Origin: Kondoa subrosea
Taxonomy: Eukaryota
Direction: 5' to 3'
Assembly (NCBI GenBank): GCA_039545335.1
Contig: BCIN01000007.1
Location: 186,001-250,000, forward strand
Length of the DNA: 64,000 nucleotides
This document shows, one piece after another, positions 1 through 64,000 of the stretch. Position numbers and translations under genes: made by a program. Within the stretch, counting starts at the first letter, position 1, and the number at the start of each line of letters is the position of its first letter. Below the pieces are notes generated by a model that saw only the letters and a program-made list of their open reading frames with translations, made no database searches and had not been told where the DNA came from.

Positions 1-842
1 GGATCGGAACTGATCAATCCATAGAGGAAAAACATATCAGTGGCTTGCTGAGCAGACAAAGGATCTATGGGTCAGTACAAGCACGACAAAGGGACTTGAT
101 TTGATGCAACCAAACAGGTGTCTGAGCTTGACTTGCGTCCTTCTCAAGAGAAGTGGTAAGAAAGATGCGCGAATAGCAGTAAATGCTTGTACAATAGACT
201 GTGTGACCTGCAATGCTGCCGCAAACCAAATATTGCATAACCGATGCTTACGTAATGGCGCTGTCATGCTTCGAAGGCCATCTTGCTCAGCAACGCGACT
301 ATAGTCAGTGACATATCCCTCTGCAACGCGGCTCTTCAGGTTGTTCTGTCTCGTGCCACAATAGCAGCCAGTCTGGAAAGTCAATTGATCTTGAAATTGA
401 AACATACGAACTTGAAGTAGCAAGTCTATCCCGTTTGCTAGATTTCTTTGCAAAAGGCCAACGCCGCACAGGCTGCTGCAGTTTCTGATACAATTCCCTC
501 TCAACTCCTTCCCTTTCTTTCCTAGGCTCTTAGAGATTGCGCAAGATGAATCGCATGCAAGGCATGTGACTCTTTCTGACAATCAAATACAGTAGCTGAT
601 GCTCTCTCTTAGATTCTTTCTCGGGTCTGATGGGACTGCCCTGTAAGAAGTTGCTGAAGCGCAATGAGGATCAAGCTCAAGCAGGCTCACCATAGACTTC
701 AAGCCTCTGACAATGATAAATATCTCGTCTATCTGCGCAACCGAAAGATTGCTGCAATGTCGATTACTTGGCCCACATGCGTGTTCCGTCAAACCAAAAT
801 TCATGAAAGACCCAAAGATCGCTACTGATCTATCGCCCGAAG

Positions 843-1969
843 ATTTTCAACGACGCAAGCAGCTTATCGAAGACTTTGAAATACCCTGAGCTCGCTTCGA
901 TGCAATGGACGCCTATATTGTATGCTTGGGAGTTATACAAAGGTGAATCGCCCGACAAATACATGTCACTGTTCTAACAGATTCTTGATAATTTACCTCA
1001 GGCTGCGCAAAGACGCAACTAGACTTTGGAGGCATGGTCTGGATCGATAACACTCTGACTCGCTTCTTCTATGTACAAATTGGATATCAACCTCAATGCA
1101 ATTGCGGAAATCGGTTTCATGGAGACTATAAAGCTCTTGCACAATTTCACTCTATGCGTTTACTGAATCTAGCAACTTATCTTCAGGAGAAAAAAGATGC
1201 TCTAGCTCCGGAATGGTGAGCAACTCGCATTGACATACATCATGCATAAGCTTATTCAGACATAGGATCAGAGCGTGCGTCAAAGTGATATCTTGTCTGT
1301 TTCCAGGTTGAACTTATTTACATTGGGTAGCACGTTCACGACGACCGATGCGCAAAAATGGGGTGAGGACGGTCTGAAATCCCGAAAGCTTGACTTAGAA
1401 GCAAACAGATCCCAGTTTCTTAGCTGATTGGAACAAGCCTAGCAAGAATTCGTCGAAAGTCACTCACTACAATGCTTCAGACCTTAAACCTCTGTTGAAA
1501 AGCAAAGTCAGGCTGATCTTTGTCTTGCTGAATCTCAAATGCTAAGAGTTTGACTCAGGATCTCAATGGTATTGGCGCGATTCTTAATCTCGGCGATATC
1601 AAGGATGTGCCACAACCGTGAGTATTTACGAAAAGCTCAGATTGCGAGCTGATCGATCGGATCAGAGGTATAAAGGAGAAAGTCCTAGATGATGCAGCAG
1701 ATACGAAGTCAAGACACGTGGCTCCAGTATTCATCGACGAAGCGAATGCTTCAGTCAAGCGAGAATGCTTCGGATGTCAAGAAGTGTTTCCTAGAGATCA
1801 ATGCAAGCAATGTAAGTTATTATGATTACACATCTCATCAGACCTGCCTGAATGTGATGGATGCGCAGGTTCTCGGTGCAGGCTGGCCTATTACTGTAGT
1901 GTAGCCTGCCAATCCTCACACTGGCCTTTGCATAAACCGTATTGTAAAAAGTTCAAAGCCAATGAATGA
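843..1969 (+). CDS. MYND-type zinc finger protein (multi-exon; 5' end uncertain)
   Basis: Spliced 3' exons read ECFGCQEVFPRDQCKQC|SRCRLAYYCSVACQSSHWPLHKPYC, the MYND CxxC..CxxC..YCSxxCQxxHWxxHKxxC signature; stop TGA 1967-1969. Upstream exons include ORF 1034-1219. Start codon not resolved. Confidence 0.75.
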
Positions 1970-2227
1970 ATGAATGACGAGCTTGACGAAGCAAAGTGCT
2001 GTTGTCGGCGGTCGCATTGGCTGATCTTCTTCAGAACCTCTTCCTAGAAACTGTTTTCGTTAAGGGTATGGGGGTGTGAAATGTTGAACACAACTAACAA
2101 CCGGCTTTTGAGTTATCTGATCCGAAGTGACTTGTTTGTGCTCCACGATTCCACAGAAAAAGCACAGAGCGCGTAAGTCTGCCGTACTACACCATATATA
2201 TGCTTTGATCATGAACCCTTGACAGCA

Positions 2228-2975
2228 ATGAACGACTCCGACAATACTTCGTCTTTCTTCAATTTCGGAGCTCAACCGTTCTGGAGTCCACAAGATCAGC
2301 CTCTGTACACTTCTGACCTATCTCCTTTTGGTCTTTACGACTCTCTCTGCACTTCAACCGGATCAAGCAGTCTCGAAAACGAATTGGCCAATATGCAATA
2401 CTCAGCATCGCAAATCTTGCAGCAAACCTCAATCCAAGCGCAGCAACTAGATCTACTCTCCTTCCCTGATCTAAATTTACATTTTCAACCTTTTGCATCT
2501 ACTTCTTCAGCTAACTCTTTCCAAGCTCTGGATTCCTCTACCCTTCCTACCCTTCCCGAAGCATCTTCCACTAACAAACCTACTCGCTCGAAGAGAGCTT
2601 CTACCTCCTCTTCTTCTGCTCTCCCACAGTCGATTCCGAGCGACGAAGAACCTCTTTATGTCAACGCAAAGCAGTATCATCGAATCATGCATCGTCGAGC
2701 TGCTCGAGCAAGATTAGCAGAAGTTCATAGATTAGCTACAGAGCGCAAGGTGTGTCCAGTCTGCTTTCCTTTCATCTTTGTTCTTCAGGCTGACTATGGG
2801 ATTTCAGCCATATATGCATGAATCGAGACATAAACATGCATGTAGAAGACCAAGAGGTGCTGGAGGTCGATTCTTGACTGCCGAAGAATTGAAACTCATG
2901 CGAGATCAAACGCAAGCAGGAGAACAAGAAGTTCAAACTCCACTTTTTGATGCTCCTTCACCTTTGATTGGTTAG
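2228..2975 (+). CDS. HAP2: CCAAT-binding factor subunit B (NF-YA)
   Basis: EEPLYVNAKQYHRIMHRRAARARL and PYMHESRHKHACRRPRGAGGRFLT joined by one intron (2750-2808). Confidence 0.95.
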
Positions 2976-3413
2976 GGATTTGATATATGTCATTGAGGAT
3001 TGGGTCTGAGAAAGGAGCAAGCAGAAAGATGAACGAAGAAGTTGCCAACCTAAGGGGACCGAAGGAAAGAAATAGGATAACTTATTGATATGCGGTATAT
3101 TATGATGATTTGAAAATGGATGTAGATAAGTGCTTTCGAAGTGCCTTAGTGAAATATCAGACACAAGCGCTGGGTAACAGCTGTTCCAAGATCTGACTCA
3201 AGCATGTAGACAATAGAAGATCACAAGAACAAGAGAATTCGACCAAACCAATCATACATCGTCGACGAGTGCTCAACGTTCGACGATCGAGTACACAGAG
3301 ACATGTCCTGTCCACGGAGACGAATGGCACATCTGTAAAGACAGAGACGCTCTGAGCTACGAAGCAGCACAGACATCCTCATCCTCACCTCTTTAATACG
3401 TCAGTGCATTGTG

Positions 3414-4689
3414 CTACATCTCTTCGACAGACCATTTATAGGCCTCCGCGTCTCTCTGTGAGTGAGCAAAGCATTTAGCTGTGCAACGAACAGAAGTGAG
3501 CAATGCAAACTGACGATCTTTTGCATGTTGCCCCTTTGCAGGAACTGTCCAAAGAAAAAGCCACATTAGCTGTGAATACCAGCATGTCAACTTTTTTATC
3601 GGACCTGTTTCTCGAACTGAAGAAGGCGGACATCAGCTTATAATCAGAGCACAATTACAAGGCAACGTACGCCTGTAGACCGATCGACACCATCCCATCT
3701 ATAGCCTGGCTTGATCCCAAAGCGGTTCGGAGGCGGAGGTGGACCTTTGTATGCTGGTCGAGAGGGTTGCTTCGATTTCTTGGAGGTGCCCTGTTACAGG
3801 AGCATCAGCAGATATACTCAAAGCACTTGTGAATGACATGCAGTCAAGAATTGTGCTGCTGGATCATTCCAACGCTGATTCTCTCTTAGTTCGTCATTGA
3901 GATCCTGATCATCAGCGTATCTGTGCGATGTCACGAAAAAGAACGCATCAGCCAAAGCTAATTCGTTCACTGAAAGCGCACCTTGCAACAGGTTTAGCAG
4001 CCATTTCTTCTTCATCCCGTTTGCGCTTCTCTCGATCTTCGCGCTGGACAAGACCTTTACCCCATTCCATCTTCTCCATGTCTTTAGCTTGCTTCTCTCT
4101 TTCCGCTCTTTTCGCTTCCGCTTTCTCTCTCTTTGTATCTCTAGCTCTTCCACTCGCATCACGATGAACGGTCTCATCCTGTTCTTCTCCCGCTTCTTCA
4201 GCTTTCTTTCGTCTCTCTTCCATTTCCCTCAATGCCTTCCTTTTCGCTTTCTCTTCTGCTTTCTTTCTTGCTGCTGTCTCTTCGGCTAATTGGGCAGCAG
4301 ATTGCAAACCACCGACTAATTTGTTAGGTATGACTATAGGTTGATCATCATCCAAATCTGGTGAGGGTTCTTTGGCTTTGGCTGCGGCTACAGCAGGATT
4401 GATAGGTTTGAAAGTAGCTTTCGATCTGTTCTCCACAACTGTATCACATAGCATATTCTGTAAGTATTGCATTCATTCTCCACTGAGATTGCAGAACGCA
4501 ACTTGTAGCTTGTTCCTCTTCCTCATATCGAGCAGAAGATCGCCAATCGTCAGTATCATGATCCACAATGAATCCAGAACCACTGGTATTGATAGCGACG
4601 GGTGCAGCGTTGACTAGCTTTCGCTTCTTTTTCTTGCGCGCTTCCATAGCTTCCGCTTTGGCACCTGACATATACTTTGAGAGGTCCAT
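3414..4689 (-). CDS. BUD13: Pre-mRNA splicing factor of the RES complex (Bud13/Cwc26)
   Basis: [71 protein letters not shown]; multi-exon, including a 12-nt exon. Confidence 0.92.
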
Positions 4690-4830
4690 AGCGTGTGTTA
4701 GGTATGATCCAGCTGGGAATGGGTATAGATGATGGTTTAGGGTCAAGCAATGTTGAAAGTAAATATCGAAGTGACGCTCGGAGTTGAGCAATTCAAAGAC
4801 GACCAGCATCAATACTTTCACTACACGCGA

Positions 4831-7800
4831 CTAGTACTCGAACGATTCCAGCATATTCGATAGAGACGAGGCAATGATGTTGTTTGGGCATCTTTGTAGC
4901 AGTTCTCTGTTACTTTTCTCTCAGTATCATACAGTATGGAAGCAGACGGGACATACTGCAGCTTCTTCTTGTCTCCTCTCGCTTTGCATTCTTCGCCAGC
5001 TTTCAGCCATTCACCAGTCTTTACGTACAATTCCACACGGTTCTTGACATCGCAACGTGGAACGAAAGCGACGGCTTGACGGTGGTTACCATGAGCTGCG
5101 AGATGTTCTACAAAAGGCTGTGCGAAAGAACAATCGTTATCACAGGACAGTGATTCAACGATGATCAAACGCACCTCATATCCGATTGGGCTCTTCTTAC
5201 TTTTTGCCATCGCTTCCAGTGACTCCCAGTCTCGTACTTCAGTCAGCGCCTTGAGCTTGATATACCAGAATCTGTCGAACAATCGCTGCATTTGAGCTTG
5301 TAAGAAAGCAAAAATGCAGCAAATAACGAACCGCTTCTCAGGCACTTTCCAATCCGTCTTAATCTTATCCGCTTTCTTTGACCAACCCAATATCAGACAT
5401 TGCCGTATCGTTTCATTCACACTCAGGCCAACCAAAGATCTTCGACCGTCCGATTCTTTCTCCAGAACTTGCTGATAAGCCATAAGTTTCAATTGCTCAT
5501 CAACCATCTTGATCCATTCAATATCAGTAAAACATCGTCGAAAACAAGTGATGTTAGCTCACTTTAGCTTCAAATGTTCTTTCTCTATCTTCACTGAAGA
5601 ACTTCCCAGCTTGTTTAACTCTACTCATCTTCTCTGCAATATCGTCCACTACTTTACTTTCCTCCAGAACTAGCAAAGCAGAATCCAACCGTCGATCATC
5701 TTGGTAGTTGAAATCTCTCAACAATTCCCTCGCGTTGTCTTTGGCGTATAATTTGAACAGAGGAATACTGGCAGGCTGTTTATCTAAAAATTTAAAGAGA
5801 TTCGAAGGGGAGTGAGAACGTTTGAGATGCAGAAGTACAGAGTAAACTAGGTCTGGATCAGATGAGGAAAGAGCTTTGTTCAGAGCGGAGGAATCTTCCT
5901 TCATGCTCAGCAGTAAGGGAACTTGTTTGGACGCTCGGGTTTCATGCTCAAGTAGCTGTACGATATCCGAACACAGCACTTAGCTAATATTGGAGTGAGG
6001 CAACAGAATTCACGTACCTTTGTCGCTAAACCAGTTTGACCTTTCTCCCAAGCTGTTCGAGCAACATCTGCACATCCAACATCCGCTTGACCTTTGAGAC
6101 GAGAGACGATCACTTCGCACAGTCTAGCAACATCGTCTGCACTACCGCCTTTCGCGCTGGTTACTTTAGATGCTGCCCAGTGCTTGAGTACTGGTGCAGT
6201 AGATATCGACAGGTAGCCAGCTATCCGAAGGGACAGAAGATGTAACGAGCGAGTAATCAGTCTGGAAACGAATTGTGTAGGTGATGATTTGATGTACCTG
6301 TGAGCGACTTGCTGAATACCAAACTAGAGTCACAAGCGAATGGATGCTTACTGGTCATAAGTAATCGGGATACCAACTTCATAGTATCGTGCAGCATTAA
6401 GCACTCTCAGATTCTTGGACATATTGACGAAATCGGTAGGATTATAAAGATCGAGGAAATTCTTGCCAAAGGAAGCGGCCTGTGCCGGTAATAGAAGCAA
6501 CAACATCAGCTGAAACCTGATACTGTTGCTATTATCGCACCTTGAGTAAGCGACGCTGCCAATATGCATCGAATTCTTTTCCAGCTGCATCGATACAAGT
6601 ATCCACAGCCGAAACCAAATCAGCTCGGATATTGCGAATGTTCTCGTCAGCTTTCGGACTCTTCTTGTCGAATTCTTCTGCCGCTTCGTATAAAACAGCA
6701 GCAGGTGACGTCGAACCGGGTCGAAAGATGCTCAATGTAGATTCTGCCGTTGTGGTCAAAGCTTTCAGCTGTGTTCGGCAAAAGACCAGACTTCGACTGA
6801 CCTGGAACTTTCTGAACGAACTCGCACTTCTCTTTACTTATGATTCTTGCGCCATCTACTTCGCTTATTAGATGAACAGCATCAAAATAGTCAAATCTAG
6901 CAAACGGAGGGATCAGGCTTGATCATGAGCGTAGCTCATGCGCACCTCAGTACGTCCCCATATGGCCCAACCATGATTACTGAATCACCCCAAGACAAAA
7001 GAACCGTATTGCTACCACACCAACAAGCTTCTTTGGGCGGTTGACCAGACTCCGCTTCAACTGTTAAATCATACTCTGACAAATTCTTGGTGAAGTCAGA
7101 AGATACGACCAAGAGTTGTTGTTTGCCTGTAGCAGAGGTAGCAGCAGTAACAAGAGCGACAAATCTTCCATTAGGTGAAGGCAAGATTTGAGTGTAAGGA
7201 CCACTTCTGAGATGTTGATCTTGGCTATCGAGTGCATCCAGAAGAACAAGAGTATCGGCTACGCTGATCAGGACTTCTACCTGTCTTGATGCGCTTTCCT
7301 CTGGTGGTATTGCGATCCAACATATTGGAACTTCGCTGATTCCTGGATCTGCCAATCTGGTGACCATCCCTCTTTGACCTGAACTTTCTCCCGAGTTCTC
7401 TTGCCCCATAGTAAAATCTTGAGATTCAGGCCAGCCATTGACATGAACAAAGGTCAAAGAGCCAAGTAGAGCTACCATGCCAGATTCGAAGATTTTCGCT
7501 TCCACTACTCCCGAATCCGCTGCTTCTGATCCCAAAGAGTGTTGAGAGTAGCCAGCAGAAGTAGTAGGCGTGGAATCTACTGTCAAAGGGTACAGTCGAT
7601 AATTCCCATCTTGCATAAGTATGACGAGACTTTCGTTGGCTGTAAACCCAAAGCAAACGATCTTGGCTAGAACAGTATTATCCCATACGATTGTTTGAAG
7701 CAGTACACCAGAAGAAGAATAGATGTAGATTCGAGGTTTGCCTATGGCTTGCTTGCCTTGGACCAGTTGAGGCTTTGACGAGTCCCTCATCAGAGCAACA

Positions 7801-7940
7801 GGTCCGCCGTTCCGTGCACTAGCTATCGTGAAATCATTCAAGTCGCTATGCAGATCCCAGAGCATTGAGTACAACTCTTCTCTGCGATAGAAAACGCTGC
7901 CCAGAGCTTCCCAGCTCGCTGTAGGTGCTGCCCGACTCAT
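4831..7940 (-). CDS. VPS16: Vacuolar protein sorting Vps16 (HOPS/CORVET)
   Basis: [93 protein letters not shown]. Confidence 0.95.
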
Positions 7941-8115
7941 ATTTGTGATATCTTGCCTCGCGGAGATATACAGCTAGCCTTGGTAACTGTAACAAGTTCG
8001 CGGTGCCCAGACAAGGAGCAAGCCAAACAAACCAATAAGTATACGGTCATAGCAATTCATATATTAACAGCATGAGCAGTATGAGGGTTACAACAATACT
8101 TTACAGATCTCGTGA

Positions 8116-9901
8116 TCATGCTTGAATCCTTGTCATACAATTGCGTACAATATGATGACGCTTTCTCATGGTATTGAAGTTCAGAATCTGGCATTTCTCT
8201 ATCAGTAAGATGGAGCAGACAGATAAATCATGCGTACTGGAAAGTCCTGCTTTGGTATTGCTGGCGCTGTGGTATATCACTGTCGAAAGAAGGATTGGCT
8301 GATATTGCATAACGAGAGACATCGAGTATTTGAGACGAGCGAGATGATCGAGAAGTAGTGGAAGGGTACAATGATTGACTACTGTCAGAATAAGATGCCA
8401 TGCGCGGAGTCTGAGGATGATCGTGAGTTGGACGCGATCTGGAGTTATCTTCGGTGTAGGAAAAGACTTTCGATGCTTGACCACGACGCTCAGGTGAAAG
8501 ATCACGCGCACTATAGTATGACGAGGCTGATGATTGAGAAGAGCCAGTATCGAAAGAGGAGTCGAGAGCCAGAGCCGAAATCCGATTGTTGCGCCTTTCC
8601 AGATCCGAAGGAGAAGAGATAGAGAAAGCATCGCGAGCTTGAGGCTGAAGGACAGTGGGGAATTGAGGCGACAGCTGCTGAGGAGAATTCATGAATGCAG
8701 ATCCGGGTTGCGGCAAGACTAGCATAGCATCGAATCTTGAGGCCAAATTATCTGGGGAGTATCGATCTTGGCTATAGGTTCGTCTTGACTGGGGTAGAGG
8801 TAGAGATGAGGATTGCATGAGCTTGCTTGTCGAAGGAGATCTTCTGTTGGAACCGACCTCACTGTCGCTGAGGGTGCGCCGGAGTTTCCGGAGTTGCGTG
8901 CTTTCATCAACCAAACCGATTGCATTCAACAATGTAGCGCTATTTTCAAGGCCTGTGAATATATTAGCGATTAGCCGTAAGCACAAGAAGAAGCAATGGC
9001 AAACCTTGCGCGACAGCTCTTGTGTCCTGTCTATTGTAAGCCTGCAGTGTATCAGCCACAGCGTTATCTGCTGTCCGAATTTGTCCAACAGATGCTGACA
9101 TGGCCCTAGGTGATGTGAAAGAAACAGGGCGATAATAGGGAGGCCGAAGAAGTTCTTCTCTCAAGAGCTTGATCTGCCTTGTAGCTTTGAGCAAAGCCTC
9201 TCCTAGATCGTCGAGTCGATCGCGAGTATCAACTCTGTGATCATAGAAATCGTTTTGCAAATTGAGGAGGGACGATTGCAACCCATTCATTTGGCCCGAC
9301 GTGCGATACGAGTTTATACCCAGTGAGAGCACAGAAAGAGTCTGCCTCAATAGATTTAGCGACCGGAACCTCGTCAGAGATAGCCTTACATTGGTCCAAG
9401 CCAGATGTTCGGCTAGATACTTCTCTAGTTGCTTGATTTCTTTGCGAACATCATTTCGACGTCTGAAGTCCGATAAATGAGCCCGAAGCCTGTCGATTCT
9501 TCTTGAATCGCCTGATGCGGGCAACAGCCTGTTTAAAGAGGAATAAATGCTTTGAAGCCTGTTTAGATATCAGCTTCGAATCTAAACGCGCAAATACCAA
9601 TGGCTTACCTGTTCCTCAATGAGCTGATTTCGTTGCCTATTTCCTGTATGTCTCTACTTCCCTCGCCAGAGTTCAATAAGTCGACCAAACTCGACCAGAT
9701 TGGCTCTAAACGAATGATGCGTTGACTCGTAATGGAGCAGAGATCCGCCAGATCCGCATTGTTCTCTTGTACCTATTATGTTGATACGTGAGTCGAAAAA
9801 GAAACTTATCAACCCTTGGCGTCACGAACCAACTGAATCTGATCTTTCAACCATCTAGCGATATCGACACAGACAAGAATCACATCTAGAGCTTCAGACA
9901 T
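8116..9901 (-). CDS. Hypothetical protein with N-terminal helical-bundle (MLKL/RPW8-like) domain and Ser-rich disordered tail
   Basis: ATG 9901; spliced N-terminus MSEALDVILVCVDIARWLKDQIQL|VQENNADLADLCSITSQRIIRLE...; continues through ORFs 8964-9524 and 8228-9088. 3' end approximate. Confidence 0.55.
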
Positions 9902-10582
9902 GAAGGTTGATCAGAGATAACACGGCGCATCTGAAGATGCTGTTAAAGCTAGTGTAATGCGGGACTTACGGCGTAATCAGTTCCGGTCATTCAGACAAAA
10001 CACGCGATGCAAATTCGTACGTATGATTCAGATGTGAATGTTGCCTCATAAGAGTGCAGATGGAGAGTGTTCAAAGGTGCCTGTCATAGCATGAAGTAAA
10101 TGAGTCAAATGTGAGTTGTGCTAAAAACGTTCTCTTCTTTGGCTCGATGTCCCAATGACAAGAAGAAGCGCCTTCCCATCAAAGAGGAGCAAAGAGGAAA
10201 GAGATAGCTGAGGCAAAAACAGCCGAGTTTGGCTTCAGCCGACGAGGGTGTGGTGAAATGCGAAAGAAGGACAGATAAACACTAGCCCCGGAAGCCTGCG
10301 GCGGATGGGCAGTCTGAAGTAGAATGCAACAGACACTTCACCAGAATTACTGTACGTTCCAAATTTAGCCATTTGCGAAATGAAAGCTAGTAGTACAAGG
10401 TTTTGCCATCGGTTACAGCATTGTCGACGACTGATCTGCAGAGAAGCAGGCGCAGTGCATCTCCACACGGCTGCAGATAAGGCGCTCCACTGCTGCGTGT
10501 GCAAACCGAGTTGCATTCTCGTTCCGAAGTCTTGCAATGTTGCTCCCAAACTATCAAGCACGCACAAGCTAGCTAATCAAAT

Positions 10583-11369
10583 ATGAATGGGATTCAGCAA
10601 GTCAAGACCTATGTGACTTTAGGAACAGCAGCCGCTGGTATTGTAAGCAGACAAGGTGCTGCTCGAGATTCGGGTTGTGGACCTCACGCATGAGAGCAGA
10701 TGACTGGCCTCACTTTGAGCTACAATGTGATTGTCATGCCGGCTCTGCGGTGAGTTGGTCATTGAAAGCAAAGTGAAGGACAGTGATCTGCAACTCCGAT
10801 AACAGCGGATCAACCTCCTTGAACGACGAGAACAAGATGGAGCTCTTCACCTGGGGTATCTTCTCGTCTCGCTTCCCCTCTTTCTCAATTTGAAAAGGCT
10901 ATACAGCTTATCGTCGCGGTGCCATGTCTATGCCGCCCACAGCAGTTGCTATCTGTCTTGCGTACGGAATGGCAGCATACAGAGTCGGTTCCAGTAACTC
11001 GTACTTCAGATTGCTGGTATGCGTTTAATCATAGAATATCGACAATGTGCTCAGACATGGTCGATCAGGCTGCAGGAGCTCTATCTGCTGTCCTCATAGT
11101 ACCGTGAGTCAGCTTACAGCCGCTGAGCGCACAGGCTGAAGTTGCCATAGCTGGACTGTGGCCATCATGAAGCCCACAAAGTCAGATTCTGTGATTTTAC
11201 CATTGTTTCAAGCTCATCTCTTTGCAGCGATCGATTGCACAAGAAGAGCGGCACTCCATCGTCAACAGAGATCAACAGCTTGCTCGAAAAGTGGGTCTCT
11301 ATGCATGCCGTTCGGATCAGTCTTTCAGCAATTTCCTTGATCTGCGGTGCTCTGGTTATGGTCTCATAA
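10583..11369 (+). CDS. DUF1772 / anthrone oxygenase-like membrane protein, paralog 1
   Basis: Six-exon reconstruction MNGIQQVKTYVTLGTAAAGI|MTGLTLSYNVIVMPALR|GSTSLNDENKMELFTW|AYRRG...|..VP|WTVAIMKPT|NDRL..LLEKWVSMHAVR; P-x-T-x3-M-x-P-x-N and W-x3-H-x2-R motifs. Confidence 0.8.
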
Positions 11370-11891
11370 TCGATGAGGATATATACCTAACTTTCTGGCA
11401 GTGATGTTATGCATGCCAATAAGTATCTTGTTGCGAAGCCTCCGACCAAGCTTGCATTTCCTCTTGTCGAGCTGTACCATGTCTCCCTATACTACCGCTT
11501 TCAATAGCGATAAAGCAATCTCTTCCCTTGCTCCGTTTTCACCGTGCTCACTCTCCATCGCCTTTCTGGTATCCCAAGCATCCTTTGAATTTGGAATTGA
11601 AGCGGAAGTCAACTAAAGAGCAATTGTGTAAATGCTGAATACGTTCCGAAACTTGCGCTGTGGATCCCCTTCAAAGACTTGCAGCAAGGCTCGCACGAGA
11701 TGGCGTGTTCTGTACAATACGGACGAGTATTGCGGGTCAATGGATCCGCTTCGGATTCGGCAAAGACTTATGCGGTGTTTTTTTTCGGCCTTGCTCAGTA
11801 AGCGACCACGTCTGGTATATTATTGATTTCTTTCCATCTTCTTTCCTTCTCTTATCATACTTTGCAACCACGCAAGCCTTCACAAACTATC

Positions 11892-12700
11892 ATGGCCAGT
11901 ATTGAAGACGTCAAGATGTACATCGCTTTGGGAACCGCTACTGCTGGAATAGTAAGTCTCAAGTTCTGGTCTTTGCATTCTAGGGCTGATTCAAAATCGA
12001 TTTGTAGTTGACTGGCTTCGCAATGAACTATAGCGTTGTACTTATGCCTGCCCTATCGTAAGCGTGGAATTCTTTCAGATGTTGCTTTGCCTTTTAACAC
12101 CTCGTGCTGTACAGACGCGGCTCATCCTTCAAGGACGAGAACAAGCTTGAACTGATGGCTTAGGGTGCGATATTGGTCTCCTTAAGGGAAGTCCGAAATT
12201 GACTCTCGTCCGGTCTCAGGTCATTTTCGGGGTGTTTGGGTCGCAGAGCCAACATTCATCACATCAATAATCACTTATGGTATAGCAGCATACAAGTTGG
12301 GAGCCAAGAGCCAATATTTCAATCTTGTTGTACGTTTTTCGCATCGTAGAGCAATTTTCGAGCGAGCTAATGTATTTGAGCAGCTCATAGGAGCTTTGTC
12401 ATCCTTCGCTGTTATCCCGTAAGCCTAGATCTAATCATCTGCTATTCTGATGCAATCTAAACTCCTATGGAACAGCTATACTGGGATTTTCATGAAACCA
12501 ATTCAGTACGATTCCCCGTTCCTATTTCTCAATCGAGACTTATTGACTGTGCTCACAGAGATCGTCTGGAGAACAAGAGCTCTATTCCATCCTCTGCTGA
12601 AATCATCGGACTCTCGTCAAAGTGGTCATTACACCAAGCTGTTCGAATCCTTCTATCGGCAACTTCATTTGCATGTGGTTTGGCAGCGCTGACTTCGTAA
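11892..12700 (+). pseudogene. DUF1772-like membrane protein, paralog 2, with in-frame TAG at 12161-12163
   Basis: Same intron positions as paralog 1; MASIEDVKMYIALGTATAGI|LTGFAMNYSVVLMPALS|RGSSFKDENKLELMA*G|HFRG...KWSLHQAVR; the TAG aligns with Trp (TGG) of paralog 1. Confidence 0.7.
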
Positions 12701-12836
12701 ACATACGCACGGAATGAATACTCTGCGATTGTGAATCTAGCATGTTTGGATGATTTCTTCTGCTCGTATTCCCTTTGTTTGCTGTTGAGCGTGGTTCTCG
12801 CTTTGTGTTTCGCTGTACTCTTTTGCTTATACTGCC

Positions 12837-13820
12837 ATGAGAGCTCTATCAGTCCTGTCGTTTCTCTTTCTCTCTATACTGTCAATCAATGCTCAAGGTT
12901 TAGTGGGAGGTCTGCTTGATGGTGGAAAGGCTGTAGTTTCAGGTTTAGGGAATACTATGTGAGCAAGATCCTTAAAACCGTAAGGCTGTACTCAGTGTAT
13001 ATTTCAGTCCCGCGTCCCCTGAACAAAACAATCCTCCACCTCTTCCACCTGCTATCGATCCTGCAGACGGGTAAGTCAATGTCAGGAAGATGCGTTCTTT
13101 GCGCTCATATCTATTTCAGAGCACAAGGAGATATGCCGCCAGCAGACGAATTGCCTCCGGTACCTGCCTTGTATGAAAGCGCATCACAAATCGTCCGATT
13201 GACTGATTCTTATGATACGCAGATCATCAAGTGTGTTTATGCCTCCCTCAAACGAGCTACCATCAACTTCCACGACAGATCTCTCCACCTCAACTCCTCT
13301 AGTCGCCAATCCTAGCTCCACAACATCTTCGCAATCAGCTCTTCCCACTGTTTCAACTGACCCGAGAGAACTTATTCCAAGCACTTCCTCGACTTCTTCC
13401 GCCTCGACATTATTGCCCTCAACCAGTACATTGCCAACCTCTTCTCGCTTTCTCACTAGTGCGGCTCCGAAGCGTACGACCCAGGCGGAAGAAGAAGATG
13501 ATTCTCCCTTATCTACTCCAACTGAAGATCAAGTTCAGATTAAAGGTGGTCAAACAAGCATGGTCACTCAAACCTCTGCATCTCAACAGTCCAACACAGC
13601 AGAGAAGAAGAAAGACGAAAGCTTCAAGTTTGGCTTACCTTACATTATCGCTAGCGTTATTGGTGGACTCGTCTTGCTCGGCGTTGTGATAGGATCAGGT
13701 GTCATTCAATACAGAAGAAGGAAAGCAAGAGAAGAGGAGAAAGAATGGGAAGAGAATTTGATTCTGCCTGATTTGTTGAAAGAGAAGGAAAATGATGCAG
13801 TTTCGATCGAAGTCAAATGA
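12837..13820 (+). CDS. Type I membrane protein with Ser/Thr-rich ectodomain (Mid2/Wsc-like architecture)
   Basis: Signal-peptide-like MRALSVLSFLFLSILSINAQ; S/T-rich stretch; TM helix YIIASVIGGLVLLGVVIGSGVI followed by QYRRRK. Internal exon joins approximate. Confidence 0.7.
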
Positions 13821-13848
13821 TTGTAATACAATATGCGTGTGTATCTGG

Positions 13849-14706
13849 TCATGCTTTAGGTGTCTTCGTATTACATGGTTCTGGTATAGGTGAATCTGGA
13901 TCTATTGATGGGTTCAATACTTTGCCTACTTTGAAGTACTTTTCATGCTTGAGAAAGAAAGAGTGCCAATGCTCGACGGACTGCGAACAATCAGCCGATT
14001 TGAGCTGGAAACTAAATGACACTTACCTTCATTGCCTTGTCGTCCAGTCCTCTGAGATCATGCGTTAGATGCGTCTTGAAGCATCCAGTATGAAACGCTC
14101 TTGTACCGTCGACTGTGGTTTCTTCAGCCAACAATTAGGCAGTAAGATGAGATCCCTTACCTCCAGCGAAATGACCATAGCTTCCGCCTGGTCCATACAC
14201 TCTTCGATTTGACGAAACATCAAACACATCCCCTTGAATAGCCAGGTAGAGAGGCAGATCTGGATCTGTCCCATTATAGAGAGCGAGCTGCTGAGGCGTG
14301 AATGTTTGTTGCCTCACCTGCGCCTATACAGTCAGTCTTTTGCTGCTTAAAATGTGATGATACTCACAGGTAACCAAGTCCGCTTCTGCATCCATTTAGA
14401 TTCACTTTGATTCCATGTCCAAGTTCCAGTGACAAGTTTGCTCGCTCCAAAGTTAAAGACCAGCCCGAGAACAAGGAAATAGAGAACAGTCGCTAGCAGA
14501 CCTCCCTCGCCAATTTCATCTTCCAAGAGTTCTTTCTGCTTTGCTGCGACTGCTTGCTTGGATTTGTAGCGTTCTTGGACCATAAAAGGCTGCATGAGAG
14601 ATGAGCTGACGGAGATGAATTCATCCAATACAGAAATGACCTTGTTCGCTTTCTTGTTCGATACCTGTTTCCCTCTAAATAACACGGTCCCTTCTGAGTC
14701 GCTCAT
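13849..14706 (-). CDS. Cytochrome b5-like heme/steroid-binding protein (MAPR family)
   Basis: TM segment then FTPQQLALYNGTDPDLPLYLAIQGDVFDVSSNRRVYGPGGSYGHFAG; C-terminal WHSFFLKHEKYFKVG. Confidence 0.9.
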
Positions 14707-14843
14707 ACTCGTTTCAATTGGAAAGGAGTGGGAGGTTTGTCAAGGTCTGGCTGTTATGAGATGAGAAGAGAAGTGTTCATCGCGTCGAAGATGAATTCTA
14801 TTCTATCACGTGTAATGCACAAGAATACAAGTAGAAATATACA

Positions 14844-16558
14844 TTAGAACTCCATAGATTTGGCCTTGTTAGCTATTCGCACGATATCAGTGGAATCCGT
14901 AAAGCTAGAATCCAGAAACTCACCCTTCTTTAGAGCTATCGTTTCCCTAACCAAACCTTCGCAATGCCTATCAAAGACATCCACATACTTCTTCAAGCTT
15001 GTCCTTTCCCAACCAGTTTCCACATTGCCAGAATTCAACTTGAGCGCTTCCAATTCCCTCAGCAGTTTCCCAACAGTTGGTACATCTTCAGGTTTGAAAT
15101 GCTCAATCTCGTCCAAACTTGCTAAAGGAACGCAAACCCTTCCTGTTGCTGGATGGATACAAAAAGGTGATTTCAGTAAATGGTTCAGATGTTTCGAGAC
15201 TTCAATATCGATTCGCGGGTAGGTGTATTGCAAACGCATGTCGTCTAGAGCATCAGCTCCTTTCTGAGCTGCTTTTGTCTTGCTCTGCTCAAGAAATGAG
15301 ACGGATCAGACATATAGAGCTTGCCCTAGCTTACATACTATTAAAGAGATTAGTAACAATCCAAAATATAAGGGGAAGACTTACTTTGGAATTCTTAGTA
15401 GCATCAGCAACGGCTTGACGCACGTCTTTGTACTTCTTGACTGATGACCCAGACCAGTTCTCTTTTGCCCAACTTGTCTTCAAGTCCGCAAAAGGTCCTG
15501 AAGTATCGTTAGCTATGTCGACGAGCAAATCGAGTTTTGAGCTCACCATCTGATGGCATGATCGCTAATAACGATTCTGCTTGTGCTTGCGTTCGGAAAC
15601 AATCTTGATCTTCTAGAATAGTACGGATGAAGTATGGTTCGAGCGTTTCCAAGCTTCGCCTGTACATTCTTCAGCAAGATTGACCTTGTGAAAGAGGCAA
15701 CCCACTTCAGACTAGGATGTAATGGTCTAGGTAAAGTAACCTTCTTCTCCTGTTTCGCACCACCTTTGACCACATCAATGTAATTCACAATCGATCTTCT
15801 TTGATCATCGTTCAAACTCAAGGCTTCTTTATCTGAAACCCAACAATGAATACCTCTTCGACCAGAATAAACCCAAAGCAAATGTCTGAAACCGAAATCT
15901 TCTCTTAGTATGGTATCGACTACTCTTGCAGCCATAGTAATGAAAGCCCAACATCGTTGACAAATCGATTTATCTGAACAACAAGTTCGAACAGAATCAT
16001 AATCGGTCATATCCACATCAAAGACCAATTCGCGTAAGAGTGGTTTGAAAGTAGCTTTATTGAGCGTTTTCTTGTCTTTCGGCTATACATAACATGAGTT
16101 AGGGACCTTGTGGGTGAACATAGCTCACCCTAGCCGAATAAACTGGACCTATTTCGAAACGAGATGGATTGAGACGCATAACTTCTTTCTTGAGATCTTC
16201 AGCATTTGAGAAGGAGTTGTATCGCAAGTAAGCATCGTTCTGCAAAGTAAAGGCGAATTCTCGATGTGTCCAATTCCGCGAAGGCGTTTGATCCTGATTA
16301 AGCCAGAGAAAGAGTTTCTTGAATGGAAAGAGTCGCTGGTAGTAGGCGAGCATGACATTGGCTGATGTTGAATTAGTCAATTACGCGTCTGAAAAGGAGA
16401 GAACTGACGTGAAGAGACATCGTCAAAGTCTACAGTGTCGTATCTTGAGCCTGCTTTGGCTCTGCTCTTGAAATTAGCGAGTTATTGGAAATCCTGCTCA
16501 GAACGCACAGTGCCTTGTCATCCAGGTCCATGTCAAAGAGATTGTCTAGGTCGGCCAT
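14844..16558 (-). CDS. PRI1: DNA primase small (catalytic) subunit
   Basis: YYQRLFPF..HREFAFTL..YLRYNSF; ELVFDVDMTDYD; WVYSGRRGIHCW; YPRIDIEVSKHLNHLLKSPFCIHPATGRVCVP. Confidence 0.96.
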
Positions 16559-17986
16559 CTTGAACTGGAGAGCTTGGTATATCGCGGCTTCGAGACAAGA
16601 GTCGCGTCGAATTATACATTCGCCTGTTTTGATCCCTGTTTTGATCCCAGACGATGATCAACTGCTCCTTCTTTTGACCTGACTGCCTGTATTCCACCTC
16701 TGTGGTTTGCTACTCTCACGTTAGCTTTGCCTGATGCTTCCGTCGCAATGCCCTTGGTTCCGAAGCTTTCTTGTCATGCTCTATCAAAGTCAAATGTTTC
16801 TGAACAAGATCAGCTTTCGACGCGCTACAGGCTCTGATTCTCTATTTCAATGCTTGTTTCTGCCTTTACATGGCCAAAGGGAGACTAGAACTGCTGCTCA
16901 TCTTCATGGCCTTAGAACCCATAGCTCTGTGCATTGAGCTCGCCTTAGCTCGTCCCGAGTGGTGTCTTTGCGCTCTTTGTATCATATGGGAGGACTAATC
17001 CTGCAATGCATCTGCCGCTTCGCTCATCTTTGCTTCAAGTTCCGATTTTCGCATTTTCATCAATATTCGCAAACATCTTCTTGAATTCTATGCGCTTCTG
17101 AGATACGAGAGACGGCTTTCCAATCGTCGACAACAAAGCTACTCTATCAGAGCCTTCGGAACTTCTGCTAAGTCATATCTGATCTGCTCAGGGTAACATT
17201 CTGGGCGCTATCAAATTCGCCCTGATCGTATCTGGCACATCCTATATTGCACCGCCTAGCGGTATAGATTTCGAATGACGACGGAGGACATTTCGTGCTG
17301 CAATGATGGTGAACAAGATTCTTGGCCGGTTTCGTAGTCAGCTACAGTCAGCTGCACTCGACAACTGCCGTACGATCGACTCTTCCTTCAACGACTTCCT
17401 AGTGTCTACGAATGGTTGCACTCCATACTCTGCATTTCTACCTGATTCGCAAAATTGCGTACAAGCCTTCATGATTGCAGGTGCATTTAATGGCGAAGCC
17501 TTGGTGTGCGATGAGCTGCACAATCGCATGCGAATGGTGTCGTTGTGATTGATGTTGATGCAGATGAAATAGAATTGTGCCCTCGTACGCTTTCGATGCC
17601 CTTACTTTCAATTCTCAAGACAGCCCTTCTGCACACCAAGCGAAAATCGAAACAATCCGCCTTCATTCTGTTTTCATCACTGCCTCTTTGTGTGCTGGTT
17701 GCAGATTGTGGGTTACTCAAACAATCAGTGGACGCGCTAGGTATCTCTTGTTTGTTTACCCCGCCGAAAGCGGACTCCGGTGAAGCCAATCTATCTCCAA
17801 ATGCTCCTGGCCAAGCATATGTCTGCTGCTGTTGTCAATCATGCCACTGAAGCGGTCAAGCCATTGTCAATCAATCGAATTTTTTCCTCGTCTATCTCGC
17901 CGACATTGGTAGAGGCCAAAAACGCCTTACAGCCATCAGCTCAGCGCTGTCTAAGTGCCACACCATCCCTGGCCGTCATTCAACCG

Positions 17987-18126
17987 GGTCTTTTGGTCTA
18001 GAGGTAGTCAGTCCTCTTCTTCTCCAGCTTCCTGGGCGCATTCTGACCTCAATACAGTGATTCACCCTTAGGGATTGCCCGAGCATGATCTGGGTGAGGT
18101 CCTGGGTTCGATTCCCAGAAAGATCC
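17987..18126 (+). tRNA. tRNA-Pro(AGG) with two introns: 18007-18057 (D-loop, position 21/22, GT..AG) and 18074-18090 (canonical 37/38)
   Basis: Joined exons GGTCTTTTGGTCTAGAGGTA|TGATTCACCCTTAGGG|TGGGTGAGGTCCTGGGTTCGATTCCCAGAAAGATCC fold to a cloverleaf: acceptor GGTCTTT/AAAGATC, anticodon stem CACCC/GGGTG, anticodon AGG (18070-18072), T stem CTGGG/CCCAG. A-box TGGTCTAGAGG and B-box GGTTCGATTCC intact. Confidence 0.88.
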
Positions 18127-18767
18127 TAGGCAACTCAAGAACTGCCTCACACGTCTGCTTTCTTTTTTGGCTGCTGTAGAAAGCCATTTCTGTTTGACAC
18201 ATCTTTTTTGTTCACAAGCTTGTCCGTGTCTCACCTGAGAACCGGAACACGTCACGGCATAGCATCGCTCTGCAAGAGTTACTACCGAGTTTTCCAGACT
18301 GCTAAGAGAAGTAGCTTTGCTGGAATTCACGCTTACTTCATTTTTTGGGGCTTCCAGACTACTTTGCAGCGGATCCCCTGAATACTTAACCCACTCTTCA
18401 TCCGCTTTGCTTGCGGCATTGATCTTCAGATAGTCTCGAAGTAGACGTGAGCGAGAGATCTCTCGAGCACACAAAGCAAGAAACTTCCGTTTCCTACGGC
18501 AAGTACTGTTGACGAGTATAGGCAAGGAAGGTCGCAGAAAGAGGTATCAGCGAGACCCTGAGCCGAATATGCATTCATTGATATGTCGAGACGCTTGTTG
18601 CCTCGCCTCGCCTGGCATTTCAGCTCTGTCTCTGGTTTTTACAATCCATTGTTCCCATTCCAGTCGCTTGGAGTACTCTTTACGTACAGAATGATGTAGG
18701 AAGTGTATTGGAAGCGGCGAAAAGTTGACCACAATGACATTGAGTGTCTGCTCATGTCTCAGCGCAC
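18098..18767 (+). repeat. Direct repeat copy 1 (~670 bp), starting inside the tRNA 3' exon
   Basis: Matches 21341-22008 wherever compared by eye; ORF-track translations within the two copies are identical. Confidence 0.95.
18163..18168 (+). terminator. Putative RNA polymerase III terminator (T6)
   Basis: TTTTTT about 37 nt downstream of the tRNA 3' end. Confidence 0.5.
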
Positions 18768-19155
18768 TCGAGACAGGACGCGATAGCCTCGCTCTGCTGA
18801 ATGAGAGTCATCCCATCCAGATTCACGCTCCGAATACAGAAAACCATTCGCTTCGAGATCATAGCGTACTTTCAGTAAAGACAAATTGCAAAATGGTTCG
18901 ACCGAGAGTGTGCCTTTTGGAGGTCAATTCACATCTCGCGAAGAGAGAGCAAGGAGACATGAGCGCACAAACATCGTACATCTGCTGTTCTGACTGCATT
19001 CTCCCGATGCTAGTAGCAAATAATGGTGGAATAGGCTGATGAGGAATCTCTTTTAATGATCGCGTTCCAAGATCGAGAGGACTCCTTGCTGGAGTGATAG
19101 TGGCAGCGGCTTCATGGGCTCCGAATCTGACGTTCAGAAATTGGTGGGTCTGACT

Positions 19156-20676
19156 TCAATTACATTGGTTTCTCTTACTACCTTTGCCCTGGTCCATGTC
19201 CACAATCGTTTCGACCCAGAAAGTGCCGTCGATATCTCTGGTGATAATAGTTCTGAAGGGCTTCACTGGATAAATGACTTTAGTTTGCAATTTGTGAATT
19301 CCATTTTCCGACCATATTTTGATTTCACTTTGACTGCTTCTGCTCGTGTATTCAGGCACACCAGTAAGATCTAAGCTGAAAAGAGAAAGCTTCGGAAATA
19401 GATGACGATTGAAGATAGGTTTGATTTCTTCCAAAAGATGATACATAGTCACCCTGTTCGAGTCGTGGTAGAAATGAAATTGCAAGTCTAGAGTTCTGAG
19501 TTTGCGAAAATATGCAGAAGTATGGAATGAGATATCTCCACTGTATGCAGACCACTCCAGCGAGACTTGAATAAGATTGGGAAAGCTGACTGCCAGAAGT
19601 TGGAAGGCTTCGACCTCACATTCCCAATTCGCCATGCTCAGTCTTTCTATCCTTTCTAGTAATGATTTGCGTTCTTGATTCAGGTGCCAGAGCGCCTTCC
19701 TTGGGCGAAGATCAGCATCTTCAATTTGTAGATTATAGGCTCGGGGCAAGAAGACTAGAGCTTCAGTGACATCTAGATTCGCGTCTTCGCCGTTCGTTGT
19801 CATCCCGTTTTCTTCACACCAGATGAGTTTGCGGACCGGCAGCTGGAAGGACGTGTCCAGCTCAAGGCGTGCGCGAAGAGGCTGAAAGAGAGTAGACAAC
19901 TTGACCATTCTAAGACCAAGAGTATGCAATTGAGGCATGTCCAGTAGTAAGGTGCCGAAATAAGACCAATCGAGAGCGCCATATCCAGGAGACGAGAGAA
20001 ACAAATACGTCAATCCCGGAAAGAAAGGCAAACTTGCAAGAAGACCTGGCTCTGGTAGCGGAGCATCGTCGGCTGTCAGTGCCGCATCCTCAGCAACTGG
20101 ATCGTATACCCAATCGTACGATGGCTCGTAATCCGTCTGGAAAGTGAGACAACGAATCTTGTAGCAGGAATCAAGAAACTTGACTTGTTGTGCCAAAATA
20201 TCTTGAGCTGCTGAGATTGTCTTGACACGAGTTGCTGAGATAGTCCAGACACGATCCCGATTGCTCCAGAAATCTGTTGAATCGCCTTCCTTTGGAATGG
20301 TTAAGGCTGCTAGAAAGACTTCTTGCACCAAGTTTGCGTGTTTCTTCTCTTCCTTCAGGACTTTGACAATCGAGTACGGATCATTCTCGCAGTCTAAGGA
20401 CCCAATAGACCGATACAGGAGAGGCATAGCAAGTCCATACAAGCGGGATGAAACGAGACAGAGTGATGCGAGAGTGGAAAGCTTGCAGCGGCTCGGCAGG
20501 AGCTGAAAGATTTCCAGAAGGAGTTCGCTTGGTGGAAAGATCAAAAAGGACTGCTAGAAGATTAAGGCAAGCCAGATGAAGTCTACCTGAGGAGCATTCA
20601 CCTGATTTTGCCCAACACTTGGGCTGTTCTTTGGTCTTGCAGCCTGCAATTTAATGTCGCACATCAATGATTCCAT
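19156..20676 (-). CDS. F-box-like / LRR-type protein
   Basis: Exon 1 MESLMCD..GQNQ splices in frame to QSFLIFPPSELLLEIFQLL..LASLCLVSSRLYGLAMPLLYRSI (fungal F-box-like signature), then a ~460-codon exon with LxxLxL repeats. Confidence 0.8.
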
Positions 20677-21340
20677 CTCTTGAGTAGCAGTCAGTGGATG
20701 CTGCTTCAGCGCCAATGCATCTGAAAGCTGTAAAGCAGAATCCCGCTGAATCCAATTGCAAGGTTGCGACTGAGCCAAATGTGAGGCTATCGTACTGTCG
20801 CAGACGATGCCTTTGCTTCACCTTGAGACCAAAGCTTCAAAGTGCTTGTTTTGTGCAAACCTGAGTCTTTTGTCAACAGGAAACGCTCACAAGTCACAGA
20901 TGGCGAAGTCTTCAAGAAGAAGAACAGGAGATCACAGTCGCTCGGCGAACGTATGAAGCTACCAGCCCGGGAGATCTGCTGAGTTTCTCAACCTTCCAAC
21001 ATGATACTGTATGATACATCGCACAAGTTTACTTCTTACAACCAAAGCTTTATCGGGGAGATCTCTTCGACAGATATATAAGCTGGATCGCAGGCCTGGT
21101 CAAGCGACATTGCCGAAAATTCCTGAGCATATGTCATGAGAAGCACCATGACAAGGCAACTGTCTCTTGAATTCTCTCGAAATTGTCTGCGTGCCCTATG
21201 TCTGAATGTCCTATTTCTGCTGTTACTGTCCTGCTGCGGATGTTCGCGAGAGCTGCAGCGCCTCATTCTTTTCTTCTTCTGTTTCTGTCTCTGGTATCTG
21301 CGGTATACTATCAATGTTGATACAGAGTCAAGCTCGTATC

Positions 21341-22008
21341 GGTCCTGGGTTCTTCCCAGAAAGATCCTAGGCAACTCAAGAACTGCCTCACACGTCTGCT
21401 TTCTTTTTTGGCTGCTGTAGAAAGCCATTTCTGTTTGACACATCTTTTTTGTTCACAAGCTTGTCCGTGTCTCACCTGAGAACCGGAACACGTCACGGCA
21501 TAGCATCGCTCTGCAAGAGTTACTACCGAGTTTTCCAGACTGCTAAGAGAAGTAGCTTTGCTGGAATTCACGCTTACTTCATTTTTTGGGGCTTCCAGAC
21601 TACTTTGCAGCGGATCCCCTGAATACTTAACCCACTCTTCATCCGCTTTGCTTGCGGCATTGATCTTCAGATAGTCTCGAAGTAGACGTGAGCGAGAGAT
21701 CTCTCGAGCACACAAAGCAAGAAACTTCCGTTTCCTACGGCAAGTACTGTTGACGAGTATAGGCAAGGAAGGTCGCAGAAAGAGGTATCAGCGAGACCCT
21801 GAGCCGAATATGCATTCATTGATATGTCGAGACGCTTGTTGCCTCGCCTCGCCTGGCATTTCAGCTCTGTCTCTGGTTTTTACAATCCATTGTTCCCATT
21901 CCAGTCGCTTGGAGTACTCTTTACGTACAGAATGATGTAGGAAGTGTATTGGAAGCGGCGAAAAGTTGACCACAATGACATTGAGTGTCTGCTCATGTCT
22001 CAGCGCAC
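21341..22008 (+). repeat. Direct repeat copy 2; starts with a tRNA 3' fragment whose T-loop/B-box has a 2-nt deletion
   Basis: GGTCCTGGGTTC--TTCCCAGAAAGATCC versus GGTCCTGGGTTCGATTCCCAGAAAGATCC; thereafter matches copy 1 at offset 3241. Confidence 0.95.
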
Positions 22009-22136
22009 CCAAGACATAGCTGGATAGACTCATTCTGCCGGATGAGATCGAATCTCACCCTGTTCCGCGCTTGTAGCAAGGATACCATACTGATCTTCGC
22101 ATACTCTTACGTAGGGGCTAGATTCAGCAATTATCA

Positions 22137-23503
22137 TTAGAAATCAATCCACTGCCCAATATCTTGCTCAATAGCTGATTCTACCACAAGCTGAGTAACC
22201 GCCACATCCATTGAGCCAATGCCAACGCTCTGAACCTTGTCAGCGTTGGCAGCCCGGAAGCCAATATGCACATTCAACTCACTTTGTAAATTGTGCGACC
22301 TGTAGCTTCAGATTGACTCTCCATCAATTCCCTTACTCTCGCATCATCCTTGGCCAAGAATTGCAATTCTCCAGCTTCAGCTCGACATGCCTTTGCAGAA
22401 TCAACGTAAATCTTGAGATAAGGATCTGCTTGCATCATTGCCTGAAGATCGAATTCGTGCATGTTAGGCTTGTAAGATCCGATAGCAGTAACATGGCAGC
22501 GTTGTTTGAGGAAGGATTGATCGAAAAGTGGCTCTGTTGAAGGTGTGCATCTAAGTTAACTTTAGCTTTCACATCGCAGATCCGCCGATCAAAGTAACAT
22601 CAACGCACAGACATAAGACATCGGCCGCTCTGACCGCCTCCTTCACTTCTTCGGCGCTACTCGCAAGCAATGACTGGACCGGCTGATTAGGAAACTCGTC
22701 CGCTAATCGCTTTGATAGCTCTTCCAAACGCCAGGAAGAGCGATTTACTATGGTAATTCGATGAAGTGAGGGTAGTAGTGGCTTCATGAGCTCTAGATCC
22801 GATCCTCAGCCGTTGTTGGCCTAGAAGGCTTATACCAACCCACTAATATGATAGTATGCTTGAACACCGCTTCCCCAGATCAGAAGATTTCGAGCTTCTT
22901 CTCTCCAAGTGACTAATTGTTGCAAGCTCAATGCAGATCCAGCTCTACATTGTAACGTTGTATCGTTGTTCAAGATGGAAAGGAAATCGCTCAGTGCTCA
23001 CGCCGTTCTCAGTCCGGTCAATGCAGAAGCATTCACGACAGCTCGGGTCTGACCAGTCTTCTCATCGAGTAGGAGAGCTATTGTGCATGTCAGCTTGACG
23101 AAGAAGGCAATCGCACAAAGCTAACTTGTGGCAGGAAGACCACTCGGCGCAGATTCCTTAGGAACAGAGACTACCTTGATACTAGTCGTACATGCCTGTG
23201 GAGTAGATATACTAGCAGGCATGAACAGGACAGAATGATGCGGAGTTTGTAGAGTCGTGCGCAATGGTATTTGGGCAGACAAGGCAGCTGCTTGACAAGC
23301 TTTCAGAAATGTCAGAACAGACATGATATCGGGAGGCGAACACGAAGCAGAGGGAGAAGAAGCTCTCAGACTCATAGCAATACATTCAAGCTTTCGACAT
23401 TTCGTGAGACATTCTCGATAGTAAAGCTCTGGCAGCTCACTATCTTCTGGTGTGACAAGCTGGACACTACTCTTTCGACCGCTGCAGCAGACAGGACCAA
23501 CAT
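22137..23503 (-). CDS. Ornithine cyclodeaminase / mu-crystallin family protein
   Basis: MLVLSAAAVERVV start; QIPLRT..VLFMPA..IKVVSVP; VNASALTGLRTA; IWGSGVQAYYH; AVRAADV; SYKPNMHEFD; YKSVGIGSMDVA. Confidence 0.9.
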
Positions 23504-23716
23504 GGGTGAGATTAGTCGAATCTGGGAGCTTGGTGTCCGAAGAAGACCAGCTCAAACTCTCAAAATGAGTCCACGGATACAGGTCACCACACTATTACTA
23601 GCAGCAGCAACGTCTCAAGGTATTTCAATTGGTGGTAGACCTTTTCTATGTACAAACTGAACGCCATGATAAATTCCCCTGAGAAAACGAAAAGCATACT
23701 TATCCTTTACAATGTT

Positions 23717-26700
23717 TCAGATTGACGCCCTTCCAAGCAAAGAGACCAAAGACTAGAGCAGAATGAGTCAAAAAGTCAATGCGCCGAAATGCAAGCACCT
23801 ACATCAACATCGTCTTCTCCAAGACTGTTGGCCAATGCAGCTCTCAGTGCTCCCATATCGAGCTTGGCCATTTTTGCTAAGCTTGCAGCGATCTGCGTGC
23901 CTTGCGCTTTGGTGACTTCTGCATCAATCTTGGCAGATGCCTTTTCGACCGTCGAAACAAAGCTTCGGTCGTCTGTCGTTGCATCAACGGAACTTGCTGA
24001 ATGAAGGATATGAAGGCGATCCGATCTTGACAGAGCAGAATCCGCCGCTGCTAATCGTGCAAGGACCGACTCTTCTGCCAATCTCCTCTTTATGCGCCAG
24101 AAGAAGTACCGTCGACTCTCACTCCAGTCCAAGATATCGCGAATAGTGTTTTTAGCCTTCATCCGTACAGGTGTATCATGGAGATCTGCAAAGTGGATAG
24201 CAATTTGACTGTATGTCGACCATAGAGCCTTTTCTCGTACAGCCAATTCGGACTTTAAGGAAGTAGCTTGTTCGGCTGATATCGAAGGATCAGCTGCTCT
24301 TGATTTGATGTCTCGGTAATTTGTGTCTAAACGGTCCATCATTGCGACCATCTTGTCTTTTCTGAACTTGATTTCGACAATGCCTTCTGGTTCCAGAACA
24401 CCAGCTCTGGCTGTTCGATCAGCATACCTAAATAGAGTATCAGTACCGTGAAATGGCATCGGATAGAAGAGCTAACATTTCCATCATACCGTTCTGGTTA
24501 ATCGAGGGATCAAGAACGACCCAGGCACCACCTCGTAATTCACCGTTTGGCACAATGTAGACAAAAGCAGGTTGTTTGTAGCTCGACAGTCCGTCGACGA
24601 TCCAAGAACCTCTGAATAGGATATTAGCCACGAAGTCGCCACAGCGCCGGAAGAACTAACCGCTTGAGCACTTCATCAAACATATCCTGCTGTCCACCAG
24701 AGAAACCTCTCCAGTTGGCAAAGATGATCAGAGGGAGGCCTTCTCGGTTAAAGTCCGCGATAGCTTGTGCGGTCTTGTGAGCCGAATTTGGGTACCAAAC
24801 TTGACCAGCTTCCATGACTCGTAATTCTTGAGATACTGGGTTTGCTGGATCGGCTGGCGATGTACGCTCAATAGTTCGTGTCTCGACTGAGATGACACCC
24901 AGAGGAATACCGCCTAAGCGACCTCGACCGACAACCTGTACTGCAAATGAGATCCCGTAATCAAAAGAGGGCTTTCAAAACTTACAACTGTCTGAGCCCA
25001 GCCTGATAGGGTCTCTTGGAAAGAGCCTTTGTCAAGGAAACCACTGAGGTAAGTGCCTTCTTCCTCTTTACCAGCCAAGAACCATCTCGGATCATACGCG
25101 CCTTTCGGCGGTGTGTATTCAATTCGACGATCCCAAGAGTCAGACGAAGGAGAGATGGGCAGAGGGGCGCCACGACGTTCCGGAACATAAGAAAGCCAGT
25201 TGACAATATGAGTGACACCTTCAAGGTCGTTTCCTGCTGTAAGGTGGGAAACACCATTCTTGTACATGATTTGCGTGCCTCCGAGTTGCAGATTAGAGCT
25301 GTAGACTTCCCTTCCGAGAACCTTGTTAAGAGCACCGGCACCAGTCAGGATGATAGGTTGACCTTCTACTTGTACCGTTCTTTGACCGAGGCGGACAAGA
25401 TAGGCACCAATACCGACCGAGCGACATGCCACGAGTGTGATGGTGAAAATGTCATCGTAAGCTCTTGATGTTTCTCCGGCTATCAGACCAGATCCTCGAA
25501 GTGATTCAACACCGAGCCCATCTTGAAGACCAACGATATCGGTGATCTTGTAACGAGTTTCGCCATTAACTTCAACAGGCTCACTGACGACACTTCCTTC
25601 GCCCTTCTGTCTGAGCCTACCATAGTCTTCTGATGTAAGGTAAATGTATTGGAATCCTTTCTCTGGTCGAGCTTCGTCGTTCCAAGCTGCCTTGAACATA
25701 TCGACAACCTCATCTGCTATACCGAGACGAGCTCCCGAGTTGGCTGAGAGGTAGATACGCGGGATTCCAAGTTCGCGAGCGAGTTGAGTTACGGCAAAGA
25801 AATAATCATCTTCTGGTGGACCGAAAGAACCGATCTTAAAGGTGATATCATTGGCGATGACAATAATACGACGTCCCTTTGGATACTCAGGAGTGTAAAT
25901 TGTGAAAATCCAGCCGACCATGCCGACGTTGTTGCTACCAGGTGCCCGCGAGACTTCTTGAGGTTTGCCAAATTCATCAAGCACAAGTTCGCTTGCTGTA
26001 AGAGGATTTGATGGCCCGGGAGAAGAGCTTGATTTCCAAACTTTGCGAAGAGCTTGTCGGAAAAGGTCAGGGAAATCGTAGCAGTATGTTGTGCCGACGA
26101 CGTGTGCTTTATATCTCTTTGGTTGCAACCATTCCTTGGTTGAGTAGCGATAGCTGACTGGTTGCAAGTGAAGGGCGCCTTGAGGACCAATGGATTTGAG
26201 GATAGTTCCCTTTTCAGTCGATATTTCTCGATAAGCTTCATACTTAACATTGAAGCCGGAAACATTCTCGATTATGGCTCGAATAGGCTGCGTGCCGCCA
26301 TTCTGGTCTTCAAGAACCATTCTTATTTCGCAAGCAGTGACTCGAAGTCTCCACAACCTCTTACCGTGACGATCAATAAATCCAGCCAGAGCACGCTGAA
26401 CTTCCTCGAAATCGATTCTTAAATTGTAGACGAAGTTGATAAAGAGATGGTTAACATCAGCTGAGCGATGAGAAGCACTTGCGACTTCGAGAATGTTCAG
26501 AATATCGTTGACGAGGCGACTGAGCAAGATAATCAGAACCAAGGAAATTCCGTCAGTAATTTGAACTCACTCAGTCTCGCTGACTAAATATTCTGCAACG
26601 CTCACGCCGCCACGCAGGCGACCAGGTCGAACCAAAGCACGTACGAAGAACCGCGCATCTGCGGTGTTTTCTTTTGCTGTTGCATAGTATACATGAATCT

Positions 26701-29700
26701 GATGATTCTCGACACCACAAGGGGTGAGGTTGAAGTTTTCCAAACGACCCAGTTCGAGCTGATAGGCCAGCGCAGGTTCGATATCGCGAATAGCACCAAT
26801 TTCGAGCCATGAGCCATCACTCTGGTATCGCAAAGTGAAGTAGGAAGGGTATTGACCAGTTCGGCAAATGATAAAAGAAATACGGCCAATGGATCTCTTG
26901 GACAATTCCGATGATAGCTCATTTGCTAGAGCAGTGAAGGTGGAAGCCCAAGCTTCGTTAGTCTTGTCCTCAGATTTGGCCGCAAGACGAAGAACTGCGT
27001 TGGCAACGTTGCGTGGTTCAGAGCCAGGACGTGACTGCGCTAGGCGACGACCTGAGTCGGGTAAATTGGCAAGAGCTCCAGGAAGCGATCGTTCCATTTC
27101 TTCCAAAGAGTCAGCAGAGAACATGATACCATGTCGTAGAGGTTCCTCTTCGGAGTTGTTGAGGATATAGGTGAGATCGGAGAAAGATCCAACTCGAGAG
27201 TGTTCTCCAAAGTTACCTGGGCCGACCTTTGGTGTTCCAGCAGCTGAGGTGCTGGTTCTTGCCATCTTGAAGCACCAATGTAAAGCCAGAGGATCATTGT
27301 CAATCGCATCAGCTTCAATATAATCGATGTTGGTGATGTTGTATGCTCGATAAGCCCGACGAACATAAGCTTCCAAAGCAGCCATTGAGATCCAGCTATC
27401 TGCGTTGCTGAAGAATGCCGGAAGAACGTCAAAGGTCGTGTAGCGAGAATCAATGAGTTCTCTGAGCACTTCAGCATCAGGTTCCCGGCCCTTAGCACGG
27501 GTTTCTCCGTAATGCGATGAGCTAGTAGCAGCTTTGAGAATTTGCTCCATTTGAGCTTGACGTTCATTGAGCGAAGGCATTTGGCAAGAAATAAGAACTT
27601 CTCTAGCTTTGAGTGCTACCTTGGCTGAAGCTTTATTGTCAAGAGCCGCAAGATCTCGAAGGAGAGGAGCAAAGTGTAGATCGACTGCACCTTGAGACGC
27701 TTCAGTGCGAATGTGCTCCAGCAAGACCATCATGAGATTGTTCTTGGAAGCGGCTCGAGAGTGAGAGAGCACCAAGGCGGCTACGACCTCAGGGTGGTCG
27801 CGATTGGCTTCACGGAGAGTTAAGATCACATCATCAGAAGCCCCGCTGAAAAGGGATTCAGTTGCCAAGTAATTGTTGAGAAGGTTGGCGATTGTGATCC
27901 ATTCGTGATCTGCAAGGCCTCGAGTGTAGCGACCAACGAGAACGTCGAAGCCAGACAGCGAAGACATGAAAGTACCACGATCTTGATCACGAACATTTTC
28001 GGAAATGTAACTTTCGATCAGACGATGAATTCTGCTTGAAGGGAATTCTGTTCCTTTTGTATGGGCTGCTTCAATGACTTGGCGAATGGATGATTCAAGC
28101 TTAGCAGGCATTCGACCGGACAAAGTGGAAAGAACTGCAGTTGATTCGCCGAAAGGAAGTTCTGGTTCACGCAACACTTGTACGAGTTCTTTGAAGGTAG
28201 GGTTTAGAACAGATTGGTTATCGAAACCTTGCAAGATGTTGGTCAAGGTTTCGTATAGATACTTGAAGCGCTGATGAGGCTTGGAGCCGACGATGCTCGG
28301 AAGACCCATAGGTGGTAAGAGACCTTCGAAAGGTTTGGCATGACGAACACGACCAGGATCGTCTAAAGTCAGAATACCAACAATGTCGCCTGGCTCGAGA
28401 GTGACACCAGCTTGTTTGATGAATTGAGGTGTTCCATCTTCACTTGCGATCAAAGGCATGTACATTTTCATGACCTGTGTCGGACGATCAGCATGCATAT
28501 CGGTAGTTATGAATTAGTCAACCTGCCTCAATCTCGGCATAGGCATCACCAGCAGCAAGGTGATCGCCACTCTCCACTAAGTAGCGAACCAATTTACCGG
28601 GACTTGGAGAGCGCAATTGAGTAGGATCGTTCTCTTGCTCGACCAAGCATGTCTTGTTATCGATCATGAGACGCAAAGCGCCGACTTCTTCTCTCCAGTA
28701 GACAGCATGAGAGCGACCATTTAGGAGAATGAGAAGACCGCCATCTGCTAGAGCTCGAACACCGACTGATGTCTTGCCGCCGTTGAGGTAAAGTGACCAC
28801 ATGGTAGCTGAAGAACGAGAAGCAGTAACGTTATACTTGACGTCTGTTGGCGCATGTAAGCAGCTACCTGTAATATCTAGTAAAACAGCTTACTCTCGTA
28901 AATGAAGTCGACTGTGAAGGCAGTCTTGAGCAGCTCTTTAGGAGGAACTTGACCCTTGTCCAAAGTCAATCGGAATTCAGCCATACAGCTTTCTGCAAGC
29001 AAATGAGCTTTCGTGGCAGCACCGCAAACGACAGCTAGAGTTGTTTCTGGCCGTTCCGCTGTCAGACGACTTGAGATGAGATTATCCAACCATCCAGTAG
29101 TGATTGTATTGGATTCGAAAGCTTCCGTTTCCAGTCTGTATAACATCCTTCAGCTTGTTCTGTCATTACAGTTGAGACTGATACTCACAGCTTGATCAAG
29201 TATTCGACTGTTGTTCGGAAATCACCACGAATAGACAATTCCTTTAAAGCAACAACCATGTTCTTCCTCGATTCACTTCGATCAGAACCATAAGCGAAAA
29301 TATGACCGAATTGAGAATCGGCAAATTCATGCAAACCACCGGCTGTTCCGACAGAGAAGTATCCCCAAACGTTGGTAGATGAACGGAAGTTGAGTTCTTG
29401 CAATGTTCCGGAAGAAGGCTTGAATCCCGCGTCAGGATTTTCTGCAGTAATTCGGACGGCTACCACATGACCGTGAGGAGAAGGTTTCCGTTGTAGTTCA
29501 GAAGAAGCTTCATCGGCGAAATCGAAGTCAATCTTGTTGTCGCCATGAGGTGAGACGCCATAAAGTATTCGAATATCGCGGATGCGATGAAGAGGTAAAC
29601 CCATAGCAATTTGAATTTGAGCGGCTGGCAAATTGACACCAGAGACCATTTCTGTTGTAGGATGCTCGACTTGAAGACGAGGGTTGAGTTCGAGAAAGTA

Positions 29701-31068
29701 GAAAGAGTCCGTAGCAGCTTCATACAAGAATCTGCTCACATCATCAGAGCTTAACTTTATAAACGCCCAGGCAGACAAACTCAGTAGTACCAGCTGATAC
29801 ATAGCCGACCAATTTGGCCAATCTCACAGCAGCCTTTTCCATCTTTTCGAATGTTGGCGCTTTGGCGATAGTGACCGGAGCTTCTTCAATAATCTTTTGA
29901 TGACGACGCTGAACAGAGCAATCACGTCCAAAGAGAGAAATAGCATTGCCGTATTGATCAGCTAGGACTTGTACTTCCAAATGTCTTGCTGCTCCAGCGA
30001 GCTTCATGATGAAAACAGGTGAGCCTGATTCACATTTTAGTAATGATCCACCTTCATGAACGAGTTACATACCTGGAACTTCACCAAGTACAGCGTTGAA
30101 AGATTGTTGGAAAGCTTCTTTGCTTTCCACTTTCCTAATACCTTTACCTCCACCGCCTTCAGAAGCTTTGATCATGACTGGCCAACCAATGTTTTCAGCT
30201 CTTTCCAATCCTTGCTCCCAGCTCTTGACGCAAGCTCGATCATAAGCTTCTTGAGGGACTTCCAAGAATCCACCTTGGCCAACCATGGTATCTTCAATTC
30301 CAGTTCCAGACCAAGCCATACAAGGTACATCCGCATGCTGAGCTACAATAGTGGAAGAGATCTTGTCTCCTAGAGAACGCATAGCTGAACCCGGGGGACC
30401 GATGAAGACGATTTTGTGTTTCGATGCATGAAGGGATTCAGGTAGACGAGGGTTTTCAGAAGCATGGCCCCTGCATAGAATCAATGAGAGACAGTCTTGA
30501 AGCAGGAACATGAGACTTGCCATCCAGCCCATACTGCATGTACACCGGTCCTTTCAGCAACATCGACAATTACATCCACATTGGCATAATTGTTGTTGTT
30601 GGTTCCTCCTGGTACTTCGACGTATTGATCGGCCATGCGAATATAATCGGCATTGACTCTGTGCGGAACCCGACAAGTAAGCACTGAACAGCGCAAAAGT
30701 ACATTGGGTCAAACGCACTTGAGATCTTCGGGAGTGGCCATGACAGTGAATTCAATAGCTCTTTCGTTCCCAAACGTTTCATAAGCCCATTTCCTAACTG
30801 ATCGGATCTCCTTCACAGCTGCTATTCCATTATTTGCAATCAAGACTTTGGTAATGACAGTGTGACCGCCTCGAGTGCGGACGAAATCAGCTACTCTAGA
30901 TGCTGGAGCTGTTGAAAGATCATTGCCGCCTAGTCCACACACAATTTAGCATTCTGTTATAATGCCAGCGAGGACATTCATGCGCATACCGATAAAATGT
31001 TGTACTTTTGAATGGTCTGGCTTGTCTTCCATTGCAGGAGAGGCAGAAGCAGAAGTAGAGGCTGCCAT
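23717..31068 (-). CDS. ACC1: Acetyl-CoA carboxylase
   Basis: BC domain ([37 protein letters not shown]), biotin site (E)VMKM, CT domains ([42 protein letters not shown]). Confidence 0.98.
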
Positions 31069-31548
31069 CCTGTTACAGAGCTTTGCTGCAAGTGTGCGGG
31101 AGCAGGTTTGCGGGTATCAATGCACACAATCGACTTGAAATTGAGTGACCTCTTTTGTTTTTGGGGAGTGCTGCAAGAACGAATAGGCAGCAGCAGTAGA
31201 TCCAACAGAGCACAGTAGAAAAGACACAGGCAGAGTTCAGCGAGTGATCAGCTCGGTGGTTGAAAATCTCTCAACCTCATGCATTCAACTTGCTGGGGTT
31301 CGGCAAAATCGGACAAGGGAGGACGCTCAAGAGATAAAAAGCTATAGACAGTTTGATAATTTCATGTTACATGTCCTTCGTTCTTCGTTTCCCCTTTCTT
31401 TCCCTTGTGCCGCTTCGAGGCGGTTCATTTCAGTTTGACTTTGTACATACAATTCGCAAGAAAAGAGTTCTGATACATTTCTAAGAGAGGTTGATTAGAG
31501 CTTGATGAGCAGTGTTTCTTTTGTGTCTAATTTGCTTCGCGTACTTGA

Positions 31549-34500
31549 CTAAACACTAGTAGAGAGACTTGCTTTGATGGCCGTAAAGAGTGTGAGATTA
31601 AAGAGACTATGGACAGCTTCGCTTGAGTTGAGTTTGATAGAGTCATATATCTTCTATATGTGCTGTCTTGGATCAACAGCAATGATTCCTGCAAACATTC
31701 GCCAAGGATATCTGTTACGTTATTTAGACTCAGTTTCGGCGAAGAAGAAAAAGATACTCACTTGTATTGATCGAGGAATTCAGCAGCAGCATCTGATAGA
31801 CGAGTCTTGACTTGATGTGAAACAGTGTGTTTCTCTTGACCGAGCACGAGGAAAGCCAAACCACGGAAGTTCTCCTTCTCCAGCGAATTGAGAAATTGGG
31901 CCACGACTGCAGCTAAGTCAGTCTGTTTCACTGAAATAGTAAGATGTACTCACGATCAGTAGCTTCTTCAGCATGAAGACCGCTGCAGACTAATATCAGG
32001 CTCGAAGTGCAAATTGAAGCACATAGGAACTTACTGCAGATCTAAAGCGACTTCTGTCCTTTCTTCCTGACTAGCAGCAGGTCCATCATTGTCCGCCACG
32101 CCCAAACAGATACCCAAAGTTCCACCCAAATCTTTTCCTCTCACTGCTCGATCAGCAACCGGATCCGCTCTTCCTTCTCTACCTTCCGATCCAGCCATGA
32201 CAGCGGCTTTGAGTGACGCTTTCCTTTCACTAACAATTTGACTAGCTGCATCTCTACCAGCTTGCAAGCGCTCGCTATCTTGAGCTTGAGCTTTTCGGGA
32301 CCATTCTTTAGCTCCAGCTCCATCTCCCTTTTTCCAGCAGTCTGCAGCTTTGGTCAATGATCTTGCTCGAGCTGCACCAAGTTCCAAAAAGACTTTTCGA
32401 TGAGCAGCATAAGATTCTGAGATATGATGACCTGTCGTTATAGTAGGTAGCAATTTAGGTGGTCTAAGTACAATACGAGGTGACGGTCGTCCAGCTTGAC
32501 GAGAAGAAAGGGAAGGAGGAAGTCGTCCGTATAGAGTACCAGCGCCAGGTAAGACGGGTGGTGATTTGTTGGACTTGACTGCTGAAGCCCAACGAGTAGT
32601 AGTTGGATCTTGTTGACGAGATCCGCGACCGGATGAGCCTAGCGTAGGGAAATCTTCGTCCTCATCACGATTTAAGCCCGAACCACTGCCCTCGCTGTCA
32701 TAGCCATCTCGAGATCCAGGTCCCCGACGTTCATTCGACATCTTCAGTCGAAGCAGAGCAACATCTTGAGCCAAATGAGGCGGTATCCTGTGTTGCCCTT
32801 GAGCTAGTGATGGGATGTGCAAGGGCGAGATAAACTTACATATGCATGAAATCGCATCGATCTGGGCCTTTCAGGCAATGACCCTTCAACCAAAATCGAC
32901 AAACAGCCTGATCATAGCATGAGCACAACCCTGAACCTTTACACAATTCTTGCTCACCTTTGATATATCATGATTATATCGGCAATCACTTCTCAAACAA
33001 TTACCTTGCAAGTAATATCTGCACACTCTGTTCGTAGCAGCAGAAGTAGAATAAGGAATCGCTACTCCATTGTTGTTGGGTCCTGGACTTCCGGTAGGTG
33101 TAACTGGTCTGGATCCCCATCTGGGACTACTCGCTCCGCTATGAGGTCGGATAGGGTACGAGTCCCTTGTGGGAGCCAGAAACCCAGCTCCAGGTAGAGG
33201 CATGCGTGGTACTGGATGGCGCATGGTCGGATCTTGATTCAAATTCATACCGTTTAATCGAATTGACAAAGGTTCGGCTTCGGGCGCAGAAGGTGGATTA
33301 GCGATAACGTATTCGATAGCTCGATCCACATCCCATGCGTTCTTGGATAAAGCTTCTTCTAGATCTGCAGGAGTGACCGAAGAATCGGCAAAAACTGAGC
33401 AGAGCAAATCAAGAGGTGTCATGGAATAAGCGAATTGCTGAACATGCTGAGCTGCGGAGGGCATTTCTAAAGCGGGATCGCTGGCATCCAACTTGGACCA
33501 GATATCGAAATCACCATCAGCCGACCAATCGGATTCGTCGGAAAGGGAGACAGCGTCAATTCTTGCTCCGCCGATCAGATCAGGAAGTTCAGTGTTGGTA
33601 TTGGAAAGGTCGTAGTTATCTTCTACTGAAGCTTCAGAAGAAGAAGAACCGGATGCAGACCATGGATCGCGAGGAATGGCTGTTTTCACTGCAGTGGGTG
33701 AAGTTTCGACAGTTGGAAAGAATGATCCAGCTACAGCGGCAGTAGGCGATTGACCTGGTAAGCCTGGCAATCGAGGAGTCCCCAAAGGCGATGCGTTGTA
33801 TCCCCAAATTGCTGAGGGCGAAGCAGGTGCTTGAGGTCTCGGTTTGAACTCCGATGCTTGCACGCTGAGGTGACGAATAGCGTTGGTGAGAGAGCTATCA
33901 TCGACCAGGGAAGGAGGTAAGACTCTACTGCTGAGAGGAGAAGGAGAGTGCGGGCGAGAGTCGACGCCGGATGTGGATATAACAGGGCCTTGACCTCTTC
34001 TGCTGAGCGATAGGGAAGAGCTGAAGCCTCTACGAAAAGAAGGTGAGCGAGAGACAGAAGGCCGAGTTGGGGTAGAAGGTCTTGAGAAGGTTTGACCAGT
34101 AGGCGAAACATCTTCTCTATATCGATGTAATATTTGTAGAACGACAGAGTCAATGTCCTGGAATGAGGATGAGCATGATCAATGGCTGACGGAATCGAGC
34201 AGAACATACTGCTGCCAAAGGGTCAGTTGCAAAGTATACAGTCAAGACCTCTTTCATAGCTTCGGGCTTGTCATCTTCTCCTATAGTGCTATCATTCAAG
34301 ATGTCCAAGATCTTCTGAGGTCTATCAACCACACAACAGATCGTCAATCAGCCCCGATTCAATTGAAATGCACATGCAAAGGTGCGAGCTTTGACGAGAG
34401 AACATACCGATCTTCATTGCTAGCTGCTGGAACCACCTTATCACTGCCTAGAGGACCGTCTTCATCGTCAAAGACATCAACCAGAGCTAGAGGCGTTCGC

Positions 34501-34559
34501 GGAGCTACGCTTGGCAAGATTGCAGACAAATAACTTCGAGTGTGCTGAAAGGGCATCAT
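31549..34559 (-). CDS. CCCH zinc finger / CUE-like / SMR domain protein
   Basis: PAM2-like LSVQASEFKP; CUE/UBA-like LEEALSKNAWDVDRAIEY; CRYYLQGNCLRSDCRYNH; ALDL|HGLHAEEA (Smr domain start). Ends approximate. Confidence 0.82.
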
Positions 34560-34793
34560 GTCAAAAGCAAGTATATAGAGCGTGGCTTGAGACGTGTGTG
34601 CACAAGCATGTAGGGCTCTTTGCCTCTGTGCGCAAGTGGTGGTCCGTGGCAAGTTCTCAAGGTGAAGCTTAAATTGGTCTCGAGGTCAAGTGATGAATTG
34701 TCGTCTTCCGCTGACTATTAAGACCGCGTAATACGATAGCAAACATCAAAGTAATGAAGTTGATCGACTCCCTTCGTGCATTGAATCGAGTCG

Positions 34794-36882
34794 CTACCAA
34801 TAATCACTTGACATTCTCGCATCTCCGTATCTCGGTAGAATCTCTTTCGCCTGATCTTTGAATTTGTATTCGACTGTTTCGGTACACTGGATGAGCTCCA
34901 TCATACTATTCTATAAGAACAGGAACACACTAAGATGATGTTGACCAAGATCGAAAGCATAGCCGAAACTCTTCTCGTTGTGATACGCGTCTGAAGGCCA
35001 AAAGCACTCGTCGTTGAACTCGTCTTCATCCTCGTCAGCAGCTAAAGGTTCCATCTGTTCATTGAGTCGAGCCCGACGATCTATTTTCAGCATGATCAGC
35101 TGACATTCGCAGCAATAAAGAACTAACTTACAGCCATGGTTTCCTCCCATGCGATCGACGTAGAAGCATTCTGTAGCAGCATAGAGTCTTTGTGTTTCAT
35201 CATGGAAGGCGAGCGATTGGACAGCATTGTTTCCGGTTGCGAGTTCGTAAATTGGCTTCTGTGCGCGGATCTAGATACAACTTTGTCATCAGAGATGCAA
35301 CAAAGAGTTCTGAGAGAGCTCACATCCCAAACTACAACCTGTTCGGACTTGTAGCCACCTACGAAAAGCATAGGCTGCGAGCTGATGTGAGTGTACGAGG
35401 CTGACTGCGTCAATTCTTGAGCTCCTTCGCAAGCACTCACTGGTACAGGTGTACGAAGATCGTATATATGAGCAATTCCATCTCCAGCAGTTGTTGAAAA
35501 GGTGTTTGGATCACCTGAACTGGAATCGAAGCTGGAGACGTGTGAGCCATGTCCGAAGTAGTAAGAAGTTGTCTTCATGGTTTCAATGTCCAGGGTGAAG
35601 CAAGTATTGCCTTTTGAGCAAATGAAAGAGGGCGAAAAGGTAGAAGAAGCATGTTGATGCCAATTTCCGATTCTCTCTTCCAGATTGACAGAGGAAGAAG
35701 CTGGTGATCCAGTAGACAATTCGATCTCCTCCATGTCATCATCCCGATTGGTTTCAATATTTTCCCTGTTCCGCTCTTCACCAATAATATCATCTCCATC
35801 TTCGCCATGCGTAGGCTGTTCTTGCATATTCCATATGTCTAATCGATCTCTGCCAGCTCGAATCAACTTCTGGTTACCTCCGCTACCAACGAGAGCCATT
35901 GGTCCGCGGACGGCACAATCCAGCATATGAACCGCGTTGTACTGCTCTCTGAGGTACTCTTCTTACCCAGTACCATACTTATAGCTTTTGATTCTATCAT
36001 CATCAGCTACATAGACCATTCTAGAACCAGCATCAAGAACCATTCGATCGGCTGTGCTGTCCAAGCCAAGGTTGATGACTATGCAGGCTTGTCGGCTGTC
36101 CGACATGTTATCAGATGTCAAGTCTGGATAGATTGAGACGATTGGATCGCGGTCCTTCCAACCACCAGCCGACAAGACAGCCATTGTATTGCCAGACAAG
36201 CGTAGATCGATAGGTAGTGGAATTCGTCTGGAGGCAGCTTCAAGGCGAGCTTGTTCTACAGCTCGTAAGGTAGGAGAAGAGGATGAGGTGCTTTTGATGT
36301 ACTCGAGTGAATCTTCTCGGAAAGCAGCAATTTTGGTAGAATGGGCACTCGGTCGAGATTCCAGTTTGTACTCAGGAGGTCCAGCCAAGCCACCCGAAGA
36401 CACCTTTGCTGCCAGACAAGAGTCTTGAGCGAAAGTGTGGGATAGAATCCGATGCGGAGCTTACCTATCAAATCTCGTGTGAAATCTCCCTCAGACATGC
36501 CTGGCCCACGTTCCGGTTTAAACATCATCAATATTGGTAACATCTTCTCCATCAGACCCGCTCCAGCTCCTGACTCGTTCACCTTATCCCTTACGCTATT
36601 TTGACAATAGGATGGCAGAAAGTCGTAGAGCTCGAGTTCCCCCTGGTAGGCAAAATCGACTACCTTCGATTCAAGAGCTGCTAGTTGCTTCTGCTCATCG
36701 ATGTTCAAGCGCTGAGAAGAGGGCAGATTGACCGTGGCCTTCAACAGATCCAGGAGCTCGGTTTACTGGTTATCATAATGCTCCTCTGTATGACTTCCAA
36801 GCTGATGAGGATCTTTAAGGAATTTCTTTGCTCGAGACTTGAGTTGTTTAATAGCTTGAGCAGCCTGAGAAGCGGGAGTCAT
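34794..36882 (-). pseudogene. WD40-repeat protein with two in-frame TAA stops (36763-36765; 35963-35965)
   Basis: WD-like motifs FGHGSHVSSF..TTAGDGIAHIYDLR and VGGYKSEQVVVWD; ATG 36882 is in frame across the first TAA; ORFs 35963-36403 and 35123-35926 share a frame across the second. Confidence 0.65.
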
Positions 36883-37239
36883 GCTTTTAAGAGAAGAAAG
36901 GAAAAGGCAGAAAGAAAGAACTTGAAAGTCGCAAGAGAGGAAAGCCTTTCAGGCAGGACAGTAATACAGAGCCAGTCCTAATCGCTACCTCAGAGCTAGC
37001 AGAAGCAAAACAGAGGCAAAGCAGACGACTTCGTCCACTGTGGTTGTTGAGAATAACCCTTAGTCAGCGAAAATCGCACGGTTTAATGTGCCCTAGCTCA
37101 AGTCGCGCTGCACGAGTATAGGACTTGCTTTACTCTACCTGGAGAATCATCGCTGTGATCGGAAAGTGAGCGCCTGACTTTTCTACGCGTCATCAGAAAC
37201 GCGTAGAAACGCGTAGATCATCCCTTCCTTAAAACAGCC

Positions 37240-38172
37240 ATGTCCAAAGACGCAATGCAAACTCTCACTTCCTTTCGATCAGCTCTCCGCGAAAGCAAGA
37301 ATATCGTAGCTTTAGCTGGTACGTGTTTCATACTTGCATGACTATTAGCCTAACCTACTTGCAAAAGGCGCCGGACTATCTGCAGCTAGTGGAATACCAA
37401 CATTTAGAGGTCCAGGAGGATACTGGCGTACTCATAATGCCATGTCCTTAGCTACACCTGAAGCCTTCTCCGCTAATCCATCGAGGGTATGGCAATTCTA
37501 CCATTATCGACAGACGAAAGCGAAAGAAGCAGAACCTAATGAAGCGCACAAGATACTAGCAAAGAGTGGAATTGATTTGATTACTCAGAATGTAGATGGA
37601 TTGTCCAGACGAGCGGGAAAGACGAAGGCTTTGTACTACGAAATGCACGGGTGAGTAGTGGGTACTCGGATCCGCAGTAGAGCAGCAGCTAAGAGAAGAG
37701 TAGGTGTATCTTCGAGACAATATGTACGGGTTGTGGACAGAGGGAGGAAGCGTCAACATGTCCAGCTTTGGAAGGATCAGAAGCCAGCTCAACAGAGTTC
37801 GATATCCCAGTAGCTGATCTCCCGCATTGCAAGTCGTGCTCGAAAAGCCGAAGCGGAAAGAAAGGGTTGTTGAGACCTGCAGTGGTTTGGTTCGGTGAAC
37901 AGCCGCGTTATATGAGCGAAATCGTGCCTCTATTGGAAAAGTGCGATTTATTGCTTGTGATCGGAACTTCCTCTACCGTTTATCCAGCTGCGGGTTTCTC
38001 GAATATAGTAAAGCAGAATGGAGGGAAAGTAGCTTCTTTGTGAGTGTCGAACTTATAAGAAGGGGATCCGCTGACTTAAGATAGCAATGTGGAATCTGGA
38101 GAAGAAGCAGTTGATTTTGAGTTTATTGGACCTTGCGAGGAGTGGTTGGCTAGAGCATTGAAGAGGGATTAG
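37240..38172 (+). CDS. NAD-dependent deacylase, sirtuin class III (SIRT5/CobB-like)
   Basis: [23 protein letters not shown] (YxxR acyl-pocket motif), [35 protein letters not shown]. Confidence 0.93.
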
Positions 38173-38546
38173 CAGCTTATAAGCTTGTTTGGACTGTTGC
38201 TGCACATAAAGTGTACCGTAGCGTATGACAGATCATGCCTTAAATGCAGATTGTACGCCGGGAGAAGAAGACAGTAGACAAAAAAATATCATACGGAAGC
38301 ACACAAAACCAGTCGGCGATTGGAACGAAGGCATTAGCGAAGAGACAGCAAAGCTCTAGCTCTTTTGGACAAGCATTGACTCTTTTTGCTTGTAAGAATC
38401 GTTCAGCTCTCGAAAATCTTCCGTACGGTAACGACATCCACATCTGGCTGCGCCTTGCCGCGAAATCCAACTGGAATTCGAATAAAGCCTCCAGTTGCTC
38501 AGCCTCTTTCTGCCTCTTCTTCTCCTGATTCATCAACCTGCAGAAG

Positions 38547-39651
38547 ATGATCTATGAAGAACATCACCTTAGATCCTGGTCGACTACTCTGTTCAATTTC
38601 TTGATCATGCCAATCTGGCGTTGGACGAGAACAAGACCAATTTCCCCTAAAGGTTCTCAACCTCTCAAACCAAAGTTACGTTCAGCTTGCAATGTAACGG
38701 AACGGAAAGTGCAAGACATCTATACTTATGAAATCGTCAGCAAGAATTTGATTAGTAAGCCAACGAAACGAGTACTCTAGTCAGTCAAACATCCCTGCTA
38801 GCTGTTTTGATCTTGGGCTGATCCACTACATTCGCACAGTTTTCCTGGAGGAGCTTTCGTATCTGTGAGTTAGATCCAATATTTCAGATGTTTGAAGGAC
38901 CTGATTTTATTCGCGATTTCATCCCCTTTTCAGCCAGCAAGTAAGTTTCCTCTTCACGCAAGTCGCGCACAAAGGTGTCCTTGCTCATCCCGTATCAGCA
39001 TCATTCCATCTCCGAATCGCCGCACGGATCTGTGAAGAAAGTCCTTCAACTCAAGTAACTTTCGTCGCTTATCCTCTAGCACCCTTATCTCCCGCTCCCA
39101 TCACTTACCCTCTTCTGGTATCTCTATACAAACAAATCGCCCAAGAAGCTTCTGAGCTGAATCAAGAGTTCATAATCTCGGGTGATAGCGCAGGAGGAAA
39201 CTTGGCTCTCTCTTTACCTTTACACATCCTTTCAAATGATGCTACTATTCCAGCACCAAGTAAAATAATCGCTATCGTTCCTGTTTGTTCGGTAGAACAT
39301 TCAATCTTACCATCAAAAGTAGTTGAATCGGATCCGGTTTTGAATGTCAGCTTGTTTGAAACGATGAGAAATGAATGGGGAAGAGAATGGGATGAAAAAG
39401 ATCATAGACTTTCTCCTTTATATGCTGATCTGAGCGTCTTGAAGAAAAGAAACGTTACGCTCAAAATTATTTCTGCTGGTGAAGATTGTTGTTCGGCTGG
39501 AGCTTTGTTACTCAAGGATCGATTGATGAAAGAAGGAGTGGAAGGAACCTTTTCGTTCTGGAGTAGACTGCAACATCTTTCTTTTGCGTTGTTTGGCTTA
39601 GGGTTGTACGATTTCGATCGCATGGCGGAACAATACTTCAGCTGGTATTGA
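38547..39651 (+). CDS. Alpha/beta hydrolase (HSL-like esterase/lipase)
   Basis: LYFPGGAF oxyanion-like motif, YPLAP, nucleophile GDSAGGNL, LSPLYADL; includes a 7-nt microexon at 38934-38940. Confidence 0.85.
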
Positions 39652-40023
39652 TATGTCTTCAAGGAAGAATGGGAAGTGCGGTGAAAGGACTGAATATTGG
39701 TATTGCCAATTGTGCATAGTGAAACAATGTAGCTATGTAATCACGACCTCTATGCAGTCACTTGCGCAGCCTATCTCGCAAATCTTTGCGGATGATGGAC
39801 CGACCTCTGATCATTGAGAGAAAGATAGAGCAACCATGCGGAAAGATGGTTAGCACCACAGCGCACGATCCAGCATAGCACTCTGCATAAATGCACTCAT
39901 AGGAGAAGAGGACCGAGGGAGGAGAAAAGTATACAACGGCGCTTCGGCCAAACATGCATGGATGATCAAGTAATACAACGAAAGTAGAAAGAAGTGCGGC
40001 CCATGAGATCCGAAACGAATAGA

Positions 40024-40596
<573 letters not shown>

Positions 40597-40949
40597 TGTG
40601 TGAGAGTAGTTCTGAGTTGAAAAGTGAAGGTTGGGTAAAAGCGAGTTTGGTTTGAGAACAAGAGGGAATCCAGTTTTCGAAACTCAAGACGAAGTGTGCC
40701 GGCTTGTTTATTTTGTAGCTTTGATGGATTTCACGTAATTTTGCATCGTAGAGGCTGATTTAGCAGGCCAATGCTGCGATCTCAGCGAGCCTTGCTTGCC
40801 CATCGCGAGAACACAGAAGATCAGAGAAGATTACGTAATTGCTTTGTTGTTTTTCGAAGCTTCTGCGAAATTCCTCAACGGGTTGCTCTTGTTTCCTACC
40901 CACCTTCTCACTTCAAAACTCTCTCATTCAGTGCTAACCACTCTCAGCA
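40597..40949. promoter_or_regulatory. Bidirectional H4/H3 promoter region
   Basis: ~350 bp between divergent ATGs; ACGTAATT occurs twice (near 40734 and 40833). Confidence 0.5.
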
Positions 40950-41752
<803 letters not shown>

Positions 41753-42144
41753 CTGCATTCAAGTCATCGATACAAGCTCGAGTAAGAGAAGAGTCGGATC
41801 CATTGCTTTCTTCGTTGTACATTTATGCCTACTTGCAATTTCGGGGTTTCTTTTTCCTTTTGAACCGCCATTTGGCGCTTTGACACCGATTCTTTGCATG
41901 CTTGATAATAAAGTGCAGGTGAGTCTTCGTTCTACATCAACCGTTCGCCCAGTTGCATTTGATATCCTGAAATAAAACCGCAGCCGATCTTGATTATCTA
42001 ATCGGCAATTTGCTTACCGTGGGATCAAATGCCCCCAAGGGGCGGAAAAAGCAGTCGCCACCCTGTAGCTGCTTGCTGTGTTTCCTCTGATACGATCAAC
42101 TACTTCTGTTCCCTTCTTTCCCTTGTCGTTTCGTCGTCAAATAG

Positions 42145-43651
42145 ATGCGCTGCACATGTCGTTCTATTTCTCTTCTCTTCGTCGCCTTGTCACTCGTTCT
42201 ATCTGTTCTAGCATTACCTCCTCGTCCAAATAAACGACAAAGTCTCGGAACCTCTTCTTCACAACTAAAGTCGAAGTATAAAATCGCACGAAGACAATAC
42301 AACCCTCGCCGAACAGTTCGACTAAGAGGACGAGCCGCTGCACCTCAATCATCAAATATACCTTGTTCTGATGGGCAAGTCAGAACAGTCAACGGTTGTG
42401 TCGAAGCTTGCGACGTCACTGATCTAACTAAGAACGGTTTCATCCAAGGTATGAATTCTTCTTACTAGAGTTCAGACCGGGAGCTTAAGCATTGTCATGC
42501 AACAGATCCTACTGGCGGTTGCCAATGTCCGACCAATGGATATGAAGTGGGAGGTTATTGCTACTGTCAAAATGGACAGTTCGTATCCTACAATAGTTAG
42601 TTTCACAGCTTTCTTCCTGCAACGATGATCGAGCGAAACTTAATGAGCGTGTTCTTGCTTTGTAAACAGATGCAAAGATGGCATTCCAATGTATTTATTA
42701 CTGCGGCAGCGCTTCTACACCTCTAGGTCCAATTGTGACAACGGGTAAATTCAACTCACTCTCGTCCTCATCGACCAATATTTTGACATAATCAATAGAT
42801 TCCCAAAATGGAGGCTGCATGTGCCAAGAGAACTCTTCAATTGGAGCAAATGACGAATGTCAATGCGATTCTGGTTACAGCTTTGATAAAAACACCTACT
42901 CTTGTCTACCCAATTGTTCTTCTGGTCAAGTATTCGGAAGTCTGTCTCGATTCTCTCCCTTGTATATTGATTACAGCGGAACTGATCCTTTCATTAGCCG
43001 GTGGTTCATGTGTCGCTGCATGCGATACTGCTGCGAATCCTGCAACGATGCAAAGTGCGCTTTCTTCGATACGTTATTCACATTCACGATACTGATAGCC
43101 GAATGGATACACAGATCCGGATGGCGGCTGTCAATGCATTAGCGAGGCAACACAAAATGCAGATGGATCATGTTCATGCAATAATGGCTACTCGTATGTT
43201 GCAGGTCAATGTTTGCAATCCTGCTACCCAGGGGAAACTCGAGGTACTACGAATGATGTCTATCGGTTATTGTCATTTGCTGACTTGTTGCGATGCAGAT
43301 GCCAACAATAACTGCATCTCGCCTGGATGTCAAGTTGGACAATACGGTAATGCTGAAGGCCAATGCGTCGCAAGATGCACTCGACCGCCAGAAGGTCATT
43401 ATTCTCAGAACCCTGCCGGTGGATGTCTTGGTCAATCAGTATGGTTTCCAAATTGGGTGACTGAGATGTTCCAACTGATATGAGGCTTACAGAGTCTACA
43501 CGATATGGAAACCGCCGCAATTTGTGGAAATATTCTTGAGATCAACTGGAAAGTTAGTGATTATGCGGACATCACTTGCGAAGGCGCCTCGTACTGTGCG
43601 ACTTTGCAAGGATCAGGTCAATACGAGTACTGCACCTTATATCCAGGATAA
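42145..43651 (+). CDS. Secreted cysteine-rich repeat protein
   Basis: Signal peptide SLLFVALSLVLSVLA, basic pro-region with a KR site, repeated modules DPTGGCQC / DSQNGGCMC / DPDGGCQC / NPAGGC across several exons. Confidence 0.75.
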
Positions 43652-44257
43652 AGGTGTGTCGATTGGCTCTGCCCTTGTGTCATGTTTTCGTCAACATTGA
43701 TATGATGGTTTAGATCATAATCGTTTCTCTCACTCACTGGATAGAACCTTGATTTATACAAGGGGTCGTTTTATGGTCGATTTACTGTTTCTTCGTTAGT
43801 TGGCACCTGCGAAGATTCTGGTGGCATCAACAAAAGATACGTACACACGAGTCTCTGACCGTGCTCAGGCACTTTTAAACCTCGAAGAGAGCTTCCTCTC
43901 CGTTCTCCTCCTGCGTCGGATTGGGTTTTCATCTGTTCTATTTGCTAATGTCGGAGTATTCACTCGACCTCTTTTCCTTAAGAACTACGACAGTCTGCTG
44001 AGTGTCAGCTGCGTCGCATGATGTAAAAATCTACTTTGTCTAATACAAGCTTTTTGCAACTCTCTTTGCTGATCTTGTGATGTTTCTAGCTTGGTGCATG
44101 TACAACGCACAAGCGCCACTCAGCTGCTATCATACTGTTGCGGACATGTCAAACATTCCCTTTGTTTGAAAGATGTACTCTTCTAGGTCATCCGTTGAGA
44201 CGACGTCTCAGACCGTGCTCTTACACCCTCCTTGTTTCACTTCGAGCAGACACCAAT

Positions 44258-45496
44258 ATGCCTACCATAGAAAGGTCGGTGAACGTAGCGGTTGAAGTAC
44301 ATGTCAACCCAGCAGGAGAGGTTCTTTACAGTAAGCTCGCGTACAATCGGATCAATGTGAAGAGCTGATCTTCGTTTTTGGTAGCTTCTTATGTCACTGG
44401 TACACCAAATCTAGCTGTTAACCCTTCGGCGATACCTAAAAACCAGCCTATCACTTTGAACAGTGAAGAATCTCAATCGACCAAAGTGCCGATGTTTCCT
44501 TCTAGTGTTACACCGCTGATTAACTTGGCTACTCTTTCTGAGAGCCGAACTACTACAATAGATCAATATTCACTGCCTGCAGCTCAAAGCACTTCATTAC
44601 CTTCACCTAAAACAAGCCAACTGCCTCTGAAGCCAACCGCATTGGCCTCTGTTGCAGGAGGAGCCGCTCTTCTTGTCTTCCTCATCTTTCTGGTCTGCTT
44701 TCTATGCCGACGGAAATTCAAGAAAGTTGACAGAACAGCTTCCAAGCTGCTGTCTTCCGCTCAATCATTGGACGAGAAGAGTTCTTATGGTCGAAATGTG
44801 CCATCAGAGGACAGTAGCACCAGCATTGGCAGCTTCCGAAGCTACGGGAAGGATTCAAAGTATGATTGGCCAGAGATCAAATCCGTTACCGATCTGCCAC
44901 TGAAATCTATAGTCTCGACTTCCATTGCTCGATCTTCCTCTACTCGCTCGGAAGACTCATCAAGCAGTAGTCGGTCCAGATCAAGTAGCGGAAGGAGGTC
45001 AAGCAGTAGCAAGTTGTCCAAATCTAGCAAACGAAATCAACCTTACTCTAGACCACCTCCTCCGACTTACAAGTCGTATCATCGTTCTTCTCGATCTCCA
45101 TCCACAGGAAGTAGAACTGTAGCTTCTTCTTACCTCATCCCCTCTCATTTCAGTATAGCTACTCCTTCTCTCGCGACTACGTACTTCTCACGACCTTCTC
45201 TCGTACTTCCAGCAATCAAGATGAAATCACCTTCTTCTTCTTCAGCATCAGCAAGATCCATCCAATCACAACCTTTAACGGAAGAAAACTTGGCTCTGAC
45301 TACCTCACCCGATCTATCCGCTTATGTAGAAGCTACTTCCTCTCGTTCTGCCTCGTCGCACAAAGCAAGCGAGAAAGGTTTGAAAAGTAATGGTTATGTC
45401 GAAGGAACGGCTGTGTCTGGAACGGGAGTGAGCAATCCTGGTGGCTTTGTACTGCCTAGCTCTTTTTGTCGCTTGGATGGGGAGACTATCGTGTGA
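44258..45496 (+). CDS. Single-pass membrane protein with Ser-rich cytoplasmic tail
   Basis: TM ALASVAGGAALLVFLIFLVCFLC followed by RRKFKK; 372-codon exon plus a short 5' exon. Confidence 0.65.
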
Positions 45497-45636
45497 AGAT
45501 GGAACTGAAGAGTCAAGTAATATGAAAAATAGTATATAATCGGATTGAGGATAAATAGCTTTGCACTAATTTAAAAATACATTGAAATAGTTCATCGGTA
45601 GACTGTTACAACCCAACCTTAGCGATACCCGAACGA

Positions 45637-47168
45637 TCAATTAGCCATACCAAACTCCTCATCTTTCTTAACCACGCTATCGACTCGCAGAACTGGAATC
45701 GTGAACAGCGTAGTAGGCGACTTGAAAGGACTTTGAGGCATCTCGTAATCATCTTTGGAGTCTACAAAATACATTAGCTTTGTCTGGGACTCGAGAAGGC
45801 TTGTATATACCAAATTGATCTGATTTGCTGCCTGAAAATTTAGGTAGTGTTGCGCGGCCTGCACTTCCTTGCGACGAAATTGAAGCAGTAGCGGAAGGGG
45901 CGTATACCAAATGCCGTGTCCAAGCGTAGAGCAGAACATCAATGAGTCCAGTAAGAGCGTAGATGCATGATGCGACGGTCAAGGCCTGCCAGGACCATCT
46001 GAAACAAGGGGTCAGCAAGTATTCTATTATGAGGGGAGGACGCTCACTTGTTGCCATTTAGACCAGCCAGTCTATACAAAGTGATGAAAAGTGTAGTCGC
46101 TAGATAAGCCATAGGAAAGTAGACTGTGTTTTTATTGCTACTAAGTATGGCTTCAATTCCTCGAGACGCCGCTGAATGAGCTCACGCATTCTTAAAGCAA
46201 CGGAATCAATCTTTCGATCCAACTTTGACTTGTGCGAATGTGCTGTGCTGTTCTGGAAAGTTGTATTTTTGCTCTGAAAATTCGAACTAGACGGGGATTC
46301 TGAAGGAAGACTAGCTTGTGAAGGACTAAAGCGATATCGGACCGTGACGAAGATGAGTGTGTATAGGGGAATGTTGATAAGAGAAGTCAAGAGTATCCAG
46401 ATGAAGTGGAAGGGAACTCGATAGTTCTCGTGAAGCGGACTGATCCAGCAATAACCTGACGGACCAAAATCAGCTTTGATCGCGAAGCCCAATACATTGA
46501 CTTGCCTTCGTCTGATCCACAATAGTATGGGTTTGCGTAATCGTGTAGATGTGGGCCAAGCACAGTCAAGAAGAGTGGGAAGAACCAAAGACCCGCAATG
46601 AGAGCTATGAAACTTCTTTGGCCAAATCTGAAGCTGGTCAAGAGGGTAGATGCAGTAAAGAGACCAATAGCGAGAGTTAAGAAAGCTTGAGCCACATCAG
46701 CGAATTGTATAAAGACAGCTTGAACTTTGCAAATCATTGGCGCATGATGATAGGCGAAAGTGTCGCCTTTCAAAGCCCAATGCAAAGAGATTGCAAAGCC
46801 GATGCCCTGAATAAGATCGGCCAAGAGGAGATTCGTCAAGAGTATCCCGGATCTGACCCTGACTCAGTTACTTGATTTCCGGCAAGGCAATTACTCACTG
46901 AGTGGTAGCAAAGCGAGCTATTCTTTCACGACCAGCTGAAAGCGTGACACGACGAGCTCGATGTGCAAGGGCAGCAGCCAGGTGAAATAGCAAAGCAGCA
47001 GAGGCAGCAGCAGAGAGCTAGAGTTGTTCTTTAGCGAAGACTGGCATCACATGTTTCTGACTGACCATTCCGCATGCTGCTACTGACTAATATCTTGTTA
47101 GCACGGCCACACCCACCATGTACATTGCTTACCGAATGTGCGCTAGGCTGTGGTAATAAGTGCACCAT
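45637..47168 (-). CDS. G-protein coupled receptor, Git3/Gpr1-like
   Basis: NLLLADLIQGIG, CKVQAVFIQFADVAQAFLTLAIG, GPSGYCWIS, LTGLIDVLLYAWTR; multiple hydrophobic helices. Confidence 0.8.
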
Positions 47169-47349
47169 TTTGTATCGCTGGGTTGAGAGAAGAAGGTCGA
47201 CAGCGGTCGCACGAGAGTCTGAAAAGCAATGTCCTTGAAAGGTACAATTACAGATAAAGAAAGTGACCGACGAGTATAGAATAGTCAGTTGCAATCTTCT
47301 AATCATTCAGCTTTCAATCACACGGGTAAACCTTGTCGGGTTATGAGCG

Positions 47350-49018
47350 TTAAACAGATGCTGGCATTTCATTTAGAGGAAGTGAGAAGTCTTCGAATGT
47401 CTGCCCGGTAATGATCCAAGAGTGGAAGGGCGCGGCTGATCTGAATTCCGTTTTGAGTGTTTGATACGATGAGACCTGTCGCTTGCTAACATAGTAAGAT
47501 CTATAGGAAGCAACTCGACTGAATTTCCTGCTGTCGATACTGTAGAACTTACTCTTGCCGGCCCATTTGCTGCAGATTACGAAATTGTTCGAAGAGCGAC
47601 AGCTTCGATAAGCGAGATCTGCCGTCAATTCAGCCCAGGTGTAGCTATCATACAAGCATAAATTTTACCTTGTCTTGATGGAAAACGGATCCTCGCCTCT
47701 ACGTATAGCTGAGCTTCCTCGGCGAATACCATTGACGATAATTTCTTGACCAAGCCCAGATATCCATGATAAAGCTGCAGCTGGTAGCATCAGCGTGTTA
47801 CAGAGCTTCAACTTTGTTCTACATAGCACTGACATTCTGCTGCAGCCACAGTGGGATCGGAATTGGCCAGTGCTAATCTCTCGCGCGAGTCAGGGAAGAG
47901 AGTATCGGTGAAAGCTATATGAGGTTCTCGAGCAGCTAGATATCCAATCAGAGTAAGATTAAGACAACAAAGAGAGAAGGCTCACTTTCTTTCGAAGGTA
48001 ATCGCACCCAAAGAGCTCTCTGACAAGCATCGAGGTAGATTTCGTTTTCAATCTGGCTTGGTTGGCCTATAGTGATGCTGGAGAGATAGATAGGCTCCAT
48101 TCGTTGACTTAGTAATGCGCCTTGTATGCCTGTATATTGCCAAGAAGCGATCTTGTCACTGCAGGACATTGAAATAGTCGAAGGTGCATCTAGTCTACCT
48201 ACGTAGTCCTGTTATCTCGGTTTGTCGTACAGAGTCTATGGTAGATTACCAGGTTTGGTTCGGACGGCGCCAAGATTGCTGTAGCCAATTCTCCCACGAA
48301 CCATTTCTTTCGCTCGCTTCTCGCCCAAGAATGAGTATAATGCCGGCTCATTGGCCTTCAGTTCAGCTGATGAGCATCCTATCGTCTCAGTGGGTATAGC
48401 TGAAGGATCTTGTATAGCTGCAAGATACTCCATCGAGCAATCACCGCCTGAATAGACTTTTAGATAGGCACAATGCAAATGAGGAGAGACAGACAAGGGA
48501 GAGTACTGATGTAAAGATGAACAGAAACACCGGATTTGAGGTGAGATAGACCACTACTTGGCTTCGCGAGCCAATTCGAAGATCCATTTGCGATCTCCTT
48601 CATAAGCCAGAGCTTGAAGCCTCTTCTGGCTAATACTTCGGCATGACAATCGTGCAAAATCTGAGACCGACTGAGCATATAAAGGAGATATAGCAAGCCA
48701 CAGAACACACATCGCCTTGAACAGGAAGCTTGTTGAAGGGCAAGCAGCGGGTCCCCGTACTAGAAGGCAAATCACAAAGAATTCACAGTCCTTGGTAATA
48801 GCATACGCAAGAGATACACATTGCAACAGCTGTCCATCGTGCATCAAGGTATCAGGCGAAGCAGTCTCGCTTCCTGGGTCATCTCTCGCCAGCACTATGC
48901 CAGCCAGTATAGTCCATTCACGAGTTCCATTGCAACGAGTCTTGGGCTTTCCAGATGCAGGTAGCGAGGCGTATAGATTCAGGCAAGTTTGAGCAATTGC
49001 GTCTGACTGGCTGGCCAT
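47350..49018 (-). CDS. TAD1: tRNA-specific adenosine deaminase 1 (ADAT1/Tad1)
   Basis: [56 protein letters not shown]; no dsRBD seen. Confidence 0.88.
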
Positions 49019-49216
49019 GCTTCGAGGCAGCTTTCTGCCTCTCTTGGCAGGGTATGTACTGTTCTATGATATCTCCAGGCTGGATATATCCGACACTTGG
49101 CCGTCATGAGTCAAATATACAGTTGGGCGCGCCGTCGACTCTACCAACTCCTGTTGCGGACACCCTTTAGCCTCGTTAGAGCGACCAGCGCGATGCAATT
49201 GCCAAGCTATTAAAAG

Positions 49217-50375
49217 TTACAGCTCATCTCGCCCTTTACCCGAAGCCTTGTAGAATTTATGCAATCCATCATAGTTCAGTTGACCTGTCAGTGGTTAAGG
49301 CAAGGATCAGCCAAAGCTAAACTTCGCAACCATCCACTACTGACCGTTATATACCTTTTTCTCCCCTTTGATATCAACTAACACTAGACTAGGTATCTTT
49401 TCCACTCCAAGTTGTGTTTTGACTTGCGCCAATTCAGCCGAATCTTTGATCGCGTAGAAATCTATCGAGTCTTTGAAATCCGTTGATAGACCTTTATAAA
49501 GCGGCGTGATCTTGCTTGCTGAAGTGAGTAAAAGGGAGAAGGGTCTTTCGGGCTGTTCACAGCAATGAAGAAGGTAATCAACAAAGGCTGATACTTCGAC
49601 ACATATGCGAACCTTGTTTTCCAGCAGAGCAGTAATCTCTGCAGGTTTCTTCAGTATCTTGACGTATGTAGGCATCCAATCCACCCTGTATGGCAACAGA
49701 CTTTACGATTAGCTGCACACTAAGCATAAAGTCACGATGCCGTACGCATAATCAGCCAAAGCTTTAGCTTTTCTCTCACCCATATAATCTTTCGGCACTT
49801 TCCTCTTCTTACCAGGGAAATATTTGAGCGTAGGGAAACCTTGAACTTGATATTCCGCGCATAACCTTTTGTTGTTCTCTTGGTCGCAATCAACTGCTAC
49901 GAATTGAACGAGGTTCTTGAGATTCTTGGCCGCTTTTTCATACTCTGGTGCTAGACTGTTGATCATACCTCCTCAGCATGTAAAAATTACATTATGAATA
50001 GGCAGACCAACTTTTTGCAGTGACCACACCAGGGTGCGTAAAAGGCAGTGAGAGTAGCTTTCTGTCGACAGAAAGCATTGTCAGAAGCAATTCACATCAC
50101 GACGCAGATTCGGAGTCGACGTGTCAGAAGCTCTTATACAGCAAAGCAGCCGGAGCAGAGCGGGCGCAACACGTAGCACAGTAGCGAACGAGTCATTCAC
50201 ACAAAGCATAGAGAGATAGAAAGCAACACAGCAGGCTATAACCAACCTCACTTTCAAGAACAACAGGCTTGAAATTGGATGCGGACAACGCTTTGACGTG
50301 TATAGAATCAAAGGAGCCTCCTAATGATGATGAAGCGCTCGCGATGAGCAGTAGCAGAAGGCCGGGGAGCCGCAT
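49217..50375 (-). CDS. Protein disulfide isomerase family thioredoxin protein (Mpd1-like)
   Basis: Signal peptide; FYAPWCGHCK; AVDCD..VQGFPTLKYF; C-terminal RDEL ER-retention signal. Confidence 0.9.
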
Positions 50376-51140
50376 AAAGCGAAACGACTTGATGGATTTT
50401 CGTCAACCTCGCTTGGAGAGCAACCTCGTTCTGTTGACCTGTTGCTGCCTCTGGGCGTCAAAAGTGTGCGAACTGAAGCACTGCAATTTTGAGCTCTGGT
50501 GTCCTCTCTCAGGTTGTCCTTTTGGCTGTGCTCATTCAGCGCTGTTTGAAGTTCTGTCTTTGTGCAATTATGCACTACCCTACTCATGACTATGCCACTG
50601 TTCTCTGTTTCTTCGTCTTCTTCTCCTGTACCATTCCAAGTTCGCAACTGGCAGCTGGTGAAAGCCACTTAGAGTTACTGCCCCAAGTTTCTAAATGTCC
50701 GAATGCTTTTACACTCCACGTCAATACCGCTCTATCCATGTCCTTCCTGTCTTCTATCTTCTAGCAGAGCTCAGTATTGCTCAATAAAGTCACTTCGTCT
50801 CTCGAAGGCAATTGCATCTACCGTTAAAAGATGCTCAACACTTTTGCTTGGCTGACTTGCTGCTGCTGCATACATGCTGAAACTACACACTACAGGCATA
50901 CGCTGTGCTCTTATCACAGATAGCAGGCTTTCAAGCGAGCGTAAGATTGTGGCAGTGGCACGGTTATTGCCTTATTCGGTGTTATCAATAGGGAAAGCGG
51001 AAAGGGCTGATAGGAACTAGATCGTACCCTGTTCACTACTACAAAGCACAGTACAGATCTGCTTTGCCCGAACGAACCGACTGTACACTCAAGTTGGAAG
51101 TGACGAAGCCTGTTTCTTGTCTCGATACCATCAATACAAC

Positions 51141-53104
<1,964 letters not shown>

Positions 53105-53511
53105 TCGCTACCGTAGCTCGTAGCAAAGGCGTCTATCAATAGCTGGTCAACATCCTACTCGAGGTGAAGCGTTGAAAAGGTAGCCGCAACTGCATCTCAA
53201 ACTTTCGCATAATCGACATCTTTTTTCCTTCTTCATTCGGAACGTGCGAAGTGACACGTTGTATTACTTATCTGCCATACATGAGTCGTGAAATGAATTC
53301 CCTTGTATCTTATGAAGTTTATGCTCGCTGCCACTTTCGTCCAACTCAACTTGATCAGCAGAGACAAAACGCGTTCAGTCCTCGACATCCACCTCCTTCG
53401 TCAATAAGCTACAAGTAGTCAAGTGAGCGCGGCATAGCTTGTCCAAATCGCGCGTCCTTGCCTTTGTCCTTTCCACCAAGAAGCATCGCTCTGTCCTGTC
53501 ATAAACACGCG

Positions 53512-55744
<2,233 letters not shown>

Positions 55745-56197
55745 GTTCAGGTAGTCGTGTAACGGATCAGAGGGAATTGTTCATGTATTTATTTGTTCTC
55801 ATTCGGTAATGCGCAGCTAACAGATAACCTGTAGATATTCGGGATTTTACTCTTCAGCGGAGAATTACATTCCATCTGCTTTTGTGCCGAGGAGGACACT
55901 CAATAATGCAGTTGAGCTGGGGCATTGTAAAGCAACACTACCAGATTGATCCTGAGCATTCCTTTTGCAGTACGGCTGTTTCTCTGATGAACTGGCTTTG
56001 ACCTTCTTCAATGTTTCATCTTGTCTCTTTTATCGGCTACTGCTCAAAGCTTTCATTCAGAACATGCTCGGGCTGACATGAATTCGTTTGCGAATAGTAC
56101 ATTTTTACGTGCATGAAAATTATGTGGTATTGGCATTAAAATTTGCATTATGTTTGTTACATTATAATTTACTTCTTGCGTTTTCCGAACCTGCAAT

Positions 56198-56841
56198 CTA
56201 CTCGATAGTTATAGTCTGATTCTTCCCGCCCGTTCTCTTCGGAATCGTTGCAGAAAGTACTCCATCGACATATCTAGTTGGAAAGTCAACTTGGAGTTGA
56301 TTGATGACGAAGAGAAATACTCACGAAGCCTTAATACTTGACGTGTCAACTAAAGTCGGCAGCTTGACCGTTCTTCGGAATTCCCCTTGGAAGCGTTCGG
56401 ACAGCAAAGTAGATCGGGAAGGAATAGCGACGGCAGAAGAAGAAGAAGAGGATTCGGTATCAGAAGAGCTAGAGGGCTTGTTTCGATTGATCTTGCCGCT
56501 CAAAGTGAGAGTTTGACCATCTTCGCCGAATCTAAGAAGCAGAGTGAGTTTCGATATCATTCAATTGCTTGGGTATTTGACTTACGATAGGTTGATGTCT
56601 TCTTTACGTACGCCCGGTAGCTCGGCACTGAAGTGATAAGCAGTCTTCTCTTCCTCGACTAGAGATGAGAATAAGCATGCGTCGAGAAGATGTAAGAAAG
56701 CGACTCACTATCGATGGCTGGACCGGATCTCAATTGAGGGAACGCTCCAGCAAGAACAGGTTGCATCTCATCGAAGACACGAAGAGCAGTTTGAAATTCC
56801 TGAGGAAAGAAACCACGAGTTTGAGGAAATAGGATCGACAT
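56198..56841 (-). CDS. Small heat shock protein (HSP20 / alpha-crystallin domain)
   Basis: AELPGVRKEDI; LTLSGK; ERFQGEFRRTVKLP; YVDGVLSATIPK. Confidence 0.92.
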
Positions 56842-57050
56842 AGTGGAGTATGAAAGTTTGGGATGGGAGAAGAAGAGAGGGAGAACGAAGAGCTTTTATA
56901 GCCAAATAACACGTAGACTAGACAACGCCTCCGTTCTGGCATATTGTAGTATGTTCGAGAATTTGCTAGAACAATAAAACGGAAATCGACAGACCCGACG
57001 CGGACACGGCAGGAAGCAAGAAGAAGGGAACGGTAGGCTCATGAAGTGCT

Positions 57051-58745
57051 TCATTGGCAATACATCGCTTGCAGAACAATTTTGGCTCGTTCCATGGTGA
57101 TATTGAAGATTGGATGTGTCGGTTCCTGTTTCTCAGTTAGCACTCGAATAGCGTTCTTTTAAGAAGCGCGTACCAGCCGGTTACTATCCAACCCCACTAT
57201 CGTTGCAGGCGTCGCTGTCCAGCCCATTAGCGAAGCATACATATCAGCTTCCCTCTTCCGTGCTTGTTCAGCAGTCTCATTCTTCCCTTGGAACGGTTCC
57301 ATACTTGAAGAGGAACCGGATACTGGTTTGTAAGAAAGCTTGTGCTGAGCTGCTGAAAGACCGGACAAAACATAACAGGTGTGATAGCAATCAGGACCTC
57401 TGCAACCGATATCAATCCGAATCAGCCGAATCAGGGGGTGGGTAGACTCACTTCCCGGGCTTATCTCTACACCCTCCTTCCACCACTTGAGCCGCTATGA
57501 GAATATATTCCTGTAATGCCTCTGCATACATTCGTTCAAATGTTATTCCCGATCGAGATGAATGTACTCACCTCTGTCAAAGAGATCCTCTTCAGTCTTC
57601 AAGTATGGTTGCAGCATCTGAAACAGTCCTCCATTCCACCAACTATAACAACCATCCACCAGCTTGTTTGTTCGCCCTCTGAATCCACCACCCTCGACAG
57701 GTACACCTTGCATCTGAGCAGACCAGCGATAGAGAGAGTCAAAGTCTAAACTGTTGGAAGAGGAGGAAGAAGTAGAAGGAGGTCGAAGAAGGAAATAAGA
57801 TGCTAATCCGCAGAAAGCGTATCCGCCGTGAGCTTCCGCTTGAGGTGGATTACTTGAAGATGGTGTTGAGTAAGGGTAAGATGCACATGCTAAACCACCT
57901 TCGTATGTTTGGCAGCTGCACAACCACATAAGCAAAACTGCATGACTGAGCGGGAGATAGCTCACTTTGCTATGTAATCAGCAGCGTTTTCTGCTAGTTC
58001 GGGTGTAAGGATGTTGAGTAAAGCAGCGACCGACAAGGCGCAGTAGCCTGCTCTTGTATCCACTTCTCCTCCTACATGCATAGCGAAACTCCCATCAGGT
58101 TGTTTCAGCTCCATCAACCAATCATGCATCTCTCTTCGGTCTACGATTTCTTCCCAATCTTTGCTTGTATCGCAAACGTAGGCTAAAGCCATTACTGCTG
58201 CATAGGTAGGAGCCAAATGCTGAATTTGACCTGAACCTCCTCCAAATCCAGCTCGACTGTTTGGTTTATTGAGAGGTCGGAAACGTAAAAGAGTTTCTTT
58301 CATTTCTGATATCCGAAACCCATCAAAGACTTCTCCGCCTAGCAAATAATGCGGATGTGTGTTCCAGTAGAGTAACCAAGATCTTGATGCATCATAGCCA
58401 ACGAAAGCTCCAGGTAAAGTATTCGACAAGTACCATTCGACGAATCCAGCGTCTGTGAGTTCTCTTTGCAGAGCGATTCTGGCAAACACAATCAGTCCTT
58501 CGTATGAGCACCTCTTGACAGAAGGCTCAACTGGTTTCGGTCTTTGAGATCTTCTGCCTCCGTGAGCTCTGACTTGTATTTCGCAAACAGTTCCGATATA
58601 GCCAATTCAGTCACTCGCTAATTTGTCCCATTTGAGCTCAAAAGCTTGATCCAGGTCATTGCATACGAACCTGTTCTTCAGAGGAATAGGTCATCAGACC
58701 ATCATTTCCAGTAGGCGTCAATGCATGCTTGAGTACGCCTGCCAT
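57051..58745 (-). CDS. RAM1: Protein farnesyltransferase beta subunit
   Basis: DASRSWLLYW; GFGGG..HLAPTYAAV; GGEVDTRAGYC; EAHGGYAFC; GRTNKLVDGCYSWW; DKPGK..DLYHTCYVLSGLS. Confidence 0.94.
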
Positions 58746-59306
58746 GGCCGTCGAGTAGAGAGGGGTAGACGGCTCTCGTTTGCGGAATACAAAAGGTGAA
58801 CAAAAGACTTTAGACCAATGTAATTCAATGGACTGCGGATTTAGGCAGCTATAGCCAAAGACTGAGACAGGTAATGCAGGAGCAGATATTAGGTATGGCA
58901 CAGCCAATGGGTCGCCGTTGGACTGAAGCTTCAACAATCGAAGTTAGGCAGTTTCTCTCACTCGCATACTAAAGCAGACAGAATTCTTTGGTGAACAGAA
59001 CACGTATAGAATGCAAGACAGCCAGCACTTCAATAAGGCAAAGCACAAACGGAGCTACTTAAATATATTGATTATGTAATCAGCTACGCGTTCGCTGCTA
59101 AGACAACCTCATTTACACGTAGCCATATCATTCGAGTGGTTGGGACTAAGGTGTCGCACGTCCTACAAGACCCAACTTTAGCGATGGCTGCAGTAGACAA
59201 CGGACAGAACTCACCTGAGACCAATCTCTACAAGTCCTTTGTACTCTTCTTGCTACTCTCCTTGTCCCCTTATAGACATAATCTTGCTGATCCCAACCGC
59301 AGAAAT

Positions 59307-60816
59307 TCAAACATTGGTTTCGACCTCTTTTATTCTCACCCAATCTGCCTTATTGATGAGTTGACCTCGCTCACGCCTGCATCTGGCCCAGACATTCCGC
59401 AATCTATCTCTAAGCAATTCTGACCGAGTCCGAAAGTTTATTTTCATTTGTACTTTGACAGAACTAGGTAGCGAGAACAGCAAAGCTGTATATTCGGAGT
59501 GAAACTTCTCGCATATAGAAGAAGGGTCTTCTTTCAACCTTCTGTCATGCGTTCCCGTTGCCGGGATGTGTACACCTCGAGTGTAAGCTTCGATCTCCAT
59601 TTCTCTGAGATGAGGGAATGCAGAAAGCTTTTCGAATAGAGGTTGCATGACTTCTAAAGTAGCGTTGGATTCTTCGTTCTGAGGCACTAGACGTTCCAAG
59701 CTGGAGGCTGCTTTAGATTGAACGAGTGCCTGGAGTACATCCGGATACCAGAATGATAATCTGTCCTGATCCGGATCGTGGTACATATCGCCAACGATCA
59801 AAGTGAAGGACTTAAGCTGACTGAAGTGACTGAAAAGACTCTGGTACGATATGTTTGCAGGCTTGATTGCTTCTTCTGGCTGAATTATACGAAGTGTAAG
59901 CTCCCGAAGAGCCAAAGCGTTCTCGAAGCCTTCAAAAGTGATCTCTTCATTGAAGACCTCGCTTCCAACACTCCAGAACAACGATTTCAAGCCTTGACTC
60001 TGGTTGGCGAGTTTTCGGATGAGCTGAAAATTCTGATTGCGATTTTCCTGCTCATCGTCCGTCGTCGTGACGGTCAAAGTCTTCAACGCAGAGAAACAAG
60101 GGTCTTGTTTGCCTAAAGGGAACTCTATTTCATTATTGAAGATGCTGTACACAGCATTAGGCACAACGTCCAGAACTTGAAGTTGCGGCAATTCACTGAT
60201 GAAGTGATATATTGAGTAATCAGAGCCCAGAACACGGTATATTCCCAATCCTCCCGAACTTGAACGCTTTTCAGGCTGCTTTTCAGTGGCAAAGCTTGCA
60301 ACTGTTCCAGAGTCGGGAACATATTGTCCAAGCGAAAATTAACATTGGACTCTCTTCCAAATGTGAGAAGGGTGCCGGCTTCTATATCTAATTCGACGTG
60401 AGATATGTTCGGGCAGTATAAGAGATTTGCCAAAATTTGGTATAATTTGACTGTTTCTTCTGCAAGATACAAAGTTGCGGCCTGACGGTCCGTCAAAGCT
60501 CCCAAAAGGGATCCAGTGGCGTATTCATTCCAATTAAAAGGACATATTCGGCCAAAGTGCCAATCAATACGCCGAACCAATTTAGCAAGATGAGGCTCTT
60601 TCTCTTCCGAAAGAGTGCGATGTAGTAAAGGACTCGCTAAATGTTCCGTATAGAGACGACAGTACAGAAGGGGTTTGCAATGCATTGCAAGCGAGTGCAA
60701 GTTTGCGAGAATGACGCGAGATCAGCTGATCTGTCGTAGTAATGTTCTGCAGGCCAATCGAACTCAAGACGACTGAAAATGTTCTCGACCAGTTCTGCAG
60801 CTAAAATTTGAAGCAT
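59307..60816 (-). pseudogene. F-box-like/LRR protein broken by two frameshifts
   Basis: MLQILAAELVENIF..LASFSQTCTRLQCIAN continues as PLLY..KLVRRI only in the -1 frame (near 60672); second shift near 60248 into the 313-codon ORF. Confidence 0.65.
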
Positions 60817-61673
60817 AGTGTCGGGGTAAGGGAACAGAGGTTATGAGATGGACCGCTCAGGCTGTCGTAGCCTGTCAACATTGCCCTTGCTGCGCGACTA
60901 CGAAGTACTCACGCGAGTACAGATATCTGAGCTTCCTCCGACGTGTCTTGCAGGCTCTTCCACCTTGCTGTACTCAAACTTTTGCACAACCTGTCCTCTT
61001 GACCAATACCAAGCCAAGCAGTCCAAGAAGTCCAGCAATGTTGGCACCAATCGATGCGACCCTATATTTTGCTGCTTGTTGCTGCTTATAACCTGTCTTC
61101 GCTGTCTAAGAACGAGCGAGAAAACCCAAAAAAACTGCCTAACCATACAATTTGGAGCAATTTGGCTTATTCTATAGAGCAATACAATCGAGCGCAATCA
61201 GCGCATCTCCGGTTCGATGAGCTATCATGTCCGGATATACTCGAAACGTTCATGTTCTTTAATTACGTAATCACAGCATAAATGTCCAATTCGTCAGCCA
61301 TGTCAACGCTATTCGATGGGCGATTCTGATGTCACCAGCTTCGTACTGCTTCCCTCCGTGGCCCTTCGCTGGCCCTTGAAAAGCTCACCACTTTTGCGGT
61401 CAAGTCGGTGTTCTTGCTCCATTCGAATCTTGCATATTCCCATGGAATGGCTTCGTGTCAGTATCCAGTGCTTCGCATCTCGACAGCTCTGTCCATCCTG
61501 CATCGCGTCAGTTCCTGAACAACAGCTATTATTATTGATCCGCGTGAAGCTCTTCCCCGCATTCTTGCGATTTGCCGCTATTTCAACTTCACCTTTCTCT
61601 CCTTCCCCAAACCCCTTGCCTTCATCGAACTCTTCTTCATCTCCTTGCCCCTTTACACAACTAGCTATTAATC

Positions 61674-63298
61674 ATGTCTGCACCTGATATTCCGAAGAAG
61701 ATGCGAGCTGCTGTCTATGACAAACCAGGCAGCGTATCCACTGCCGTCAAAGAGCTCGACACACCCGAACCAGGTCCAGGAGATGTATTGGTTCGACTTA
61801 CTCACTCAGGAGTTTGTCACTCAGACTTTGGCACGTTTCCAATACCAAAAGCGAGTTTTGGATCGAAAGCTGATTGAACGTGTTGCAAATAGGTATCATG
61901 ACTTCAAGCTGGAGAGTAATGCCTTTACCTACTGAGAAGGATCAAATTGGAGGTCATGAGGGTGTAAGGCTCCTCAACGCTCGCTTTCGTGCAAGTCACT
62001 AAACGAAGATGACCAGATCGGAGAAGTTGTAAAGATGGGTCCAGCCACTGAAGGTTCTGCTGTCAAAGTCGGAGATCGTGTTGGTATTGTATGTGTCGGC
62101 TTCGAAGATCGTCGAATCCGGCTGATCTTGTTCTGTACTTAGAAATGGGTTGCTGCAACTTGTGATACTTGTGTTCCTTGCTTGGCTGGACGAGATGCCT
62201 GCTGCTGTAAGCTTGTTACTCTCGCCTTGTCTGAGTTCTGTTCTAATATGTTTGCCATCCAGCAAACATCAAGATCAGCGGATACTTCCATCCTGGAACC
62301 TTTGCCCAATACGCTATTGGTCCTGCGCGTTATGTCACACCTGTTCCCGATGGTCTGGATAGCGCTGCAGCTGCGTGAGTGTTCTTGTCTTTCTCACTTT
62401 CTACATAGCTAAATCAAGTATTATAGTCCGTTACTTTGCGCTGGTGTTACTGTTTACTCAGCATTGAAGAAGAGTCGCACTATGTCAGGAGACTATGTCG
62501 TTCTGCTTGGAGCAGGAGGGTCAGTCTAGTCTGTCTCTGAACCAATTAATTCTGATGAATCATAAAACAGAGGTCTAGGTCACTTGGCTTGTCAAATCGC
62601 TTCCAAGGGTCTTGGACTTCGAGTTATTGGAGTTGATCATCCAAGCAAGAAAGATTTGGTTCTTGAATCCGGAGCTGAACATTTCATTGATCACACAACA
62701 AGTAAAGATCTTGGTGCTGATGTGAAAGCTTTGACTGGTGGTTACGGGGCTCATGCTTGTCTGGTTCTGACCGCCGCTAACCCTGCATATGCTGCGTGAG
62801 TCATCATCACTTCATGCATTCATAGCTGAGCAATAGTGTAGCGCTACTATGACTTTGCGATTCGGCGGAACAGTAGTCTGTGTAGGTCTACCTGAAGGAG
62901 ATATGGTGAGTTCTTTCGGCTCCAAAGTAATTCTGCCTTTCCTGATCAAAATTGCCTAGATTCCTATTGCGACCGCTTTCCCATGTATGCTAATTTTGTT
63001 CAGTGTAATGGCAGTCCTTCTGATGCTTATACCTTACAGCTCTCATTGTCGCAATGGAATTGAACATCGTTGGATCAGCTGTAGGAAACAGACGTGAAGC
63101 GATCGAAACTCTAGAATTGGCTGCACGCGGAATCGTCAAGACTCATTACACCGTCAAAAAGATGGAGAACTTGACAGAGATCTTTGAACAAGTGTGTTGG
63201 CTCTCATCAAGTTTGTGCTCAGCTGATACCGAAGTGATCTACAGATGGAAAAGGGTGCTATTCAAGGAAGAGTCGTCTTGGATCTGCAAGCTCAATAG
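61674..63298 (+). CDS. Zinc-dependent alcohol dehydrogenase (MDR family)
   Basis: SGVCHSD, GGHEG, VGDRVG, structural-Zn cysteines, PLLCAGVTVY, GAGGGLGH, GRVVLD. Confidence 0.93.
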
Positions 63299-63542
63299 TG
63301 TGAACAAACGAAATAGAATAAAATGGGATGTATTAACTATATGTTGGAAATCAAATGTCAACTTGTGCAGAATTCAAATGTCGATCAATTTCTTAACGCG
63401 CTGCAACGAGTCGATATTGGGAATTGCCCCGATAAGAGGTGCCATACCGTATTACTATATACCCACAACTCTACAGGAGCGGAAGATACCCTGCCTTGTC
63501 TGTCTTGGTAGCCAGTGAAGTCTATTGAGACTTGTTTACGAA

Positions 63543-64000
63543 ATGGCTACTACACCCTCTCACTCTCGCAGCAATAGCAGATTCACTTCACCTAGCAAGA
63601 AGCAGAGACTCAATTCAGCTAGTCCTACCAAAGACATAGACTCGCAGCGCTTCGAATCTCTAGACCGGTTGAAAGCAACTTGGGAAAACATTGCTCAACG
63701 CTATGCTCAGAATGACGAAGATGAGGATGAGGACGACGATGTCTTTGATCTGTCTACATGTGAAACGGTCGAGGATAATGGCTGGCTCAGCAAAACTCAA
63801 GCTGTACCCTTTGGAAGTTTTACGTTGAGCGAGTCGGAAGATAATCAAGAAGAGGAAGAGCGAGACTCGAATGGAGAAGAGTCTGAAGAAGAGTCTGATC
63901 AGGAATCGGAAGAGCAGGAAGGGAAGTCGGAGCAGGGACTGCATGTCAAGCTGAAATCACTGAAACCTGAAGTCGAGGAAAGCTCGGAAGAGGACTCTGA
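63543..64000 (+). CDS. SCM3: Centromere protein Scm3 / HJURP-like CENP-A chaperone (3'-truncated by window)
   Basis: Open frame from ATG 63543 to the window end: RFESLDRLKATWENIAQRY..DDDVFDLSTCETVEDNGWL matches the Scm3 pattern R..S..RL...W..I..KY..DE.DL.TGE.V.DNGHL; acidic tail. Confidence 0.75.
   Translation, partial: MATTPSHSRSNSRFTSPSKKQRLNSASPTKDIDSQRFESLDRLKATWENIAQRYAQNDEDEDEDDDVFDLSTCETVEDNGWLSKTQAVPFGSFTLSESEDNQEEEERDSNGEESEEESDQESEEQEGKSEQGLHVKLKSLKPEVEESSEEDS

Follow-up and report, generated by a model that had tools for sequence, protein, structure and literature searches.

Introduction

Spliceosomal introns are known from several small non-coding RNA genes. In the sections of a review of U6 that we draw on here (PMC5855946), the Pol III-transcribed U6 gene of fission yeast contains an intron that the spliceosome excises. 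The same sections describe fungal U6 genes with up to four such introns, which have splice signals in common and are otherwise unconserved, and whose spliceosomal removal is assumed. They also report that Rhodotorula hasegawae has introns in its U1, U2 and U5 genes. The primary sources for these U6, U1, U2 and U5 introns, cited here via PMC5855946, are Tani and Ohshima (1989, 1991), Takahashi et al. (1993, 1996) and Canzler et al. (2016). Within those sections, spliceosomal introns are named in U6, U2, U5, U1 and rRNA genes only. The review further gives 30-90 bp as the normal spacing from the A box to the B box in tRNA genes, and about 200 bp for a working yeast U6 gene.

Textbooks and recent papers keep spliceosomal and tRNA introns as separate classes with separate substrates. 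For instance, the excerpt of a 2025 paper used here separates spliceosomal, tRNA and XBP1 introns into three types without relation to one another (PMC12530127). Non-canonical tRNA introns have been described by Soma et al. (2007, 2013) and Kawach et al. (2005), cited here via the portion of PMC4090602 that was available. A full-text literature search, with subscription journals mostly outside its coverage, returned no spliceosomal intron in a tRNA gene, and a prior description is possible.

Here we analyze a tRNA-Pro gene in a stretch of 64,000 nucleotides (the window, by which we mean the whole stretch of DNA that was analyzed). An earlier note on this DNA had claimed that the gene carries a spliceosomal-type intron in its D-loop in addition to a normal tRNA intron.

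Results

A tRNA-Pro(AGG) gene with two interruptions

A 72-nt tRNA-Pro(AGG) can be read from positions 17987-18126 (+) of the window only after two pieces are excised, a 51-nt insert in the D-loop and a 17-nt intron at position 37/38. The features of the locus are listed below. All coordinates that the earlier note gave hold.

17987..18006 (+): exon 1, 20 nt; 5' strand of the acceptor stem, positions 8-9, 5' strand of the D-stem, and D-loop to A21; the A box lies inside (17994-18004)
18007..18057 (+): D-loop insert, spliceosomal-type by sequence, 51 nt, at tRNA positions 21/22; GTCAGT at 18007-18012, CTGAC at 18043-18047, CAG at 18055-18057
18058..18073 (+): exon 2, 16 nt; 3' strand of the D-stem, 5' strand of the anticodon stem, and anticodon loop to G37 (18073); AGG at 18070-18072
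18074..18090 (+): canonical tRNA intron, 17 nt, site 37/38; no GT, AG or branch motif
18091..18126 (+): exon 3, 36 nt; position 38, 3' strand of the anticodon stem, variable loop, T arm, 3' strand of the acceptor stem, and C73; B box at 18105-18115
18160..18168 (+): Pol III terminator-like T run, TTCTTTTTT; T6 at 18163-18168, 37 nt past the tRNA end
21341..21367 (+): orphan tRNA 3' end, 27 nt, variable loop to C73; 2-nt deletion in the T-loop; heads the second copy of a repeat

In the joined tRNA, the acceptor stem pairs at 7/7 positions and the anticodon stem at 5/5, both the A and B boxes are intact, and the T6 run follows downstream. With all stems paired after removal, both internal boxes and a downstream T run, the locus has the makeup of a putative type-2 Pol III tRNA gene. 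The two boxes are about 100 nt apart, and the longest T run within the insert is 2. When the 51 nt were excised, ARAGORN called a tRNA-Pro(AGG) with a 17-nt intron; when both pieces were excised, it called an intron-free tRNA-Pro(AGG). The second piece is an ordinary 37/38 intron, as had been claimed: it is 17 nt long and without splice-site motifs, and position 32 can pair with intron position -3 (the anticodon-intron pair).

The genomic form behaves differently in standard searches. ARAGORN in its default (bacterial) mode reported 0 tRNA genes over the whole 64-kb window. Rfam reported nothing at the gathering score, and a tRNA match was absent even at E<=10. In intron mode, ARAGORN miscalled the locus (17986-18127) as a tRNA-Arg(CCT) with a 48-nt intron. 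The prediction that standard tRNA scanners could miss this gene is thus borne out, and failure of standard tRNA models on the genomic form is expected if the insert is real. The tRNA-Pro(AGG) is the sole tRNA gene in the 64 kb. As a side observation, the tRNA-Arg(CCT) miscall means that automatic annotation of such genomes could bear a wrong tRNA identity, not a gap.

On the opposite strand, the gene for a DNA primase small subunit lies to one side of the tRNA gene and an F-box-like gene to the other. Elsewhere in the window, an acetyl-CoA carboxylase fragment (24914-26566, -) is at most 78% identical to named proteins, and its best named matches are all from Pucciniomycotina, mostly Microbotryomycetes, which places the host within or close to that subphylum of basidiomycetes. 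Rhodotorula hasegawae is a Pucciniomycotina yeast.

The tRNA gene overlaps a 709-bp direct repeat (18098-18806 and 21341-22047, 98% identical). On its left, the repeat begins within the tRNA where the variable loop starts (18098), so the second copy opens with the orphan tRNA 3' end. The F-box-like gene (19156-20553, -) sits between the two copies. We compared the locus with two DNA runs from one sample, which are possibly the source of the assembly itself. Contigs of both runs span 17960-18141 in one piece, with 0 differences and at single-copy depth, and the repeat is at about twice that depth. When both runs were searched with 17960-18150 at 80% likeness, the locus and the second repeat copy were the only matches, without joints or a paralogue; because the exons are short, this search is weak on uninterrupted paralogues.

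The D-loop insert resembles local mRNA introns

The 51-nt insert has the attributes of a putative U2-type GT-AG intron: GTNNGT at its first base, CTRAY shortly before YAG, and a length within the local class. Its branch-like CTGAC places A18046 at 11 nt from the 3' CAG end. For the local intron lengths, a related carboxylase protein was aligned to the window and the gaps between aligned blocks were measured. The acetyl-CoA carboxylase gene has 8 such gaps, and 5 of them are 47-50 nt long with GT or GC starts, branch-like motifs and YAG ends. An intron of this gene at about 30470-30520 (-) seems to open with GCAAGT and may be a GC-AG intron.

We also scanned the window for an intron-like signature, defined as GTNNGT followed, within a total length of 40-75 nt, by a CTRAY that lies 8-16 nt before YAG. 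The + strand gave 15 candidates and the - strand 21; in 30 trials with Markov-1 random sequence, the mean per strand was 7.3 and the maximum 14. The lengths of the 36 candidates concentrate at 47-54 nt, and GTCAGT opens five of them, the tRNA insert counted in. A length of 51 nt and a branch A at 11 nt from the end put the insert in the middle of the local intron class. The random rate of the signature is ~7 per 64000 positions per strand under the Markov-1 model, or ~1e-4 per start position. A chance match at exactly the bases that restore the D-arm is thus very unlikely, and requiring an exact end lowers the odds further.

These results agree with the earlier description of the insert as spliceosomal-type (GT-branch-AG), because its donor, branch distance and length are like those of local mRNA introns, and because same-site GT...AG inserts occur in related genes (see below). 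The two GTCAGT donors that had been pointed out at 51209 and 54221 are present. The claimed likeness in length to local mRNA introns also stands, with 51 nt against 47-50 nt for the carboxylase gaps and a candidate peak at 47-54 nt.

Depletion of T runs as a mark of Pol III constraint was non-discriminating, since T5 or more occurs in merely 1 of the 36 local candidates. An introner-like family would consist of many near-identical copies, and there is no second copy of the insert within the window. A search for copies at 80% likeness in the 18.8-Mb contig sets of the two runs matched its own contig alone, at a sensitivity that is uncertain for 51 nt.

Related tRNA genes in metagenome contigs

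Metagenome contigs were scanned with a 19-mer pattern consisting of the D-loop head of the tRNA exon followed by a GTNNGT start; neither the AG end nor the branch motif was imposed. The pattern matched at least 113 metagenome loci, each taken as 619 nt. Running ARAGORN in intron mode over all possible insert ends gave a tRNA for almost any end, and we therefore used an explicit screen that required a T arm and, after it, the complement of the seven bases that precede the match. Among the matches listed (at least 113), 13 loci pass this screen. Six of the 13 are uninterrupted tRNA-like heads of 71-75 nt that belong to a repeat family. The other seven (L013, L026, L041, L015, L025, L039 and L089) have an insert of 50-112 nt at the identical site, and L013, L026 and L041 are one gene seen three times. 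A relaxed screen returned 19 rows and added L006. Among the matches listed, eight loci thus represent six distinct complete tRNA genes with an insert at the same D-loop site:

L013/L026/L041: tRNA-Pro(TGG), D-loop insert of 112 nt
L015: tRNA-Pro(TGG), D-loop insert of 79 nt
L025: tRNA-Pro(TGG), D-loop insert of 52 nt
L039:186-326 (-): tRNA-Ala(CGC), D-loop insert of 50 nt
L089:183-326 (-): tRNA-Ala(CGC), D-loop insert of 52 nt
L006:294-555 (+): tRNA-Pro(CGG), D-loop insert of 50 nt

When the inserts are excised, each of the six becomes a 72-nt tRNA with an acceptor stem paired at 7/7 and a T5-T8 run at most 40 nt downstream. A canonical 37/38 intron is also present in four of the six. The two genes L039 and L089 have the anticodon CGC, G3:U70 and A73, which are alanine identity marks, and their D-arm, variable loop and T arm resemble those of the proline tRNAs here. 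They may represent a shift of anticodon and identity in an intron-bearing Pro-type gene.

Eleven rows of the relaxed screen (L003, L010, L017, L020, L045, L046, L067, L075, L076, L098 and L103) were set aside by eye. Ten of these have no T-arm plus acceptor by the explicit screen, and the other, L067, is an uninterrupted SINE-type tRNA-like sequence. Many loci, including L002, L003, L005 and L007-L010, come from one metagenome and combine a tRNA-like head with a conserved tail; they look like an unrelated family of animal or plant tRNA-derived SINEs. In the 300-nt flanks of the metagenome loci, stop-free stretches did not appear coding-like by eye.

The same 19-mer pattern matched 35 loci in 596 Gb of prokaryote genomes and 7 loci in viral contigs, with no complete tRNA in either set. 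A separate metagenome scan with a variable gap gave 0 matches, which is a false negative because L025 fits its pattern; negatives from gapped scans thus call for caution.

A tRNA gene with four interruptions

L006 is the strongest single case. This tRNA-Pro(CGG) gene is 262 nt long and is divided into five exons of 20, 16, 9, 14 and 13 nt. It is interrupted at four sites: at 21/22 by an insert of 50 nt, at 37/38 by a canonical intron of 34 nt, in the variable loop (46/47) by an insert of 54 nt, and in the T-loop (60/61) by an insert of 52 nt. The variable-loop insert reads GTATGT...TAG, with CTAAT 11 nt from its end; the T-loop insert reads GTAAGA...CAG, with CTGAT 9 nt from its end, and it splits off the last two bases of the B box. 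These two inserts were in no way selected by the search. ARAGORN calls the joined product a tRNA-Pro(CGG), and a T8 run lies 14 nt downstream.

Two intron classes in seven genes

Taking the window gene together with the six metagenome genes, all nine non-canonical inserts begin with GT and all nine end with AG. The GT start was imposed by the search in six of the nine, so the free tests of the start are the window insert and the two further L006 inserts; no AG end was imposed on any. All nine also contain YTNAY, the A of which lies 9-12 nt from the 3' end, and seven contain the stricter CTRAY. Six of the nine are 50-54 nt long. By comparison, none of the canonical introns (n=5) starts with GT, ends with AG or contains the branch motif.

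Stems were compared in six genes, with L006 left out. In this comparison, 120 of 126 stem cells pair, and the six exceptions are all the conserved T13/T22 position. Double compensatory changes were found at 13 of the 21 stem pairs. The D-loop inserts of the same six genes are only 35-69% alike in global alignment, as raw percentages, and by eye their bodies have no common sequence beyond the splice signals. Exons that stay intact while co-varying, conserved splice signals and drifting intron bodies are as expected of a spliced functional gene, and not of a decaying pseudogene.

The inserts score at chance for a bulge-helix-bulge motif

A strict bulge-helix-bulge (BHB) motif has a 4-bp central helix, two 3-nt bulges that hold the cuts, and outer helices on the flanks. 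We scored this geometry at the productive junction, with exon positions -5..-2 and intron positions n-5..n-2 forming the central helix and a maximum score of 10. The window insert scored 5/10 (H 2/4, h' 2/3, h 1/3), which is the chance level; shuffled inserts had a mean score of 4.06 with an sd of 1.28. All nine GT-AG inserts of the seven genes scored 4-6 of 10, and the outer helix was 1/3 in each. The canonical introns scored 7-8 of 10, the 17-nt intron of the window gene having a score of 7. Position 32 can pair with intron position -3 in the canonical introns of the window gene, L025, L039 and L089 (4/4 tested).

The earlier note had offered the BHB as a competing model, on the grounds that the window insert forms half of such a motif. 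The pairings of 18001-18004 with 18047-18050 and of 18008-18011 with 18043-18046 are indeed in the sequence (one bulge and two helices), and a cut guided by them would come 5 nt too early, as that note had also said. The model itself did not withstand the scoring: the strict motif is not formed at the junction that restores the D-loop (5/10 versus a shuffled mean of 4.06). It had also been proposed to check in related genes whether GT, branch and AG are kept or the BHB pairing. The AG end and the branch motif are present in all of them, and the half-BHB is not conserved among them.

Discussion

We consider it probable that the locus is a working tRNA gene with one spliceosomal intron and one intron for the tRNA splicing endonuclease (TSEN); we infer the splicing itself from sequence features. 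The gene would be the nuclear tRNA-Pro(AGG) of a Pucciniomycotina-like basidiomycete, with two introns of different kinds in its precursor. Pol III would start from the intact A and B boxes (~100 nt apart) and end at the T run. The 51-nt insert at 21/22 would be a U2-type GT-AG intron, and the spliceosome would remove it from a Pol III transcript, as it does in fission-yeast U6. This nuclear step would probably precede the other, since the D-arm can form only once the insert has been removed. At 37/38, the ordinary endonuclease-ligase pathway would then follow, with the tRNA splicing endonuclease excising the 17-nt intron and tRNA ligase joining the ends. The order is not forced, since the precursor is predicted to fold with its acceptor stem, T arm and anticodon-intron helix in place. 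The insert may have originated by reverse splicing into a tRNA, or it may have been inherited from an older intron-bearing tRNA-Pro gene.

Some observations speak against this reading. The A-to-B spacing of ~100 nt exceeds the 30-90 bp given as normal for tRNA genes in the available sections of PMC5855946, and the terminator lies 37 nt downstream. The T-loop insert of L006 splits the B box, the window insert does form a half-BHB, and a non-spliceosomal route has precedent. Such a route would make the insert a true tRNA intron that is excised, much as in red algae and nucleomorphs, by a nuclease outside the spliceosome (the tRNA splicing endonuclease or another one), and its GT-AG look would be incidental. 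Non-canonical introns in D and T arms are indeed known from Cyanidioschyzon merolae, where they depend on the BHB, and from nucleomorphs (PMC4090602, as excerpted), and introns at 20/21 of the D-loop and 58/59 of the T-loop of Chondrus crispus tRNAs have been validated by RT-PCR, according to the part of a preprint used here (10.1101/2021.12.21.473619). One bulge and two BHB helices can also be formed by the window insert. Against this, the strict BHB is at chance in all nine inserts with an outer helix of 1/3 in each, and the other genes do not conserve the half-BHB of the window insert. AG ends with branch motifs 9-12 nt upstream occur in 9/9 inserts and in 0/5 canonical introns, and the length of 50-54 nt in 6/9 inserts is that of local mRNA introns. 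We regard removal by a non-spliceosomal nuclease as unlikely on this evidence.

It is quite unlikely, in our assessment, that the gene is dead, with intron-like DNA having landed in the D-loop of a tRNA-Pro and no mature tRNA coming from the locus. Short insertions in the D and T arms of eukaryotic tRNA genes are generally taken as pseudogenes (PMC4090602, in the portion available), and the DNA around the locus is rearranged, an orphan copy of the gene's 3' end lying 3.2 kb off. However, all stems, both promoter boxes and the terminator are intact, and the same design recurs in six other distinct genes, in which the stems co-varied while the splice signals stayed. The orphan copy, moreover, has already lost 2 nt of the T-loop, a loss that the full gene does not have. 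An assembly or chimera artefact, in which the 51 nt would not truly lie within the gene, has next to no plausibility. Nothing specific points to it, except that the runs covering the region may be the assembly's own source. The contigs of two runs from one sample span 17960-18141 unbroken, without differences and at single-copy depth, and independent metagenome contigs have the same architecture.

The preferred reading of the window gene, a tRNA gene spliced by both systems, can be extended to other genomes. The same arrangement in other uncultured eukaryotes suggests that some tRNAs may need the spliceosome to mature. We lean towards the broader proposal that in several eukaryote lineages spliceosomal introns recur in tRNA genes and are inherited there, with up to three per gene beside an intron of the endonuclease type. 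If so, these organisms would rely on the spliceosome, acting on transcripts of Pol III, for part of their tRNAs. Two splicing machineries that are regarded as unrelated would process one 72-nt RNA in succession, and the current tRNA gene catalogues of such genomes would have systematic gaps.

If true, the reading of the window gene has consequences of its own. It would mean that tRNA precursors can have the spliceosome recruited to them, and the precedent set by U6 would then cover an RNA without a link to the catalytic centre of the spliceosome. That bears on whether such introns originate by reverse splicing into abundant RNAs or otherwise. The gene would also be a tractable test case for the order of processing steps. 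Lastly, tRNA scanners would miss or misname such genes (here, Pro was called Arg), with possible false gaps in decoding tables.

Comparison with known systems

As far as the available parts of the cited sources describe them, the fungal U6 genes, and with them the U1, U2 and U5 genes of R. hasegawae, are alike to the window gene in having a GT-AG intron with a branch site inside a small structured non-coding RNA gene. Fungal U6 is similar also in being a Pol III gene with A and B boxes in which several introns are possible, unconserved outside the splice signals. In contrast to U6, U1, U2 and U5, the host here is a tRNA and not a component of the spliceosome, and the intron coexists with an endonuclease-type intron in one transcript. 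Closeness to the catalytic centre therefore cannot explain the insertion.

Cyanidioschyzon merolae, Chondrus crispus and nucleomorphs share with the genes described here an extra intron in the D-loop (in L006 also in the T-loop and the variable loop), sometimes beside a 37/38 intron, and genes that scanners miss; this likeness is drawn from the portions of the sources at hand. The C. merolae introns are BHB-dependent and the nucleomorph inserts are 3-24 nt long (PMC4090602, as excerpted), whereas here there is no BHB, and the inserts have GT-AG ends, a branch motif and the length of mRNA introns. The Chondrus sites are 20/21 and 58/59 in the part of the PlantRNA 2.0 preprint used here, versus 21/22, 46/47 and 60/61 in our genes, a comparison made by reported positions only.

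The rRNA genes of lichen-forming fungi (Bhattacharya et al. 2000, via the available sections of PMC5855946) likewise combine spliceosomal-type introns with transcription by a polymerase other than Pol II. As described there, the host is a long RNA made by Pol I, and, unlike in the window tRNA, no second splicing system acts on the same transcript. Compared with the canonical eukaryotic 37/38 intron, the piece at 18074-18090 is an ordinary member, and the 51-nt insert at 21/22 is not of that kind. Spliceosomal introns in small non-coding RNA genes are thus known; what would be new here is a putative spliceosomal-type intron in a tRNA, beside a tRNA-type intron.
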